From the NCBI GenBank assembly GCA_965219955.1, contig OZ244799.1, positions 2,432,001 to 2,496,000 on the forward strand: a DNA stretch of 64,000 bases, written 5' to 3'. Below are positions 1 through 64,000 of this stretch, piece after piece. Source of the stretch: a bacterium. Lineage in GTDB: Bacteria > UBA8248. The first letter of the stretch is position 1; the number at the start of each line of letters is the position of its first letter. The translations under genes were made by a program, and so were the position numbers. A model generated the notes under the pieces. It ran no database searches. It was not told the origin of the DNA and saw only the letters and a list, made by a program, of their open reading frames with translations.

Positions 1-45
1 CAGAATGAGAAGATTCGCGTCGATGAAGTACCCAACAGGGGGCAT
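1..45 (-). CDS. PIN-domain protein, N-terminus only (runs off the window)
   Basis: ATG at 45 reads MPPVGYFIDANLLIL, a hydrophobic strand followed by D-x-N as at the start of PIN domains; 4 nt downstream of the 50-334 ORF. Confidence 0.55.
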   Translation of the reverse strand, partial: MPPVGYFIDANLLIL

Positions 46-49
46 CGAT

Positions 50-334
50 TTATTCAAAAACAGCAGGCAGGACGCGGTCCGTTACTGATGTCACGTGACC
101 GCTTTGCTTGTTGATGCTTACGACTTTATAGGAGCGCGCTTCGTGCTCTTTGCCGAACACGGTGGTCAATGTGCCCCGCTGAGACAGCGGGCGATAAAAA
201 CCGATGGTTATCTTCCATTCGCTTGACCCCAAGTCGAGATCAACTTCTTCAAGGCCGACACCCGTGATCGCCTCATCACCGAAGAGATCGATAATGTATT
301 CTTTCGCCGTTTGCACAGCTTCCTTCACTTCCAT
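50..334 (-). CDS. small hypothetical protein (94 aa), likely partner of the PIN protein
   Basis: AAGGAG RBS before ATG 334 (MEVKEAVQTAKEY); track start at 400 is probably too long. Confidence 0.7.
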   Translation of the reverse strand: MEVKEAVQTAKEYIIDLFGDEAITGVGLEEVDLDLGSSEWKITIGFYRPLSQRGTLTTVFGKEHEARSYKVVSINKQSGHVTSVTDRVLPAVFE

Positions 335-430
335 TGGAGTCTCCTTTTCGTTATCGGGTCCTCCAAGGATAGACATAACACGGCTAGAAGGCATGGACAA
401 GGAAACCGCCCTGTGCGACAGGCTCGCCCC

Positions 431-2197
431 CTACCACCCCACCGCGTAGGACTCGCGCCTCGGGTCGGCTCCTGCGAGCAGGAAGCCCGTCTCGGGGTCC
501 TTCACGATCGCGCAGACGCTGCCGGGCGGCCAGCTGAAATCGGGCCACGAACCCATCTTGTAGCCCATCCCGGTGAGCGCGCCGCCTGCGTCGCTCAAAA
601 GACGCGCCTCCGCCCGCGCGCTCGCGGGTTCGTAAGCATGGGGCCAGAAGGAGTTGGGGAAATTGGCGGTGGCCGCCCTCGGCGCTTCGATCGCCATCTG
701 CGGCAGCATTTCGAACAGGACGTGGTTCAGGAACACCTGCAGCATGGCCTGGGGCTGGACGTCGCCGCCCGGTGTGCCCAGCGTCATGTAGAACGCGCCG
801 TCTTTTAGCGTCAGGGCGGGGTTCGGCGTGAGCCGGGGCCGCTTCCAGGGCGCCAGGCAGCTCGGATGGGCCGGGTCGAGCCAGCTTTGGGAGCCGCGCC
901 CCGAGACGGTCGCTCCCACGCCCGGAACGAAGGGCATGGAGTTCGCGGGGTCCGAAGGCGTGCAGGAGAAGGCGTTTCCCTCCGAATCCACCGCCGTGCA
1001 GTAGGAGGTGTCGTGCTGGTATTCGGGCGCAGCCTCTTCGGGAACACGGTGCGCGCCGTCATACCTCCACGGATGGGCGCCCCCCTGTTGCGCCCAGGGG
1101 TCTCCGGGTTCGGGCATGTCGGCGAAAGCCTTATCCATATCTACGCGCTCCGCCTGCTTTGCGGCGTATTCTTTGGAGAGAAGGCCGTCTATGGGCACGT
1201 CCACGAACTCGGGATCCCCGATGAAGGCCTCCCTGTCCGCAAACGCGAGGTTGAGCGCACTCATGAGGGCGTGGAGGTAGCCCGGAGAATTATGGCCGAG
1301 AGCCAACAGGTCGAAGTTGGAGAGGATGTTCATCGCCTCCAGCAGCGTCGGGCCCTGGCACCACGGGCCGCAGGCGTAGACCTCGTGCCCTAGGTATTCC
1401 GTAACCACAGGCTCTTCTTCGAGCACGTGGAAATCGGCGAGATCGTTCAGGGTCATCAGGCCACCCTCTCGCTGGATGAAATCGACCATCAACCGCGCCG
1501 TCTCCCCGGTGTAGACCTCATCGCGCGCCGCGCGCACGCCCCCGGCGCGACCGCCGCCCGCTCTTTGCTCCGCGCGCACCATGCGCCGCATCGTCCCGGC
1601 CAGATCGGGAATCCGCACCCGCCCGCCCACGGGGATGAGGTCGCCGGCGGGAAAATAGACGGGCCGCGTCGATTCCCAGCGGTAGTAGTCTTGTTCGGCC
1701 GATTTGATGTGCTCGTACATGAAATGGTGCATGGGAAAACCATCTTCGGCCAGGGAGATGGCGTCTCCGGCGACTTCGGCGAAAGTCATCGTGCCGTAGC
1801 GCGCAAGCGCCGTGAGCCATGCGTCTATCGCAGCGGGGGTGACGGCGCGGCGCACGCCTGCGGGAATCTCGCCGCCGCAGTTTTTCTCGAACCACTCGAT
1901 AGAGGCCGCCTTGGGCCAGCGGCCGAGCCCGCTGATGGTGAGGACGCGGCGCTCTTTCGCCAGATAGATAATCGTGGGCGCGACGCCCAGGAACGACACC
2001 ATGTCGGAGTGGAGGACGCTCAGGCAGATACCGGCGGCGACGCCGGCGTCTATCGCGTTGCCTCCCTTCTCCAGGATCCTCAGGCCCGCCTGGCTCGCGT
2101 AGTGATGGCCGGAGGCGACCATCGCCTCGCGCGCGCTCACCTGCGGCCTGTGGGAGATGTATTCACGTCCTTCGGGGGTGGTGTGGCGAAACGCCAT
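431..2197 (-). CDS. ggt: gamma-glutamyltransferase family protein
   Basis: GGNAIDAGVA, nucleophile region HDTSYCTAVD, GTPGGDVQPQ, C-terminal GADPRRE; GAGGAGG RBS before ATG 2197. Confidence 0.93.
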   Translation of the reverse strand: MAFRHTTPEGREYISHRPQVSAREAMVASGHHYASQAGLRILEKGGNAIDAGVAAGICLSVLHSDMVSFLGVAPTIIYLAKERRVLTISGLGRWPKAASIEWFEKNCGGEIPAGVRRAVTPAAIDAWLTALARYGTMTFAEVAGDAISLAEDGFPMHHFMYEHIKSAEQDYYRWESTRPVYFPAGDLIPVGGRVRIPDLAGTMRRMVRAEQRAGGGRAGGVRAARDEVYTGETARLMVDFIQREGGLMTLNDLADFHVLEEEPVVTEYLGHEVYACGPWCQGPTLLEAMNILSNFDLLALGHNSPGYLHALMSALNLAFADREAFIGDPEFVDVPIDGLLSKEYAAKQAERVDMDKAFADMPEPGDPWAQQGGAHPWRYDGAHRVPEEAAPEYQHDTSYCTAVDSEGNAFSCTPSDPANSMPFVPGVGATVSGRGSQSWLDPAHPSCLAPWKRPRLTPNPALTLKDGAFYMTLGTPGGDVQPQAMLQVFLNHVLFEMLPQMAIEAPRAATANFPNSFWPHAYEPASARAEARLLSDAGGALTGMGYKMGSWPDFSWPPGSVCAIVKDPETGFLLAGADPRRESYAVGW

Positions 2198-2330
2198 GGG
2201 GGTCCTCCTCATCCAAGGAGTTCAGAGTAGCCGCCATCTTGCCAGATGTGTTCCGGGGAGCGCAAAGAGCCGGTTCCGATTGAGGAAGGAGGGACTGCAG
2301 ACTGAGGAGGGAATCAATTCTCAGCGAAGA

Positions 2331-2464
2331 GGGGTTGTTGAAATAGCTTCGACAAACGAGGGTTTGACTCGGCCGGGGAGGGGGTTGTAGGGGCCGCATA
2401 TATGCGGCCCTTGCAGTGGGTGCGAAAAACCCAGGGTCGCATATATGTCGGACATATATGTCCG
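2331..2464. repeat. MITE-like left terminus plus GTAG-type REP palindromes (IS target)
   Basis: GGGGTTGTTGAAATA at 2331; GTAG+GGGCCGCATATATGCGGCCC at 2387-2410; interrupted palindrome at 2447-2464. Confidence 0.8.
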
Positions 2465-2519
2465 TATATGGACGCCCACGAGAATGCAAGCGGTTTTTGG
2501 GGAGGGTTCGGCGCAAAGC

Positions 2520-2700
2520 GGTTCGGCTCAGTCGTATATCCGGCCTCTTCGTTGCGGCGCTTTACTCTGGCCGCGGGCCCGTATGGAGATAGGTGGACCG
2601 GGTCCAAATCGACCTGGTGAGCTCGGTGGCTCTGGACATATATCTGGTTTTCCCGGTCCCGTCTCGATGACCGTTTGCCCTTACCCTTCCTCCGGCCTGC
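2520..2700 (-). ncRNA. putative bridge RNA / seekRNA of the IS110 element (ends approximate)
   Basis: segments at 2634-2643 and 2610-2615 match the target flanks; segments at 2583-2588 and 2533-2539 match the circle junction. Confidence 0.8.
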
Positions 2701-2736
2701 TCACATTCCTCCCGGCTCTATCCGTGCGCCCGCCGC

Positions 2737-3762
2737 TCAGGCGAGGGGCGCCGGCTCCCTGTAGACATCCTTGTTCCGCATCAGCGCCCACGCGATGCGC
2801 GCCATCCGGTTCGCCAGCGCCACCGCCACCACCTTCCTCGGCTTGCGCGCCAGCATCCGCGCCAGCCACGGACACGGCGGCTTCCGGCGACGCCCCGCCC
2901 AGCGTATCTCCGACATCGCGCCCGATATCAACAGACGCCTCACGTCGCGCTGGCCCATCTTCGACATGCCCCCCAGACGGGGCTTGCCCCCCGTGGAGTG
3001 CTGCCGGGGAACCAGACCCAGCCAGGCCGAGAAGTCACGGCCCCGACGGAAGTTCTCCACCGGCGGCGCGAACGCCCGGATCGCCGACGCCGTAATCGGA
3101 CCAACACCCGGGATGCTCATCAGACGCCGCGCCTCCTCGTCCGCGTATGCGCTCGCCCGGAGCCGTCCGGTCAACTCCCGGACCTTCGCATCGAGGCCGC
3201 CAATCTGGGCGAGCAGAATCCCGCCCAACTCGCGGACCTCCTCGGGCAGGCCCGATTCCGCTCCCCGAACCGCCGCCGCCAGCCGTGTGAGGCCCACGGG
3301 CCCTTGCCGCTCGACGACCCCGAACTCCGCCAGGTGGCTGCGCAGCGCGTTGCGCGCCTGCGTGCGCTGACCCACCAGCAAATCCCGCGTGCGGTACTCC
3401 ATCCCACACCCCTGCTGCGCTTCGCTCTTCACCGCCACGAAGCGCATCGTCGCCCGGGTGGCCGCCTCGCAAATGGCCTCCGCATCCGCCGCGTCGTTCT
3501 TGTGGCGCTTCACGTAGGGCTTCACGTAGACCGGCGGCATGAGCCGAACCTCATGGCCGAGCTTGCCGACCTCGCGCCCCCAGTAGTGCGCGCTCGCGCA
3601 CGCCTCCATCGCCACCACGCATCGAGGCTGCGACGACAGAAACTCCAGCACCTTCGCCCGCGTCAGCTTCTTGCGGAACGCGACCCGCCCGTCCGCCCAC
3701 GCGCCGTGGAGTTGAAAACTGTGTTTCGCCAAGTCGACCCCGATGATGTAGACTCCTCCCAT
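2737..3762 (-). CDS. IS110-family transposase/recombinase (341 aa)
   Basis: DEDD motifs GVDLAK, MEAC, KNDAADAEAI; C-terminal domain IPGVG, GLVPRQHSTGG; GGAAGGAG RBS before ATG 3762. Confidence 0.96.
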   Translation of the reverse strand: MGGVYIIGVDLAKHSFQLHGAWADGRVAFRKKLTRAKVLEFLSSQPRCVVAMEACASAHYWGREVGKLGHEVRLMPPVYVKPYVKRHKNDAADAEAICEAATRATMRFVAVKSEAQQGCGMEYRTRDLLVGQRTQARNALRSHLAEFGVVERQGPVGLTRLAAAVRGAESGLPEEVRELGGILLAQIGGLDAKVRELTGRLRASAYADEEARRLMSIPGVGPITASAIRAFAPPVENFRRGRDFSAWLGLVPRQHSTGGKPRLGGMSKMGQRDVRRLLISGAMSEIRWAGRRRKPPCPWLARMLARKPRKVVAVALANRMARIAWALMRNKDVYREPAPLA

Positions 3763-3839
3763 GGTCGTCTCCTTCCGGGCGGTGTGTGACGTCGTCTCGC
3801 CACATTCTAATCCGCCGGAAGGAGGCGTCCACCCCATCG

Positions 3840-4120
3840 ACCTACACACGAACAAATTTTCCCTCTCTGATTTTTTCAACAGCCCCTTGTCAGGGGGGGT
3901 AGGGGGGGGTGGTTTTCAAGGCGAGGGAGGCGTCCCCTCTACCCCTGAAAAAGTCAATCTCGGTCGGCTCCGACACCGGAATGACGAGCAAAGCCGCAAG
4001 GGCTGTAGGGACAGGCCTCCGTGCCTGTCCGAAACCCTGAAAAGGACAACCACGGAGGGTTGTCCCTACAACCGCAACACCGACCAACGGGGGGTTTTTC
4101 AACAACCCCGACAAGGGGGG
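3840..4120. repeat. palindromic repeat cluster with two MITE-like right termini
   Basis: TTTTTCAACAGCCCC at about 3872 and TTTTTCAACAACCCC at about 4095; GTAG-REP pair at about 4005-4069; CCCCTTGTCAGGGGG hairpin. Confidence 0.75.
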
Positions 4121-4141
4121 GTTGCCTCTCAAAGCGAGAGC

Positions 4142-5044
4142 TTACGCCGTGGCTTGCTCCACGAACCGCATATCCACGGCCTGCTCGTAGGAAACGCCCG
4201 TCTCTATCAGCCCGCCGCTCAGGCACGCGTCCCGCAGCCATTCGAAACTCTCCTGCGCGAGATATGGGTTCCGGTTCCAGAGGCCCAGGCTCTTGTAGCG
4301 CGCGATGGCCTGAGTCAGAAGGTCTGGGTCCATCTCCTCGAACCAGGACTTCACGAGGGAGGCGACGGCTTCCGCGTCGTTCTCCGCGATCCAGCGCTCG
4401 GCCCTCGCCATGGCGCGTGTCATGCCGAGGGCGGATTCGGGCTGCTCCCGCAGGAACGATCCCGGCGCATAGAACGCCGTATAGGTCGTAAGCCCCCGCT
4501 CCGCCGCCTGATACCAGATATGGCCCGCGCCTTCACGGATCAACTCCTCGGCGAATGGCTGAAACACCTGGATGACGTCGGCATCGCCCGCGCGCAGGGC
4601 GTCCGCGTTCTCGCCCATCGTCCGGTCCGGGATTCTGTTCAGGGCATCCGGGTCCAGCCCCGCCAGGCGCAGGTCGTGCTGCAAACACATCCAGGGGGTG
4701 GGCACCTCGCTCACCGTGGCGACCTTGGGACCCGCCAGATCGCTCATCCGAAATCCTGCGTTCGGCTCGCGACCGATCAGGAAAAACGGGTCGCGGCAGA
4801 CGACCTCGCAGAACACCTTGAGGTCGCAGTCCGGGTCCTTGTCGTACGCCACCAGGACGCGCATGGGGCCGCCCCAGCTCACCTGCGCCTCGCCGGACAT
4901 GAGCAGTTCCGCGTTCCGGGCGGGGTCGGGCGACGTCTCGATGCGAACGTCGGCGCCCGCCTCCTCATAGGCTCCCAGGGAGAAGGCGGCGTAGAACGGC
5001 GTGTAGAAAACGGCCCTGAAATTCTCGAGCAGCGTGATACTCAC
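4142..5044 (-). CDS. ABC transporter substrate-binding protein, NMT1/THI5/SsuA-like
   Basis: ENFRAVFYTPFY, WGGPMR, DLAGPKVAT, FQPFAE patterns; no evident signal peptide. Confidence 0.8.
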   Translation of the reverse strand: MSITLLENFRAVFYTPFYAAFSLGAYEEAGADVRIETSPDPARNAELLMSGEAQVSWGGPMRVLVAYDKDPDCDLKVFCEVVCRDPFFLIGREPNAGFRMSDLAGPKVATVSEVPTPWMCLQHDLRLAGLDPDALNRIPDRTMGENADALRAGDADVIQVFQPFAEELIREGAGHIWYQAAERGLTTYTAFYAPGSFLREQPESALGMTRAMARAERWIAENDAEAVASLVKSWFEEMDPDLLTQAIARYKSLGLWNRNPYLAQESFEWLRDACLSGGLIETGVSYEQAVDMRFVEQATA

Positions 5045-5054
5045 TTGAACCTCC

Positions 5055-6278
5055 TCAAAGAATCGGCGCGAGAGTTTTTGACATCAGTTCGCGCTCGTCG
5101 ATTTCGAACACCTCCGCCAGCCAGTCGGCGGGTATCTCCTGGCCGATGGTGGGGTTGTCGTGCTGGCAGTGGTCGGCGCCCGTCTCCTCCTCGTCGACGA
5201 GCCTGAGCGTTACGTTTACTCCGGCGTCTTTCGCAGCGTCATACACCCTGCGCGCCTGGGCCACGCCGAGCACGTCGTAGCCCCCGTGAACGATGAGGTA
5301 GGGGCACTTCATGCGCTCGATGTGTCCCTCCAGCGTGAAGGGCGCGAGCTTCTCGACGGCTTCTTTCATGCTCGCTGCGCCGAACACCCACTTGATGGAA
5401 TCGGCGAGGCGGTGATCCTCGTCCGCATCGCGCCAAGTGTCATAAAGGCTCCACCCGGCGGTGTGGGAGACGGCGGCGGCGAGCCTGTGCTCGTAACAGG
5501 CCGCCCGCGCGGCGAAATGGCCCCCGATACCCCCGCCCAGAACGGCGACCCGCGAGGCGTCCACGTCCCCTCTGGCTTCCAGATAGTCGATGCAGCGGCC
5601 CACGGGAACCTCGTAGTCGTGGCGGCTGGTGATGCCCCCTCTTCTCAGCGTGCCGCCCTGGCCGGGGCCGTCCACCATGAGGGTCGATATGCCGCGCTGC
5701 AGGAACCCCCGCCCCGCCATGAACCACATCTCGTCCTTGTAGGCGTCCAGGCCGCCGAAGCAGATGAGAGCGGGCTGTCTTTCCACGCGAAAGGGCGCGG
5801 GCACAAAATAGGCGTCCAGATGCGCGCCGTCCTCGTAGGGAACCCGCACGACCTCGCCGGGAGGGGTCAAGTGGCTCAAAAACGCCTTCGAGCACGCCTC
5901 CACCTTCTCGAAAGTCTCCAGCCTGCGCGGATCATCCGACGCGAGCCAGAACTCCGCGCTCCGGTAGTAATCGGCCGCGCGCAGCCAGCAGTTTCGCGCC
6001 GTCTGGATGCGCCCCGCCGATGCGGCCTCATCGCCGCGCGCGCGGTTGCGATCCCCCACGCGGGTCCATTCGACGTGCCAGCTCTCGTTGTCGCCGGGCG
6101 TCATGCGGCTCGCGGCCTGAAAGCACTCGCTGATGGAGCCGCCGCCCTCCTGGGTCTCGCCGAGGGCGCGCCGGAACTGGTAGGACATCCACGGATGCTC
6201 GGGCCAGTGGTGCCAGCCGTAGGGTTCGTAGTGCGGCCCCCGGGATTCGTCGATCCGGTCGATCGCTTTTTCTTCCAT
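5055..6278 (-). CDS. alpha/beta hydrolase (2,6-dihydroxypseudooxynicotine hydrolase / FrsA-like) with Gly at the nucleophile position
   Basis: RAADYYRSAEF, GGLDAYKDE, DGPGQG, GADHCQ; elbow reads LGGGIGG. Confidence 0.85.
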   Translation of the reverse strand: MEEKAIDRIDESRGPHYEPYGWHHWPEHPWMSYQFRRALGETQEGGGSISECFQAASRMTPGDNESWHVEWTRVGDRNRARGDEAASAGRIQTARNCWLRAADYYRSAEFWLASDDPRRLETFEKVEACSKAFLSHLTPPGEVVRVPYEDGAHLDAYFVPAPFRVERQPALICFGGLDAYKDEMWFMAGRGFLQRGISTLMVDGPGQGGTLRRGGITSRHDYEVPVGRCIDYLEARGDVDASRVAVLGGGIGGHFAARAACYEHRLAAAVSHTAGWSLYDTWRDADEDHRLADSIKWVFGAASMKEAVEKLAPFTLEGHIERMKCPYLIVHGGYDVLGVAQARRVYDAAKDAGVNVTLRLVDEEETGADHCQHDNPTIGQEIPADWLAEVFEIDERELMSKTLAPIL

Positions 6279-6436
6279 CAGAAAACCCTCCCCTGCGGTA
6301 TGCCTGGAATGGTGGAGCGTCCGCCCGGTCGGCGGATGAGAGACGACCCCCGCGCGAGCGGAAGTGAAATCAGCTGGTGAGCAATACTCCAAACGACCTT
6401 GCATGAATCAAGCAGCCCCTGAAGCTGCCCAATCCC

Positions 6437-8410
6437 CTATGCGGAAGCGGCGCCTCCGGCCACGGGGGCGGGCGTGGGCTCTCCCTCCTCGGCGAGGCGT
6501 CTTCTCTGCAGGATGAAAACCGCGCCCAGCATGATCGCGCCCGCCAGGTGGTTCAGGTAGCCCGGCCAGAACAAAAGCCCCGCCGCCAGGAACAAAAACC
6601 CGCGCATCGGGGCCGAGAAGGGGAAATACATGAACCCGACCATGGCGGCGGCGAGCGCCTGGAAGCCGAGAAGCCCCGCGGCGAAAGTCTCCAGCGAGAG
6701 CCAGGGCTGCCGGATCAGCAGGATCGGTGTGAAGGCGAACATCAGGGGCACGATATACATGCCCTTCGCCGTGCGGAAAGACGCCCAGGCGGCCTTCGCC
6801 GGGTTGGCGTCCGCTATGCCCGCCGCCGTATAGGCGGGCACGCATACAGGGGGCGTGAAACAACTGTCCAGGCTGTACCAGAACACGATGAGATGCGCGC
6901 CGAGGAGCGAGAGCTTGAACGGCTCGCCGAGTTCCAAGAGCGCGGGCACGGCCATGACGGACAGGACGATGTAGGCCGCGCTCGTCGGAAGCCCCATGCC
7001 GAGAACGAACGAGGCTACGCCCACCAGGAGGATGCCCAGGAACAGGCTGTCGTTCGCCATGTTCGTGACCAGGGAGGAGAACTTGAGGCCGAGACCCGTC
7101 TGGAAGAGCGCCCCCATGATGATGCCCACCGCCCCCACCGCCGCGCAGATGGGCAGCGACTGAATGGCGCCCTTCTCGAGCGCGAGGACGATGTTCCAAA
7201 GGCCGCGGCCTATTTCACCTGCGACTTCCGGGAGGCTCGTCCCCTCCCTTCTGGCCTTTTCCAGCAAGACGAGGGCGCCCTTGAGCCCCGCCAGGAGCAC
7301 GACGGAGAGGATGCCGGCGAGACCCGCCAGGGGGACGGTTCTGCCCGTCATGAGAATCCCGAGTATTACGAGCGGAGGCAGGAGGTAGAACCATCCGTCC
7401 TTCATGATGGGTCCCAGAGGGGGTATCAAATCCCTGGGCATGCCGACCAGGCCCCCTTTTCTCGCTTCCAGATGCACGGTTGCGTACACGGAGAAGAAAT
7501 ACAAAACAGCGGGGAGAACCGATACCTTCACGATCTCCCAATACGATATGCCGGTAAACTCCACGATCAGGAACGCCGACGCCCCCATGACGGGCGGCAT
7601 GATCTGCCCGCCCGTGGAGGCCGCCGTCTCGATGGCCGCCGCCGTCTCGGGCTTGAAGCCGGTACGCTTCATCATCGGGATGGTGAACGAACCCGTGGTG
7701 ACCACGTTCGCGTTCGCGCTGCCCATGATGGTGCCCGTCATGGCGCTGGCGAAAACCGCCGCCTTCGCCGGCCCGCCGCGCAGCCTGCCGGCGATCGACA
7801 CGGAGAGCTTCACGTAGAAATCGGCCGCCCCCATGCGGTCGAGGAACGCGCCGAAGAGGATGAACAAGAAGATGTAGACCGAAAAAACGCTTAAAGGAGC
7901 CGTCCACAGACCGTCGTAGGTAAAATACTGGTGATCGACGATGTGCATATAGGGGGCCCCTTTGTGCGCCAGATACCCGGGGAAATAGGGCCCGAAATAC
8001 GAGTAGACGATAAACATGAACGATATAAACGGCAACGCCAGGTTGATGGTCCTTCGCGCGGCCTCCCAGGTGAGCACCAGTACCGCCGTGCCCAGGAACA
8101 TATCCATGGGTTCGAGCGGATCGACGTAATACAGGCGATCCAGAAAATAATCGGTATAGAGTATCGGATAGGCGATGGAGGTGACCGCCAGGAGGCAGAT
8201 GGCGGCCGTCACGACGGCGCGCCACCAGCCTCCCGCGGGTTTTCGGTAGACGATGAATATCAGGGTCATCCCGAACAGAAACGAGAGCGCCCTCTGGTAC
8301 AGCGGCTCATACCCTCCCGTGTAGGCTATCTGAATATGATAGACGGACATCCCGACCGCTATCGCCAGGACGAGCCAATCCAGAGGAGTTCTTTGCTTGT
8401 TATCGTTCAC
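6437..8410 (-). CDS. TRAP transporter 4TM/12TM fused permease
   Basis: GGPAKAAV, ASTGGQIMPPVMG, LGMGLPT, TPPVC motifs; many TM helices. Confidence 0.95.
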   Translation of the reverse strand: MNDNKQRTPLDWLVLAIAVGMSVYHIQIAYTGGYEPLYQRALSFLFGMTLIFIVYRKPAGGWWRAVVTAAICLLAVTSIAYPILYTDYFLDRLYYVDPLEPMDMFLGTAVLVLTWEAARRTINLALPFISFMFIVYSYFGPYFPGYLAHKGAPYMHIVDHQYFTYDGLWTAPLSVFSVYIFLFILFGAFLDRMGAADFYVKLSVSIAGRLRGGPAKAAVFASAMTGTIMGSANANVVTTGSFTIPMMKRTGFKPETAAAIETAASTGGQIMPPVMGASAFLIVEFTGISYWEIVKVSVLPAVLYFFSVYATVHLEARKGGLVGMPRDLIPPLGPIMKDGWFYLLPPLVILGILMTGRTVPLAGLAGILSVVLLAGLKGALVLLEKARREGTSLPEVAGEIGRGLWNIVLALEKGAIQSLPICAAVGAVGIIMGALFQTGLGLKFSSLVTNMANDSLFLGILLVGVASFVLGMGLPTSAAYIVLSVMAVPALLELGEPFKLSLLGAHLIVFWYSLDSCFTPPVCVPAYTAAGIADANPAKAAWASFRTAKGMYIVPLMFAFTPILLIRQPWLSLETFAAGLLGFQALAAAMVGFMYFPFSAPMRGFLFLAAGLLFWPGYLNHLAGAIMLGAVFILQRRRLAEEGEPTPAPVAGGAASA

Positions 8411-8434
8411 GCTCTCGCCTCTTTTCCGGGATAA

Positions 8435-9418
8435 TTACATCGAACCCCCGACTTCCTTGTAGAAACGCTTGGCGCCCTCATGCAGGGGTATCCCGACGTT
8501 CTTGCCCGCTTTTTTGGGGTCCCACCTCTTGTAGATCTTGTGGACGCCGCCGAGGAACTTCTGCTCGTCTTTCGCTATCTTGAGGATCGAATAGACCACG
8601 TCGGCGCTCATCTTGGTCGTGGTGAACAGGACGCCCGAAAGCCCCATCGAGTCCTTGGGATTGGGGTTGCCCTTATAGATGCCGCCGGGGATCTGGCAGG
8701 GCGTGAAGCCGTGGCCCGCCAGCAGCTTCTTCACGTCATCCGCCATGTCCAGGAACACGAGGTTCCGGCCCAGGGCCGCCTGGATGCCCGCGCCGTTGGG
8801 GTCGCCCGAATTGTGGAAGTAGAAATCGATCTGGCGCGCCCGGATCGCGCGCGACATGCCGCCCGCTCCCGGGAAGGTGAGTTTGTAGCCGCGCTTGGTG
8901 AGCTCCTTGTAGCTCGTCCCGTAATGCTTGACGATCATGCTCGCGATGTACTCCGTGCTGGTTCCCTTCTTGGCCGGGGCCAGCTTCATCGGCTTCTTCG
9001 ACTTGATGATGTCGCCCCAGGTCTTGATGCCGGCGTCATAGAGCTCCTTGGCGGCGTACTGGTGGTAGCACGAATCCCAGAAAGCGGCGATGCCACGGAG
9101 GTCCTTGTACGCTTTCTTGTAGGGCGTCTTTCCGGCCATCGCGGCGCCGGCGAAGTTCGAGAACGAGTAGCCGAAATCAGCGCCTCCACCTCCCACGCGC
9201 GCCGGGTTCGCGCGCCCGCCGCCGGGCGCCACGTTGAGGATGATCTTTTTCTGTTTCCTGTTGACGATTTCGCTGAGGCCCGCGCCCAGCCTGCCCATCG
9301 TGCCGCCCAGGCTGCCGACCGCGAGGTCGTATTTCGCGGGCGCGGCGTAGGCGTCGCCCACCGCCAGGAACGGCAGGGTGAGGGCGAGAATTCCGAACAT
9401 CATGACGATTCTCTTCAT
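8435..9418 (-). CDS. TAXI-family TRAP solute receptor
   Basis: signal peptide, GSLGG, C-terminal IPLHEGAKRFYKE; adjacent to the fused permease; AGGAG RBS. Confidence 0.9.
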   Translation of the reverse strand: MKRIVMMFGILALTLPFLAVGDAYAAPAKYDLAVGSLGGTMGRLGAGLSEIVNRKQKKIILNVAPGGGRANPARVGGGGADFGYSFSNFAGAAMAGKTPYKKAYKDLRGIAAFWDSCYHQYAAKELYDAGIKTWGDIIKSKKPMKLAPAKKGTSTEYIASMIVKHYGTSYKELTKRGYKLTFPGAGGMSRAIRARQIDFYFHNSGDPNGAGIQAALGRNLVFLDMADDVKKLLAGHGFTPCQIPGGIYKGNPNPKDSMGLSGVLFTTTKMSADVVYSILKIAKDEQKFLGGVHKIYKRWDPKKAGKNVGIPLHEGAKRFYKEVGGSM

Positions 9419-9672
9419 TTTTCCTCTCCTTGAAGAAGTGACGTAAAACTCCGATGAAGCGGTTCGAAGACTCCTGCTCATCAAGAAGCGCCCCGGCGAG
9501 AACGAACCCTCTCGCCGCGTTCTCAACGAGCGCTCTTTTCTGTATGCTTGGGCGTGAATCTTACAGACGGGAGCGTTTCGCTGTCAATGAAACTCGGGCG
9601 TCGAGCGAGCGTTTGAATCTGGCAATCCGGAGCGACCCGAAAAAACCGTTTTCTTCGACAAGGAGCAGAAAC

Positions 9673-10023
9673 ATGCCGTTTTACCGTTGGGACGAAATGA
9701 AGCGAAAAAACCTGGCGAGGCCGTCCGATTCAGAGGGCAGCATCATCATCGGCGAGCACGTCACGCTCAACCGCTCGGTGAGCCAGCCCGGCAAGCTGGC
9801 CCGCCCGCACACGCACGACTGCGAGCAACTCATCAACGTCGTCGAGGGAACCGCCTGGTTCCGCGTGGGGGACGAGGCAAAGACCGTCACGGCGGGCGAC
9901 ATCATCCACATCCCCGAGGGGACCGAGCACGAGTTCAAGAACGATGGCGACGGCGAATTCATCTACCTCTCGTTCAAGAACAAATCGGAAGGCTGGCCCC
10001 CGCCGACCGCGACGATGGACTAG
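9673..10023 (+). CDS. cupin domain protein
   Basis: PHTHDCEQ and GDIIHIPEGTEH motifs; AGGAG RBS. Confidence 0.9.
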   Translation: MPFYRWDEMKRKNLARPSDSEGSIIIGEHVTLNRSVSQPGKLARPHTHDCEQLINVVEGTAWFRVGDEAKTVTAGDIIHIPEGTEHEFKNDGDGEFIYLSFKNKSEGWPPPTATMD

Positions 10024-10091
10024 TTTTTCGCGTTCAACCCTGCGTGCAGTTCTCCAGGGTCAAACCCGACCGAGAAGCGATGAGACTTCAC

Positions 10092-10440
10092 GCCCCCTTG
10101 AGGGGGTGGTTGAAAAAGCTATCCTCAAGGGGATACTGCCTGCGGCGCATTCGCCGCCCTTGCCCGTAATACCCTCCTCACCCCGAGTAGGCGCGCTTGC
10201 GCGCCGTATCGAGGGATCGCCCCTTCGATACGCGGCTCCGCCGCTACTCATGATGAGGGGTGTCGGGGAACGGCGGAGCCTGCCCCGCGCGAAGTCGAGG
10301 GGGCGGCTACTCAGGGTGAGGCAGATATGGGGGCATGCAAGACGAGGGTTTGACGCGACCGGTGAAGTCAGTTCCGGCTGAGAAAGGAGGAACTGCTTCA
10401 AACGCGCTCGCTCCCAGGGCCGACTTTTTCAACATCGGGA
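10092..10440. repeat. MITE-like unit enclosing CCTCAxCCTGAG-type hairpins
   Basis: GGGGGTGGTTGAAAAAG at 10102 and CTTTTTCAACA at about 10424; internal CCTTCGATACG...CTACTCAGGGTGAGG. Confidence 0.7.
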
Positions 10441-10444
10441 TGGA

Positions 10445-11578
10445 CTAGTTTTTCGCTTTAAGGCCCGCTTCGAGCTCTTCGGCGTCGATGGGGAGCTTCA
10501 CCACCTGCTTTCTCTTGGCGGATAAGTCGCACGCCATGCAGAGCATGAGGTTCCGGTGCCCCTCGGCCCCCGTGGCGTGGGGCATGTCCACGCCGGTGTA
10601 GAGGTGCGATAGCCAGGCGATGGACTCATCGCGCATCGGCCCCCAGAACTGCCCCTTTGACATATCTCCCGCCGGATAGCTCTCGAGCAGGTGGACGTGG
10701 CGCTCCTCCCCCCGGTGGGAGGCCAGCGGGTTCTCGGACGCCATGATGAAATCCGCATGGGTGTCGTCGATGGTGAGCGCGCCCTCGGTGCCCACCACGC
10801 TGATGGTGACGCCGTAGGTCGAGGCGGGCCAGATGGTGGGCATCCCCCAGTTGCACTCCATGCTCCAGATGGTCCCGTCGTCGAAGGTGAAGATGCTGAA
10901 GGTGGCGTCCTGCGTGCCGATGCCCGTCATCACCCGCGATATCGAGCGCGAGACGACCTCGACGGGCTTCTTCTCCGGCCCCATCACGAACAGCATGACG
11001 TCCAGCGCGTGGGTGCCGGATATCACCATCGGCGTCAGCATCGAGCGGTCCTCGTTCTTCGACAGCCGCGTGATGCCGACCTGGCGGTTCAGCAGCGCGC
11101 GCGTCGTGGCGGAGGTGACCTCGCCGAGTACGCCTGACTGCACGTGTTCGCGCGCCGTGAGCCAGCGCCTCCTGAAGCGCTGGGTGTAGCCCACGAGAAG
11201 CTCGGCGCCCGCCGCCTCGGCGGCCTCCACGATTCTGGCCGATTCCGCCACGCTCGTCGCCAGCGGCTTTTCCACGAGTATTTTGTGGCCCTGCGCTATC
11301 GACTCCCAGAGCGGCTTCGCGTGCCACTCCTCGTCCGTGGCGATGATGACGGCGTTGACCTCGGGGCGCTTGATGAGTTCGGCGAAATCGGTCGTGAAGA
11401 AATCGGCCCCGAACTCCCCGGCCATCGCCCTGCCCTTTTTCTCGTCGATGTCGCAGCAGCCGAGCCACTCCGTGCCCGGGTACTCCCTGGCGCAGCGCGC
11501 GCGTATGCGCCCCACACGGCCGCAGCCGACCACCGCCAGACCAATCGGATTCTTTCCGCCCCCCGAAACCGCCATCAT
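10445..11578 (-). CDS. Gfo/Idh/MocA family oxidoreductase
   Basis: GCGRVG Rossmann motif, EKPLA, GYTQRF, GTHALD. Confidence 0.92.
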   Translation of the reverse strand: MMAVSGGGKNPIGLAVVGCGRVGRIRARCAREYPGTEWLGCCDIDEKKGRAMAGEFGADFFTTDFAELIKRPEVNAVIIATDEEWHAKPLWESIAQGHKILVEKPLATSVAESARIVEAAEAAGAELLVGYTQRFRRRWLTAREHVQSGVLGEVTSATTRALLNRQVGITRLSKNEDRSMLTPMVISGTHALDVMLFVMGPEKKPVEVVSRSISRVMTGIGTQDATFSIFTFDDGTIWSMECNWGMPTIWPASTYGVTISVVGTEGALTIDDTHADFIMASENPLASHRGEERHVHLLESYPAGDMSKGQFWGPMRDESIAWLSHLYTGVDMPHATGAEGHRNLMLCMACDLSAKRKQVVKLPIDAEELEAGLKAKN

Positions 11579-11673
11579 CCTCTCCCGTGAAGTAATCAAG
11601 ACACATAAAAAAACGCCGGAGCCTCATCCGACGCCGTTTGCAGCAGGCGCAACGCCAAGTAGCGAAGATTCAC

Positions 11674-12783
11674 CTATCCAAAATCCTCAGGCGTTACCGG
11701 AAGCGGCACCGCCCGCCCGGTCCTGGCCGAATGATCCATCGCGAGGCACAGCATGAGGTTCTCGTGCGCCTCGCGCGCGGTGGTGTGCGGCGTGGGGACG
11801 CCGAGAAATATCCTGTCAAACCACGAGCGCGTCTCCTCGCGCATGGGGCCCCAGAGCTGATCGAACACCAGATCACCCGGCGGGTAGCTGGTGAGAAAAC
11901 TCACGTTGCGCTCCTGCTTCAGGCGCGCGGATTCGTGCGGCTCCGCCGTGGCGAAGACGATGTCGCGGTGCGTGTCGTCTATCGTGAGCACGCCTCCGGT
12001 GCCCACGATCCCCAGTTCCAGCGAATAGACCTCCGCCGGCCAGACGCGCGGCAGCGCCCAACTCACGTTCATGCTCCATATCGTCCCGTCCTCATAGGTG
12101 ACGATGGCGAAGGTGGAATCTTTCGTCAGATAGGGCGCCATCGCCTTGTCCACCGAGCGCGCGTACACCTCGACCGGGCGGTGACCCTCCAGGAGCCAGG
12201 AGCACAGATCGACGCTGTGCGTGCCGGAGATGACCATGGGGGTGAATTTCGTGGGGAATTCGGTTTTGGTGGAATTCGCCACCGGGTTCATGCGGTTCAG
12301 GAAAGCGCGGCCCGTTACGGAGGAGACGTCGCCCAGCTCGCCCGAGCGAATCTTCTCCTTCGCCACCAGAAAGCGGCGGCGGAACCGCTGCGTATAGCCC
12401 AGGACGGCGTCTATGCCCGCCTCGTCGACGGCGCGCACCAGCTTTTCGGATTCTTCAGCATCCACCGCCAGGGGCTTTTCGATCAGCATCCGGTGGCCGC
12501 GTTCGACGCCGATGAGGATGGGCTCGAGCCGCTCGTTGGCGTAGGTGGCCAGAACCGTGGCGTTCACCTCATCGCGCTTCAGGAGTTCGCGGTAATCGGT
12601 CGTGAAAAAATCGGCGGACACGTCTTCGGCCAGTTTCCGGCCCACGTTCTCGTCGATGTCGCACAGGCCGATCCACTCGACCGCCGCGTTCTGTCGGGCG
12701 AACTCCGCGCGGATGCGCCCGATCTTCCCGCATCCCACCACGGCCAGGCCGATGGGCTTTCTCGTCTCGTTCGTTGCGTTCAC
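11674..12783 (-). CDS. Gfo/Idh/MocA family oxidoreductase (diverged tandem paralog; start approximate)
   Basis: GCGKIG, EKPLA, GYTQRF, GTHSVD. Confidence 0.92.
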   Translation of the reverse strand: MNATNETRKPIGLAVVGCGKIGRIRAEFARQNAAVEWIGLCDIDENVGRKLAEDVSADFFTTDYRELLKRDEVNATVLATYANERLEPILIGVERGHRMLIEKPLAVDAEESEKLVRAVDEAGIDAVLGYTQRFRRRFLVAKEKIRSGELGDVSSVTGRAFLNRMNPVANSTKTEFPTKFTPMVISGTHSVDLCSWLLEGHRPVEVYARSVDKAMAPYLTKDSTFAIVTYEDGTIWSMNVSWALPRVWPAEVYSLELGIVGTGGVLTIDDTHRDIVFATAEPHESARLKQERNVSFLTSYPPGDLVFDQLWGPMREETRSWFDRIFLGVPTPHTTAREAHENLMLCLAMDHSARTGRAVPLPVTPEDFG

Positions 12784-12941
12784 GAAACTCACCTTTCTCG
12801 GGGTGTCCGATTCAAAACGGGCGCATCTTCCCACCCGAGCCCGGCCAGGTGCAAGCGGGGGCTCGCTTCAGGCCGGAACGCAGTGGATGCTCTTTTGCAG
12901 GTCTTCAGATAGGACGGCGAGCACCTCAGGGACGAGGGGTT

Positions 12942-13526
12942 GGGCTGTTGAAGAAGCCTGCAATGCCGGGATTGCCGTCATTCGGGCATTATTTCCGACC
13001 AAGGCGGGAGGAGACATCGCTCCCTTCCCTTATCGTGTGCTTTACAATCACTCCCCCCTTGAGGGGGAGTCGGTGAGGTAAGGGCGCAAGCCCGCAAGCG
13101 AACCGGTGGGGGGAGCTTTTGTTTTTAGAATCGTCCCCCCACCACATCGGCCTTCGCACAAACCGCTCGGCCTCTGTGACTCCCCCTCAAGGGGGGAGTG
13201 GTTGGTTGTTGCTCTGCAAGGGAGAAGTAAAGTTCCATCCCTCCATGGTCGGCTCCATATGTGGAATCACCATATCAGGACTTTTTCAACAACCCCTTGT
13301 CAGGGGGGGTAGTAGCGATGCCCCCCGACGGGGGTTTTTCAACAGCCCCGTATGCATCCCCTAGAAACCGCCAACGCCTCTTTCCTCACCCTGAGTAGCC
13401 GCCGAAGGCGGCGTATCGAAGGGCGGGGGGAGTCGAACGCCTCGCGCCAGACCGAGAGGGCCATCCTTCGATACGCGGCTCCGCCGCTACTCAGGATGAG
13501 GCGGAGAGAGGATTTTCACCAGCCCC
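12942..13526. repeat. compound palindromic repeat cluster
   Basis: left terminus at 12942; right termini at about 13281, 13334, 13512; ACTCCCCCCTTGAGGGGGAGT hairpins at 13050 and 13179; CCTCACCCTGAG...CTCAGGATGAGG unit at about 13383-13501. Confidence 0.8.
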
Positions 13527-13637
13527 GGTCGCAACTCCTGCAACCGGTTCCTGCAGGCGATCATGATGATGACGGGAAGCGCCAGCCCGACGAGGTTCTG
13601 CTGGTATTCGATGCCCTGATCGACCGTGAGGAAAGCG
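13525..13637 (-). pseudogene. C-terminal fragment of a DUF5615-like PIN toxin
   Basis: reads AFLTVDQGIEYQQNLVGLALPVIIMIACRNRLQELRP with no start codon, directly after the DUF433 stop. Confidence 0.7.
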
Positions 13638-13642
13638 CCGGA

Positions 13643-13825
13643 TTAGCGTTCGAGCGCTTCGAGCGCCTGCTCGCGCGACACCGTCGGGAAGTCTTCCAGA
13701 AAATCGTCGAGCCTGTCGCCCGCTTCGAGGTGCTCCATCAGGGTGCGCACGGGAACCCTGGTGCCTGCGAAAACCGGAATCCCGCCCAAGATATCCGGGT
13801 TTCTCTCGATTAGCGTATCGGACAT
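13643..13825 (-). CDS. DUF433 antitoxin-like protein (possibly shortened at the C-terminus)
   Basis: IERNPDILGGIPVFAGTRVPV...DFLEDFPTVSREQ signature; GAGGAG RBS. Confidence 0.9.
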   Translation of the reverse strand: MSDTLIERNPDILGGIPVFAGTRVPVRTLMEHLEAGDRLDDFLEDFPTVSREQALEALER

Positions 13826-14036
13826 CGCACACTCCTCGGAGGTGGGGCGTCAGAAAGCATCAACAACCGCTTCAGAGTTTCTATTCTTCACCAAACTTCC
13901 TCCCTGCACAACTGGCGCCGAAGTACGGGATCGTGGCGCAAGCTGCGGCTTGAAGGCCCCCGCGGTTCCAAAAATCCGCGTTTCATCGGAGAATGGGCCA
14001 TTCTCAAGAAACCCGAATCCCGAAAGGAGCGAAACC

Positions 14037-14681
14037 GTGTCCCGCGTACCCATGCTCGAATCAGGCGCCGACGACCCCGTCGTGAACCACCTCTTCGACC
14101 ACGCGAGCGTCCTGCTGAACCGCATCCCCAACGCCTGGCGCGTGATGGCGAACCAGCCCTACATCACGAAGTTCATGCTGCCGCTCACCTCCTCGCTCCT
14201 GCGCCAGGGGCTGGGCTCGGCCCTCGACACGAGGACGAAGGAGATCGCCATCATCAACACCAGCCGGCTCAACAACTGCGCCTACTGACTGGCGCACAAT
14301 ACGCCGGTTGGTCAATCGGTGGGCATCACGGAGACGGATATCGCCGCCATCAGCGAGGGCGACTACAGCGCTTTCTCCGAAAAAGAGCGCGCCGTCCTGC
14401 TCTGGGCGGAGCACGTGACTCTCAACACGGCCAGAGAGCGGGACGACGTTTTCGAGGCAGTGAAAAAACATTTCACGGACTCTGAAATCGTGGAACTCAC
14501 CATGGTCATCACCTACTTCAACATGAGGAACAAGTTCAACGACGCGCTGGGGATTCCCATCGAGGCGCAAGATGAGATCGACAGGAACAAGATTCGCCAA
14601 AAAAATCCAGACGACCTGAAGGCGTATCTCGAAGCCCTGCTCGCCGACTGGCCGGATGAATTCCCCGAGGCGGGAAGCTGA
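14037..14681 (+). CDS. AhpD/carboxymuconolactone-decarboxylase family protein, probable selenoprotein (Sec84, CxxU)
   Basis: track ORFs 13743-14288 and 14319-14681 are in the same frame and separated by a single TGA (14286-14288) in NNCAY*LAH; AAGGAG RBS before GTG 14037. Confidence 0.85.
14302..14321 (+). promoter_or_regulatory. putative bacterial SECIS hairpin
   Basis: CGCCGGTT-GGTC-AATCGGTG: 8-bp stem with two G.U pairs; 21 nt separate the UGA from the GGUC loop. Confidence 0.75.
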
Positions 14682-15064
14682 GGCCGATCTTCGCAAATGG
14701 TGATAGAGATCGTAATCTGTTACAACATGAAGAATTACATGGGGCGGTTATGAGGACAGGCCATGAAACTTCATTATTATCCCGAAACCGATAGCCTCTA
14801 TATCGAGTTCAGAACCGAACCAGGTGCGGAAACGCGCGAAGTTTCCGACGGACTCAATGTGGACATCGCCGCCGATGGCGGCGTGGTCGGCTTCGACATT
14901 GACCACGCGTCGCGGCGGATCGACTTATCCACACTGGAAACTGAAGCACTGCCCCTTCACTCCATAAAAGCCATTTGATATACGGCGCGGAAATCGAACA
15001 CCCTCAAAATTACTGGTCCATGAAAAAGCCCTGCGAATCCGATGAATTCCCCGAGGCGGGAAGC
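14655..15064 (+). repeat. 24-bp direct repeat flanking the DUF2283 cassette
   Basis: GATGAATTCCCCGAGGCGGGAAGC at 14655-14678 and 15041-15064. Confidence 0.9.
14763..14978 (+). CDS. DUF2283 domain protein (antitoxin-like)
   Basis: MKLHYYPETDSLYIEF...VDIAADGGVVGFDI pattern. Confidence 0.85.
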   Translation: MKLHYYPETDSLYIEFRTEPGAETREVSDGLNVDIAADGGVVGFDIDHASRRIDLSTLETEALPLHSIKAI

Positions 15065-15069
15065 GGCGC

Positions 15070-16416
15070 ATGACGAAAACGCTCATCCGAAACGCTGCGA
15101 TTCTCTCGATGGACCCCGAGGTCGGGGAGATCGAAAGCGGCGACGTCCTGATCGAGAACGGGCTGATTTCCGCAGTGGGTGAAAACCTCCCGGAAGCGGA
15201 CGCGGAGACCATCGACGCCGGCGGCATGATCCTCCTGCCCGGCCTCATCAACGCCCACATGCACACCTGGCAGACCGCGCTTCGCGGCCTGGGCGGAGAC
15301 TGGGGCGGGCGCAGCTATTTCGAGATAGCGCACGAAACCCTCGCCCCGCGCTACCGCCCCGAGGACGTCTACATCGCGACGCTGGTGGGCGCGTGGGCGC
15401 AGATCGAATCGGGCGCCACGACGCTGTTCGACTGGTGCCACAACAACCCCACCCCCGAACACACCGACGCAGGCATCGACGCGTTGTTCGACGCCGGCAT
15501 CCGCGCCCTATTCGGGCACGGAACGCCCAAGCCGAAGCCCAAAGAGGGCGAGCCCCACTATTCGCTAATCCCGCATCCGGTAAGCGAGATCAAGCGGCTG
15601 CGGACGGGACGCCTGGCCAGTGACGATGGGCTCATCACGCTGGCGATGGCCATTCTGGGCGCCGACTACTCCCCACTGGAAGTGGCGCTCCACGACATGC
15701 GTCTGGCGCGCGAATACGGGCTTTTATCGAGCGCGCACATCTGGGGCGACGCGAGCAGGAAGGTGAAGGGCGGCTACCACACGCTGGCCGAAGAGGGGGT
15801 GCTCGGCCCCGATCACAACCTCGTGCACTGCAACTACGTGGACGATGCGGAGCTGAAAATCATCATCGACTCGGGCGCCTCCATCACGGCCACGCCTTCG
15901 GCCGAGATGCAGACGAACCGGGGCGAGGCCGTCTGCGGGCGCGTGAGCGCGCTGGGCGGCAGGCCGTCGCTCGGCGTGGATTTGGAGACCTACGTGAGCG
16001 GGAACATGCTCCACGCCATGCGCCACGCTTTACAAGTGCAGCGGATTTTCGACAACCGCCGCCTGGATGAGAACACCTACCGCGCGCCCGCGCTTTCTTT
16101 CTCGGCGCGCGACGCGCTCGCCTGGGCCACCATCAACAACGCGCACGCGATGGGCATGGCGGAGAGAATCGGCTCGGTCACGCCCGGCAAGCAGGCCGAC
16201 CTCGTCCTCATCCGAAAGGACGGCCTCGCCATGACGCCCGCAGGAGACGCAGCCCGCGCCGTCGTCTTCTATGCGGAGCGCTCGGACGTGGATACCGTCT
16301 TCATCGCCGGAAAGAAGGTGAAAGCGGGCGGTGAGCTGCTCGTCGACTCAGGAAAAATCGCAAAAGCGAAGGAGCGGCTCGCCGAATCCGCGCGGTGGAT
16401 TACGGGAGCTACTTGA
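15070..16416 (+). CDS. metal-dependent amidohydrolase / deaminase family protein
   Basis: PGLINAHMH, SAH, LVHCN, LGVD, GSVTPGKQADLV. Confidence 0.92.
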   Translation: MTKTLIRNAAILSMDPEVGEIESGDVLIENGLISAVGENLPEADAETIDAGGMILLPGLINAHMHTWQTALRGLGGDWGGRSYFEIAHETLAPRYRPEDVYIATLVGAWAQIESGATTLFDWCHNNPTPEHTDAGIDALFDAGIRALFGHGTPKPKPKEGEPHYSLIPHPVSEIKRLRTGRLASDDGLITLAMAILGADYSPLEVALHDMRLAREYGLLSSAHIWGDASRKVKGGYHTLAEEGVLGPDHNLVHCNYVDDAELKIIIDSGASITATPSAEMQTNRGEAVCGRVSALGGRPSLGVDLETYVSGNMLHAMRHALQVQRIFDNRRLDENTYRAPALSFSARDALAWATINNAHAMGMAERIGSVTPGKQADLVLIRKDGLAMTPAGDAARAVVFYAERSDVDTVFIAGKKVKAGGELLVDSGKIAKAKERLAESARWITGAT

Positions 16417-16789
16417 ATGGAAGAATGCGAAATTTTGACGGACGAGAAATTCATCGTCAACTCTGCCGAAGAACGAAAAATGGCATGAGGGATCAACTTT
16501 GCTTCATTGAGACGCTCTTGAAAAAGTGAAATATTAGGCGGTGGGTGTTTCTTCTTGCGCTGGACGGCTGGAAGAGCGAAAAGAAAAACGGTATGGTCAG
16601 TCTTCATTGGAGTGGCGATTTTGTTGCTCAGATAGAAAGATACAATCACCATGAATTCCTTCACGATTCCAACGAATTGCAGCATACTCGTTAACCTAAT
16701 ACTGGGCCCAAGATGAATAATTCGGGCTAAACCTGTCGGGAAGTTACACTTAAAAACCCGACTCACAAGCAAAAGAAAGATTGGTGGCC

Positions 16790-17719
16790 ATGAAAATCGT
16801 ATCAGTAATAAATTATAAAGGCGGTGTCGGAAAGACTTCATTGACAGCTAATCTTGCTGCTGAGTTGGCATGGCGAGATCATAATGTTCTTATGATTGAT
16901 TTGGATGCTCAAGCGAGTTTGACATTCTCGTTCATAGCTCCAGATGATTGGCAGAATAATTATTCAGAAAGCAGAACTATCAAGAGTTGGTTCGACTCGT
17001 TCGAATCTGGGACGCCTTTGCCGCTTTCAGATATTATCTTTACGCCGAATCGAATCGCAGAAGCATTAAATCCACGAAATGGGCAGGTTGATTTGATCCC
17101 ATCTCACCTAGGTCTAATCAACGTCGATCTCGAATTGGCTACAAAACTAGGAGGAGCGAACCTTACGCAAGCAAAGCGCAACTTTCTCTCTGTGCACAGT
17201 ATGCTTTCTAGGGGATTGGACGAAGTCGATGCGGACAAGTACGACGTGGCACTCATTGATTGCCCGCCGAATTTCAATATTGTAACCAAGACTGCAATTA
17301 TTGCCAGCAACTACATTTTAGTTCCTGCGCGTCCTGATTATCTATCGACACTGGGGATAGATTATTTGATTCGGAGTACAAACACACTTATTGATGAGTA
17401 TAATGAGTACGCTGAGTTGGATGCGGGCGGAGAAACGGATTCAATCGATCCTAGAATTCTGTATGTGGTGTTCACTATGATCCAGGAATACGGAGGTCAA
17501 CCTATATCGACACAAAGGCCATTTATAGCTCAGGCCCGCCGTTTGTCCGGTGTTGACGTAATGGAACCTTATATCAAACGGAACGACACAATATTTGGGG
17601 ATTCTCCGCAATTTGGTATTCCTCCTGTTCTCAAGGGATACAATTCTGGTAGCCACCAGAGCGTCGTTGCGGGTCTTGAGGCCGTTACAGATACCTTTAT
17701 TAAGGGGATAGGCCTATGA
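16790..17719 (+). CDS. ParA/Soj-family ATPase (low-GC cassette)
   Basis: KGGVGKTS deviant Walker A, IDLDAQ, IDCPP. Confidence 0.9.
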   Translation: MKIVSVINYKGGVGKTSLTANLAAELAWRDHNVLMIDLDAQASLTFSFIAPDDWQNNYSESRTIKSWFDSFESGTPLPLSDIIFTPNRIAEALNPRNGQVDLIPSHLGLINVDLELATKLGGANLTQAKRNFLSVHSMLSRGLDEVDADKYDVALIDCPPNFNIVTKTAIIASNYILVPARPDYLSTLGIDYLIRSTNTLIDEYNEYAELDAGGETDSIDPRILYVVFTMIQEYGGQPISTQRPFIAQARRLSGVDVMEPYIKRNDTIFGDSPQFGIPPVLKGYNSGSHQSVVAGLEAVTDTFIKGIGL

Positions 17720-18150
17720 CAAGAAAAAGTAACAAGAGGTCGCCCGGCAACTCCGGAGACATTGGCATACTTCTGAGGAAATTAGCGGATTTAGTCGAAA
17801 GATCGTCGGCAGATGAGATCGATGCTCTATTGCGGGGCAATGGTAAGCTCCGGATTTACGAAGTGAGAACAGCATCAAGAGTGTTAGGTACAAAGTGTCG
17901 CCATTCGTATTCTGATACGGCGTTTTCGGAAGTCTCGGAAAAACTACATGCTTCCCAAACGCGGGAGGCGGGTAGGGAATTGTTGGGCAATGAATTTCCA
18001 ACCAAAGTAGCAATTGAAAAGTTTGCTCGTTTTCTAGATCTACCTGTTCACCGAACTGATACAATTGATACCCTTCGCGATAAAATTGTCGAATCTGAGA
18101 TTGGTTCCAAGTTGCGCTCTGATGCGGTGCAAGGAAGAAAAGTTAAATAA
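17716..18150 (+). CDS. hypothetical protein coupled to ParA
   Basis: ATGA overlap with the ParA stop; same low-GC composition; 144 aa. Confidence 0.7.
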   Translation: MTRKSNKRSPGNSGDIGILLRKLADLVERSSADEIDALLRGNGKLRIYEVRTASRVLGTKCRHSYSDTAFSEVSEKLHASQTREAGRELLGNEFPTKVAIEKFARFLDLPVHRTDTIDTLRDKIVESEIGSKLRSDAVQGRKVK

Positions 18151-18203
18151 TTTGTCAATGCCAATTCAACTCGTCTACACCGCGTTGAGGGCGTAATCAA
18201 GAC

Positions 18204-18348
18204 CAACCGCCGCCTGGATGAGAGCACCTACCGCGCGCCTGCACTTTCTTTTTCGGCGGGCGGCGAGCTGCTCGTCGACTCGGGAAAAATCGCCCGGGAG
18301 AAGGAGCAACTCGCCGAATCCGCACGGTGGATTACGGGAGGGGGTTAA
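18204..18348 (+). pseudogene. diverged, internally deleted copy of the amidohydrolase 3' end
   Basis: aligns to 16053-16107 joined to about 16327-16409; reads NRRLDESTYRAPALSFSA/GGELLVDSGKIAREKEQLAESARWITGGG*. Confidence 0.9.
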
Positions 18349-18389
18349 AGCGGAAATAGTCGTCGTTCCCGACCGCGGAAGAAGGATTG

Positions 18390-18481
18390 CGCAGGGACGG
18401 TCCTCCGCGTGGTCCTGAACACGAAGGTGCGGTCCGTGAACAGGCCGAACGTCGGGAGACAGACGCGGAGGCCGACCCTAC
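18390..18481. repeat. degenerate GTAG-type REP pair
   Basis: GCAGGGACGGTCCTCCGCG ... CGCGGAGGCCGACCCTAC. Confidence 0.5.
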
Positions 18482-18657
18482 GCAATGTGTTTCTGATGGT
18501 CATTCCTCTCGCTTGGCAAGGGCGAGGATGATTACTCATTGAAATACTTGATTGCGCCTGGCCCTCTTAACGGAATATGCAGACGACGGCGCAATGGAAA
18601 CAAACGGTACCGCTTGACCAGAGCACTCAACTTCGAAATCAAAGACGAATTGAATCC

Positions 18658-19194
18658 TCACTTTGTGACAGCACCTGTTTTACCAGCATCTCCGCCTTGG
18701 CCGTCTCCTTTTCCCTGTTCTGCTATTGGAGGAAACCCTTTTGATTTCAGGCACGTTTTAACGACTTCTTTTGTAGTGCGCAATTTCAGCGGATCTGCAA
18801 ATGTCGTTTGATTAAGAGTTGCTGTCGTCAGCTTTGATGCCAAATCCCCCCAAAGAAATTCTCCGGATAGAATCGAAATAATATCCGCCAGCATTACCGC
18901 GAACGATGTGTGCGCCTTTACCAAACATTCAGCATGGGCCTTCTCACTTCCCTGCTTAGCCTCCTTTTGAACTTCGCTATCAGGAATTGACTCACTTTTC
19001 GCTAGAGCGTGGAATTGTTTTGGGGTAATTCGCCCTTCAGATAATATCTTAGCTTGCTCAGCAACTACTATACCCCGTTTTTTGGAAGCCTGTTTAATTT
19101 CCGTTTTTTTCTGCTTCAGCGAGAACTGATCTACTTTCGGAACGCAACCTGACGCCATAAGGACGATACAAATCAAAAACAGCAATCTTTTCAT
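18658..19194 (-). CDS. putative lipoprotein, low GC
   Basis: MKRLLFLICIVLMASG-C lipobox; AAGGAG RBS. Confidence 0.75.
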   Translation of the reverse strand: MKRLLFLICIVLMASGCVPKVDQFSLKQKKTEIKQASKKRGIVVAEQAKILSEGRITPKQFHALAKSESIPDSEVQKEAKQGSEKAHAECLVKAHTSFAVMLADIISILSGEFLWGDLASKLTTATLNQTTFADPLKLRTTKEVVKTCLKSKGFPPIAEQGKGDGQGGDAGKTGAVTK

Positions 19195-19391
19195 TATCTT
19201 CTCCTTTTTAGAGTCTTTTTTCCGGGTGACCCTTTATTTCTAATGAATTGTCAGATTTTCCGCCGGACGAAATCACAAATCTCCGATCACGTTTTTTTAC
19301 CTGTTTACGGTGAATCTTCACTCAGTTTCAGAGAAGCCCATCGCCAGCAACTGGCGATATTAATCATAAAATATTGAATATAATTCATATT

Positions 19392-19419
19392 ACTTTACAT
19401 TGAATTATTATAATGTCAA
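19392..19419 (-). promoter_or_regulatory. putative sigma70 promoter for the lipoprotein gene
   Basis: TTGACA-16 nt-TAAAGT in an AT-rich stretch. Confidence 0.45.
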
Positions 19420-19711
19420 ACAGAAGCTAGTTTTGAAATTCCAAAATCCCCACATACTCATCACTTCACACTCCGCGCACCCTCCCTTCCACAAATATTG
19501 CGGCGCGGTGTTTCAACATTCAAACTGGAGGGAATAACACTGCAAGACAGGTTTTTCGGAGAAAGAAAAACAGCGATTCACGGGAACCGGCCCACCCGCA
19601 AACGGGCGCATCGCACCGCCGGCCATCGATATGCCAGAAAATTGTTCTAAGGGTTTTGGGGGAGGTTACGGATCAGAAGAGGTGAAACCCCTTATCGTCT
19701 ATGCTCAAGAT

Positions 19712-20005
19712 TCACCCCCCGTTGTTCCGCGCGCCGCGTCTGCGTCCATCGCTACTGCGTCCGCTGCGCCAGCGGGTGACGTGAATGACCAGAACGACGA
19801 GGGCGTCTTCCTGCACTTCATAAATCACACGGAATTCGCCGACGATGAGCCGCCTGAGTCCCCGCTCCTCTCCCTTGAGCGCGCGACCCAGTAGCGGTTG
19901 CTCCGCCAGTCGGTCGATGGCCTCGACAATTCGCGTGCGATCCGCCTGTTCGAGGCGTTCCAACTCCCTGGCAGCGCTTTGTTTAATTTGTATCGAGAAA
20001 TTCAC
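19712..20005 (-). CDS. RelE/ParE-family toxin
   Basis: AARELERL, IVEAIDRLAEQP, LRRLIVGEFRVIY. Confidence 0.85.
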   Translation of the reverse strand: MNFSIQIKQSAARELERLEQADRTRIVEAIDRLAEQPLLGRALKGEERGLRRLIVGEFRVIYEVQEDALVVLVIHVTRWRSGRSSDGRRRGARNNGG

Positions 20006-20204
20006 GCCTTACCTGATCCCAGTCGAGCACCGGATCGTTCGGATCGCGCAGCCGCTCCACGGCTACCGAAAGATCGTCGAATTCTTCCAGATAACGCTCG
20101 ATCGCCTGACGGATGATTTCTGCCCGGCTCCGTTTGAGCCGGTTCGCCGCCTCATCCAGCGCATCGACCACCTCATTGGGCAAACGTGCCGTAATTTGAG
20201 TCAT
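19983..20204 (-). CDS. ribbon-helix-helix (CopG-like) antitoxin
   Basis: QITARLP...SRAEIIRQAIERYL; overlaps the toxin start. Confidence 0.88.
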   Translation of the reverse strand: MTQITARLPNEVVDALDEAANRLKRSRAEIIRQAIERYLEEFDDLSVAVERLRDPNDPVLDWDQVRREFLDTN

Positions 20205-20219
20205 AATACCTCCACCTCA

Positions 20220-20262
20220 ATGTGATGTCAAAGACATTACATCCTGGCGGCTTTCGAGTCAA
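20220..20262 (-). promoter_or_regulatory. TA promoter with autoregulatory operator
   Basis: TTGACT-17 nt-TAATGT; inverted repeat TGTGATGTC-AAA-GACATTACA (20221-20241) covers the -10. Confidence 0.65.
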
Positions 20263-20304
20263 CAATAAAATATGATCACGCTATCATCCTACCAGCCCAC
20301 CACT

Positions 20305-21771
20305 TCAATATCCATCATCCCCGTAATCGCCAGGCGTGGGGGTGGCGCCTGTCTGGGCGTTTTCGATGACGTGGTCGCGTCCGCCGAGGCGCTCGATGAG
20401 CGCCGCCTGATCGCGCTTGGCGCGCGCATCCACCTCTTCGGGGTCGAGAATATCGCGCAGGTCGCTTTCGAGTTCACGGATTGCCGCCTCACTCCCCGGC
20501 TTTCCGGCGAGGTCGTCCTGCTCCTCGGGATCCGCTTCCAGATCGTAGAGCTCGGGCGGATAGTCCACGTAGTGGATGTATTTCTTCCTGCCCTTGCGGA
20601 TGAGGTAGGCCGCCGTCTCCGCACCCGAGGCGTGGTATTCGCTGAAGACGACCCGTTCCGCGTCATAGGGCGCGCGGGCGATCCCGTAGAGCGAGCGGCC
20701 CTCGCGGCTCTTGTCCTCATCATCGGGCGCAACGCCCACCGATTCGAGGATGGTGGGATAGAAATCGAGCAGCGATACGGGCGTATCCACCACCGCGCCC
20801 GCCTCTATACCCGGCCCGGCCATCATGAGCGGCACGGCGGCCGATTCCTCGTACATCGTGCCCTTGCCCCAGGTGCCCCGCGCGCCCAGGTTCTCGCCGT
20901 GATCGCTCGCGAAGACGACGCGGGTGGAATCCGAGAGGCCCGCGCGCGCAAGGCTCTCCAGCACGCGCCCCACCAGATCGTCCAGGAACGTGCAGAGTCC
21001 GAAGTAAGAGGCGATGGCGACGCGCCTTCGCTCATCGTCGAAAAAGCTGTCGGACGGCACGTATCTGCGGTACGCCTCTATCCACGGATGCGGCGGGCGG
21101 CCGTCGAGCGCGTGGGCTTTGGGCATGGGCACGGCGTCTGTCGGGTACATGTCGAAATACTTCTTCGGCGCCATCAGGGGGAAATGGGGCGATACGAAGG
21201 AGACGAAGGTCATCCAGGGTTTTTCGGGGCCGCCATGTTTTTCCGCCTCGTTCTCGAGCCACGCGCAGGCGTTCTCGGCGATGTCCAGGTCGTAGTTCGT
21301 ATAGCTCGTCTCGCCCGGGCCTATCTCGCGCGCGAGCTTGTCCGCCTTCTGGACGATCAATTCATCGCGGATGGAGCCCAGCACGCTGCCCACGCCGCCG
21401 TCGCGCGCGTGCATGGGCACGAGCTGCTCATCGAATCCGGTGGGGTCCGTTGTGTTCCTGTAGTGGAGCTTGCCGATGGAGGTGACGCGGTGTCCCTCGG
21501 CCTGCAGACGATGCCCCCAGCCCGCCGGTTCGCCCGTATAGGGGCTCGCGTTGTCCCAACAGCCGATCTCGTGCACGTAGCGGCCCGTGGCGAAGCTCGC
21601 CCGCGCGGCGGTGCAGATGGGCGAATTCGTATAGGCGCCCGTAAAGCGGACACCCGAGGCCGCCAGGCGGTCGATGTTCGGCGTCTTCACCACCTGGTGG
21701 CCATAGCAGCCGAGCGTCTTGACGCTCAACTCATCCGCCATGATGACGAGCAGGTTCATCGGTTTCATCAT
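20305..21771 (-). CDS. sulfatase family protein (choline-sulfatase-like)
   Basis: ADEL, CTAARASFATGR, GKLH, PHFP, SDHGE, GKGTMYEES, ELYDLEADP. Confidence 0.92.
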   Translation of the reverse strand: MMKPMNLLVIMADELSVKTLGCYGHQVVKTPNIDRLAASGVRFTGAYTNSPICTAARASFATGRYVHEIGCWDNASPYTGEPAGWGHRLQAEGHRVTSIGKLHYRNTTDPTGFDEQLVPMHARDGGVGSVLGSIRDELIVQKADKLAREIGPGETSYTNYDLDIAENACAWLENEAEKHGGPEKPWMTFVSFVSPHFPLMAPKKYFDMYPTDAVPMPKAHALDGRPPHPWIEAYRRYVPSDSFFDDERRRVAIASYFGLCTFLDDLVGRVLESLARAGLSDSTRVVFASDHGENLGARGTWGKGTMYEESAAVPLMMAGPGIEAGAVVDTPVSLLDFYPTILESVGVAPDDEDKSREGRSLYGIARAPYDAERVVFSEYHASGAETAAYLIRKGRKKYIHYVDYPPELYDLEADPEEQDDLAGKPGSEAAIRELESDLRDILDPEEVDARAKRDQAALIERLGGRDHVIENAQTGATPTPGDYGDDGY

Positions 21772-21822
21772 AAAATCTCTCTCATCCTCTGGTGAATCAG
21801 TCAGGTTTACGCGGCGTCCGCC

Positions 21823-22728
21823 TCACATGTGCGGCCACACCGGGTCCGTCCGGTTGCTCAAGGGCCCCGAGGGGTGTTCGTCGAGATAATCAAAAATGTT
21901 GCCGAGGCCGCCCTTTCTGAGCATGGTGAGGCGCTCGCCCAGGTGATCCATGCTGCTGAGTTCGGTCTCATACACCTCGAACACCTTGTCCTGCACCTCC
22001 TCGCGGCTGAGGCCATCGTTCTTGAGGACCCTCACCTTATCTATAAGCTCATGGAGCTTCTCGCGCTGGCGGGGAATCTCGTCCTTTTGACAAGGCCTGC
22101 CGTGCCCGGGCACGTACCAGTCCACGTCCAGGGCTTCGAGCACGCCCAGCGACTGGAACCAGCCCCACACGTCGGCGGAATGACACGCCACGTTGAAGGC
22201 GGGCGTGAGGTTGTCCGCCGTGAAGGCGACGCGGTCCTCCACGGCGTGGACGACCGTCTGCCCGCGCGTGTGGCCGGGGGATTCGATGAGGATGAACGTC
22301 TTGCCGCCCAGGCGAATCGTCATCCGCCCCTTGTAGGTGATCTCCGGCGGCCTGAGTTCGAAGCCCTCGAGCAGCGCCTCGTTCTCGGGGTCGTACTTGA
22401 GCATGCGCTCCTTGCCCTCCTCCGGGGTGGCGATGGAGGTGTAGAAATCCGCATACGTGATCTCGCTCGAAACGATCCGCTCGGGCTCGAGGAACCAGTT
22501 CGCCGCGATGTGATCCTGGTGGTGCTCGGTGTTGACGAGATAGCGAAGCGGGCCCCTTTCACGGATGAAATCGCGCCATGCGATGGCTTCGGAGGGCCGC
22601 ATGGGGCCGTCTATCGCGATGACGCCGTCATCCGTCACCACCATGCCCACCGTGGGATAGCAATCATAAAAAAAGACGTTCTCGCTTACCTGCTCCAATA
22701 GCTCATCCTCCAGAATCACATTCGACAA
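21823..22728 (-). CDS. MBL-fold metallo-hydrolase (start approximate)
   Basis: TEHHQDH, PGHT, FTAD, PGHG. Confidence 0.85.
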   Translation of the reverse strand: MSNVILEDELLEQVSENVFFYDCYPTVGMVVTDDGVIAIDGPMRPSEAIAWRDFIRERGPLRYLVNTEHHQDHIAANWFLEPERIVSSEITYADFYTSIATPEEGKERMLKYDPENEALLEGFELRPPEITYKGRMTIRLGGKTFILIESPGHTRGQTVVHAVEDRVAFTADNLTPAFNVACHSADVWGWFQSLGVLEALDVDWYVPGHGRPCQKDEIPRQREKLHELIDKVRVLKNDGLSREEVQDKVFEVYETELSSMDHLGERLTMLRKGGLGNIFDYLDEHPSGPLSNRTDPVWPHM

Positions 22729-22739
22729 GATATTCCCGC

Positions 22740-23624
22740 TTAATCGCTCAAGCCCGCCTCGCGCTCGAACCACTCGCGAATGACGCCCTGATCCAGATCG
22801 CCAAGCCCCATCTCCATCGCTCCCTGATACGCCTTCCCGACCGCGTCGATCACCGGTGCGGGAGCGCCGTTCGTGCGGGCGAACTCGCGGATCAGCCCCA
22901 GATCCTTGTGCATGAGGGCGAGCGCGAACTTGACGGGTTCGTATTCCTTTTTCCTCAGGCCCCGGCCGCGCGTGTTCATCACGCGAAAGACGGTGCTCGA
23001 ATAGAGGTATTCCATCATCTGGTCCGGGTCCAGGCCCGACTTCAACCCAAGGGTGAAGCCCTCCGCCAGGGCGCACAGCTGGGCCGAGACAAGATGGTTC
23101 GTGATGAGCTTCATCCGCAAGCCCGACCCGTTGGGGCCGAAATAATCGAGCAACTCACACGCGCAATCGAGCACCGCGCGGTGCGCGTCCAGAACCTCCT
23201 TATCGCCCCCCACCATGAAGCCGATTTTCGCATCGCGCGCGATGACGGCGTTCCCGCTGATGGGGGCGTCCAGAAAATGGAACCCGCGGGCTGAGGCCTC
23301 TTCGGCGACGGCGATGCTCTCCTCGGGCAGGATGGTGGAGAAATCGAAACACACCGCGCCTTCCTTCGCGGTGAGCAGCGCGCCCTTCTCGCCCAGATAG
23401 GCGTCGCGCACGTGCTCTCCTTTCGGGACCGAACTGCACACGTAGTCCGCACCTCGCGCCGCCTCGGCGGGAGAATCGAAAACGGGGATGCCGGCCTCTC
23501 GCGCCGCACCCTGCGCCGCCGGGCTCGGGTCGTAGCCCACGACCTCGAAGCCCGCTCTTTTCATATTGGCGGCAACGGCCCCGCCCATGTTGCCCAGTCC
23601 CAGGAACGCTATTTTTTTCGCCAA
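22740..23624 (-). CDS. NAD(P)-dependent beta-hydroxyacid dehydrogenase (3-hydroxyisobutyrate dehydrogenase family)
   Basis: FLGLGNMG, DAPISG, FMVGG, KLITN, KDL. Confidence 0.92.
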   Translation of the reverse strand: MAKKIAFLGLGNMGGAVAANMKRAGFEVVGYDPSPAAQGAAREAGIPVFDSPAEAARGADYVCSSVPKGEHVRDAYLGEKGALLTAKEGAVCFDFSTILPEESIAVAEEASARGFHFLDAPISGNAVIARDAKIGFMVGGDKEVLDAHRAVLDCACELLDYFGPNGSGLRMKLITNHLVSAQLCALAEGFTLGLKSGLDPDQMMEYLYSSTVFRVMNTRGRGLRKKEYEPVKFALALMHKDLGLIREFARTNGAPAPVIDAVGKAYQGAMEMGLGDLDQGVIREWFEREAGLSD

Positions 23625-23640
23625 GCTACCTCCTCCTTCA

Positions 23641-23870
23641 GGGGCTGCCTAAAAAGTTCCGTATGCGTCCCCTGGAAACCGCCAACCCCTCTTTCCTCAC
23701 CCTGAGTAGCCGCCGAAGGCGGCGTATCGAAGGGCGAGGGGCTCGCGCCGGGACGAGAGGGCATCCTTCGATACGCGGCTCCGCCGCTACTCAGGATGAG
23801 GCGGTGCGGTTTTGCTCGTCATTCCAGCAGTGGTCAGTTCCGACCGAGGCTGGCTTTTTCAACAATCCCC
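23641..23870. repeat. MITE-like unit enclosing a CCTCAxCCTGAG hairpin
   Basis: GGGGCTGCCTAAAAAG ... CTTTTTCAACAATCCC; interior closely matches about 13350-13503. Confidence 0.8.
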
Positions 23871-24955
23871 TAAGCGCCGTATTTTCGTATCGCCTCTTGC
23901 GTGAATTCCACCCCGTGCCCGGGGACGTCCGGAACCTCCATGCAGCCGCTCACAACGGCGAATTCCCGCGTGAGCGTCTCGGGAGGCAGCATCTCCACGT
24001 ATTCCACCATGTAGCCGCTCGGCGTCGCGGCGAGGAGGCTTAGCGATACCTCCTGGAGCAGATGCGCGCACAGCGAGAGATTGCAGGCTTCGGCCAGGTG
24101 GGCGATTTTACGAAACTCCGTCACGCCGCCGCAGCGGCCCACGTCGGGCTGGAGATACGCCGCCGCCCTCCTCTCGCAGATTTCGCGAAAGCCCCAGCGC
24201 ATATATGCGTTTTCGCCCGCGGCGACGGGCACGGGACTCCTCTCGGCCACGTCCGCCAGATCGTCCACCGAATCGGCGAGCACGGGCTCCTCGAACCAGC
24301 GCACGTCGTATTCGGCGAGCATCGCGGCCACCTCGAGCGCCTCGCGGGGGTTGTACTTCTGGTTGGCGTCCGCGAACAGGACGACCGAATCGCCCGCCTC
24401 ACTTCTCAAAAGACGGATTCGCTCCTCATCCCGGTTCGTGCCCAGCTTGAGCTTGTATGCGCCGATTCCCTTCTCCATGAAGCCCGTGCACTCATCCACC
24501 ATCTCCTCATCCGTGAACGTGAGCCAGCCCCCGCTGCCGTACACGGGAACATTATTCCTGAAGCCGCCCAGAATGCGGGAGAGAGGCATATCCGCCGCCC
24601 TGGCGAGGGCGTCCCAGCAGGCGGTGTCTATCGCCGAGAGCGCCTGCACGCCCAGCCCGCCGCGCATCCTCGGCTTGTTCGGCCCCCACAGACGCGCCCA
24701 GAGCGCCTCGGGCGCCAGGGCATCCTGCCCAACCGCCAGGGGCGCCAGTTCCTTTTCGATGTAGGGAACGAGCGTCGTCGAGGTCTCCCCGCCCAGGCCC
24801 ATCACGAAGCCGCAGCCTGTCGGGCCGCTCTCGGTGTGGAGGAAGACCACCAGATAATCGAGTTCCGACTTCGTGCTGTTCGCGCTCCCTATCGCCCGGG
24901 CCAGGGGCACCTTGAGCGATTTCGCCTCTACGCCTGATATCCTGAGTTCAGCCAC
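23870..24955 (-). CDS. mandelate racemase / enolase superfamily enzyme
   Basis: KLKLG, DAN, WFEEP, AAGEN, QPDV, CAH. Confidence 0.92.
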   Translation of the reverse strand: MAELRISGVEAKSLKVPLARAIGSANSTKSELDYLVVFLHTESGPTGCGFVMGLGGETSTTLVPYIEKELAPLAVGQDALAPEALWARLWGPNKPRMRGGLGVQALSAIDTACWDALARAADMPLSRILGGFRNNVPVYGSGGWLTFTDEEMVDECTGFMEKGIGAYKLKLGTNRDEERIRLLRSEAGDSVVLFADANQKYNPREALEVAAMLAEYDVRWFEEPVLADSVDDLADVAERSPVPVAAGENAYMRWGFREICERRAAAYLQPDVGRCGGVTEFRKIAHLAEACNLSLCAHLLQEVSLSLLAATPSGYMVEYVEMLPPETLTREFAVVSGCMEVPDVPGHGVEFTQEAIRKYGA

Positions 24956-25056
24956 CCGTCACACTCCGAAAAATCCCGCGCTTCGATACGGCAAAACAAA
25001 GGCTGCGGAGGCCCGATACACGCCCCCGCAGCCTTTAGGCAACGAACCGGAAAAAC

Positions 25057-26067
25057 CTAGTTCATCTTCATGCTGGCCAGCGCCTTCTCGAGCGGGCCTC
25101 TCTCGATGCCCTCGCCACCGGCGAAATCGGGCAGGCGGCGAATCTTGCCCCGGCCCTTCTGCACCTTGGCGGTCGCGTTCAGCGCGTTGATGATGCGCGG
25201 CGTGATCTTATAGAGCGGCCGCACCACGTTGATGGAGCGCCTGGCGATGGAGTAGTCCACCTTGCGGCCCTTCGAGATCAGCCACTTGTGATAGACCTTG
25301 GCGAACTTGTCGGGGTCTTTCTTCCAGAGGTTCGCGGACTTGAGATAGGCGCGCAGGTACTTCACCACGCCGCCGGGGTTGCTCTTGAGCGTCCTGGGGT
25401 TCGCGAGTTCGATGAAGATCATCGCCGGCGGATTGTCGTACTTGCAGTAATCCACGATGGGCCGGCCCCACTTCTTGTCCTCGAGACGGAACGAGGTGGG
25501 CGCGCCGATGACCATCGCGGAAACCACCTTGGCCCGGAAAGCCGAGAGGCGCTCCGCCGTGGTCGTGTTCATGATCTTGACGTCTTTGGGCTTCATGCCG
25601 AAGGCCGGCAGAATGCCGTTGTCAAAGACGAAGTGGGTGGACGTACCCTTCTTCTCGGCGATGGTCTTGCCCTTCAGGTCGGCCACCGTCTTGATGGGAG
25701 AGTCGGGCGGCACCCAGATCGAGATGGACTTGCACCAGGAAGAACTGGCGGAGACCATCACCAGGCCCGCCTTTTTCGCCACGCCGTCCACATAGGGCCG
25801 CGTCGCGCCGTGGCCCACGTCGAGACTGCGCGAGAGCAGCGCCTCGATGACGAGCTTGCCCTGCGGGAAAACCTTCACGCTCCAATTGCCTTTTCCGAAC
25901 TCCTCATCGAAATAGCCCATCCCCATGGCGACCGCCGTGAAGGAGCCGAACGTCTGGCGGTGCATGCCGATGCGGAACTTGGCCGCCTCGGCGTCGGTCG
26001 CCTGGAAGCCGACGGGCACGAGGCTCAACGCGAGGATCAGACTGAAAAACCCGAACCACTTTCTCAT
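25057..26067 (-). CDS. ABC transporter substrate-binding protein, SsuA/TauA-like
   Basis: signal peptide, SPIKTVADLKGKTIA, GTSTH; GAGAGGAG RBS. Confidence 0.85.
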   Translation of the reverse strand: MRKWFGFFSLILALSLVPVGFQATDAEAAKFRIGMHRQTFGSFTAVAMGMGYFDEEFGKGNWSVKVFPQGKLVIEALLSRSLDVGHGATRPYVDGVAKKAGLVMVSASSSWCKSISIWVPPDSPIKTVADLKGKTIAEKKGTSTHFVFDNGILPAFGMKPKDVKIMNTTTAERLSAFRAKVVSAMVIGAPTSFRLEDKKWGRPIVDYCKYDNPPAMIFIELANPRTLKSNPGGVVKYLRAYLKSANLWKKDPDKFAKVYHKWLISKGRKVDYSIARRSINVVRPLYKITPRIINALNATAKVQKGRGKIRRLPDFAGGEGIERGPLEKALASMKMN

Positions 26068-26196
26068 CTTGTTTCTCCTCTCGGAAAATGAAAATGGACT
26101 GTTTACCTCATGAAAGAGTAAACGCTTTTCTTGAACTGGATGCGCAGAGTATGCCACAAGCGCGATTTCGTTGCATCCGGCAAACGCGCCCTGCAC

Positions 26197-27290
26197 GGGG
26201 TTGTTGAAAGAGTCCGCACAGGCCCGGAATTGTCCACCGCCGGAATGACGAACCAGGGCGAGAACCGCAAGTTTCCGTAGGGGTCGTTCGCGAACGACCC
26301 CTACAATCGGATTGGCGAATACCGGAATCAGGCGGCCACAGGGGGTCAGGGCGGTCATTGGAGACCGCCCTGCTACGGCGGTCCTCCTTTCATACCGCGC
26401 AGGCGGCCACAAAACCTCATCCTGAGTAGGCGCGCAAGCGCCGTATCGAAGGATGGGGGCGCATCTCTGCAGCGGGCGCGAATTTCACCCTTCGACAGGC
26501 TCAGGACAGGCCCCTTCGATACGCCGCCTTCGGCGGCTACTCAGGATGAAGAAGGTGGGGGCGGAGCTTGTCCCGAGCGAAGTCGAGGGAGCCTGTCCTG
26601 AGCCTGTCGAAGGGCCGCTACTCAGGGTGAGGGTGATAGGGTGGCTCTATACAATACGAGAGTTTGACCCAACCGATGAAAGAGCAAGATTCACTCCCCC
26701 CTTGAGGGGTTGTTGAAAAACCCCGAGGAGAGAGGAATCACTCCCCCCTTGAGGGGCCTGTTGAAAAAGCCTGGTCTGCCCCTCCTCAAACCGCCAACAC
26801 CTCTTTCCTCACCCTGAGTAGCCGCCGAAGGCGGCGTATCGAAGGGCGCGGAGAGTCGAACGCCTCGCGCCGGGTGAGGGCAAACACTCATTCATCAATC
26901 GCATTTGACCTTCGATACGGCGCTTTCGCGCCTACTCAGGATGAGGAGTGTCGGGGAACGGCGGAGCCTGTCCCGAGTGAAGTCGAGGGGCCGCTACTCA
27001 GGATGAGGCGGAAGGGGGTTTTTCAACAGCCCCTTGAGGGGGAGTCGAAGAGGCCGAGCGTTTTTTGCGAAGGCCGATTCGGTGGGGGGGGAAATGCGTT
27101 TTATCGTCACCCGAATTATCCCCCCACCGATTCGCTTGCGGGCTTACGCCCTTAGCTCATCGTCTGGCTTTCCCCTCGGGAAGCCAGACCCTCAAGGGGA
27201 GTGATTCCATTTCTCTACCTAGTCGGCAAAATACCTTAAGAGGGGAGTGAAATTTAGCGCGCTCCTTCGGAGGGCTTTTTCAAAAACCCC
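26197..27290. repeat. 1.1-kb compound repeat cluster (all repeat families, five MITE-like termini)
   Basis: termini at 26197, 26706, 26753, about 27014, about 27271; GTAG palindrome at about 26277-26304; CCTCATCCTGAG units; ACTCCCCCCTTGAGGGG units. Confidence 0.85.
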
Positions 27291-27336
27291 TGCCCCCAGC
27301 GTTCGAACCGTCCACGCCCCGGAGAGAACCCCCGCC

Positions 27337-28152
27337 TCACAGCCGCATCAGATCCTCGCCTGCGACGATTTCGCCGTCGAAATGAGGGGCTATCGCCTCG
27401 CGCACCTTGTCGTTCGGCGCCAATGGGGGAACGACGTGCGAGAAAACGAGTTTGCCGACGCCGGCCTGCGCGGCCGTTCTTCCGACTTCCTCCGCCGTGG
27501 CGTGGTGGGCCGCCACAATCTTCGCCGTGGCCCGGAAACTCCCGTAATTCTCGTTGATGAGTTCCGGCAGGCATGGGTGCATGACCAGCACGTCCGCCCC
27601 CCGCGCGAGAGGAACCAGCTTCTCCGTCGGGCTTCCGTCGCTCGCGATGACGATCTTTCTCCCCTCCGCCTCGAACGCGTAGGAGATGATGTCGTCCACG
27701 TTGCCGTGATGCGTGCCCTTGTCCACGCGGACGGCGATGCCGTCCACCTTGAGCGCATCGCCGGGCTCGAGGACGGACACCTCGATATCGCTTCCCGCCC
27801 TGGGCTTTCCCTCCTCCGCCCTCAAATCGATGTCGTACTCGTAATAGCGAAGCATTCGCTCGACGATCTCCTCGACGGGTGAAGGCCCGTAGACCTTGAG
27901 CGGCGTCGATGCGCCCATGATCCACCGCGAGATGAAGAACTCGCCGAAACCCGTGTAGTGATCGGAGTGAAAATGCGTGAAGAACAGGTGGTCCACCTTG
28001 CTGACGTGAAAGCCCGACTTTATGATCTGGGTCGCAGCATGGCGGGCGGCGTCCACCAGATAGAGCTTACCGCCCTTGACGAGCGCGTTGCACGGGCCGC
28101 TTTTCTGAGGGGTCGGCGGCGGTGCGCCCACGCCCAGGAGTATGAGTTCCAA
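27337..28152 (-). CDS. RNase Z / AtsA-like MBL-fold hydrolase
   Basis: LLGVGAP, THFHSDH, HHATAEE, FSHVVP; GGGGAGG RBS before TTG. Confidence 0.88.
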   Translation of the reverse strand: MELILLGVGAPPPTPQKSGPCNALVKGGKLYLVDAARHAATQIIKSGFHVSKVDHLFFTHFHSDHYTGFGEFFISRWIMGASTPLKVYGPSPVEEIVERMLRYYEYDIDLRAEEGKPRAGSDIEVSVLEPGDALKVDGIAVRVDKGTHHGNVDDIISYAFEAEGRKIVIASDGSPTEKLVPLARGADVLVMHPCLPELINENYGSFRATAKIVAAHHATAEEVGRTAAQAGVGKLVFSHVVPPLAPNDKVREAIAPHFDGEIVAGEDLMRL

Positions 28153-28263
28153 AACGGGTTTCCTCCCCTTCACCAGAGTGTATGAGCATCTTGCCCGAAC
28201 GGATTCCTGGGGGTATTCTTGCGCGAACATCCTCATTCACGTCAACCGGAAAGAGAGACAACC

Positions 28264-29124
28264 ATGAAGCGCCTGTCCGAACACCTGTACGCAGAGACCG
28301 ACTACGACTGGGCGAACGTGGGCGCCGCCGTTACCGATAACGGCGTCGTCCTCCTCGACTGCCCGGTGCGGCCGAGCGATTCGCGCAAATGGCAGGAAGA
28401 GGTCTCGGCTCTAAGCCCGCAGGGCGTGCGCTACCTGATCGCCACCGACTACCACGGCGACCACACCACGGGCTCCTCGTTCATCGAGGGAGACGTGGCG
28501 CTCATCGCCCCCCAATACGTGTATGACGAAATATCGAAGGGCGACAACGCATTTTCGAAGGAAATCTTCGTGAATACGTTGAGAGACCTGGGCTTCACCG
28601 AGGAGGCGGACGAGATCACGAACGCCGCCGTGCCGCTGCCCCAGTTCTGCTTCGAGGACAGCCTCACGCTGCACCTGCCGCCGCTCACGTTCGAGATTCA
28701 CCGCAAGGGCGGCCATTCGCCTGCGTGCACCTCCGTCCTCGTGCCCGAGGAGGGCGTGCTCTTCTCAGGCGACGTCGTCATCAACGGCCCCTCGGCCGGG
28801 ATGCGCGACGCCTTCGTGCAGGAATGGATAGACGCGCTCGCCTGGGTGGAGGGTCTGGACATCGAGACCATCGTCCCCGGCCACGGGGAGATATGCGGGA
28901 AGGAAGTGGCCACAAAACTCAAAAATACCCTGAGCGGGATGATGGAGATTATGGTCGAGGTCGTCGCCGCGGGCAAAGAGAAAGCGGAGGCCGCGGAGGA
29001 CCCGAAATTCCTCGCCTATTTCCACGCCGACGAAACGCGCGGCGAATACTGGCTCCAGCAGAGAAAAGACACCTTCCGCGACGGTCTCGAACGGCTTTAT
29101 GACGAGGTCGTCGCGGAGTCCTAG
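28264..29124 (+). CDS. MBL-fold metallo-hydrolase
   Basis: TDYHGDH, GGHS, FSGD, PGHG. Confidence 0.88.
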   Translation: MKRLSEHLYAETDYDWANVGAAVTDNGVVLLDCPVRPSDSRKWQEEVSALSPQGVRYLIATDYHGDHTTGSSFIEGDVALIAPQYVYDEISKGDNAFSKEIFVNTLRDLGFTEEADEITNAAVPLPQFCFEDSLTLHLPPLTFEIHRKGGHSPACTSVLVPEEGVLFSGDVVINGPSAGMRDAFVQEWIDALAWVEGLDIETIVPGHGEICGKEVATKLKNTLSGMMEIMVEVVAAGKEKAEAAEDPKFLAYFHADETRGEYWLQQRKDTFRDGLERLYDEVVAES

Positions 29125-29162
29125 AGCAGACAAGAGCTTTATCACCGGATAAGGAGATTTGG

Positions 29163-29591
29163 ATGAGAGTAGAAGAGAAGAGAATCGGCCGCATCTTCCG
29201 GGTCACGCTCGAGGCCGGAGACAATTTCTATACGAACCTGTGCGACCTCGTGAAGGAGAAGAACATCCGCGCGGGTTCTGTTTTCCTCATCGGCGCCCTC
29301 GCCGAGACGGACATGATATCGGGATTCAAGAGCATGGACGGCTACGACGTCGACCGCCTGCACTTCGAGGGCTGGCGCGAACTCGTGGCGCTCGGCAACA
29401 TCACCTGGCCGGACGAGCCGCCCCTCGCGCTCGGCGACGTGACCTGGGACGAGCCCCAGCCCTACGTCCACGTGCACATGGCCATCAGCGGCGGGCCGGG
29501 CGAGCCCGAGAAAGTCCTGGCGGGCCACCTGAGCGACGGCGTCATCAAGGGCGGGATGGTCGTCGAAATCTACGAACACCTCGACGCCTAG
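29163..29591 (+). CDS. PPC/DUF296 domain protein
   Basis: PYVHVHMAIS...LAGHL zinc motif; AAGGAG RBS. Confidence 0.85.
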   Translation: MRVEEKRIGRIFRVTLEAGDNFYTNLCDLVKEKNIRAGSVFLIGALAETDMISGFKSMDGYDVDRLHFEGWRELVALGNITWPDEPPLALGDVTWDEPQPYVHVHMAISGGPGEPEKVLAGHLSDGVIKGGMVVEIYEHLDA

Positions 29592-29616
29592 ATGCGTCCC
29601 TGATCCGCCACAGCCC

Positions 29617-29801
29617 GGGGCTGTTGAAAAAGCCTCCCTGACAAGGGGGGGGTCGGCAGGGAGACGTGTTTTCCCGTAGGGGCGGGCCTCTGTGCCCGCC
29701 CGCTGTTGATATACAACCCGGAGACGCAGGACAGGCACGGAGGCCTGTCCCTACAAACCTTCTGCCGGCAGGATTCCCATACCGGGGTTTTCAACAGTCC
29801 C
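29617..29801. repeat. MITE-like unit enclosing a GTAG REP pair
   Basis: GGGGCTGTTGAAAAA ... TTTTCAACAGTCCC; GTAGGGGCGGGC...GCCTGTCCCTAC inside. Confidence 0.85.
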
Positions 29802-29842
29802 GGTCCATCGGCGTTTGAGACAGTTTTGCAAGGAAAAAGACG

Positions 29843-30994
29843 ATGAACGAATCCTCCCTCGACAACCTCCCCTTCGCGCCCAGCGAAGACCCCTTCGTCG
29901 TGGAGCACGGCGGCTTCTACCGCCGGTGGTTCTCCATGATCGAGGACATCGAGGAGTTGAAAGGCGCCGTCGCCTCCCTAAAGGGCACGACAGACGATCT
30001 TTGGGTTCCCGTATGGCGCGGACTCGGCGCCCGCTATGAAGATCAGGCGGAGGAGTCCGCCGCAAGCGGCGATACGAGCGCCGCGCGGGAGAAGTTTCTC
30101 CTCGCCAAGACCTACTACAGCCTCGCGCGCTTCCCCCGGCCCCTCACACCGCTCAAGGAACAAGCCGACCGCGACTGCATACGCGCGTATTTAAGAGCGT
30201 GCGAGTATCTCGACCCGCCGCTCGAAGTCGTCGGCGTGGCGTGTGCGGGCGAGCGCATCACCTCCCATTTCCGCGCGCCGAAAGAAGCGGACGCCGAAAA
30301 CCCCGCCCCCGCCGTCCTCGTCATGTGCGGCGGGGACATGTTCAAGGAAGACCGCGGCTGGGCGGGCGAGATGGCCCTGGAACACGGCTTGGCCACCCTG
30401 GTGATGGACGGCCCCGGCACGGGGGAGAACCCCTTTCCCTACGAACCCGAATCCGTCACGGCGTGGAAGGCGGCTATCGACTACCTCGCATCCCGTCCCG
30501 AGGTGGACGCGGAGCGCATCGGCGCGTTCGGCATCAGCCGGGGCGGGCATTCGGTGATGCTGCTCGCGGGCTCCTATCCCGAAAAGGTGCGCGCCGCCGT
30601 GGCGAGCGCGGGCCACCACTTCGGCTACCGCATGACGGAGGCGGAGATGGCGAACTACGTCGCCAACAGCAAAAGGCGCGCGGCCTACATATTCGGCGCC
30701 CCCGGAGACGGCCCCTCGTTCCCCCCCACCACGGCCGAGAAAGAAGAGGCGCTCTTCAAGCGCTGGTCGCTGAGCGAACTCGGACTCGTGGAGAAAATCG
30801 TCTGCCCCGTCCTGATGATCAACGGAAAACACGACCACCTCGCCCCCGTCGGGAACATCTACTACATGCTCGAACACGGCCCCGTGACCGGCAAGGAGGC
30901 GCGCGTCTACCCCGACGACGGCCACTGCGCCTTCAAGCACTTCGCCGAGTGGGCGCCCGAGTCGTTCCGGTGGCTGAGGGAGAGGCTGGGGTGA
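29843..30994 (+). CDS. alpha/beta hydrolase, FrsA/DHPON-hydrolase-like
   Basis: GGDMFKED, DGPGTGE, GISRGG nucleophile elbow, GHC. Confidence 0.88.
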   Translation: MNESSLDNLPFAPSEDPFVVEHGGFYRRWFSMIEDIEELKGAVASLKGTTDDLWVPVWRGLGARYEDQAEESAASGDTSAAREKFLLAKTYYSLARFPRPLTPLKEQADRDCIRAYLRACEYLDPPLEVVGVACAGERITSHFRAPKEADAENPAPAVLVMCGGDMFKEDRGWAGEMALEHGLATLVMDGPGTGENPFPYEPESVTAWKAAIDYLASRPEVDAERIGAFGISRGGHSVMLLAGSYPEKVRAAVASAGHHFGYRMTEAEMANYVANSKRRAAYIFGAPGDGPSFPPTTAEKEEALFKRWSLSELGLVEKIVCPVLMINGKHDHLAPVGNIYYMLEHGPVTGKEARVYPDDGHCAFKHFAEWAPESFRWLRERLG

Positions 30995-31166
30995 GGGGCG
31001 GCCGTAGAGATCTAGCGCTGCCTGAGCTTTGTTACGAGCGCAGATTCAATGTCTATCGAGCCTTGCAGAAATCACTCTCCTCTTACGAGCGTGATATACT
31101 CGTGATAGAATTGCAGTAGCAATTCCAAGCCGTCTTTTTCACCGCTGAGAGACAAGGAGTGGGTTC

Positions 31167-31826
31167 ATGTCCAAGGTGGCTGATTCCATTGAAGTTTTTC
31201 AGGACTTGTTCTTGACTTGTTCCACCGAGGGTCGTCCGCATCTTCGCGAAGCGCTCCTCCAGCATACGCAGGCGCCCTGGCGTCATGCTGAAGAACTTGA
31301 AAAGAAAATCCAGCATGACGGTCATGATGTTATGGCGTTCGAACGTGAGTCCGGGGACAGTCTTCCCCCTTCTCGTTTGGTGCTCTGGGAAGAAGCAGGT
31401 GGGTATAAAGTAACGAATATTGTGCCGCTGGAGAGCGGTGAACTCGGGGTAACTGGTTATAATGATGCCCTCAACGACTTCAAAGACCGAATCGTAACTC
31501 CCGCTTCAATGGATTCTGGGTTCAGTGTAATAATTACTCCTCGCGAACAATCCATTGCCGATTGGACATCAAAAGAAGCAACTGATGCCCTTCACCGCTT
31601 TTCCGGGGGGGCGAACAAATTCACCGGGTCGGGCCATCCATCGGACAGAAAACGGTGGCTTGAGTTCCTGATGTCCGCCTACAAGTCCAAAACCAAGCTC
31701 GACCCGGAATTGCTGGAACGATGGCTGGTGGAAGTGGAGGAATGGCCGCCAGACGTCGCCTCCAGACTCGTCATTCAATATGAATTCGGACTGGACCTAT
31801 TGAACGAATATGATTGTTCCTGCTGA
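31167..31826 (+). CDS. hypothetical protein (lower-GC cassette)
   Basis: 219-aa ORF with AAGGAG RBS, 2 nt from the next gene. Confidence 0.75.
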   Translation: MSKVADSIEVFQDLFLTCSTEGRPHLREALLQHTQAPWRHAEELEKKIQHDGHDVMAFERESGDSLPPSRLVLWEEAGGYKVTNIVPLESGELGVTGYNDALNDFKDRIVTPASMDSGFSVIITPREQSIADWTSKEATDALHRFSGGANKFTGSGHPSDRKRWLEFLMSAYKSKTKLDPELLERWLVEVEEWPPDVASRLVIQYEFGLDLLNEYDCSC

Positions 31827-31828
31827 CG

Positions 31829-32518
31829 ATGCCGGTTCCACCGCCAAAAGATACTCCTGTCCTTTGTCTGGACACATGCGCGATTTTGGACATCATGCGC
31901 GATCCTACACGGGAAACGATTCGCGTACATGAACACGAAGCATCCCTGGCTCTGCTCCGAGCGGCTGAATCGGATAAGAAGCTGGTCGTCCTTATCGCCG
32001 AGCAGGTACGAGAAGAATTTGAAGATAATGTGGATAAGGTTCAAGAAGGCGCCGAAAAAGCGATGATGAAACTTCGCGATCAGATTAACAAAGTCAACGG
32101 CCTGGTGACTTTGCATGGCGCGTCGGGCTCGATCAATCTAAATCATTGGAAAGATCATGAAGTCCGATGCCACGAAGTGGCAAACCGCTGGCTGCAAATC
32201 GGCCACTTAGTCCCTCGAACCGAGCAAATCATTTCACGCGCTTATTTTCGGTCCACTAAGGCAATACCACCGGCTCGAAGCGGGAAAGATTCCATAAAAG
32301 ACTGTGTAATCCTGGAAACCTACCTCGCTCGAGTTCGCGAACTCAGACAAGACTGTCTAACGGCCCCGATTGTGTTCATATCATCCAATACCAGAGACTA
32401 TGCGGAACTTTCCGAGGAAGAGGCTGAAGTCCGGAACGATATCAAGGACGAATTCGAGTCTCTGGAGTTAGAATACGCCCCCAACATGGCGGCCGCCAAA
32501 CACTTCCTGAAACTTTAG
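31829..32518 (+). CDS. large PIN-like domain protein (DUF4935/PIN_12-like)
   Basis: LCLDTCAILD, VREE, KDCVILE, FISSNTRDY acidic-site pattern. Confidence 0.75.
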   Translation: MPVPPPKDTPVLCLDTCAILDIMRDPTRETIRVHEHEASLALLRAAESDKKLVVLIAEQVREEFEDNVDKVQEGAEKAMMKLRDQINKVNGLVTLHGASGSINLNHWKDHEVRCHEVANRWLQIGHLVPRTEQIISRAYFRSTKAIPPARSGKDSIKDCVILETYLARVRELRQDCLTAPIVFISSNTRDYAELSEEEAEVRNDIKDEFESLELEYAPNMAAAKHFLKL

Positions 32519-32523
32519 TCCGT

Positions 32524-33012
32524 TATTTTCGGAATATATCGAAAACGGACGTGAATGTTCAGGAATTTAAGTGAAACTCCCGTAGACCCGCGTCGTGCTA
32601 TCGGACGACCTCCTTCAAAGTCGAACTCTCCCGTAACAATCTCGTTTCACCCGTCAGGACAGGCACGGGGGCCCATCCCTGCAAACCGCGATCCTACCCT
32701 CCCGAAATCCGCCCGCAATTCCCCGCAATTGCCGTACGTCCCGGAATCCGGCTGTGCGCTATCGTGCGCGCGGCGCGGGAAAGGGATTTTCCTCGCACCG
32801 GATGGAGTCGATACGAAAGGACGGGAGGTTTCCCATGAAGCCGAATGAGGGGTCGGGAGCAGAGGCGGCGAGTTCTTCTCCCCGCGCGGAATCGAAACGC
32901 GCCGGGACAAGGAGGCGCTCCCACAGAAACAAGGACAACGGAAAATGGAAATAATGATATTTTCGATAAAATTGGATAAATTCACGGGGTTTTTCGATAA
33001 ATTCCTGAAAAT
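32524..33012. repeat. about 490-bp segment bounded by doubled imperfect inverted repeats
   Basis: TTTTC(A)GGAATWTATCGAAAA-like copies at 32524 and 32555; inverted copies at 32958 and 32984. Confidence 0.55.
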
Positions 33013-33330
33013 TATTTCTCTTGTAACTGTTTGTAATACAATGATTTGCCATCGAATATCAGCGTTCCGCACCCCGATTCGGCGGCAAAAAAAGTTATTG
33101 GAACCCGCGCATTTGCCCGCAACCCCCCGCATTTGCGCACGAGGGCGAGATGCCGGGAGAGGCTCCCAGAAACCACTCGTATGGTTCATGGAGACGCGGA
33201 CGTCTCCTCCGAGCCGCCCAAATTCACCGCATGGCCTCATCCGCCACAAACGATGTATAATCCCGCCACCGCACCGGCCGCCTGGTGCCGATCGTTTTTT
33301 CATTCCATTTTTCAAAACCAGGAGACCGTC

Positions 33331-34218
33331 ATGGAGCGCAGACAAGCGAGTGATTTCGACCAGGAACTGCTGGATCTCTTCGACGAGTACGTGCACGGCG
33401 TCATCGAGCGCAGGGAGTTTCTCGACAAGGCGGCCAAGTTCGCCGTGGGCGGCCTCACCGCCGCCGCCCTGCTCGACATGCTCTCGCCGGACTACGCGCT
33501 GGCGAAACAGGTCGACGAGAACGACGCGCGCATCAAGGGGAAAACGATTGAGTATTCCTCGCCCAGGGGGCACGGCAAGATCAAGGGCTATCTCGTGCGG
33601 CCCGCGGGCGGGGGCAGGCGCGGCGGCGTGGTCGTCGTGCACGAGAACAGGGGGCTCAACCCCTATATCGCCGACGTGGCCCGGCGCGTGGCCGTCGCCG
33701 GCTTCACCGCGCTCGCGCCCGACGGCCTCACCCCGCTTGGCGGATACCCCGGCAACGACCCCGACGGCAAGGTCATGCAGCGAAAGCTGGACAAGGCGAA
33801 GCTGCTTCAGGATTTCTTCGCCGCCTTCGATCACCTGAAAGCCGACGCGAGCGCGAACGGAAAAGTGGGCGTGGTGGGCTTTTGCTACGGGGGCGGCGTC
33901 TCGAACGCCATGGCCGTCCACAAGCCGGACCTGGCCGCCTCGGTTCCCTTCTACGGCCGCCAGCCAAAGACCGAAGCCGAGGTCGCCGGAATCAAGGCGC
34001 CCCTGCTGCTCCACTTCGGCGAATTCGATAAGCGCATCAACAAGGGCTGGCCCGCCTATGAGGCCGCGCTCAAGAAACACGGCAAGGAATACACCGCGCA
34101 CTTCTATCCCAAGGCCAACCACGGCTTTCACAACGACACCACGCCGCGCTACGACAAGGCCGCGGCCGAACTCGCCTGGAAGCGCACGATAGACTTTTTC
34201 CGGGCGAAGCTGGGGTAG
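33331..34218 (+). CDS. dienelactone hydrolase family protein (YghX-like)
   Basis: [25 protein letters not shown]; RREFL twin-arginine-like motif. Confidence 0.93.
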
Positions 34219-34240
34219 ACCGATTGGATTGAGGAAGACA

Positions 34241-34263
34241 GCCTCCCCCGAGAAGGGGGAGGC
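34241..34263. terminator. GC-rich hairpin, possible terminator
   Basis: GCCTCCCCC-GAGAA-GGGGGAGGC just after the stop codon; weak U-tract. Confidence 0.4.
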
Positions 34264-34321
34264 GCCTTCTTAATTTTCCCGCAATACAGTTTCCCCCCAC
34301 CCCACCCATCTGACATAATGG

Positions 34322-35152
34322 ATGGCCATGAGGACCCTGTTCGGGCGGACACCGTCTCCGCCCGCCGTTTTCAACGAGACAGGGATTCCAAACCTCATGC
34401 GCGGCCTGCCGGGAAAATTCATCGACTTCAACAAATACATTTCCAGACGTTTTGATGAGATGTTGCCCGAGGAATTCAGGGTGGACGGGCAGGCGCATTT
34501 CAGAGAAGAATTCGTGCCACCCCACATCCCCGAGGGAGCGCTCGTTTACGATGTCGGCGGGGGGCGACGTCCCCTCCTCTCTGCACAGGAGAAAGAGCGG
34601 CGGGGCCTCCGGGTCGTCGGCCTCGACATCGACGGGGGAGAACTCATGCGCGCGCCGCGCGGAGCATACGATGCGACCATCCAGGCCGACATCACCCAAT
34701 ACCAAGGTTGCGAAACCGCCGGCGTGGTGATCTGCCAGGCGCTGCTCGAGCACGTCGCAGACACGAAATCCGCTTTCGCAGGCCTGGCGAGCATATTGAA
34801 AAAGGACGGCGTCGCCCTTTTGTTTACGCCATCGAAAACTTCACTCTACGCGCGGGTGAACCTCCTCCTCCCGGAGAGCCTCAAGCAGAAGCTGCTGAGG
34901 CTTCTCTATCCCGAACTCGCGGAGAGGTCCGGTTTTCCGGGCCGCTATCATCGCTGCACGTTGTCCGAATTCGAAGAAATGGCGCGCGGACAAGGCTTAG
35001 ACGTGGTTCAGAAAAGAGCCTATTACTACAGTGCGTATTTCAGCTTCTTTGCGCCCCTGCACGTTCTCTGGCGGTTGTGGCTTTGGGTTTTCTATCTCAT
35101 CTCGCGCGAGCGGGCGGCCGAGACCTTCAGCCTCGCGCTGCGCAAAATGTGA
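34322..35152 (+). CDS. class I SAM-dependent methyltransferase (start uncertain)
   Basis: VYDVGGG, VGLDID, LLEHV, LKKDG. Confidence 0.85.
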   Translation: MAMRTLFGRTPSPPAVFNETGIPNLMRGLPGKFIDFNKYISRRFDEMLPEEFRVDGQAHFREEFVPPHIPEGALVYDVGGGRRPLLSAQEKERRGLRVVGLDIDGGELMRAPRGAYDATIQADITQYQGCETAGVVICQALLEHVADTKSAFAGLASILKKDGVALLFTPSKTSLYARVNLLLPESLKQKLLRLLYPELAERSGFPGRYHRCTLSEFEEMARGQGLDVVQKRAYYYSAYFSFFAPLHVLWRLWLWVFYLISRERAAETFSLALRKM

Positions 35153-35203
35153 GGATGGAAACCAGGGCGCGCGAGGTTCATTCATTTCACCTGAGCGGAC
35201 ATC

Positions 35204-37150
35204 ATGTGCGGCGTTGCGGGTTTTCTCTTTACGCATCGGGAGACGGACGACCCCCGGGGCGTCGTCTCGAGGATGGCGGAGAGCCTGCGCCACCGGGGGC
35301 CCGACGACGGGGGAAGCTGGGTCGACGAAGCGGCAGGCGTCGCTCTGGGACACAGGAGGCTCGCCATCATCGATCTGAGCGCAGACGGCCGCCAGCCGAT
35401 GATCTCACGCGGTGAAAGATACGTCCTCTCCTACAACGGGGAAATCTATAATTTCATCGAGCTGCGCGATGAATTGGCGCGCGAGGGGGTACGCTTCAAG
35501 GGCCGCTCGGACACCGAGGTCCTTCTCTCCGCGGTGGAGACCTGGGGACTGGAGGAAACCGTGCGGCGGTTCGTCGGCATGTTCGCCTTCGCCCTTTGGG
35601 ATCGTACGGAGAAAACGCTGCACCTCGCGCGTGATCGCATGGGTGAAAAACCCATCTACTACGGCTGGTGCGGAAAATCCTTTCTGTTCGGTTCGGAACT
35701 CAAATCCCTCCGCGCGCATCCTGATTGGGAAGGTGAAATCTCCGCCGACGCGCTGGCCGCGTACATGAAACTGCGCTGCGTACCCGCTCCACACTCCATC
35801 TACCGGGGAATCCATAAACTGCCGCCCGCCACCATTTTGAGCCTGCGCGCCTCGGACAAGCCAGAACTTCTGGCCGAACCGCGCGTTTACTGGTCCGCAC
35901 AAGATGCCGTGAGGCGCGCATCCACAGAGAGAGAAGCACTCACCGACGATGAGGCGCTTGACCAACTGGAAGAAGTGCTGAAGCGCTCAATACGCCAGAT
36001 GCTGAGGGCGGATACGCCGCTCGGCGCATTTCTCTCGGGCGGGGTCGACTCCTCGACCGTGGCGGCACTGATGAAGGAGGAGAGCGGAGCTCCCGTTCGG
36101 ACGTTTTCCATCGGCTTTCACGAGAAAGGCTATGACGAGGCCCTCCATGCGCGCGAGATGGCCCGCTATCTCGAAACCGAGCATACCCAATTTTACGCCG
36201 GTCCGAGAGAAGCGCTCGAAGTCATTCCGCGCCTGCCCCGGCTCTATGACGAGCCGTTTGCGGATCCGTCCCAGATTCCCACGCACCTGTTGTGCGCCCT
36301 GACGCGCGACCACGTAACGGTCGCCCTCTCGGGCGATGGGGGTGATGAGCTTTTCGGCGGCTACAACCGTTATTTCTGGGCGCCCGGTGTCTCGAGGTGG
36401 AGCAGCCGCTTGCCGGAGCGACTGAGAGCGCGAATCACAAAGACCCTGACGTCGCGGTACCCCACACTGGCGCGATTTTATGAAAAAATATCTCCTCTGC
36501 TGCCCAGGCGCTACAGAGTCGAGATGGCTGGAGAGAAACTCCTCAAGCTGGCGGATCTCTTCGGCGCAGCGAGTCTTGATGAGGTGTACGAGCGCCTGAG
36601 AGCGCACGGCGATGCTTCGGTTTGCCTACCGGGGAATCAAAACGTGGAGAAGAGCTTCGCTACGGAATCCGCTCCAAGATATCTTCATCCCGCCGAAAGG
36701 ATGATGTTCCGCGACATGGTGGAATATCTGCCCGATGATATCCTTGTGAAGGTGGACAGGGCGGGCATGGGAGCGAGTCTCGAGGTGAGAGCACCCTACC
36801 TGGACCACCGGGTCGTGGAGTTCGTCTGGAGTCTCCCGTTGCGGCACAAGCTGCGCGATGGCGGGGGAAAATGGATTTTAAAGCGCTTATTGTCCCGCTA
36901 CGCTCCCGATTCGTTGATTCAAAGGCCCAAAATGGGATTCGCCGTCCCTATCGGCGAGTGGCTGAGAGGGCCTCTCAAGGATTGGGCGGAAGATTTGTTG
37001 AGTGAATCGCGCCTTAGGGGAGAGGGTTATTTTCACACAAAACCCATCCGCCGGATGTGGGAACAGCATGCCTCCGGCGCCAGGGACTGGCAATACTGTC
37101 TTTGGGGCATATTGATGTTTCAATCCTGGCTGGATGAACAAGAGCGATGA
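35204..37150 (+). CDS. asnB: AsnB-like glutamine amidotransferase
   Basis: MCG, HRGPD, HRRLAIID, NGEIYN, LSGGVDS, SGDGGDE. Confidence 0.93.
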   Translation: MCGVAGFLFTHRETDDPRGVVSRMAESLRHRGPDDGGSWVDEAAGVALGHRRLAIIDLSADGRQPMISRGERYVLSYNGEIYNFIELRDELAREGVRFKGRSDTEVLLSAVETWGLEETVRRFVGMFAFALWDRTEKTLHLARDRMGEKPIYYGWCGKSFLFGSELKSLRAHPDWEGEISADALAAYMKLRCVPAPHSIYRGIHKLPPATILSLRASDKPELLAEPRVYWSAQDAVRRASTEREALTDDEALDQLEEVLKRSIRQMLRADTPLGAFLSGGVDSSTVAALMKEESGAPVRTFSIGFHEKGYDEALHAREMARYLETEHTQFYAGPREALEVIPRLPRLYDEPFADPSQIPTHLLCALTRDHVTVALSGDGGDELFGGYNRYFWAPGVSRWSSRLPERLRARITKTLTSRYPTLARFYEKISPLLPRRYRVEMAGEKLLKLADLFGAASLDEVYERLRAHGDASVCLPGNQNVEKSFATESAPRYLHPAERMMFRDMVEYLPDDILVKVDRAGMGASLEVRAPYLDHRVVEFVWSLPLRHKLRDGGGKWILKRLLSRYAPDSLIQRPKMGFAVPIGEWLRGPLKDWAEDLLSESRLRGEGYFHTKPIRRMWEQHASGARDWQYCLWGILMFQSWLDEQER

Positions 37151-37151
37151 G

Positions 37152-38315
37152 ATGAGTAAAACTTTGCTTTTACTGGATTTAGAGGACAGATACTTCCTGA
37201 GCCACAGGCGCGCGCTGGCGCTGGCGGCCAAGGACGCAGGATATCGCGTCGTCGTATGCGTGAGAATCGGCGGAGAATACATGGAGAGGATTCGCGCGGA
37301 AGGAATCGAATGTCTCGCATTGGGGAGTGAGAACCGGGGAGGGATCAGTTTTTGGAGAGAATGTCTCGTCCTGCTCAAGCTCATTCGCGTTTACCTGAAG
37401 TATCGCCCCCGAATCGCCCACCATTTCGGTGTGAGAAACCTGCTTCACGGCTCGATTGCCGCGCGTCTCGCCAAAACGCCCTTCGTCGTGAACTCGTTCC
37501 TGGGGCTGGGCTCGCTCTTTTCCGAAAACTCGCTGAAGCTGAAAATTCTGAGAAAAATCGTCTTGTGCTCGCTGCGGCGTTTGCACCGGGCGAAAAACAC
37601 CCGCGTTATCGTGCAGAACGACGCCGATAAAGAGATGATTCTCCAAAACGTGCATCCCGATGAATCGCGCCTGAACGTCGTTCGCGGCTCCGGCGTCGAC
37701 GTCCGCTCCTATTATCCAGCGCCGGAGCCCCCGGGCACACTCCTGGCGGTGCTCGCCTCCCGGATGCTCGCGGAAAAAGGGGTGCATGAATTCGTAGAAG
37801 CGGCAGCCCTGCTGAAAAATGAGGGCACGGATATTCGCATGGTGCTGGTGGGAAGCCCGGACCCCAAGAATCCATCTACGATCCCCGAAGGTACGCTATC
37901 CCAATGGGACCGCGAGGGCCAAGTCGAATGGTGGGGCTACAGGGAAGATATGGCCGAAGTTTGGCGAGGCTGCCACATCGCCGTTTTACCGACGTATTAC
38001 AAAGAGGGACTCCCGAGAAGTCTGCTGGAAGCGGCGGCATGCGCCCGCCCGCTTGTGGCAACCGAGGTTCCCGGCTGCCGGGAGGTCCTCAAAGACGGAG
38101 TGAACGGACTTAGCGTCCCGCCTCGTGACGCCAGGAACCTGGCCGACGCCATCGGGAAGCTGGCCCGGGATTCTGGCTTGAGGCGAAGAATGGGCGAGGC
38201 GGGGCGAAGCATAGTGGAAAAGGAGTTTTCCGATGAAATCGTTACTGGAAAAATCCTGGAACTCTATGAGCACCTGAGCGCGACCGGGAAAAATCGTCTG
38301 GAAGAAGAAAACTGA
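37152..38315 (+). CDS. GT4 glycosyltransferase (CapM-like)
   Basis: GSGVD, RMLAEKG, EGLPRSLLEA. Confidence 0.92.
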   Translation: MSKTLLLLDLEDRYFLSHRRALALAAKDAGYRVVVCVRIGGEYMERIRAEGIECLALGSENRGGISFWRECLVLLKLIRVYLKYRPRIAHHFGVRNLLHGSIAARLAKTPFVVNSFLGLGSLFSENSLKLKILRKIVLCSLRRLHRAKNTRVIVQNDADKEMILQNVHPDESRLNVVRGSGVDVRSYYPAPEPPGTLLAVLASRMLAEKGVHEFVEAAALLKNEGTDIRMVLVGSPDPKNPSTIPEGTLSQWDREGQVEWWGYREDMAEVWRGCHIAVLPTYYKEGLPRSLLEAAACARPLVATEVPGCREVLKDGVNGLSVPPRDARNLADAIGKLARDSGLRRRMGEAGRSIVEKEFSDEIVTGKILELYEHLSATGKNRLEEEN

Positions 38316-38371
38316 TCCCCGGGTAGTCTATCGGATGGTAGATGAGGCCTTTCGCCCAATGCGATAACGGA

Positions 38372-39055
38372 CTAGGCCCCATGACCCCGCAGGCGTAATA
38401 AAATGAGCATCGTCAGGAATAGCACCTGCAAGTCCATCCAGAACGAGTAATTCAGAATGTAGTATAAATCGTGCTCCAGCTTTATTCTGTAGTCTTCAAT
38501 CTGGTCGACGTGGCCCTGCCGGATTTGCGCCCACCCCGTGATTCCCGCCGGAACGAGTTCGCGATATTCGAATTCGGGGTAGCGCTTCTTCGCTATCTCC
38601 AGAGTCTTGATGTACTCCGCCCTCGGACCGACGATGCTCATATCCCCCTTGATGACGTTCCAGAGCTGGGGAAATTCATCGAGATGATATCGGCGCAGGA
38701 AACGCCCGAACGGATAGATTCTTGGATCGTTCTCTTTCGTGGACATGGTTCCCTCCGGCTGATCGGCATTCACGCGCATGGTCCTGAATTTATAGAGAGT
38801 GAACAATCTCCCGCCTTGAGTGACACGGGCCTGGGAATAAAATATCGGCCCCTCGCTCACGAGCTTGACCAGGATGGCGATAAGGAGGCCAAACGGGGCA
38901 AACAGGATCAGAGCCGAAATGCCGAATCCCAAATCAAACACGCGCTTGCATAGATGCTGACGATGGCTCAATACCCGCCCGCTCTTCAGGATGGGTAATT
39001 TCCCGCTACCAGAAATGGACTCCAAAGGAACGCGGCCTTCCATGAGAGAACTCAA
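38372..39055 (-). CDS. bacterial sugar transferase (priming phosphoglycosyl transferase)
   Basis: KRVFD, KFRTM, LDEFPQLWNV, VGPR, GITGWAQ. Confidence 0.93.
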   Translation of the reverse strand: MSSLMEGRVPLESISGSGKLPILKSGRVLSHRQHLCKRVFDLGFGISALILFAPFGLLIAILVKLVSEGPIFYSQARVTQGGRLFTLYKFRTMRVNADQPEGTMSTKENDPRIYPFGRFLRRYHLDEFPQLWNVIKGDMSIVGPRAEYIKTLEIAKKRYPEFEYRELVPAGITGWAQIRQGHVDQIEDYRIKLEHDLYYILNYSFWMDLQVLFLTMLILLRLRGHGA

Positions 39056-39690
39056 GCTATTTCATGAGCGCATGAAGCATGATGCGACGAATGCGAACTC
39101 AAATATCTAGCGATTGCTCTTTTTCGCTTTACATCCAAACTGGATTCCCATATATTCGAATAAATAGCGAAAATAAAACGAAAACACTGCCGCACGACCG
39201 AAACAATATTCATAAGCCACCGCACAGGCGAAAAATACGGCATGGCCTCACACAAGATGATAAAGCGGATGGAAACGAGAAAAGAATCTGGCTGTAAGAC
39301 GAATAGCCGACTCTTTCCGAAGGATTTTGGGGGAAGTTGATGAAATGCGGATTTTCCTTCTATCGCTGAGGGCACTAGCCCACAGTCCTGGTTGTTGGAT
39401 GAGAGGGGTGATGACGAAAACACATGAGCATCGAACCTTCACCAATTTTGGCGCAAAAAGCGAGTCTGAGTCCTCGAGCCTTTGACGGGCTGGTCGGCGT
39501 GCAGACCACCACCCACAGGAAGCGGCTTCACACTTGCTCCGACTTAAAGACAGGCGTCTTGAATTCAGCGAGCAGCCCGTGAATCTACGCGCATGAATTG
39601 TATGCCAAAAAGCATAGTGTGATGAAAAATTAGAGTTGTCAACTTTAAGCGAAGCAAAAGAATTTTGAGGCATATGCGTTTTTATCGATC

Positions 39691-41205
39691 ATGAAGGTGC
39701 GAGATTTTCAGTTCTTTTCAAGAAAGTCTCCGCTTCCTGGAGGCCACTTTCCCTTGATGAATCCTTCCTTCCTGGCTTATGGCGCCATGGCTATCGGCGC
39801 TGCCGCGGTCTTCTGGACGAGCCTGTACAACCTCGGTGGCGCAGGTGCTCTGTTTTTGTTCCTGAACCCGCTCGTGAACATCGAGGTCGCCTTCGGCGAT
39901 ACGAAAAGGAGCATCTCGTACGACAAAACAGCGCTCCTGGCCCTGGCTTCGGGATTCGCGTGGCATGTCCTAAGAAACAGAAAACACGTTCATCTCAAGA
40001 ACAAACCGATTTTCTGCTATATCTGGCTCATCTACATCGTCTGGAGTCTCATTGCGGCATGGCTGAGCGGCGCTCCGTTGAAACAACAATTCTGGGGCCT
40101 CGCCGAAACGATAGCCTATCTCGTCACTTTTCTGGTTTTTCTTGATATATGCGCGGATGAAACCTCGCGTAACGGGATACTGAAAGCCGTCTTATACGGC
40201 GGCGTCATCATGCTGGCAGCCGTCTTCTTCCAGAATCTGGCCTACCAGATCACCTGGAAAATCTGGGGGCCGAACCACAGCTTCGGCGCCGAATTATTGT
40301 ACTCGCCATTTCCCCGGACGTTCTTCCATTCCCGGCCCGGCCCGATTGGGCATCCGAATTTTCTCGCCGCGTATCTGGTTCTATGGACGACGCTCTACCC
40401 GCTGGTTTACCGCACGTTATCAAGCCCGGCGGCGTCTGCCATTCTCGCCGCGCATCTCGTCGTTTTGGCTTCGACGGGCAGCTATGGAGGAGTATTGGGC
40501 TTCGCCATTTGTTTTTCGCTGGTTTTATATCTAACAAAACCATGCCCCGAGGACATGATTTCCAGCCGCATCTCCCGCTCCGGGACACGTTTCCTCAAAC
40601 ACGTTCTTCCCGCTTTTTTGATTCTGTCCATAGGCGCTATCGCCGCCAATGACGAAGACTTCAAAAACCTATCGCTGCTCCCCAGAATCTATATCTATCG
40701 CGTCGGCGGAAAAATGCTCGCAGACCGCCCCCTGGCGGGCCATGGAAACGGCCTTTTCCCCCAGGCGTTTCAGAAAAGCGAGAGAGAGTACATGGATAAC
40801 GAGGGGTTGAAAGCGCCGCCCTGGAGGATAAGGAATTCCAGTCTGGGGAAACCCGACAAGTCCGGGGGCCGTGGAAAAAGTCATTCCAGCAGGAGAGATG
40901 AAAATCTTTCGCCGCTTTCCGCCCATTCCTCTTATCTCAAAGCATTCGTCGAAACAGGCTTTCCGGGGGGCTTTTTGTTCCTGTGCCTGATTGCCGGAGG
41001 ACTCATCGAGGTATTTGTTCATCTGAGGAAAACGGGGCGGCTTTCGATACGCTCACCCGAAGCCTGGGGATGGGCCGCATGCATCGGCGTATGTTTCCAG
41101 GCCGGAGCCGAGAACATTTTTTCGTCGCCCAAAATCTCCGTTCTCTACTGGGCCGTCACGGCGTACTGCCTGACGGCGAAATCCACACGCTCAGAAAATC
41201 CTTAG
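39691..41205 (+). CDS. O-antigen ligase / Wzy_C-like membrane protein
   Basis: multiple TMs, GHPNFLA, RPLAGHG, AHSSYLKAFVETG. Confidence 0.8.
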   Translation: MKVRDFQFFSRKSPLPGGHFPLMNPSFLAYGAMAIGAAAVFWTSLYNLGGAGALFLFLNPLVNIEVAFGDTKRSISYDKTALLALASGFAWHVLRNRKHVHLKNKPIFCYIWLIYIVWSLIAAWLSGAPLKQQFWGLAETIAYLVTFLVFLDICADETSRNGILKAVLYGGVIMLAAVFFQNLAYQITWKIWGPNHSFGAELLYSPFPRTFFHSRPGPIGHPNFLAAYLVLWTTLYPLVYRTLSSPAASAILAAHLVVLASTGSYGGVLGFAICFSLVLYLTKPCPEDMISSRISRSGTRFLKHVLPAFLILSIGAIAANDEDFKNLSLLPRIYIYRVGGKMLADRPLAGHGNGLFPQAFQKSEREYMDNEGLKAPPWRIRNSSLGKPDKSGGRGKSHSSRRDENLSPLSAHSSYLKAFVETGFPGGFLFLCLIAGGLIEVFVHLRKTGRLSIRSPEAWGWAACIGVCFQAGAENIFSSPKISVLYWAVTAYCLTAKSTRSENP

Positions 41206-42630
41206 CCGCCTCTGCATGGCTTCGTGATAAAGATAACGGAGAAAACAAAACAGGATGGCGAAAAGCCAGTAGGGATAAAAATGCGCCGTCGTGGAAACGC
41301 CGACGAACAGGGCGACGACAGTGGAGAAGATGACGGCGAAAGGCATCATGAGGCGGCGTGAATCTTCATGTATCGGCAAGCGCATGATTCTGAAAAAATA
41401 CATCCCCCCTGTTGCGAGCATGACTATCAGCATAACGAGACCCAGCAATCCCAAATCCGCGATAAAATTCATCGGCAGGCTGTGCAGGGAAACCGGCGCG
41501 CTCTTTCTCGGGTTTTCCTGAAACAAATCCGAAGTCGACCATCCCCGGATACCCGATTCATACCGGGTGATGTCGCCATAAAAATACCCGGAAAACGTGG
41601 CCGGCGTATCTTTGGAGTATCCATACAAGAATCCCTGCCGCGGCCCGCCCCCCAGGAAAGGCCGCGCAACAAGCACGTCAACCGCCCGCGCGCACTGAAA
41701 GAGCCGCTCCTTGGCGCTCATCGAGAGATTCGATGCCTCAAGGAATTCTCCCCGCACCTTCGTACCCACCATCACCGAGACGCCGATGCACGCGAAGAAA
41801 ACCGATGCCGTGAGACAGGAAACGAAAAAAGACTTCAGCTTCTCCTTTGCGCCGGGGCATCTTCTGAACTTCATGAAGAAGAGAATCAAGAGGCATGCGC
41901 CCAGGAAGAGCGCGAAAATCGGAACCCTGCGCCATGTGGAAAACACCAGGAGAATTCCGGCAAGCGACGCGAACAGATAAAACCAGCCGCCTCTTCTCCA
42001 TGAGAAGTAAAAGGCGATTCCCGCCAGTATCAGCCCGAGTCTGCTGGCGACGATGTGGTGCCGGGTGAACATGCCAAGAAAAAACCGCCCCTCGTGATTG
42101 AGCGAATACGGATTGGGAATGCGCAAATAATAGAACAGAATGCTCTCGATACCGATCGCAAAGGCGACCCAGAACACACCCCCGAGCGCACCTTCGAACT
42201 CTTCTCTCCCCCACCGGTTGTGATGAACCAGATACCATACGAGCATGCCGTCGGCGTAGGGCACGGCGTCGGCCAGGAGCCAATAGAAGGGAACCGACGT
42301 CTTGATGGGGTCATCCTGAACATAGCCGTTGACCATCCCCGCCCAGAATATCACCCAGAACCAAAGGGCGGCGACGGCAAACCCCGGCGTCGGTTTTCTC
42401 GCCCCGAACTGAATGACTTCTACCGCCCACGCGACGCACAGCAAAACGAAAAGGAACACGTAGACCTTATACGGGCCCGCGAATTGGCCCGGGAAATACG
42501 AAACGCGCTCCCACGGGATGAGAAAATATACCGCATGCAGACGAATGACCGCGTTGGTGAGTCGATGAGTAGAGGCACCCTTTTCTACTGGAGGAGGAGG
42601 GGCATTCGACGCTGCGCGATCCACGCTCAC
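41191..42630 (-). CDS. O-antigen ligase / polymerase-like membrane protein
   Basis: multiple TMs, RPFLGGG, LHSLPMNFIADLGLLG. Confidence 0.72.
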   Translation of the reverse strand: MSVDRAASNAPPPPVEKGASTHRLTNAVIRLHAVYFLIPWERVSYFPGQFAGPYKVYVFLFVLLCVAWAVEVIQFGARKPTPGFAVAALWFWVIFWAGMVNGYVQDDPIKTSVPFYWLLADAVPYADGMLVWYLVHHNRWGREEFEGALGGVFWVAFAIGIESILFYYLRIPNPYSLNHEGRFFLGMFTRHHIVASRLGLILAGIAFYFSWRRGGWFYLFASLAGILLVFSTWRRVPIFALFLGACLLILFFMKFRRCPGAKEKLKSFFVSCLTASVFFACIGVSVMVGTKVRGEFLEASNLSMSAKERLFQCARAVDVLVARPFLGGGPRQGFLYGYSKDTPATFSGYFYGDITRYESGIRGWSTSDLFQENPRKSAPVSLHSLPMNFIADLGLLGLVMLIVMLATGGMYFFRIMRLPIHEDSRRLMMPFAVIFSTVVALFVGVSTTAHFYPYWLFAILFCFLRYLYHEAMQRRLRIF

Positions 42631-42637
42631 GGAAAAC

Positions 42638-43459
42638 CTATTCCCGCGTGCCCGTGCGTCTGGAAAAGTAGCCTCTCTTCATCCACATGCGCACCTTGTG
42701 CGGCAACATGCGATATGAAAACCAAAGCGGCAACAGAACTCGATACGCAATTCCGCCCCCCAGGATGCGAATCGCCCTGTTTTGCAACACAACCCCATCG
42801 AGAACATAGCGAAGCCTGGCGCCCCGCTCGAAGAACTGTCTCGCGTGGATTCTTTTTGCCGCCACAGGCACCTTCAAGGACCCGAGCTTCAACCCGTTTT
42901 CATACAATCGAACGTACAGGTCCCAATCGAGTTGGCCAGAGCGTCTCTCGTCGTAGCCTCGGATCAGCTGCATCGCCTTGACTCTCACGAACAAAGAAGT
43001 GTGAACGACAGGATTGAACAACATGAGTTTCTTTCTCACGTCGCTCAGCGGATTCCTTGTTTTTTCCAATCCGAATGCGGGCCAATGTGGAACGTCTTCG
43101 GCATGAAAGGCGAACAGCGGAGAAACGACAGCGGAATAATCAGGAAAACGCCGCATTACCACTTTTTGAATTTCAAATCTTCTGGGGTGAGATAAATCGT
43201 CGGCGTCATGGCGGGCGATAAATTCGCCCCTGCTCTCGCTCACCCCGAGGTTGAGTGCTTTCGCGAGTCCGATTCTTCCCGCCTCGATCAGACGAATTCT
43301 GGGGTCGCGAAACTGCTTGACGATGTGAACAGTATCATCCGTGGAGCCATCGTCGATGATGATGCACTCAAAATCGGATTCCGTCTGTGCGAGTATGCTC
43401 TTAACGGCATCGGCGATGTATTTCTCGGCGTTGTAAGACGTCATCAAAACGCTTATCAC
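42638..43459 (-). CDS. GT2 glycosyltransferase
   Basis: ISVLMTSYN, DDGSTD, HDADD. Confidence 0.92.
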   Translation of the reverse strand: MISVLMTSYNAEKYIADAVKSILAQTESDFECIIIDDGSTDDTVHIVKQFRDPRIRLIEAGRIGLAKALNLGVSESRGEFIARHDADDLSHPRRFEIQKVVMRRFPDYSAVVSPLFAFHAEDVPHWPAFGLEKTRNPLSDVRKKLMLFNPVVHTSLFVRVKAMQLIRGYDERRSGQLDWDLYVRLYENGLKLGSLKVPVAAKRIHARQFFERGARLRYVLDGVVLQNRAIRILGGGIAYRVLLPLWFSYRMLPHKVRMWMKRGYFSRRTGTRE

Positions 43460-43497
43460 GTCGAATTCCTTTGCCTGGGACGAATTCCATCAAAACA

Positions 43498-45423
43498 TCA
43501 AAAGCTCACCGAACGATGAGCGTCCAGCATCTCGCGAAACCAAAGCTCCAAAATCGCCAGATACCAAATCAGGGGGTAGGAGGATTTCCCTTTCCTGAAA
43601 CGGGTGTATAACTTGCGCACCTCCTTGGGTGAGAAAATACCTCTTCTGCGAAGCGACTCCTCACTCAGCGTGTCCTCTAGAATTTCTCGCAAATCCTCTT
43701 TCATCCACTTCGCCATCGGAAGGGCGAAACCCTGTTTTCTCCTGGCTGAAATCTCAGGTGGGATGACGTCGCGAAGCGACGCCTCAAGCAATCTTTTCGG
43801 ATATCCCCACTTCTTCTCCCACCCGGGCGGCAGACCACAGACGAATTCCACGACGCGATGATCGACGTACGGCACCCGCACTTCCAGGGAATGGGCCATG
43901 CTCATCACGTCGGTATCCCGCAAACATCTCCATCCCATGTACACCTGCATTTCGAGTTCGCTCAGAATCCTCCAAGGCCTCTCGCCGACACGGACCAACG
44001 AGTCGAGCATCGCCAAAACACCTTCATCCGCTTTGCGATCGCGAAAGTGGGCCTGAAGTAGCGGGGAATACAAGGCTCTTTTCTCCTCGGGCCACAACAA
44101 AAGGCGCGCCATGGCATATAAACCAACCGGCGATTCCAACCATTGCAGCCGATGAAGCTTTTGGATGCGTTCTGAAGACATGCCCGGGTTGAGGCGGAGC
44201 ATCAACGAGACGAGCGCTACGAGGATTTTTCTCGCCGCCAAAGGCAACTTTCCCCATACGGTCGACAACCGCCACCAAAGTGGAATCAGGCGAAACGAGC
44301 CGTAGCCGCCGAAAAGCTCATCCGCCCCGAGACCGGACAAGGCGACGGTAACACCATCTTGCTTGGCTATCTGGGATACGAGATAGGTGTTGACTCCATC
44401 GAAGCTGGGCTGATCCAGGTGCCGCATGATCCGGGGAAGTTCCTCCACTAGTTTCGAGCCTTTGGGCACGAACTCGGTGTGGCGCGTTGAGAAGAATTGC
44501 GCGGCCGCTCTCGCATACCGCCTCTCATCGTATCCTGCAGGAGAGTCATCGAAACCGATAGAATAGGTCCTCACGGGTTTATCAGCCCGCCGCGACATCA
44601 GCCCGACAATTGCTGAAGAATCCACACCGCCGCTCAAAAAAACCCCGATGGGAACATCGCTTATCTGGTGGAGTTCTACGCTTTCCTCCAGCAAGCATCG
44701 CAGCCGGGGGACAATTTCCTCATCGGCGCAGCGCGTCGTTCCGGCCGCTGGCATTTTCCACCACTGCTCGATGGATGCACCCTTTTCCGTAATTCGCATC
44801 CGGTGCCCCGGAGGCAAGGCCTTCACGCCTTTCAGTAGTGTGCGCAGGCCGGGAACAAAGCCCAGGGAAAGGCTGAGATCGAGAGAATCCAGATCGAGCT
44901 CGGGGCGAATCGCGCCGCTTCTCACCAGCGCCCCCAGTTCCGAGGCGAACGCCCATCCCCCCGCGATACGTGCGTAGTACAGGGGTTTGACGCCGAGACG
45001 ATCACGCGTCAAAAGCAGGACTCGACGGTTGGCGTCCACAATCGCAAATGCGAACATGCCCCTTAAAAAACGGCTGCACTCTTCCCCTTCCTCCTCGTAG
45101 AGGCGCAGAAGAACCTCCGTATCGGAGCGCGATCTGAAGGCGTGGCCGCGACCCGCCAGATACCCTCTCAATCGTCTGAAATTGTAGATTTCTCCGTTCA
45201 ATGCAACACTGGTTCTTCCATCATCGCTGGTCATGGGTTGTTTCGCCGCCAAACCCGGATCGATGACGCTCAGACGCCTCACTCCGATACAGGCCGCACC
45301 GAAACGCAGAAGTCCCACATCGTCCGGGCCGCGATGCTTCATCGCATCACACATGCGAGCGACGCCTTCCTTTATCGAGGACGGCGAGAGTTCAAAAGAG
45401 ATGATTCCACAAATTCCACACAT
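43498..45423 (-). CDS. asnB: second AsnB-like glutamine amidotransferase
   Basis: MCGI, HRGPD, NGEIYN, LSGGVDS, SGLGADE. Confidence 0.93.
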   Translation of the reverse strand: MCGICGIISFELSPSSIKEGVARMCDAMKHRGPDDVGLLRFGAACIGVRRLSVIDPGLAAKQPMTSDDGRTSVALNGEIYNFRRLRGYLAGRGHAFRSRSDTEVLLRLYEEEGEECSRFLRGMFAFAIVDANRRVLLLTRDRLGVKPLYYARIAGGWAFASELGALVRSGAIRPELDLDSLDLSLSLGFVPGLRTLLKGVKALPPGHRMRITEKGASIEQWWKMPAAGTTRCADEEIVPRLRCLLEESVELHQISDVPIGVFLSGGVDSSAIVGLMSRRADKPVRTYSIGFDDSPAGYDERRYARAAAQFFSTRHTEFVPKGSKLVEELPRIMRHLDQPSFDGVNTYLVSQIAKQDGVTVALSGLGADELFGGYGSFRLIPLWWRLSTVWGKLPLAARKILVALVSLMLRLNPGMSSERIQKLHRLQWLESPVGLYAMARLLLWPEEKRALYSPLLQAHFRDRKADEGVLAMLDSLVRVGERPWRILSELEMQVYMGWRCLRDTDVMSMAHSLEVRVPYVDHRVVEFVCGLPPGWEKKWGYPKRLLEASLRDVIPPEISARRKQGFALPMAKWMKEDLREILEDTLSEESLRRRGIFSPKEVRKLYTRFRKGKSSYPLIWYLAILELWFREMLDAHRSVSF

Positions 45424-45552
45424 ACGAGCACCGGTTGTCTTTCACCCGCAAAGAAACTCATATCGCGTCCAATGGCGACGGACTCCGAACCCGGGTCGAT
45501 AACTCCGGAACTTTGCCTCGTGTTGGGTCTTTTCTATCTCGTGGAGTGGTGT

Positions 45553-46959
45553 TCATGGATTTTGAACGAAAGTGAGTTTAGCAGAAGGAGTCGTCTGAAT
45601 CCACTCGGCCGCTATTTTCTCCGCCAGCCAGAACTCATACGCGGAACTGATTCTCACGCTTTCCTCCGGAAGCATGGTGATGTGCCCTATTCTTTCTCCC
45701 AGAAATTTTCCGGCCTGAACCGTGCCCACTCGGCTCAGGTAAATCGCGCCGTTTTCCTTGAACAACGCCTTGTTTTCCAAGCGGAGCATTCTTTGCAGAG
45801 AGCCGTTGACGGGGGTGAGTCCGTTTTTCCCGTGATGGTAGAAAAATGAAATATCCTTTGTGATGGATATTACGGAATCGACGCGGAAGATCGTCATGGT
45901 GTCCACGGCCTTGTCGATGTGCCTGCCCCTGCGAAAAGGGGTGTTGACGCAGCATACGCAAACGGCGTCAGGGACATATCCCCGCTCCTCCAACGTCCTC
46001 AAAACATGAAGCGTCTTATCAGCCATCCTGGAGGTCCGTCTCGCCAGTGCTTTGGGTCTGAGGATTGCCTCCACTCCCTCGAAACGCTGCGCATAAACCA
46101 ATACATCTTCATCGTCCGAGGATACGACTATCCTGTCGACGGAGCGCGCTTCCTGGATTTGTTCCAGGGCTCGTTCCAACAGCGGTTTTCCCATCAACCG
46201 GGTAAAGGGATTCCCCAACTCGAATCCCGCACCCACGACGACGGGAACGAGCGCCAGCACTTTTGGTTTGCAGGGGAGGTTCATCTCCTCCACTATCCTG
46301 TTTTTGATTTTGCGTCGCGTCTCCAGAATCAGTCGTTGGGACTTCGACAAGCTCTCTCCGTGGCGGCGATAATAGAACAAGGGCAAATTCACGTTATATG
46401 GATGGTGCCGCTCGATAAATTTCAGCCACATCCCATAGCCGTCCTGGCGATCGAACTCCTCGAAATAACCGCCTATTTCCAGCAGAACTTCCCTGCGAAT
46501 CATGGTGCATGCGCCATGCGCCGGAAGATCGAGCAAATCGACTTCTTCTCCAATCTTCTGGCGACGAACGATTTCGACGATCTCTCCATCCTCGTCCACG
46601 TGATAATAGTCCGGATACACCAGACCCACGCCGCGCTTCGTGTCCAGGACATGGGAGAGAACCAAAAGAATGTTCTCGTCCAGGAAATCATCCGCATCCA
46701 GCCGCATGAGGTATTCGCCCCTGGCGATGTGCAGGGCGACGTTGTTCGTAAAACTCAAGCCCTTGTTTTCCTGCTCAAGAATGCGAATCTTGGGATGCGT
46801 TCCGTAAGGCGCGAGTATTTCTGAAGTGTCGTCCGTCGAGCCGTCGTCGATGACGATCAACTCCCAGTCGTCCATGGTCTGCTTCAGCACGCTCTGGATC
46901 GCGGCGTCGAGAAAACGACCGTAATTGTGGGCGGGAATGTATACCGTGACCTTAGGCAT
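45553..46959 (-). CDS. GT2 fused to a CMP-sugar cytidylyltransferase-like domain
   Basis: N-half DDGSTD, LDADD; C-half GKPLL, VVSSDD, ENGAIY. Confidence 0.85.
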   Translation of the reverse strand: MPKVTVYIPAHNYGRFLDAAIQSVLKQTMDDWELIVIDDGSTDDTSEILAPYGTHPKIRILEQENKGLSFTNNVALHIARGEYLMRLDADDFLDENILLVLSHVLDTKRGVGLVYPDYYHVDEDGEIVEIVRRQKIGEEVDLLDLPAHGACTMIRREVLLEIGGYFEEFDRQDGYGMWLKFIERHHPYNVNLPLFYYRRHGESLSKSQRLILETRRKIKNRIVEEMNLPCKPKVLALVPVVVGAGFELGNPFTRLMGKPLLERALEQIQEARSVDRIVVSSDDEDVLVYAQRFEGVEAILRPKALARRTSRMADKTLHVLRTLEERGYVPDAVCVCCVNTPFRRGRHIDKAVDTMTIFRVDSVISITKDISFFYHHGKNGLTPVNGSLQRMLRLENKALFKENGAIYLSRVGTVQAGKFLGERIGHITMLPEESVRISSAYEFWLAEKIAAEWIQTTPSAKLTFVQNP

Positions 46960-46998
46960 GACGAATCAACCCTATTGGCATGAATTCTGCCCCCACGC

Positions 46999-48591
46999 TC
47001 ACTCCACCATGTCCATCGAGACAGCCTGATCCGCCTGGATGTTCGTTTTCGCCCGTTGGCCGATCAACGCATCCATCATCCAGCCCGGAAGTCCCTCTGC
47101 GGGCCGCTTCATGCCCAACATCGAGGATTCAATGGTCTCTCCGCACCGAATGTCCCGTTCGGCGACGATGCTGCGCCGCGCGCTGTTTCGCGCAGCTATC
47201 TCTGTCTGGCCGACTCCGAGCGCGCCGTCGCCCAAAACACCCTCCGCAAGACGAACGTTTTGCACCATTTTCTTCAAATCTTCCGGATTCATCGAAAAGA
47301 AATGCCCTGAACCGCTCAACTTCCGATCCAGGGTGTAGTGTTTCTCGATGACCTTCGCACCCAGGGCCGCGCCCAGCGCAGGGATGACCATGTGCGCATC
47401 CGGCTCCGTATGATCGGACAAACCGACGATGATGCCGGGATATCGCTCCCTCAAAGCGCGGATGCGCAGAAGGTTCGCGTCCTCGTTCGCCGCCGGATAA
47501 CTCAAGGTACAGGCCATGAGGATGAGTTGGTGGTTGCCCGTTGTGAAAATGGTGGCGACCGCACGCTCGATCTCCTCCACCGTCGAACCGCCGGTCGAAA
47601 GAATAACGGGCTTGCCGAAACCGGCCACGCACCTGAGCAACCGGCTGTCGGGAAGATCGCACGAGGCTATTTTGAAGATCGGCGCGCCCAAATCGTTCAG
47701 CATCTCGGCGCTTTCTACGTCGAACGGCGTGGAGAACGTAATGATGCCCTTCTCGCGGCCATGTTTGATAAGCGCCTCATATTCGGGCGCGCCGAAGCGA
47801 TCGAGTTTCCGGTAATACTCGATTTGCGGAATCCGCTTTCCCCGCCAGTAGGTCATCGCCCCTTTGCGCGTCAGTCGCACCGCCTTGTAGGTCTGGAATT
47901 TGATCGCATCCGCCCCGGCATCGGCGGCAAGGTCGATCATCTCCTTGGCCGCTTCTAAGTCACACATGTGGTTGCAGGCGGCCTCGGCGATTAGAAAGAC
48001 GGGATGTCCCGCGCCAATCATCTTGCCGTCGACGGCGATTTCCTTCGAATGCGGACTCATCTCATGCGCCGCCATGACGAAATCGAATGCCGTGTGGATG
48101 TTGATGCAATCATCCTGAACGATGGAAGTGCGCAGAGGCGGGTCCGCCGTAAAGGCTTTCATACTCATGATGCGAAGCGCCCCGTTGCGCTTGCCGTGGC
48201 GATCCACCGTGCACAAATCGTCGATCCGGTTATCTTTGACGTACTTCAACAGAGTATCCAGATCGCTTTTTCTGTTCGGATGATCAGGCTGAATCCCGAC
48301 GAGAAAGGAAATGTTCTCAAGACCCAATTTCTCTGCGACATCCCCGTAGACTTCGATGAGCGGCACCTCACCGCCCAACTCCGGGCCACGGAAATGAACC
48401 ATCGCGCCGTTTCGCCTGGCGATTTCGGCAACTTCTTCTGAATCAGTAGATACGACAATTTTATCCACGCTCTTGAATCTGCCTGCGTACCGAATCGCGT
48501 GCGCCACCAAAGATAGTCCGTCGATTTCCAGCAAATTCTTGTCCGCCAGGCGACTCGAATGCCGCTTGGCTGGTATCACGACGAAGATCAC
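46999..48591 (-). CDS. NeuA-like cytidylyltransferase fused to NeuB-like nonulosonate synthase with SAF domain
   Basis: IPAKRHSSRLADKN; IAEAACNH, KFQT, STPFD, KIAS, GLSDH, EKHYTLD, RRSIV; GTG overlaps the LarA stop. Confidence 0.9.
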   Translation of the reverse strand: MIFVVIPAKRHSSRLADKNLLEIDGLSLVAHAIRYAGRFKSVDKIVVSTDSEEVAEIARRNGAMVHFRGPELGGEVPLIEVYGDVAEKLGLENISFLVGIQPDHPNRKSDLDTLLKYVKDNRIDDLCTVDRHGKRNGALRIMSMKAFTADPPLRTSIVQDDCINIHTAFDFVMAAHEMSPHSKEIAVDGKMIGAGHPVFLIAEAACNHMCDLEAAKEMIDLAADAGADAIKFQTYKAVRLTRKGAMTYWRGKRIPQIEYYRKLDRFGAPEYEALIKHGREKGIITFSTPFDVESAEMLNDLGAPIFKIASCDLPDSRLLRCVAGFGKPVILSTGGSTVEEIERAVATIFTTGNHQLILMACTLSYPAANEDANLLRIRALRERYPGIIVGLSDHTEPDAHMVIPALGAALGAKVIEKHYTLDRKLSGSGHFFSMNPEDLKKMVQNVRLAEGVLGDGALGVGQTEIAARNSARRSIVAERDIRCGETIESSMLGMKRPAEGLPGWMMDALIGQRAKTNIQADQAVSMDMVE

Positions 48592-49883
48592 CGCCCATCT
48601 CCTCTCGTTTTCATGCTTGAAATCACGGGCATGATTTGCCCCGCCTGCCGAAGCACGATGACTTTCGAATGAGGACCTCTCATCTCCAAGGCTCTCTCCA
48701 CCGCCGCCCCTATCGACCCGGCCCAACTGAATCCCATCCTCTCAGCCTCCTCGCGGCCGATATGAGGAGAAACCAATATCCCCTTCACGCGCCTGGAGAT
48801 GATTCTGCCGACGGCGACGAGCGTGTAGGCGAGGAGCTTTTCGCGAAATTCACCTGCCTCGACCTTTTGGTAAAGGGCATCGGGATCCCGGAAACCGTAA
48901 CGCTGAAAATTCGGGAATTGCGGGGAAACGCCCTCCCTGCAATCCGCGGCGAGGATGATCACCCCGCCGTCGCGGCAGACGACGTCCGCCGCACACACGG
49001 CTTTGATGGCCTGGCGCAGATCGATATCGGAGGGATAGGCTTCCGCGATAACGACTTCCGCTTTCGCGGCGACCGGCACGCCGTATAGCTCCAGGCATCG
49101 CCCGCAGCCCGCCTCGTGGGCCGCCTCCACGTCTCCGGCAACGGCGTCATAAATTCTTTCCTCATCCATCATGATCGTGTTGACGATGAAACGCAGCCCG
49201 GCCCGGCGCGCGATGCGAATGAACGCTCCCCTCACCTTGTTGTCGAAGTTGCCGAGAATTTCGCTCATCTCGTAATCCAGAGCGGCCCAATGGGTCGCCT
49301 CTATCGTCGACTCACCGCAAATGCCGGGCATCACGCTCTTCGCTCCACCGGAAAACCCCGCCGTCGCATGGGGGATGATGCTGCCGACGGATATGAGGAG
49401 ACCACTCTCCAGGATTTCCCTGTTCATCAGCACTTCGAAGCCCAGTTCACTCTGTCCCAAAGAAGTGAGCTTTGCAGGGTTTTTCCATTCGTGGTTGGTA
49501 ATCTGGAATCGCGACGTCAGTTCATCACCGAACTTGCGCCGTATCTCCTCATCCGTCATGGCGCGGTGTGTGCCCAATCCGATCAGGATGCGGATCGCGG
49601 AATCGGAAATGCCCGCCTCGGCGAGTTCATCCAGAATAATGGGAACCACACGATGAAGCGGGGTATGGCGCGTATTGTCGTCGGTGACGATCAACACCCT
49701 CCCGGCACCTTTGGAAATCTCCCGAAGAGGGGGAGAGCCGATCGGGTTTCGAATCCGCTCCCTGAGGGCTTCATCGTCAAGGCCTGCGCCTTGATGCAGG
49801 GAGGGGCCATAGACGCCCATCAGCCGCCCATCCCCGATTTCGAAGTCTCCGAACAAATCGGTCGTCAAGGATACTCGGGTCAT
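48588..49883 (-). CDS. LarA-family (nickel-pincer dependent) racemase/epimerase
   Basis: NPIGSPPL, DNTR, GTHR, PHATAGFSGGAKSVMPG, GGVIILAADC. Confidence 0.9.
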   Translation of the reverse strand: MTRVSLTTDLFGDFEIGDGRLMGVYGPSLHQGAGLDDEALRERIRNPIGSPPLREISKGAGRVLIVTDDNTRHTPLHRVVPIILDELAEAGISDSAIRILIGLGTHRAMTDEEIRRKFGDELTSRFQITNHEWKNPAKLTSLGQSELGFEVLMNREILESGLLISVGSIIPHATAGFSGGAKSVMPGICGESTIEATHWAALDYEMSEILGNFDNKVRGAFIRIARRAGLRFIVNTIMMDEERIYDAVAGDVEAAHEAGCGRCLELYGVPVAAKAEVVIAEAYPSDIDLRQAIKAVCAADVVCRDGGVIILAADCREGVSPQFPNFQRYGFRDPDALYQKVEAGEFREKLLAYTLVAVGRIISRRVKGILVSPHIGREEAERMGFSWAGSIGAAVERALEMRGPHSKVIVLRQAGQIMPVISSMKTRGDGR

Positions 49884-51790
49884 CAGCCCGTCTCCGCCTC
49901 ATCGTTTCGCCACAATCCGGAATCGGGGGATGAGAAAATATCCACCCATTCCGCACGCCAGTTCCTGCTGCTCCTGTAGTAGCGATGCGTAAACTCGGCG
50001 ACGGCTTTCCGCGTTTGGCCGTCCTCCCACCATGAATCGACGTCGGGCCAGATGGCGTTCAGGTGTCTCGCCGCGCTCTCGCCGGATGAATGATGAACGC
50101 TCACGCTTGAGAGTTTATTGAAGTAGGGCTTCGAATAATGTGAAATCCGCCAGGCGTTTTGATGGCCAAAGAAGAGGGTCGGGATGCCCGCCGCCATCGT
50201 GAAGGCTGCGGTCGTCGCCGGGCGATCGAGAACACAAACGCCGCATTCTGCCAAGGCGGCCGAGAGGCGACTCGGCATGTATCGCGCCAGTTTCCCGCGA
50301 AGGATTCTTACGTCAGGATATCGCCTTTCGATGTATTCCTGATCATAAAGATTGTTTCTCCTGCGCATATACGGCCTGTACCACAAGGAGGAGCGGGGTG
50401 TGCCATCCAAGTTTTCGATGAAACTCGTCTTATCCCGCATGTAGTGCGCGATGTCTTCGGGAATGCAGTCCGCCGCCAACCATTTGAGATAGGGCGTGAG
50501 TTCGGAACTGACCAGAATGATGGATGAACCCCGCTTCTTGCTCCGCCTCATTTTTGAAAGAAAAGGAGAGGATGCCGGCGTGGCGCTTACCCGATAGCCA
50601 GATTGGCGCTTCCATCCCCACGATATGAACCGATCGGCCGTCTCATACTCCGCAAGGTGATGCCAGGGTGCCGATTCGACGATGCCGTAGTTTCCTCCGT
50701 GTTGATTGATGACCAGTCTGACGGGGCGTTTTTCGAGGAGAGCAGCCACATAAAAATTCGACTGATCGTCGTTGCCCAGATGTCCATAAGCGACGGTGTC
50801 CGTCCAGGGCGCCGTCGCCTTCACCTTGAGCAGGGCCTTTTTCTCGTTCGCCGGATAATGATCCGTGAATAACTTCGGCATCGTCTCAGAAACGAGTTCA
50901 TCCAAGACTTTGAGAAAAATCCCGGCCTCGCAAGCGGTAATGTTCCTGACCGATTGGAGTTCTCCAACCACGTCTTCCCTGGTGTGGTGTACAGTTCCCG
51001 CTTCAGGCGTCTTCCGGAACGATCTCGCAGCCTCCTTCCACCGTTTTCTGTTTCGAAACCACATGCGCATGGAAATATAGACGGCATCCAGTGGGCTAAA
51101 GCCATGAACCTTATGAAACTGTACGCATCCCAAGTTTGAGGAGAGGATGCTCGCCCAGCGATACACCTCCATTTTTCTTTCCACTTTTTTGAAAACGTCA
51201 TGGTTTTCCGCTGGTTGCTTACCCGGGGGGTGGTTTGAGGAGAAATACAAATCTTCCGGGGCCGGCGCATCCTCTCGGAGTACCCAGCCCCGGGGCTGGA
51301 ATATGCGGATAAACCTGCTGAAGATCAGCCGGTTCAGTGGATCATCGATCATCATCTGGTTGAAATGAGGCGTCGTGATGGATGAGAGTGTCTCTTCGCT
51401 CGGTGCGAGATAAACCAGATACGGAACGCCGCTCCTGACCCGATTCCTTACGCGCAAAAACCGCTCGAATGCGCACATGACCAGATTGACGAGCCAGGGC
51501 ATCAGCAAGATACGCCAGTAGCGATTCGAATAAGAACACCCGTGGTATTCGTTTAGCCTCGAGGCCAATCGAAAAATATAAAATTCACAAACCTTCTCCA
51601 GTCTCCTGGAGGCGAAGTGGACTTCCTCGCTTCGGAGTGGGGGTTCGATTCCGCATTTACCCCACTTCCACCTGAAAAACTGGGATTCGGGGAGTGACCA
51701 GGGACCCAGATGCTCGGCCTTTCGTTCATCCGGGACGGGATCGATTTTCGTCAGTATAAGTTGTTTCATGCGTCGGGCACTTTTTCCCAC
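49883..51790 (-). CDS. LIC12162-family putative transferase (start may be 51769)
   Basis: LNEYHG, YWRILLMPWL, QHGGNYG, FISWGW, VDSWW. Confidence 0.75.
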   Translation of the reverse strand: MGKSARRMKQLILTKIDPVPDERKAEHLGPWSLPESQFFRWKWGKCGIEPPLRSEEVHFASRRLEKVCEFYIFRLASRLNEYHGCSYSNRYWRILLMPWLVNLVMCAFERFLRVRNRVRSGVPYLVYLAPSEETLSSITTPHFNQMMIDDPLNRLIFSRFIRIFQPRGWVLREDAPAPEDLYFSSNHPPGKQPAENHDVFKKVERKMEVYRWASILSSNLGCVQFHKVHGFSPLDAVYISMRMWFRNRKRWKEAARSFRKTPEAGTVHHTREDVVGELQSVRNITACEAGIFLKVLDELVSETMPKLFTDHYPANEKKALLKVKATAPWTDTVAYGHLGNDDQSNFYVAALLEKRPVRLVINQHGGNYGIVESAPWHHLAEYETADRFISWGWKRQSGYRVSATPASSPFLSKMRRSKKRGSSIILVSSELTPYLKWLAADCIPEDIAHYMRDKTSFIENLDGTPRSSLWYRPYMRRRNNLYDQEYIERRYPDVRILRGKLARYMPSRLSAALAECGVCVLDRPATTAAFTMAAGIPTLFFGHQNAWRISHYSKPYFNKLSSVSVHHSSGESAARHLNAIWPDVDSWWEDGQTRKAVAEFTHRYYRSSRNWRAEWVDIFSSPDSGLWRNDEAETG

Positions 51791-51914
51791 ACCTCATCGC
51801 ATACGCATGAGGCGTGACCGGAGTAACGGCGCTGATGGCCGTCCCCCCAAGGCGCGCGTTGTTACACCCTCGCGCCGCCCGACTTGACGGGAAAGAAATC
51901 TCGATATTCAGGCT

Positions 51915-51992
51915 TGGCGTCCCCAAGGGGATTCGAACCCCTGTTGCCGGCGTGAAAGGCCGGTGTCCTGGGCCAGGCTAGACGATGGGGAC
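51915..51992 (-). tRNA. tRNA-Glu(UUC)
   Basis: acceptor stem GTCCCCA/TGGGGAC, anticodon arm CCGGC-CTTTCAC-GCCGG, GGTTCGAATCC T-arm, encoded CCA. Confidence 0.97.
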
Positions 51993-52088
51993 AAGCAAAA
52001 TCCTTGATGGCTGACAGGAAGATCCCGAACCATCAAGCGGAGGATTTATACTGGTTTTCGCGCCGGAAGTCCATCCTGTTCCACTGTT

Positions 52089-53003
52089 TCAAACGCGCAA
52101 GACGACGAGTATCACCCCGCTCACGGTGAGGACCGCTCCCGCGGGCACGCGCCATGTGATGAATTCTGCTTTCCTTAGAAAGATCACGCTGAATAGCACG
52201 GTGAACAAAGGGCTGATCTGCACGAGCGGCACAACCCTGAAAACCTCGCTCAACTGCAAAGAGGAAGTGAAGAGAAAAATTCCCATTCCCGCCGCGACCC
52301 CACCCAGCAGATACGGCCAGAACGCTTGTTTCACGTCACCTGCCTCCTCTTCGCGCAAGGCGTAACAGGTGTATGCGCCCACCAGGACGAGAGCGGCGGA
52401 GGCGCCAACCATCGAGGCGGGAAGGGCGCTCGGGAAAGCAGCCAGGCCTTTTTTCCAGGACATGGCTCCAAACCCCGATATGACCGCCGCAATCAGGGGC
52501 CACCGGGCGTCCCAGCGGCTCCAGCGTCCTCCCGTCTTTCCCGATACGAGCAACACGATGCCGCCCACCACGAACATAACACCCATCAGATGATACCAGG
52601 CCGGGTCCTCACCCAGAAAAATGAGCGCGAAAAGAGCAGCGAATATGGGGGACATCCCCTTTATCGGCGCCGCGCGCGCCACGCCGATCCGGTGGATGCC
52701 GATCAGGAAAAAGATAAGGAAAAGTCCCGGGTTGCACAGGCCGCCTATCATCACCCACAGATAGTGCGCGCCCATTTCCGGGAACGCGGGACCCAGGAGG
52801 AAAACCAACGGAACGAAGAAGAGCAACTCCCCCACCAGCGTGATGGTGGCGCCCACGAAATGGTTGGCGAATTGCAAACCCTTGCGCGCGAAGATATCCG
52901 CACAGGTGAAAGACAGCGCCGCGCTCAGGGCGAGCAGAACAAACGGCTCGATCAGCAAGGCGGAATTCTCTGAGCTACGAGCGAAGACCTCAAAGATATA
53001 CAC
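52089..53003 (-). CDS. DMT/EamA family transporter (start uncertain)
   Basis: two 5-TM repeats, SPIF...FLGE and SPLF...FLR. Confidence 0.88.
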   Translation of the reverse strand: MYIFEVFARSSENSALLIEPFVLLALSAALSFTCADIFARKGLQFANHFVGATITLVGELLFFVPLVFLLGPAFPEMGAHYLWVMIGGLCNPGLFLIFFLIGIHRIGVARAAPIKGMSPIFAALFALIFLGEDPAWYHLMGVMFVVGGIVLLVSGKTGGRWSRWDARWPLIAAVISGFGAMSWKKGLAAFPSALPASMVGASAALVLVGAYTCYALREEEAGDVKQAFWPYLLGGVAAGMGIFLFTSSLQLSEVFRVVPLVQISPLFTVLFSVIFLRKAEFITWRVPAGAVLTVSGVILVVLRV

Positions 53004-53024
53004 CTCCGGAGCAATCCGGAAAAT

Positions 53025-54251
53025 CTAGGTGAGATATTTCTCGGAATTTCCCAGGAACTCGACCACAGCCTGCGCGAAGACGCTCACGCCGACCGGCAGT
53101 GCGTCCTCATCCAGGTCGAACAGATCGGAATGGAGTCCGTGCACAAAACCTTTTCCGGGGTTCGATATACCCACGCGGAACATCGCGGCGGGCCGTTTCT
53201 CCGCCATGTAGGAGAAATCCTCGGCTCCCATTGAAAGCGGCATCTCCTCCACTTTCTCTGCGCCGAGAACCTGAGCCCCCGCACTTTCAACGAGTGCGGT
53301 GGCCGCCTCGTGGTTCACCAGAGCAGGATATCCAGGCGTGATTTCCAGGTCGATTTCCACGTCGAAGGCTTCTGCCACTCCGCGCGCCACTGCCCGCACG
53401 CGGTCGGCCACCTTCTCTCTGACCTTCGGATCGTGCGTGCGGATAGTGCCTTTTATTCTCGCATCGCGCGGCACGATGTTGAAAGCAACGCCGGACTCGA
53501 ATGTCGTGATGGAGAGAACGGCGGACTCGAAAGGACCAACATTTCTGCTCACGATGCCTTGAAGCGAAGTCACCAGATGGCAGGCGGCCAGCAGGGCGTC
53601 TTTGGATTTATGAGGATACGCCGCGTGTGAACTTTCGCCTCTCACGTAAATCTGGAGTCTGTCCCCCGCCGCCAGCGAAGGCCCCGAGCGCGTGCCGATA
53701 TAACCTGCCGGCATGTCGGGCCATACGTGCGCCGCGATGAGGAGATCCACACGCGGTTCCTCCAGAACGCCTTCTTCCACCATTCGCTTGCCGCCGGCCT
53801 TGCCCTCTTCCGCCGGCTGGAAGATGAATTTGACGTTGCCGCCCAGTCCATCGAGCAAGTTATTATTCTCGGAAAGCAGGCGCGCCGCGCCCAGCAGCAT
53901 ACTCACGTGAGCGTCATGGCCGCAGGCGTGCATCTTCCCCGCACGGCGGCTCTTGTAGGGCACGTCGTTGGACTCGTCGATGGATAGCGCATCCATATCG
54001 GCGCGAATACCGATGGTGGGGCCGGGGCGCCCGGTCTCGAGTAGGCCGACAACTCCTGTTTCCGCGATACCGGCATGCGCCTCGAGCCCGAATCTCTCGA
54101 GGTTCTCCACGATGAGGCGGGAGGTTTCATGCTCCTCGTAACCGAGTTCAGGATTCATGTGAATGGTGCGCCTGGTCTCGGAAAGCCATGGCAGCAGCGC
54201 CAAAGAGGCGTCTCTGATCGATTGCGAACTGTCACTGGAATTCATGGACAC
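53025..54251 (-). CDS. M20 family amidohydrolase
   Basis: HMNPELG, RADMDAL, HACGHD, QPAEEG, GAEDF. Confidence 0.95.
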   Translation of the reverse strand: MSMNSSDSSQSIRDASLALLPWLSETRRTIHMNPELGYEEHETSRLIVENLERFGLEAHAGIAETGVVGLLETGRPGPTIGIRADMDALSIDESNDVPYKSRRAGKMHACGHDAHVSMLLGAARLLSENNNLLDGLGGNVKFIFQPAEEGKAGGKRMVEEGVLEEPRVDLLIAAHVWPDMPAGYIGTRSGPSLAAGDRLQIYVRGESSHAAYPHKSKDALLAACHLVTSLQGIVSRNVGPFESAVLSITTFESGVAFNIVPRDARIKGTIRTHDPKVREKVADRVRAVARGVAEAFDVEIDLEITPGYPALVNHEAATALVESAGAQVLGAEKVEEMPLSMGAEDFSYMAEKRPAAMFRVGISNPGKGFVHGLHSDLFDLDEDALPVGVSVFAQAVVEFLGNSEKYLT

Positions 54252-54501
54252 TATTCCTCATCCCGCCCAGTCGTCTTAAACGAATCCTCAGGGAAAAGCT
54301 TTGAAGGTATAGAAAATGTGTTCAATGAAGGGTAGATATCACAAACAAGAGCGATAAACCAATCCATCGCCCGAACCTGCGCTTATGGGCTTGGGCGGCT
54401 ATTCCGTTCAGGCATGAATGCTTTGTTCCGCCGCGGGTTTGATAAGGGAGTAACACCACAAATCAAAAAACGCACACGAATCTATCACCCACATCAGGCA
54501 A

Positions 54502-56178
54502 TCAAAAATCATCCGCGGAGAATTCTGGCCGCTCACACAATATCGCCTTGATGTCCTCTCGCTTGTGTTTGCGCGTGGTGGTCCTGGGCAACTCCTCCTC
54601 GGGCCAGAGGAAAAACCCGGCCACCCTCTTGTAATCCGCAAGGTGTGCGCTGAAACGCTTGAGTTCGGAATCGGCCAAAGCAGCTCGCTTCTCGTCTTCT
54701 TGCGGCAGGTCGGCTTCGGGGTCGAGCACTACGACGGCGAAAACCTCCTCGCCACCTCGGGATGTTTTGCGCCCGATGACGCATACGTCCTGAAACCATT
54801 CGCTCTCGAGAAGCTGCTCTTCCACCTCTTCGGGATAGATGTTTTTCCCCGCTTCGGAGACGATGACGTTCTTGGATCGGCCGCATATCGTGAGGTAGCC
54901 GTCCGCATCCAGGCGACCGATGTCTCCCGTATGAAACCACCCATCCCGCAAGACCTCCGCCGTCAGTTCCGGGTTTTCGAAGTAGCCCTGCATCACGTTC
55001 GGCCCGCGTATGAGGATCTCCCCTTCTCCCTCATCCGCACCCTCCACGGGTACGATCCGCGCCTCTACCCCCGGAATCGGCGGGCCGACGGTTCCGATTC
55101 TGTTCGGTGCACCCGGCGGAGTCGCATGGGCGACTGGAGAGGTTTCCGTCAAGCCATACCCCTGGAGTACCTCGATCCCAAAAATGAGCAAATCGCGTGC
55201 GATCTTGGGATCGAGCGCGGCTCCTCCACTCGCGAAATAGCGCAGATTCGGGCCGAGATTTTTCTTCACCTTGGAAAACAACAATCCCCCGACGCGAAGA
55301 CCCATGGAGAGACAAATACCGGAAATCCCGAAAAGCATCTTGAAGATGAGTTTCTTCGCACCGCTCAGCGATTCCACGTTTGACATGATTCGCTTGTGGA
55401 TGAGCCGCGCCAGCGCAGGCACCATCAGGCAGATGGTGATGCCCTCGTTTTGCATGGCCTCCACGAGAAGGCGAGGATTCAACGATGAGAGGTAATGCAC
55501 ACGGGCGCCGGCCGCCAGCGGAATCAGGAAACCGCCCGTGCTCTCGAACATATGATGAAGCGGCAGAATCGAGAGAAAAACGTCGTCTTGCCCGACAAGA
55601 AATGGTTCGAGGGCGGCGCGCACGTTGGAAGTGATGTTCCCGTGAGAGAGCATCACGCCCTTGGGCGTTCCAGTCGTTCCCGATGAAAACGACACCAGCG
55701 CAAGATCGTCCGGGCCACGTTCCGCGCCCGGTAGCGCATCGAGCGAAACGCCAGCTTCAGGCTCTCTCTCCTCATCGATTCGCAACACCGCGCAATTCGA
55801 TGCGAGGCCATCCACCAGAACACTGGCTCGTTCTTGTTCGCTCGCGTCCGTAACCAGGCATACGGGCCTGGCTTTCTCCAGGATGTTCGCGAGCTCTCCT
55901 TCTTTCAAATTCACATCCAGGGGCACGAGAACGCCGCCGGCAAGTAGCGCCCCGTAATACCCCACCCCCCATTCGGGTTGATTCGGCGCCAGCAGAGCGA
56001 CGAAATCGCCCGGCAACACGCCCGCATCGATCAACTCGCGCGCCAGAGCGGCTGCTTTTCCGCACAACTGCCTTCTCGTGAGTGTCACCCGGCCGCGTCC
56101 TTCCACATCGCCTTCCAGAGCGACCGAGTCGGGAAATTTCGTAGTTGTCTCTTTCAGGAGATCAATCAGCGTATCCAT
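54502..56178 (-). CDS. long-chain acyl-CoA synthetase-like AMP-binding enzyme
   Basis: SSGTTGTPKG, GYGLTET, FHTGD, GKNIYPEE. Confidence 0.92.
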   Translation of the reverse strand: MDTLIDLLKETTTKFPDSVALEGDVEGRGRVTLTRRQLCGKAAALARELIDAGVLPGDFVALLAPNQPEWGVGYYGALLAGGVLVPLDVNLKEGELANILEKARPVCLVTDASEQERASVLVDGLASNCAVLRIDEEREPEAGVSLDALPGAERGPDDLALVSFSSGTTGTPKGVMLSHGNITSNVRAALEPFLVGQDDVFLSILPLHHMFESTGGFLIPLAAGARVHYLSSLNPRLLVEAMQNEGITICLMVPALARLIHKRIMSNVESLSGAKKLIFKMLFGISGICLSMGLRVGGLLFSKVKKNLGPNLRYFASGGAALDPKIARDLLIFGIEVLQGYGLTETSPVAHATPPGAPNRIGTVGPPIPGVEARIVPVEGADEGEGEILIRGPNVMQGYFENPELTAEVLRDGWFHTGDIGRLDADGYLTICGRSKNVIVSEAGKNIYPEEVEEQLLESEWFQDVCVIGRKTSRGGEEVFAVVVLDPEADLPQEDEKRAALADSELKRFSAHLADYKRVAGFFLWPEEELPRTTTRKHKREDIKAILCERPEFSADDF

Positions 56179-56262
56179 ACCTGTTCCTCCTGCTTCGGCC
56201 CGGCCGAAAGCTCCGCGGGCAGAGCGGGGTTTACCATCACTCGACTCCAGCTAACGTCCCGG

Positions 56263-57054
56263 CTAAATCAATCGTTTCCTGACCTGCCATGCGGCGAATT
56301 CTCCTGCGAAAACCAGGGCGATAATGGCCAGCACCAGCACGCCTGATTTTTGCCACTGAAACTGCTTCACATACAAGAACACGTAAAACCCCAGCCCCCC
56401 CGCGCCGACGAGACCCAGAATCGTGGAATCGCGAAGGTTCATCTCGAAACGTATGGCCAGATGCGCGACCATCTGCGGCAAAACCTGGGGAATGAGGCCG
56501 TGTTGAATGATCTGAAGGGAAGATGCGCCCGTGCCCTGCAACGCAAGCAGGGGTTTCGGGTCGGTCGCCTCGATCTCCTCCGCCACGAACCGGCCAAGCA
56601 CTCCGACGGAGTGCACCGCCAGCGCCAACACGCCGGGAAAAGGGCCGAGCCCCACAGCGGAGACGAACAACAATGCGAGGAGCAGCAAGGGGATGGATCG
56701 GACGAACGCCATGAACGCCTTGATGGGCAGATGCACCCAGACAGGCGTCCAGTTCGATGCGGCGAGCACGCCCAAAGGATAGGCGAACAACGCGCCCAGA
56801 AAAGTACCCGCAATGGTGGTTTGCAGCGTTTCGACAGCCGAGGTCAGCAGAACGTCCCAGACCGACCAATCCGGCGGCGTCATCCGGCCAAAGAAGTGAA
56901 AGAGTTGGGGAATCCCGCGCCAGAATTGCCCGGGTGAAAACTCAGAACCCTGAAAAGACCAGAATAAGAGTGCGCTAACCGCCAGGAAGAGGCTGGCCTT
57001 GCCAGCCATACGGCCAGGTGAAAGCGCTTCTGCTTGCTCTCGTTCCGTTGCCAT
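56263..57054 (-). CDS. phnE: PhnE-like ABC permease
   Basis: VGLGPFPG, RFEMNLR, LGLVGAGGLG. Confidence 0.85.
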   Translation of the reverse strand: MATEREQAEALSPGRMAGKASLFLAVSALLFWSFQGSEFSPGQFWRGIPQLFHFFGRMTPPDWSVWDVLLTSAVETLQTTIAGTFLGALFAYPLGVLAASNWTPVWVHLPIKAFMAFVRSIPLLLLALLFVSAVGLGPFPGVLALAVHSVGVLGRFVAEEIEATDPKPLLALQGTGASSLQIIQHGLIPQVLPQMVAHLAIRFEMNLRDSTILGLVGAGGLGFYVFLYVKQFQWQKSGVLVLAIIALVFAGEFAAWQVRKRLI

Positions 57055-57820
57055 TCACGACTCCGTTCGTTCCCATGAACTCGTAGATTTCACATATCCT
57101 ATCATTCGAGAGGGAATCCGAAGAACCATCCCACATGATTTTTCCGTTTTTCATCGCGAGGATTCTATCCGCATACTTCCGCGCAAGCTCGGGAAGGTGA
57201 AGACTCATGATGAGCGTGAGTTCATAGGCGTCGCATACCGACACGAGAAGATCCATGATGTCCTCGGCCAATGCCGGGTCCAGGCTCGAAACGGGCTCGT
57301 CGGCCAGCAGAATCGTCGGCTCCTGCGCCAACGCCCGGGCAATGGCCACGCGCTGCTGCTCCCCGCCGGAGAGTGTGCGGGCGAAACGGCGTTGCTTGTC
57401 CTCTAGGTGCACCTCGTGAATGGCCTGTGCGCAGATTTGCAAATCTCGCTCCGAGCAGATTCCCAACGCGCTTTTGAGCAATGACACGTAACCGAGCCTT
57501 CCGTGATAGACGTTTTGCCAGACGGTTTCCCGGCCTATCAGATCGAAATGCTGATGAATCATGCCGATATGGCGATGGTGGGTTTTCATCTTTTGCGTAT
57601 CCTTGATGGGGAAAACATCTCCCATCACGACCACCTTGCCCTCTTGGCAAGGCACATAGCCTTTCAGCATTCTCATGAGAGTCGTCTTGCCGGAACCGCT
57701 GTTGCCGATGATGGCCACCCTCTCTCCACGAGAGACCTCGAGATGATCAAGGGAAAGAATCGCCCGCCCGCCCATCTCAACGCGTGCATCTTCGATTTGG
57801 ATGACCACCTCTTTCGGCAT
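56975..57820 (-). CDS. phnC: PhnC-like ABC ATPase
   Basis: [43 protein letters not shown]. Confidence 0.85.
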
Positions 57821-57823
57821 TTT

Positions 57824-58747
57824 CTACTCCTTTAGAAAACCATACTTGCGAGCCATGTCGGCAACCGATTTATAACGGCTGTGTCCGACTCTGACGTAAC
57901 CATCCGTTCCGTAAAGAGCCCGCAGCAAACCGCGATTCCGGGGCTGGTTCATCTTCATCATCGCCGCGATGAATTTTTGCCTGATTTCAGGGGCCAGCCC
58001 TTTGCGCACCACTACGTTGTGGCTGGGAATTCTGGCCGACTGCGCAATGGCGACGACTTGATCGCGCTGCTCGGGTCGGAGGAGATTGAGGGCGTATTGG
58101 CTGACGCCGGCGGCGTCGACGAAGCCGCCGACCATCGAGTTGATCGCCTGCTGATCCCCGCCTGCGAAATAAACTCTTCGGAAAAATTCGCCTTCGGGCT
58201 TTTCCAGTCCCCCTTTCACCAGTCCAGCGCGAACGAAAATGTCGTGGGGGTACATGAACCCCGAACTCGAAATCGGGTCGACATAAGCAATGGTCTTCCC
58301 CTTGAGATCGGACAGTCTCTTGATGCCGCTTCCCTTGCGGACGAATATCCTGGAATAGTAGTAGGGTTTTCCGTCGTATATCTCCCCGAGAACCGCCTCG
58401 ACTCCCGAATACTTGTTCGCCAGCACATAGGGCAGCGGAGACATGAAGCTAACGTCCGCCTTTTTCGAGATCATGGCCTCCACGGCGGCTGAATAATTCA
58501 ATGTGATGAAATAGCGAACCTTGCGCCCCATCTCTTTTTCCAGGAAATTCATCGCCGGCTTCACATTGCTGATGAGTTTCTCGGGATTTTCCAACGGAAT
58601 GAACGCGACCCGAAGCTCCTTACCGCCCGCGTGAACGGGAACCGGAGCGAACAAGAACATGGAGAAAACGAGGAGAGACGCCACTGGTAGAAACAACCCC
58701 GGCGCTTTCGGCGATAATACCCGGATGAAACGCATGACTCTGCTCAT
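57824..58747 (-). CDS. PhnD/PtxB-like substrate-binding protein with an atypical pocket
   Basis: signal peptide, NYSAAVEAM, YYSRIF, DPISSSGFMYP; GGDQQA and IPSH where GGH/IPxD are expected. Confidence 0.85.
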   Translation of the reverse strand: MSRVMRFIRVLSPKAPGLFLPVASLLVFSMFLFAPVPVHAGGKELRVAFIPLENPEKLISNVKPAMNFLEKEMGRKVRYFITLNYSAAVEAMISKKADVSFMSPLPYVLANKYSGVEAVLGEIYDGKPYYYSRIFVRKGSGIKRLSDLKGKTIAYVDPISSSGFMYPHDIFVRAGLVKGGLEKPEGEFFRRVYFAGGDQQAINSMVGGFVDAAGVSQYALNLLRPEQRDQVVAIAQSARIPSHNVVVRKGLAPEIRQKFIAAMMKMNQPRNRGLLRALYGTDGYVRVGHSRYKSVADMARKYGFLKE

Positions 58748-60705
58748 TTCAGTTTGTCCTGGTTTTCCTGATAAAGCGCGTGATATGCCGCGATTTTGCC
58801 GTCAGTCATCTTCACGTCGCCGGCGAGATGAGCTCTCAAGGCCTCATTCAGCTTCTTTTCCATTTCATTGAGAATCGGCAGATTCCCCTTGTCCTGAACA
58901 TCCCACTTGTGGGCCTGCACTTCACGCACCACTGTTTTCAGCAAGACGGTGATCAATTCTTTTTTCTTTCTCTGTTTCAACCGCTCATACGTGGAGAGGA
59001 AAAACTTGAACTCCTCCAACTCCGACTCCAGCGTGTAAACCGTGTCCTCAATCCCCTGGACGCCATCCCCCACGGCTTCGAGATACGAAGTGAGATCGAC
59101 AATATCTTCTCGGCTCAATCCCAGATTGAATTGCCTGTTGAACCATTCGCTCACCGCCCGCAGGGTGGGGAGGCTCCCGTCGTGGAAATAAGGAGCCGTG
59201 AATTTCGACGAGAGCAGGGTGGGCGTATCCAGACCGCCCACGTGGAAGGGCTGGTTCCCACCTCCCGTGGAGCCGATGTTGTGGCGTTTGTGATCCACGA
59301 AGTTCGCGTTGGGAATGTGGCAACTCGCGCAACTCATGCCGCCCATCATTTGCGGGAATTTCCGGTAAAATATCTTCTCGCCCCGAAGAGCTGTTTCTGG
59401 AACCTTACCGGCATTGAGCTTCCCGCTTTTTTTCAGCTTCGGGTTCGGCAAAAACTCGAATTCGTTCATGTAGGCAATCATCCCGTCCATGATCATCGGG
59501 TCGGGCTCGGGGCCGTTGAACTCGTTCACGATAACGTTTCGGACGAATTCCCTGAGCGAAGCGAAACGCCCGTTTCTGCCGTATGGAGCGGTGAAGCGAA
59601 TGCCCCGCAAATCGGGTGTGTCCAATGGATCGTGCAGACCGTTGTTGGCGTGCCCTGCGAAGAAGCTGTTCGACACGTCCATCCCGCCCTTTTCCCTGGA
59701 AAGGCCGGGGATGAAGAGTTTGGGATTCGTCACCCCCTTGTTGTGGCAAGTATTGCAACTGACGCCTAAGCTGAGCGCGGGCTCGCCGAAAATCTCCGCG
59801 CTGTCGAAAGCCATATCACCCAGGGCGATGAGAAAGGTTTCCGCCTCGCTCGCCCCGCGCTCCGCCATTCCGAGAATTTGTCTGGGACGCGGGAGTTGCT
59901 TGTTGATGTCGGAGCCGGGCGGCAAACGCCACGGCACTTTTGCCGTTTCAACATACGTTTTGCTCACCACCGGACGGGGGAGGAGCCTGTGCTCCTTCCC
60001 GGTCTGGAACCCGGAAAAATTCAAATGGAAATACCGGCGGATGAACGCGGTGTTCTCGCGAATTTTTCCCAGATTCATCGGGCGGGCGCCGACGCCCATC
60101 ACACCCGCCGCCCCGAGATGGGAACTCGCTTCGAGCCAATGGATTTGCATCCTCTTCCAGGCTTCAGGGTCCAGGTGCGGCAAGGTTTCGGCGAAAGCCT
60201 GGAAAACTCTCCGCGCTTCGTTCAGGCGGTTTTTCACCTCGGTTCTGTTCAAATCCGACTTGAACCCGTCCAGATGAGAGATCAATAGCGAAGCAACTCC
60301 CCGCGTGGCCAGCGAGAAAACCAGACGACTCCCGCTCTTGCGCGCGGCGACCATGTCCGGCTCTTCATCGCCTCTCGCCACGGGCTGGGCCACGCGCCTG
60401 GCAATGATCAGCTCTTCCGAGAGCTTTTGCGCGCCATGAGAGTTCACTACCCTGAGCGCTGCTTCGATACGCTTCAAATCGGACCACACCTGCGGCCATA
60501 GCACGGGATTCAGGTTCAGGATGAAACTGGTGCGACGATAACTTTCGGCAACGGGGTGTAATTCCTCGGGAGGGACGATGTGCGCCGAAGCCGGGCGGAA
60601 ACTCATCACCAGCAAAGCAGCAGCCAGAAGCCATGCCGATATCGTCAAGGAATGTTTCAACCGCAGAGCAAGCCTCGCCCCGGGCGTTTTGAGGCCGCAT
60701 TTCAT
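58744..60705 (-). CDS. secreted di-heme cytochrome c peroxidase/MauG-like protein with extra helical domains
   Basis: signal peptide; CNTCH and CASCH; TPDLRG...TAPYGRNG and TPTL...TAPYFHDG repeats. Confidence 0.85.
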   Translation of the reverse strand: MKCGLKTPGARLALRLKHSLTISAWLLAAALLVMSFRPASAHIVPPEELHPVAESYRRTSFILNLNPVLWPQVWSDLKRIEAALRVVNSHGAQKLSEELIIARRVAQPVARGDEEPDMVAARKSGSRLVFSLATRGVASLLISHLDGFKSDLNRTEVKNRLNEARRVFQAFAETLPHLDPEAWKRMQIHWLEASSHLGAAGVMGVGARPMNLGKIRENTAFIRRYFHLNFSGFQTGKEHRLLPRPVVSKTYVETAKVPWRLPPGSDINKQLPRPRQILGMAERGASEAETFLIALGDMAFDSAEIFGEPALSLGVSCNTCHNKGVTNPKLFIPGLSREKGGMDVSNSFFAGHANNGLHDPLDTPDLRGIRFTAPYGRNGRFASLREFVRNVIVNEFNGPEPDPMIMDGMIAYMNEFEFLPNPKLKKSGKLNAGKVPETALRGEKIFYRKFPQMMGGMSCASCHIPNANFVDHKRHNIGSTGGGNQPFHVGGLDTPTLLSSKFTAPYFHDGSLPTLRAVSEWFNRQFNLGLSREDIVDLTSYLEAVGDGVQGIEDTVYTLESELEEFKFFLSTYERLKQRKKKELITVLLKTVVREVQAHKWDVQDKGNLPILNEMEKKLNEALRAHLAGDVKMTDGKIAAYHALYQENQDKLK

Positions 60706-60740
60706 GTTTTCGGTTCTCCCAAAAAACCATCACCACAACA

Positions 60741-60770
60741 ATTTTATTTTGATTTCAAAAATAAAGTCAA
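60741..60770 (-). promoter_or_regulatory. sigma70 promoter with a palindrome in the spacer
   Basis: TTGACT-18 nt-TAAAAT; TTTTGA-TT-TCAAAA at 60747-60760. Confidence 0.6.
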
Positions 60771-60787
60771 CCTATGTTTAATATATT

Positions 60788-60803
60788 TTTAGGTATGCCT
60801 AAA
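60788..60803. promoter_or_regulatory. DtxR/MntR/SirR-like operator
   Basis: TTTAGG-TATG-CCTAAA 6-4-6 palindrome. Confidence 0.5.
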
Positions 60804-60901
60804 TATAAAAATGGGCATGAAAATCAATATAAACAGACGTTTCTGAGGATATATTGAAAATTTCGTTTGAAATATTTTGAGTTCTTTCAGATTCGCGAGC
60901 G

Positions 60902-60940
60902 AAAAAAACCGGCCCTAACAACAAATAGAGCCGGTTCTTT
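60902..60940 (-). terminator. rho-independent terminator downstream of glnK
   Basis: minus strand AACCGGCTCTA...TAGGGCCGGTT followed by a T run. Confidence 0.7.
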
Positions 60941-61059
60941 GAAGGTCCGAGGGTTCATTTTTCTAAAAATCGACCTGAAGCCAGGTTTCAAAGACCGTAA
61001 AGTCTTTCCAACAATCGTCCCCGCTCCACGATTGAAACTATTCTCCTCAGGTGCAGAAC

Positions 61060-61398
61060 TTAGATGGCACCATCGCCTCTATCACCGGTGCGTATACGCA
61101 CGCAATCTTCCACGGCCTGGACAAATATTTTTCCGTCGCCTATCTGTCCCGAATTCGCCGCATCACAAATCGCAGTGACGATGGCATCGGCGTTGTCGTC
61201 CTGCGTCAATATTTCGACCTTGATCTTCGGCAGGAAATCGACCACGTACTCGCTGCCGCGATACAGTTCGGTGTGTCCCTTCTGACGGCCAAAGCCCTTC
61301 ACTTCGGTGACCGTCATGCCCGTCACGCCGGCATCTCCCAGCGCTTCTTTCACACTTTCCAGCTTGAATGGCTTAATAATCGCCGTGACTAAACGCAT
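61060..61398 (-). CDS. glnK: P-II nitrogen regulatory protein
   Basis: AIIKPFKL, GFGRQKG, T-loop YRGSEY, GDGKIF; adjacent to amtB. Confidence 0.96.
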   Translation of the reverse strand: MRLVTAIIKPFKLESVKEALGDAGVTGMTVTEVKGFGRQKGHTELYRGSEYVVDFLPKIKVEILTQDDNADAIVTAICDAANSGQIGDGKIFVQAVEDCVRIRTGDRGDGAI

Positions 61399-61458
61399 CG
61401 TTCATTCCTCTCAAGATGACGGATGGACTCATCCAGTAAAAATCCCCTCGCGCTTGAA

Positions 61459-62850
61459 TCAACCCAGCCTCTCGCCCGCGTAGGCCTCCATGCCGTGCTC
61501 GGAGATGTCGAGACCAGCCGATTCGTCTTCCGCGGAAACGCGAACACCCATTACTGCTTTCACAACCTGCCAAAGGATGAGGGACAAGACGAATGTAAAC
61601 ACACCGACCGCGACGACGCCTGCAAGCTGCTTGATGAAGAGCCCTGCGCCGCCGCCGTAGAACAATCCCACGACGCCGTCGTCAATGGAAGGCGCGGCGA
61701 ATAAACCGAGCGCAAGCGTCCCGAATATGCCGCATACCAGGTGAACAGAAACGGCGCCGACAGGATCGTCAATCTTGATTTTGTCAAAGAACGGAACGGC
61801 GATACAGACGATGAAACCTGCGATTAGACCGATAATCACAGCCCCCAGCGGAGTGACGTTTGCGCATGGCGCCGTGATGGCAACCAGCCCTGCAAGCGCG
61901 CCGTTCACACTCATGGAAAGATCGGCTTTGCCGAACATGGTCCTCGACGTGATACTCGAAGCCACGACGCCTGCCGAGGCGGCGAGGTTCGTCGTCACGG
62001 CGATGCGCGCGATGGCGCCTGCGTCGGCGGCCATGGTGCTGCCCGGATTAAACCCGAACCACCCGAGCCACAATATGAACCCACCCAAGGTGACGAGCGG
62101 CATGTTGTGACCCGGCATCGCCTGCATCCGGCCGGCGGACGTATACTTGCCGAGCCGGGGGCCAAGAACGATGATTCCGGCGAGCCCAGCCCAGCCGCCT
62201 ACGGAGTGAACCACGGTGGAGCCGGCGAAATCGAGAAACCCCATTCCACCCAGCCAGCCGCCACCCCAGATCCAGTGGCCCTGGACGGGATAGATGATGG
62301 CGACGAGCAGGAAACTGAAGATCATGAAAGAAGAGAACTTGATGCGCTCGGCCACACAACCCGAAACGATGGTCGCAGCCGTCGCCGCGAAAACGAGCTG
62401 GAAGAAAAACTTCGCGTATAGCGGCACGCCCGTCCAATTGAGGGATGAGAAAACACCTTTGTACGCATCGCCCGTGGCCGGGCTGTTGTCCGCCCCCGAA
62501 AGGAAGAAACCGTTCGTCCCGAATATCGAGCTGCCATCGCCAAACATGAGGGCGAAACCCAATATCCAAAATGCCAGGGACGAGACGGCGACGACACCGA
62601 AGTTCTTATAAAGAATGGCGACGGTGTTCTTGGCCCGGCAAAGCCCCGATTCGAGCATCGCAAAGCCTGCGTGCATGAAAAACACCAGAAAGCCGGCCAC
62701 CATCACCCAAACAGTGTCCGCCGCGACTTGCAAATCCGCCAAGCTCTTTGCCATGGCCTTGACATCCTGCGCCCAGCCGTTGCCGGCGAAGGACAAAACC
62801 GCCGCGGCGAAGACCAACGCCGCCGCAATGCAGAGCCCCCTTCTTCTCAT
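61459..62850 (-). CDS. amtB: ammonium transporter (start could be 62907)
   Basis: DFAGSTVVH, WFGFN, NGALAGLVAIT, DDPVGAVSVH, GLDISEHG. Confidence 0.96.
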   Translation of the reverse strand: MRRRGLCIAAALVFAAAVLSFAGNGWAQDVKAMAKSLADLQVAADTVWVMVAGFLVFFMHAGFAMLESGLCRAKNTVAILYKNFGVVAVSSLAFWILGFALMFGDGSSIFGTNGFFLSGADNSPATGDAYKGVFSSLNWTGVPLYAKFFFQLVFAATAATIVSGCVAERIKFSSFMIFSFLLVAIIYPVQGHWIWGGGWLGGMGFLDFAGSTVVHSVGGWAGLAGIIVLGPRLGKYTSAGRMQAMPGHNMPLVTLGGFILWLGWFGFNPGSTMAADAGAIARIAVTTNLAASAGVVASSITSRTMFGKADLSMSVNGALAGLVAITAPCANVTPLGAVIIGLIAGFIVCIAVPFFDKIKIDDPVGAVSVHLVCGIFGTLALGLFAAPSIDDGVVGLFYGGGAGLFIKQLAGVVAVGVFTFVLSLILWQVVKAVMGVRVSAEDESAGLDISEHGMEAYAGERLG

Positions 62851-63096
62851 GCCCCTTCCTCCGATACGTTTTAGTGATTCCGAGAGTTTACGTTTGCGAA
62901 GTATCATCTACATCTTTTAGGTGAGAAGTATTTCAAAATCGTTTCGACCGTATTACCCGAACGTTAATTACACCTTCCCGGTACCTATCCGCTTCGGTTT
63001 GACAGGCGATTTCGCGCGTGCTAGCAATTCCGCCAATTCGATTCAATTTCTTTTGAACAAGCCCTTTTCCGGGATCAATCCACTGAAGGAGATACG

Positions 63097-63540
63097 ATGC
63101 CTCCAAAACGAAAACCCAAAATTCCCGCGAGAGCCCTCAAGCGCGGCACACACCTGTGGACCAAGGAATTCACCGAGCGTATCGGTCATGACATGGCCGA
63201 ATGGGCGGATGAGGAATTCATGGAGCTTTTCATGAACTTCTGCTACGGCGGGCTCTATGATCGAAACGTCCTGTCCCATAAAACCAGGGAACTTTGCGCC
63301 GTGGCCGCATGTGTGATGGCCAACGCGCATCCGCAACTGCGCACCCACATTCAGGCCTCGTGGAACTGCGGGGCGACGAAGCGTGAGATCATGGAAGTCA
63401 TCATCCAGATGGCCACTTACTGCGGGATGCCGTATATGCTTCAGGCGGCTCGAATCGCCGCGAACGAGGTCTTCCCCCTGCTCAAGCGCGGAGAGAAGGC
63501 CGCCGCCCCGCCGCCGGGCCTGAAATTGGATGAGAAGTAA
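63097..63540 (+). CDS. carboxymuconolactone decarboxylase family protein
   Basis: YGGLYDR, KTREL, QLRTHI, EIMEVIIQ, YCGMP. Confidence 0.88.
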   Translation: MPPKRKPKIPARALKRGTHLWTKEFTERIGHDMAEWADEEFMELFMNFCYGGLYDRNVLSHKTRELCAVAACVMANAHPQLRTHIQASWNCGATKREIMEVIIQMATYCGMPYMLQAARIAANEVFPLLKRGEKAAAPPPGLKLDEK

Positions 63541-63603
63541 CCCGAAACCGTCAGGCACCGGGCGGCCTACACCCGAAACCAAATACGTAAGGAGTATCTA
63601 AGA

Positions 63604-64000
63604 ATGGCCCGCAGAATCGTAGATTTAAGCGTTCCCCTTCAAAACGCGCCCATGGAGAACAATCCGGCCGCCATCCAGTACGTGAACCACACCGAGCTTG
63701 CCCGCATGCGAGCCAAATCATACAAGTTTCCGGACACCAGTTATTTTCCCGACCACATGCACTGCGCGACTGAAAACATCACGGCCATCAGCACGCACAG
63801 CGGCACGCACCTCGATTCTCCGTACCACTACGGCCCCGAATGTGAGGGGAACCCCTCGAAAACGATTGACCTCGTACCCCTCGAATGGTGCGTGAGTGAC
63901 GGGGTGGTGCTGGACTTTCATGACGCCGAGCGCGGCCACAACATCACGCTGGAGGAAACGCAGCAGAAAGTGGCGGGCCTGGAAGAGAAAGGCTATTCCC
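63604..64000 (+). CDS. cyclase / kynurenine formamidase family protein (truncated by the window end)
   Basis: IVDLSVP, HSGTHLDSPYH motif; AAGGAG RBS. Confidence 0.9.
   Translation, partial: MARRIVDLSVPLQNAPMENNPAAIQYVNHTELARMRAKSYKFPDTSYFPDHMHCATENITAISTHSGTHLDSPYHYGPECEGNPSKTIDLVPLEWCVSDGVVLDFHDAERGHNITLEETQQKVAGLEEKGYS

Follow-up and report, generated by a model that had tools for sequence, protein, structure and literature searches.

Guide segments that follow REP-like palindromes and element ends in a putative bridge RNA of an IS1111-group insertion sequence

In the stretch of 64,000 nucleotides of bacterial DNA analysed here (the window), a palindrome is split by an insert with a transposase gene, and the locus raises the question of whether the non-coding end of this insert encodes an RNA programmed against the very site in which it sits. 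A first-pass annotation had proposed so, and on re-reading of the sequence its letters and coordinates all proved correct. On the evidence set out below we consider it very probable that the insert is a recently active IS1111-group insertion sequence with a bridge RNA (seekRNA) that guides a DEDD/serine recombinase to the palindrome.

The insertion sequence, of the IS1111 group, occupies window positions 2465-3839 (minus strand, as is its gene; 1375 bp including one copy of the CG core). Its ends read CG-ATGGGGTGGACGCC ... GGGCGTCCATATA, with the core copy at 3839-3838; the second CG lies at 2463-2464 (minus strand), at the right junction on the transposase strand, so that CG is present at both junctions. 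On the plus strand, positions 2447-2464 read GTCGGACATATATGTCCG and positions 3840-3845 read ACCTAC. Deletion of 2465-3839 in silico yields GTCGGACATATATGTCCGAC followed by CTAC, which is the perfect 20-bp palindrome with a GTAG foot and a CG core claimed in the first-pass annotation. The right target GACATATATGTCCGAC (2447-2462, minus strand) is the remainder of this palindrome, and the left target ...GTGTAGGT (3840-3851, minus strand) holds the palindrome GT and the GTAG foot, its AGGT plus core being matched by the left-target guide. Subterminal inverted repeats of 8 bp, where 7-17 bp and short extensions towards the ends are usual in the IS1111 group, are found 6 nt inward of the core on the left (TGGACGCC, 3824-3831, minus strand) and 4 nt inward on the right (GGCGTCCA, 2469-2476, minus strand). 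The left non-coding end measures 77 nt (3839-3763) and the right one 272 nt (2736-2465), the longer lying downstream of the transposase gene.

These boundaries are supported by the intact site GTAGGT-CG-GACATATATGTCCGAC, which is present once in the genome, at G000:450387, and agrees with the restored palindrome. An empty-site form of the window locus was seen in another sample, where one contig of run X20 (depth 5.1) links 2464 to 3846 via ACCT and is 2 nt shorter than the window predicts. The joint 2447>3841 of run X19 and the joints of X5 match generic palindromes and were rejected as evidence on this locus.

For comparison, ends were paired by script in a family of 82 sequences. No end pair was obtained for 12 of them, and 7 of the 70 proposed pairs (L023, L026, L027, L029, L031, L070 and L088), which lack the family ends, were rejected by eye, leaving 63 relatives. 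An identical core at both ends of all 63 is a requirement of the script; the cores found in these are CG, TG and AG, and the subterminal inverted repeats span 8-13 bp in most of the 63. L055, which has a second end-like tail, was excluded from the guide counts. Relatives whose DNA match ends at element position 1311-1315 were considered as tail-less forms, a reading that was rejected, these being full elements with diverged tails.

The transposase gene (2737-3762, minus strand) encodes 341 amino acids plus a stop codon, with a RuvC-like DEDD domain followed by a C-terminal one, where the stretch GLVPRQHSTG, read in translation, shows the GL-P----S/T-G motif. The protein matches PF01548 (E 1.9e-13, residues 7-146) and PF02371 (E 8.2e-23) in Pfam, and scores 302 bits against a cut-off of 140 with the NCBIfam equivalog NF033542 'IS110 family RNA-guided transposase'. 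Matches in the Protein Data Bank are ISCro4 (9t56) and IS621 (8wt6), and in a weak alignment the DEDD residues (D of GVDLAK, E of AMEAC, D..D of NDAADA) align with those of ISCro4. The best database relatives, at 80-97% identity, carry no element name. The reading frame is open in all eight genomic copies. Judged by its sequence, the window element is an intact, ordinary RNA-guided insertion sequence of the IS110/IS1111 family.

Does the longer non-coding end fold as a guide RNA should? Its single-sequence fold is not distinctive (z = -1.04), 31 of 200 shuffles folding equally well, and a comparative structure was therefore relied on instead; the minimum-energy single-sequence fold places some guide positions in pairs. 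In Rfam 15, a scan of 2200-4100 at E up to 1 gave nothing relevant; weak miRNA-like matches on a neighbouring hairpin repeat were the only ones and were set aside. The comparative structure, drawn from 49 distinct relatives, comprises 32 pairs in six helices with 92.5% of cells paired and compensatory change at 16 pairs; none of 500 shuffles was as good, and slid versions reached 22-45%. In the window this model, R1, predicts an RNA core at 2518-2680 (minus strand, as for all helices) made up of P0 (2673-2670/2522-2519), P1 (2659-2652/2602-2595), P2 (2647-2644/2607-2604), the P3 hairpin (2632-2629/2622-2619), P4 (2579-2576/2545-2542) and the P5 hairpin (2574-2570/2558-2554). The putative bridge/seek RNA region (2482-2708, minus strand) is delimited by an outer helix of GAAUGUGAGC (2708-2699) with GCUUGCAUUC (2491-2482), in which 76% of cells are paired, against 34-58% when slid, and three pairs show compensatory changes. 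A search with R1 detected 12 modules in the genome. A degenerate RNA module adjoins a tRNA gene.

All four guide segments fall in unpaired strands between the conserved helices of the 49-relative structure, and the placement in loops rather than stems on which the first-pass annotation had staked its reading is thus borne out with covariation support. The two target guides face each other across one internal loop, and the two donor guides flank an invariant GGCC/GGCC helix.

The segments themselves were recovered on the minus strand exactly where they had been annotated. The right-target guide AUAUAUGUCC (2643-2634; DNA ATATATGTCC), on the 5' strand of the target-binding loop, is complementary to the top-strand core G plus GACATATAT, and reaches only this G of the core. 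The left-target guide AGGUCG (2615-2610), on the 3' strand of the same loop, equals the left target AGGT plus the CG core. The right-donor guide CUCCAU (2588-2583; DNA CTCCAT), just 5' of P4, can pair with the left-end ATGGGG through one G:U and leaves the core uncovered, and the left-donor guide AUAUACG (2539-2533; DNA ATATACG), just 3' of P4, is identical to the final 5 nt of the right end followed by the core. The right-target guide lies 2 nt nearer the hairpin than in 33 of 47 relatives. This shift might be linked to the damaged junctions described below, but it is not unique: L022 shares the offset, and the minority register numbers 3 of 47, one a poor match (L016 and L017 were mis-scored in this count owing to a longer hairpin).

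Matches of this length might arise by chance from an AT-repeat palindrome and a GC-rich end, the non-coding end being then only protein-binding or regulatory. In 5000 dinucleotide shuffles of the non-coding end, run on the window copy alone, the 10-nt target match was reached by none, the 6-nt AGGTCG match by 11% and the 7-nt ATATACG match by 4.6%, and all four jointly by 0 of 5000. The donor-left test is silent on CTCCAT, as it scored the longest exact match, a 6-nt TCCACC elsewhere in the body (50% of shuffles). Three of the four matches are hence within the shuffle range on this copy, and with a palindromic target a match to one strand also matches the other, as the chance explanation would have it. 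From such frequencies, the window copy by itself does not make a convincing case for three of the four segments, which gain one only through comparison with the family.

That comparison covers 40 distinct guide sets, in which the longest exact match to the cognate target averages 5.88 nt (left) and 6.28 nt (right), against 3.07 and 3.13 nt at non-cognate sites with the same core (n=762). For the left-donor guide, 39 of the 40 sets have a 7-mer identical to the end of their own element plus the core, and 16 different 7-mers are represented. A sister element in the same genome, 78% identical, has the target GGTTCAT-CG-TTCACGG and the end CCATACA, and its RNA carries UUCAUCG, UGAACG and AUACACG at the homologous places, following its own target and end. 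Set beside the 10-nt match and the compensatory changes, these figures make chance an extremely improbable source of the four matches. The partner of CUCCAU is ATGGAG in 13 relatives, where pairing is perfect, and ATGGGG in another 12, where one pair is a wobble. The description of the guides as visibly programmed consequently holds for the two target guides and the left-donor guide, which covary with their partners, but not for the nearly invariant CUCCAU, which is conserved rather than programmed.

Eight full copies of the element are present in the genome, 98-100% identical with the same ends, three of them identical to each other. Two palindrome families, with GG(T/G)-CG-GACA or AGT-CG-GACA as the insertion site, account for seven of them. 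The eighth, c2, interrupts a gene for a cobW-family GTPase at AGGT-CG-ACAC; the reading frame of this gene runs through only when the site is emptied precisely. Mapping of the copies, which the first-pass annotation had proposed as a check, placed none of the eight at a site unrelated to the guides. As expected of site-specific insertion in the group, with a shared 2-nt core as the sole duplication, CG is found on both sides in six copies; the right-hand core C is missing in two. Right junctions of the forms G-GACA (-1) and CG-CATATAT (-2) occur, and the contig with the G011 copy stops within the element. A duplicated 68-nt tail adjoins copy c7.

A dead relic, with copies spread by segmental duplication or homologous recombination instead of guided transposition, could account for the two damaged right junctions and for one copy having a duplicated tail, and neither a circle nor a fresh insertion was observed. 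Such a history is difficult to reconcile with flanks that differ at all eight loci outside the short target, with three identical copies and open frames throughout, with the precise interruption of a gene by c2, or with the empty-site form of the window locus in another sample, and we consider it highly improbable. The reading as a recently active, guided element is retained.

Copies c1 to c6 are near-identical and differ at six positions only, all in the target-binding arm and five of them in guide loops, a confinement which again argues against chance matches. The right-target guide is AUGCGUGUCC in c4 to c7; with this ATA>GCG change it becomes the complement of GGACACGCA in palindromes of the second type, the home of c5 and c6. 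In c6 the left-target guide is AGGGCG (T>G), which suits its GGG-CG arm of the second palindrome type (site form TTGGG-CG-GACACGCAGG). In these natural variants, as in the 40 guide sets of the relatives, guides follow their own targets and ends, in agreement with the dependence of specificity on guide sequence expected in the first-pass annotation. Some copies fit their own guides poorly, the right guide matching over 4 nt only in c2 and 5 nt only in c4, and the left guide over 2 nt only in c7. Guides supplied in trans, or recombination between copies, would therefore be needed for these three, and the presence of copies at sites fitting a sister copy's guides suggests use in trans.

Since the left-donor guide DNA copies the element end plus the core, it would be able to act as an internal pseudo-end. 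These points can be joined in one tentative reading, the chance of which we put a little short of even. Guide evolution would be in progress, with otherwise identical copies carrying three target-guide sets for two palindrome families and sharing their RNAs in trans; the left-donor guide DNA could serve as a pseudo-end, as at the 68-nt tail by c7; and a sibling element in a congener would have its programmed target in the DNA immediately upstream of this guide DNA.

How common are the targets, and are they read as sequence or as shape? A total of 59 20-bp palindromes match the degenerate centre pattern of our script, of which 58 have an ATATAT centre. The GACATATATGTC site occurs 21 times and the second type 13 times; intergenic position was checked at the window locus only. 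The first-pass annotation spoke of a host REP palindrome. This stands as far as the sequence is REP-like and occurs in many copies, but a search for a RAYT gene (Y1 transposase, PF01797) gave no match in the genome, a single contig of 4.28 Mb at 94% completeness; the control search was positive in 6 of 14 named genomes. An insertion is present in 4 of the 6 palindromes with GT-CG-GACATATAT but in 0 of the 15 with GT-CA-GACATATAT (Fisher p=0.0025).

The protein might recognise the palindrome mainly as a DNA structure, a hairpin or cruciform, with the RNA matches adding little. This would agree with seven of eight copies lying in one palindrome arm at a constant distance from the centre, and, according to the parts of the 2026 ISPpu10 preprint available to us, a stem-loop in the target gives more specificity than base pairing alone (10.64898/2026.03.19.712850). 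Yet c2 sits in coding sequence with no palindrome and has the full left-target match AGGT-CG, the unoccupied palindromes counted above are set apart by nothing but a CA core in place of CG, and in many relatives the guides covary with targets that are not palindromic. Recognition mainly by structure thus appears quite improbable, although target structure may help alongside the RNA.

A candidate sigma-70-like promoter, TGGACG-16-TAGAAT (3804-3831, minus strand; a consensus match only), lies in the left end upstream of the transposase start and is the sole promoter-like site found in 2380-3900, where shuffles give 0.1. A second putative promoter is complete only in the circle: joining of the ends in silico gives TTGCAT-17-TACGAT, that is, the inferred -35 box TTGCAT (2484-2489, minus strand), 17 nt, and TA-CG-AT with the core in its middle. 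Across 49 distinct junctions in the same register, TTGCAT occurs in 23, a -10 ending in GAT in 49 and yAyGAT in 36. No circle junction was among the joints listed for four runs. RNA-library contigs lie over the non-coding end at 2433-2773 (X18), 2434-2752 (X20) and, in pieces, 2438-2822 (X19), which indicates presence only, with DNA carry-over possible. They cover little of the transposase gene, where gaps in coverage carry no information, and assembled contigs cannot give ends, strand or level. We infer transcription and activity of the element.

The present analysis shows how the element is built, where its copies have inserted and where the guides lie in the loops, and that guides covary with targets and ends both in relatives and among the copies of this genome. 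On this basis the following mechanism can be proposed. The 272-nt non-coding end downstream of the gene would encode a bridge RNA or seekRNA of roughly 160-230 nt, with two arms that long-range helices are predicted to enclose. Within the target arm, the 5' loop strand (AUAUAUGUCC) would pair with the top strand right of the crossover, and the 3' loop strand (AGGUCG) with the bottom strand on its left, CG core included. The joined circle ends (CCATATA-CG-ATGGGG) would be paired likewise by CUCCAU and AUAUACG of the donor arm. Recombination at the shared CG would then put the circle at GGT-CG-GACA, in one palindrome arm, leaving CG on both sides. Expression would probably proceed from the circle-junction promoter, and more weakly from the left-end one, as a single transcript that is then trimmed. 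By analogy with the published family, the RNA is presumably made and bound, with a circle as intermediate and the same chemistry. The element may in this sense be the complete, natural programmable recombinase for which the first-pass annotation took it.

No new principle is involved: papers of 2024 had already described RNA-guided choice of target and donor for IS110/IS1111 elements, together with REP targeting and natural redirection. The value lies in the clean data that nature supplies here, namely a family with at least 40 distinct guide sets, the cores CG, TG, AG and AA and known insertion sites, and one genome with three guide variants of the same recombinase beside occupied and free targets. 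These supply matched test pairs for the number of guide positions that matter, for CG versus CA cores, for half-matched off-target insertion and for use in trans, in IS1111-type bridge recombinases, which are less studied than IS621. The IS621 bridge RNA was reportedly also the subject of Hiraizumi et al. in 2024, and the IS1111-group elements IS4321 and IS5075 are said, after Partridge and Hall in 2003, to take one position in a specific repeated sequence of other mobile DNA.

Named IS1111-group elements with a 3' seekRNA are ISEc11, ISPa11, ISKpn4 and ISPst6 (Siddiquee et al. 2024, PMC11187229). The sections of that paper available to us give the group transposases of 330-350 aa with the GL-P----S/T-G motif, and subterminal inverted repeats. 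The window element resembles these four in transposase size and motif, in its subterminal repeats and in the long non-coding region downstream of the gene. ISPa11 likewise targets a REP, and the guide order, with the top-strand complement 5' of the bottom-strand complement, is that of IS1111-type seekRNAs (same sections). In contrast to the four, the present transposase is not close to any named element seen, and it is known from sequence alone. Natural redirection is described there between the relatives ISEc11 and ISXne4, whose transposases are 72% identical, whereas here it is found among otherwise identical copies in one genome.

ISPpu9 and ISPpu10 of Pseudomonas putida are likewise IS110-family elements in REPs, as far as the available text of the two sources goes (PMC12288879, 10.64898/2026.03.19.712850). 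Several circular forms and solo RNA modules are described for ISPpu9 (PMC12288879), and for ISPpu10 it is reported that the element acts in trans and that the structure of the target plays a part (10.64898/2026.03.19.712850). The present case differs from both in host and sequences, and its solo pieces are the tail by c7 and the degenerate module by the tRNA gene.

The likeness to IS621 extends, in the parts of Durrant et al. 2024 (PMC11208160) available to us, to two loops in which the left guide equals the top strand and the right guide is complementary to it, a 2-nt core common to target and donor, REP targets and a junction promoter. IS621 belongs to the IS110 group, with the RNA in the left end, a reversed guide order in the loop and the core CT. 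For 93% of IS1111 elements, a right-end bridge RNA is predicted (PMC11208160). As compared with what is given there for IS621, the right-donor guide of the present family omits the core, the right-target guide of the window element covers one core base, and the two arms are enclosed by long-range helices, namely P0 and the outer helix.

The element at window positions 2465–3839 carries on its minus strand a transposase frame (2737–3762) with a 341-aa product, which contains the DEDD_Tnp_IS110 and Transposase_20 domains and is recognised with 302 bits (cut-off 140) by 'IS110 family RNA-guided transposase', an NCBIfam equivalog. Among proteins of known structure, the bridge recombinases ISCro4 (9t56; E 8.5e-10) and IS621 (8wt6; E 4.2e-9) match its C-terminal domain. 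The sequence of the element along the strand of the transposase is CG-ATGGGG-TGGACGCC ... GGCGTCCA-TATA-CG, giving 8-bp subterminal inverted repeats, a left end of 77 nt and a right end of 272 nt. These domains, repeats and end lengths are marks of the IS1111 group according to PMC11187229 and PMC11208160.

The first-pass annotation had described an insertion into a REP palindrome, with guide segments in the 3' non-coding end; its letters and coordinates were found to be correct on re-reading the sequence. The forward strand is GTCGGACATATATGTCCG at 2447–2464 and ACCTAC from 3840, both junctions carry CG, and excision of 2465–3839 in silico joins the flanks into a 20-bp palindrome, GTCGGACATATATGTCCGAC, with CTAC directly after it. 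An uninterrupted version of this site, GTAGGT-CG-GACATATATGTCCGAC, is present at G000:450387 in the same genome, and one contig from the RNA-library run X20 joins 2464 to 3846 via ACCT, the empty-site form, 2 nt short of the prediction. The genome contains 21 GACATATATGTC sites; the core is CG in six, four of them occupied, versus none occupied of 15 with a CA core (Fisher p=0.0025). Of 13 palindromes of a second type, three are occupied, eight are free with a CG core and two have AG. No RAYT gene was found in the genome, although the palindromes are REP-like.

The DNA adjoining the insertion (2391–2447) holds two more palindromes, of the ATATAT family: GGGCCGCATATATGCGGCCC (2391–2410), found 20 times in the genome, and GGGTCGCATATATG (2434–2447), the full form of which occurs 23 times. 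Congener elements 84–85% identical in DNA to that in the window are programmed for this sort of palindrome, at GGGT-CG-CATATATG. Positions 3996–4076 hold a hairpin repeat, about 67 nt long (TGTAGGGACAGGCCTCCGTGCCTGTCC ... GGACAACCACGGAGGGTTGTCCCTACA), with weak miRNA-like Rfam matches; it has a near copy downstream of element copy c7 and thus represents a second family of repeated palindromes.

The putative guides for right target, left target, right donor and left donor follow one another on the minus strand as the 10-nt segment ATATATGTCC (2643–2634), AGGTCG (2615–2610), CTCCAT (2588–2583) and ATATACG (2539–2533). On this single copy only the 10-nt match exceeds chance (0 of 5000 dinucleotide shuffles), a 6-nt match arising in 11% of shuffles and a 7-nt match in 4.6%. 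The donor-left test scored TCCACC, a different 6-nt exact match seen in 50% of shuffles, and is hence uninformative on CTCCAT.

Scanning one genome per species gave 562 loci that encode relatives; the 80 best (56–81% protein identity) were analysed together with the window's element and B9, its 78%-identical sister element in the same genome. A script pairing left ends (core plus ATG...) with right ends found pairs in 70 of these 82 sequences; seven were discarded by eye. All 63 remaining relatives share a common build, the identical core on both sides being a condition of the script's pairing. Their cores are CG, TG and AG. Across the family, the 5' strand of the target loop terminates in the reverse complement of 4–7 nt of right target plus core, its 3' strand reads GC, 5 nt of left target, core and GA, and the 3' strand of the donor loop reads GGA, the final 4–5 nt of the right end and the core. 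For 40 distinct guide sets (both flanks present for 44 elements), the longest exact match between guide and own site averaged 5.88 nt on the left and 6.28 nt on the right, as against 3.07 and 3.13 nt with same-core sites of other elements (762 pairs). The left-donor guide, a 7-mer with 16 variants, is identical to its element's end together with the core in 39 of the 40 sets. The right-donor guide CUCCAU is near-constant and leaves the core uncovered; its partner is ATGGAG in 13 relatives and, via one G:U, ATGGGG in 12, the window's element included. The right-target guide of this element covers just the G of the core; relative to 33 of 47 family members it is displaced by 2 nt towards the hairpin, an offset shared by locus L022.

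B9 has the target GGTTCAT-CG-TTCACGG and the end CCATACA, and its RNA holds UUCAUCG, UGAACG and AUACACG at homologous positions. At L103 (G005:C139, a congener) the gene for the bridge RNA of a B9-like element is interrupted at AAAGGC-CG-GATACACG by a 1369-bp sibling whose guides, GGUGUAUCCG and GAGGCCG, match this very site; the sibling is thus targeted by its guides to a conserved stretch of the RNA gene of a relative. Another relative's locus, L055, has a second end-like tail.

The RNA region aligns well across 49 distinct relatives, and RNAalifold recovered a helix that closes the structure, the one at the base of the target arm and both donor-arm helices. The proposed structure of 32 pairs in six helices is paired in 92.5% of cells, with both-side changes at 16 pairs; none of 500 shuffled controls reached any of five measures, and sliding the 3' partners by 1–3 columns lowered pairing to 22–45%. 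The GGCC/GGCC helix is invariant and hence uninformative here. An additional outer helix (2708–2699 with 2491–2482) is paired in 76% of cells versus 34–58% when slid. In this model the right- and left-target guides occupy opposite sides of the internal loop that separates helices P2 and P3; the right-donor guide lies immediately 5' of P4 and the left-donor guide immediately 3' of it. All four segments, which might have fallen in stems, are thus in loops of this comparative structure.

The 4.28-Mb genome holds eight full copies (c1–c8; 98–100% identity) in addition to B9; the transposase frame is open in all eight copies, and three of them (c1–c3) are identical; 16 of 22 other genomes searched in the genus have matches. 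It also carries a relative truncated at the 5' end, a degenerate RNA module standing alone and a fourth lineage, which is divergent. The module (G000:C1:3812417–3812577, L012; 116 bits with R1, the model of the RNA core) has no transposase gene and begins at the closing helix, directly 3' of a tRNA-like sequence with a terminal CCA. The fourth lineage (G000:C1:2634528–2636000) has an AA core, GGAGAGG-AA-ATGGTATGGACG ... CGTCCATATA-AA-GGATGCCATG, and its RNA holds GAGGAA, AUGGCAUC and AUAUAAA, fitting its own site and end; its transposase frame looks interrupted.

Copies c4 and c5 differ from c1–c3 solely by ATA>GCG at element positions 1199–1201, within the right-target guide. This turns the guide into AUGCGUGUCC, the complement of GGACACGCA, which belongs to the second palindrome family, GGGCGGACACGCAGGTCCGCCC, host of c5, c6 and c7. 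Beyond GCG, c6 has three further changes: a C>T in P1 that retains a G:U pair, a C>G adjoining the left-target guide, and a T>G converting that guide from AGGUCG to AGGGCG, a fit to its own site TTGGG-CG. Within the 1375-bp element, the six differences among c1–c6 are thus confined to the target-binding arm, and its guide loops account for five. The congener G011 likewise has both lineages, AUAUAUGUCC with AGGUCG and AUGCGUGUCC with GGGCG.

Three copies are at odds with their own guides. Copy c2 (G000:C1:1959372–1960746, L002) has the ATA guide and splits a GTPase gene of the cobW/HypB/UreG family (its upstream part matches PF02492, E 1e-61) at GGAGGT-CG-ACACGCAGG; the frame is unbroken solely across the precise empty site, one added base breaking it. 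Copy c4 has the GCG guide, yet sits in a GACATATAT palindrome with the left target reduced to GT, and the left target of c7, GGGG-CG, fits the guide of c6 and not that of c7. The simplest reading is that RNAs of sister copies acted in trans, the alternative being recombination between copies after insertion. Action in trans was demonstrated experimentally for IS621 (PMC11208160) and is stated for ISPpu10 (10.64898/2026.03.19.712850). Copies c2, matched in its left half, and c4, matched in its right half provided that an ATA copy was the guide, also resemble the half-matched insertion of IS621 described in 10.64898/2026.08.31.748434.

Left junctions are exact in all eight copies. On the right, c4 (694059–695433) and c8 (4205791–4207165) lack the C of the core, CCATATA-G-GACATATAT; this C was present before insertion, since the regular form of the palindrome has it. 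A 98% identical copy in G011 (L108) reads CCATATA-CG-CATATAT, with GA missing after the core. Copy c7 with its extra tail occupies G000:C1:4138591–4140035 (L007, L011): after the element come CG, its final 68 nt a second time, another CG and the palindrome. This second tail starts exactly 3' of the left-donor guide sequence GATATA-CG, a mimic of the true end CCATATA-CG, and may have arisen by recombination at this internal pseudo-end.

One sigma-70-like site was found in the left end (3831–3804) and none upstream of the RNA. Joining the ends in silico creates TTGCAT-17-TACGAT across the junction, and 23 of 49 distinct junctions share the register of this -35 box. For ISEc11, PMC11187229 gives the junction promoter as the only one its authors saw and the short RNA as derived, in their view, from a longer transcript. 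RNA-library contigs (three libraries, two studies) span the non-coding end and reach only a small part of the gene, a weak hint of RNA expression.

All hallmarks of the IS1111 group that lend themselves to testing are present in the element, as are those bridge/seekRNA features that computation can address. Earlier publications already describe bridge RNAs in the right end of IS1111 elements, the targeting of REPs, redirection in nature and action in trans; the modest additions made here are the guide variants within one genome, the copies probably placed in trans and the possible pseudo-end.
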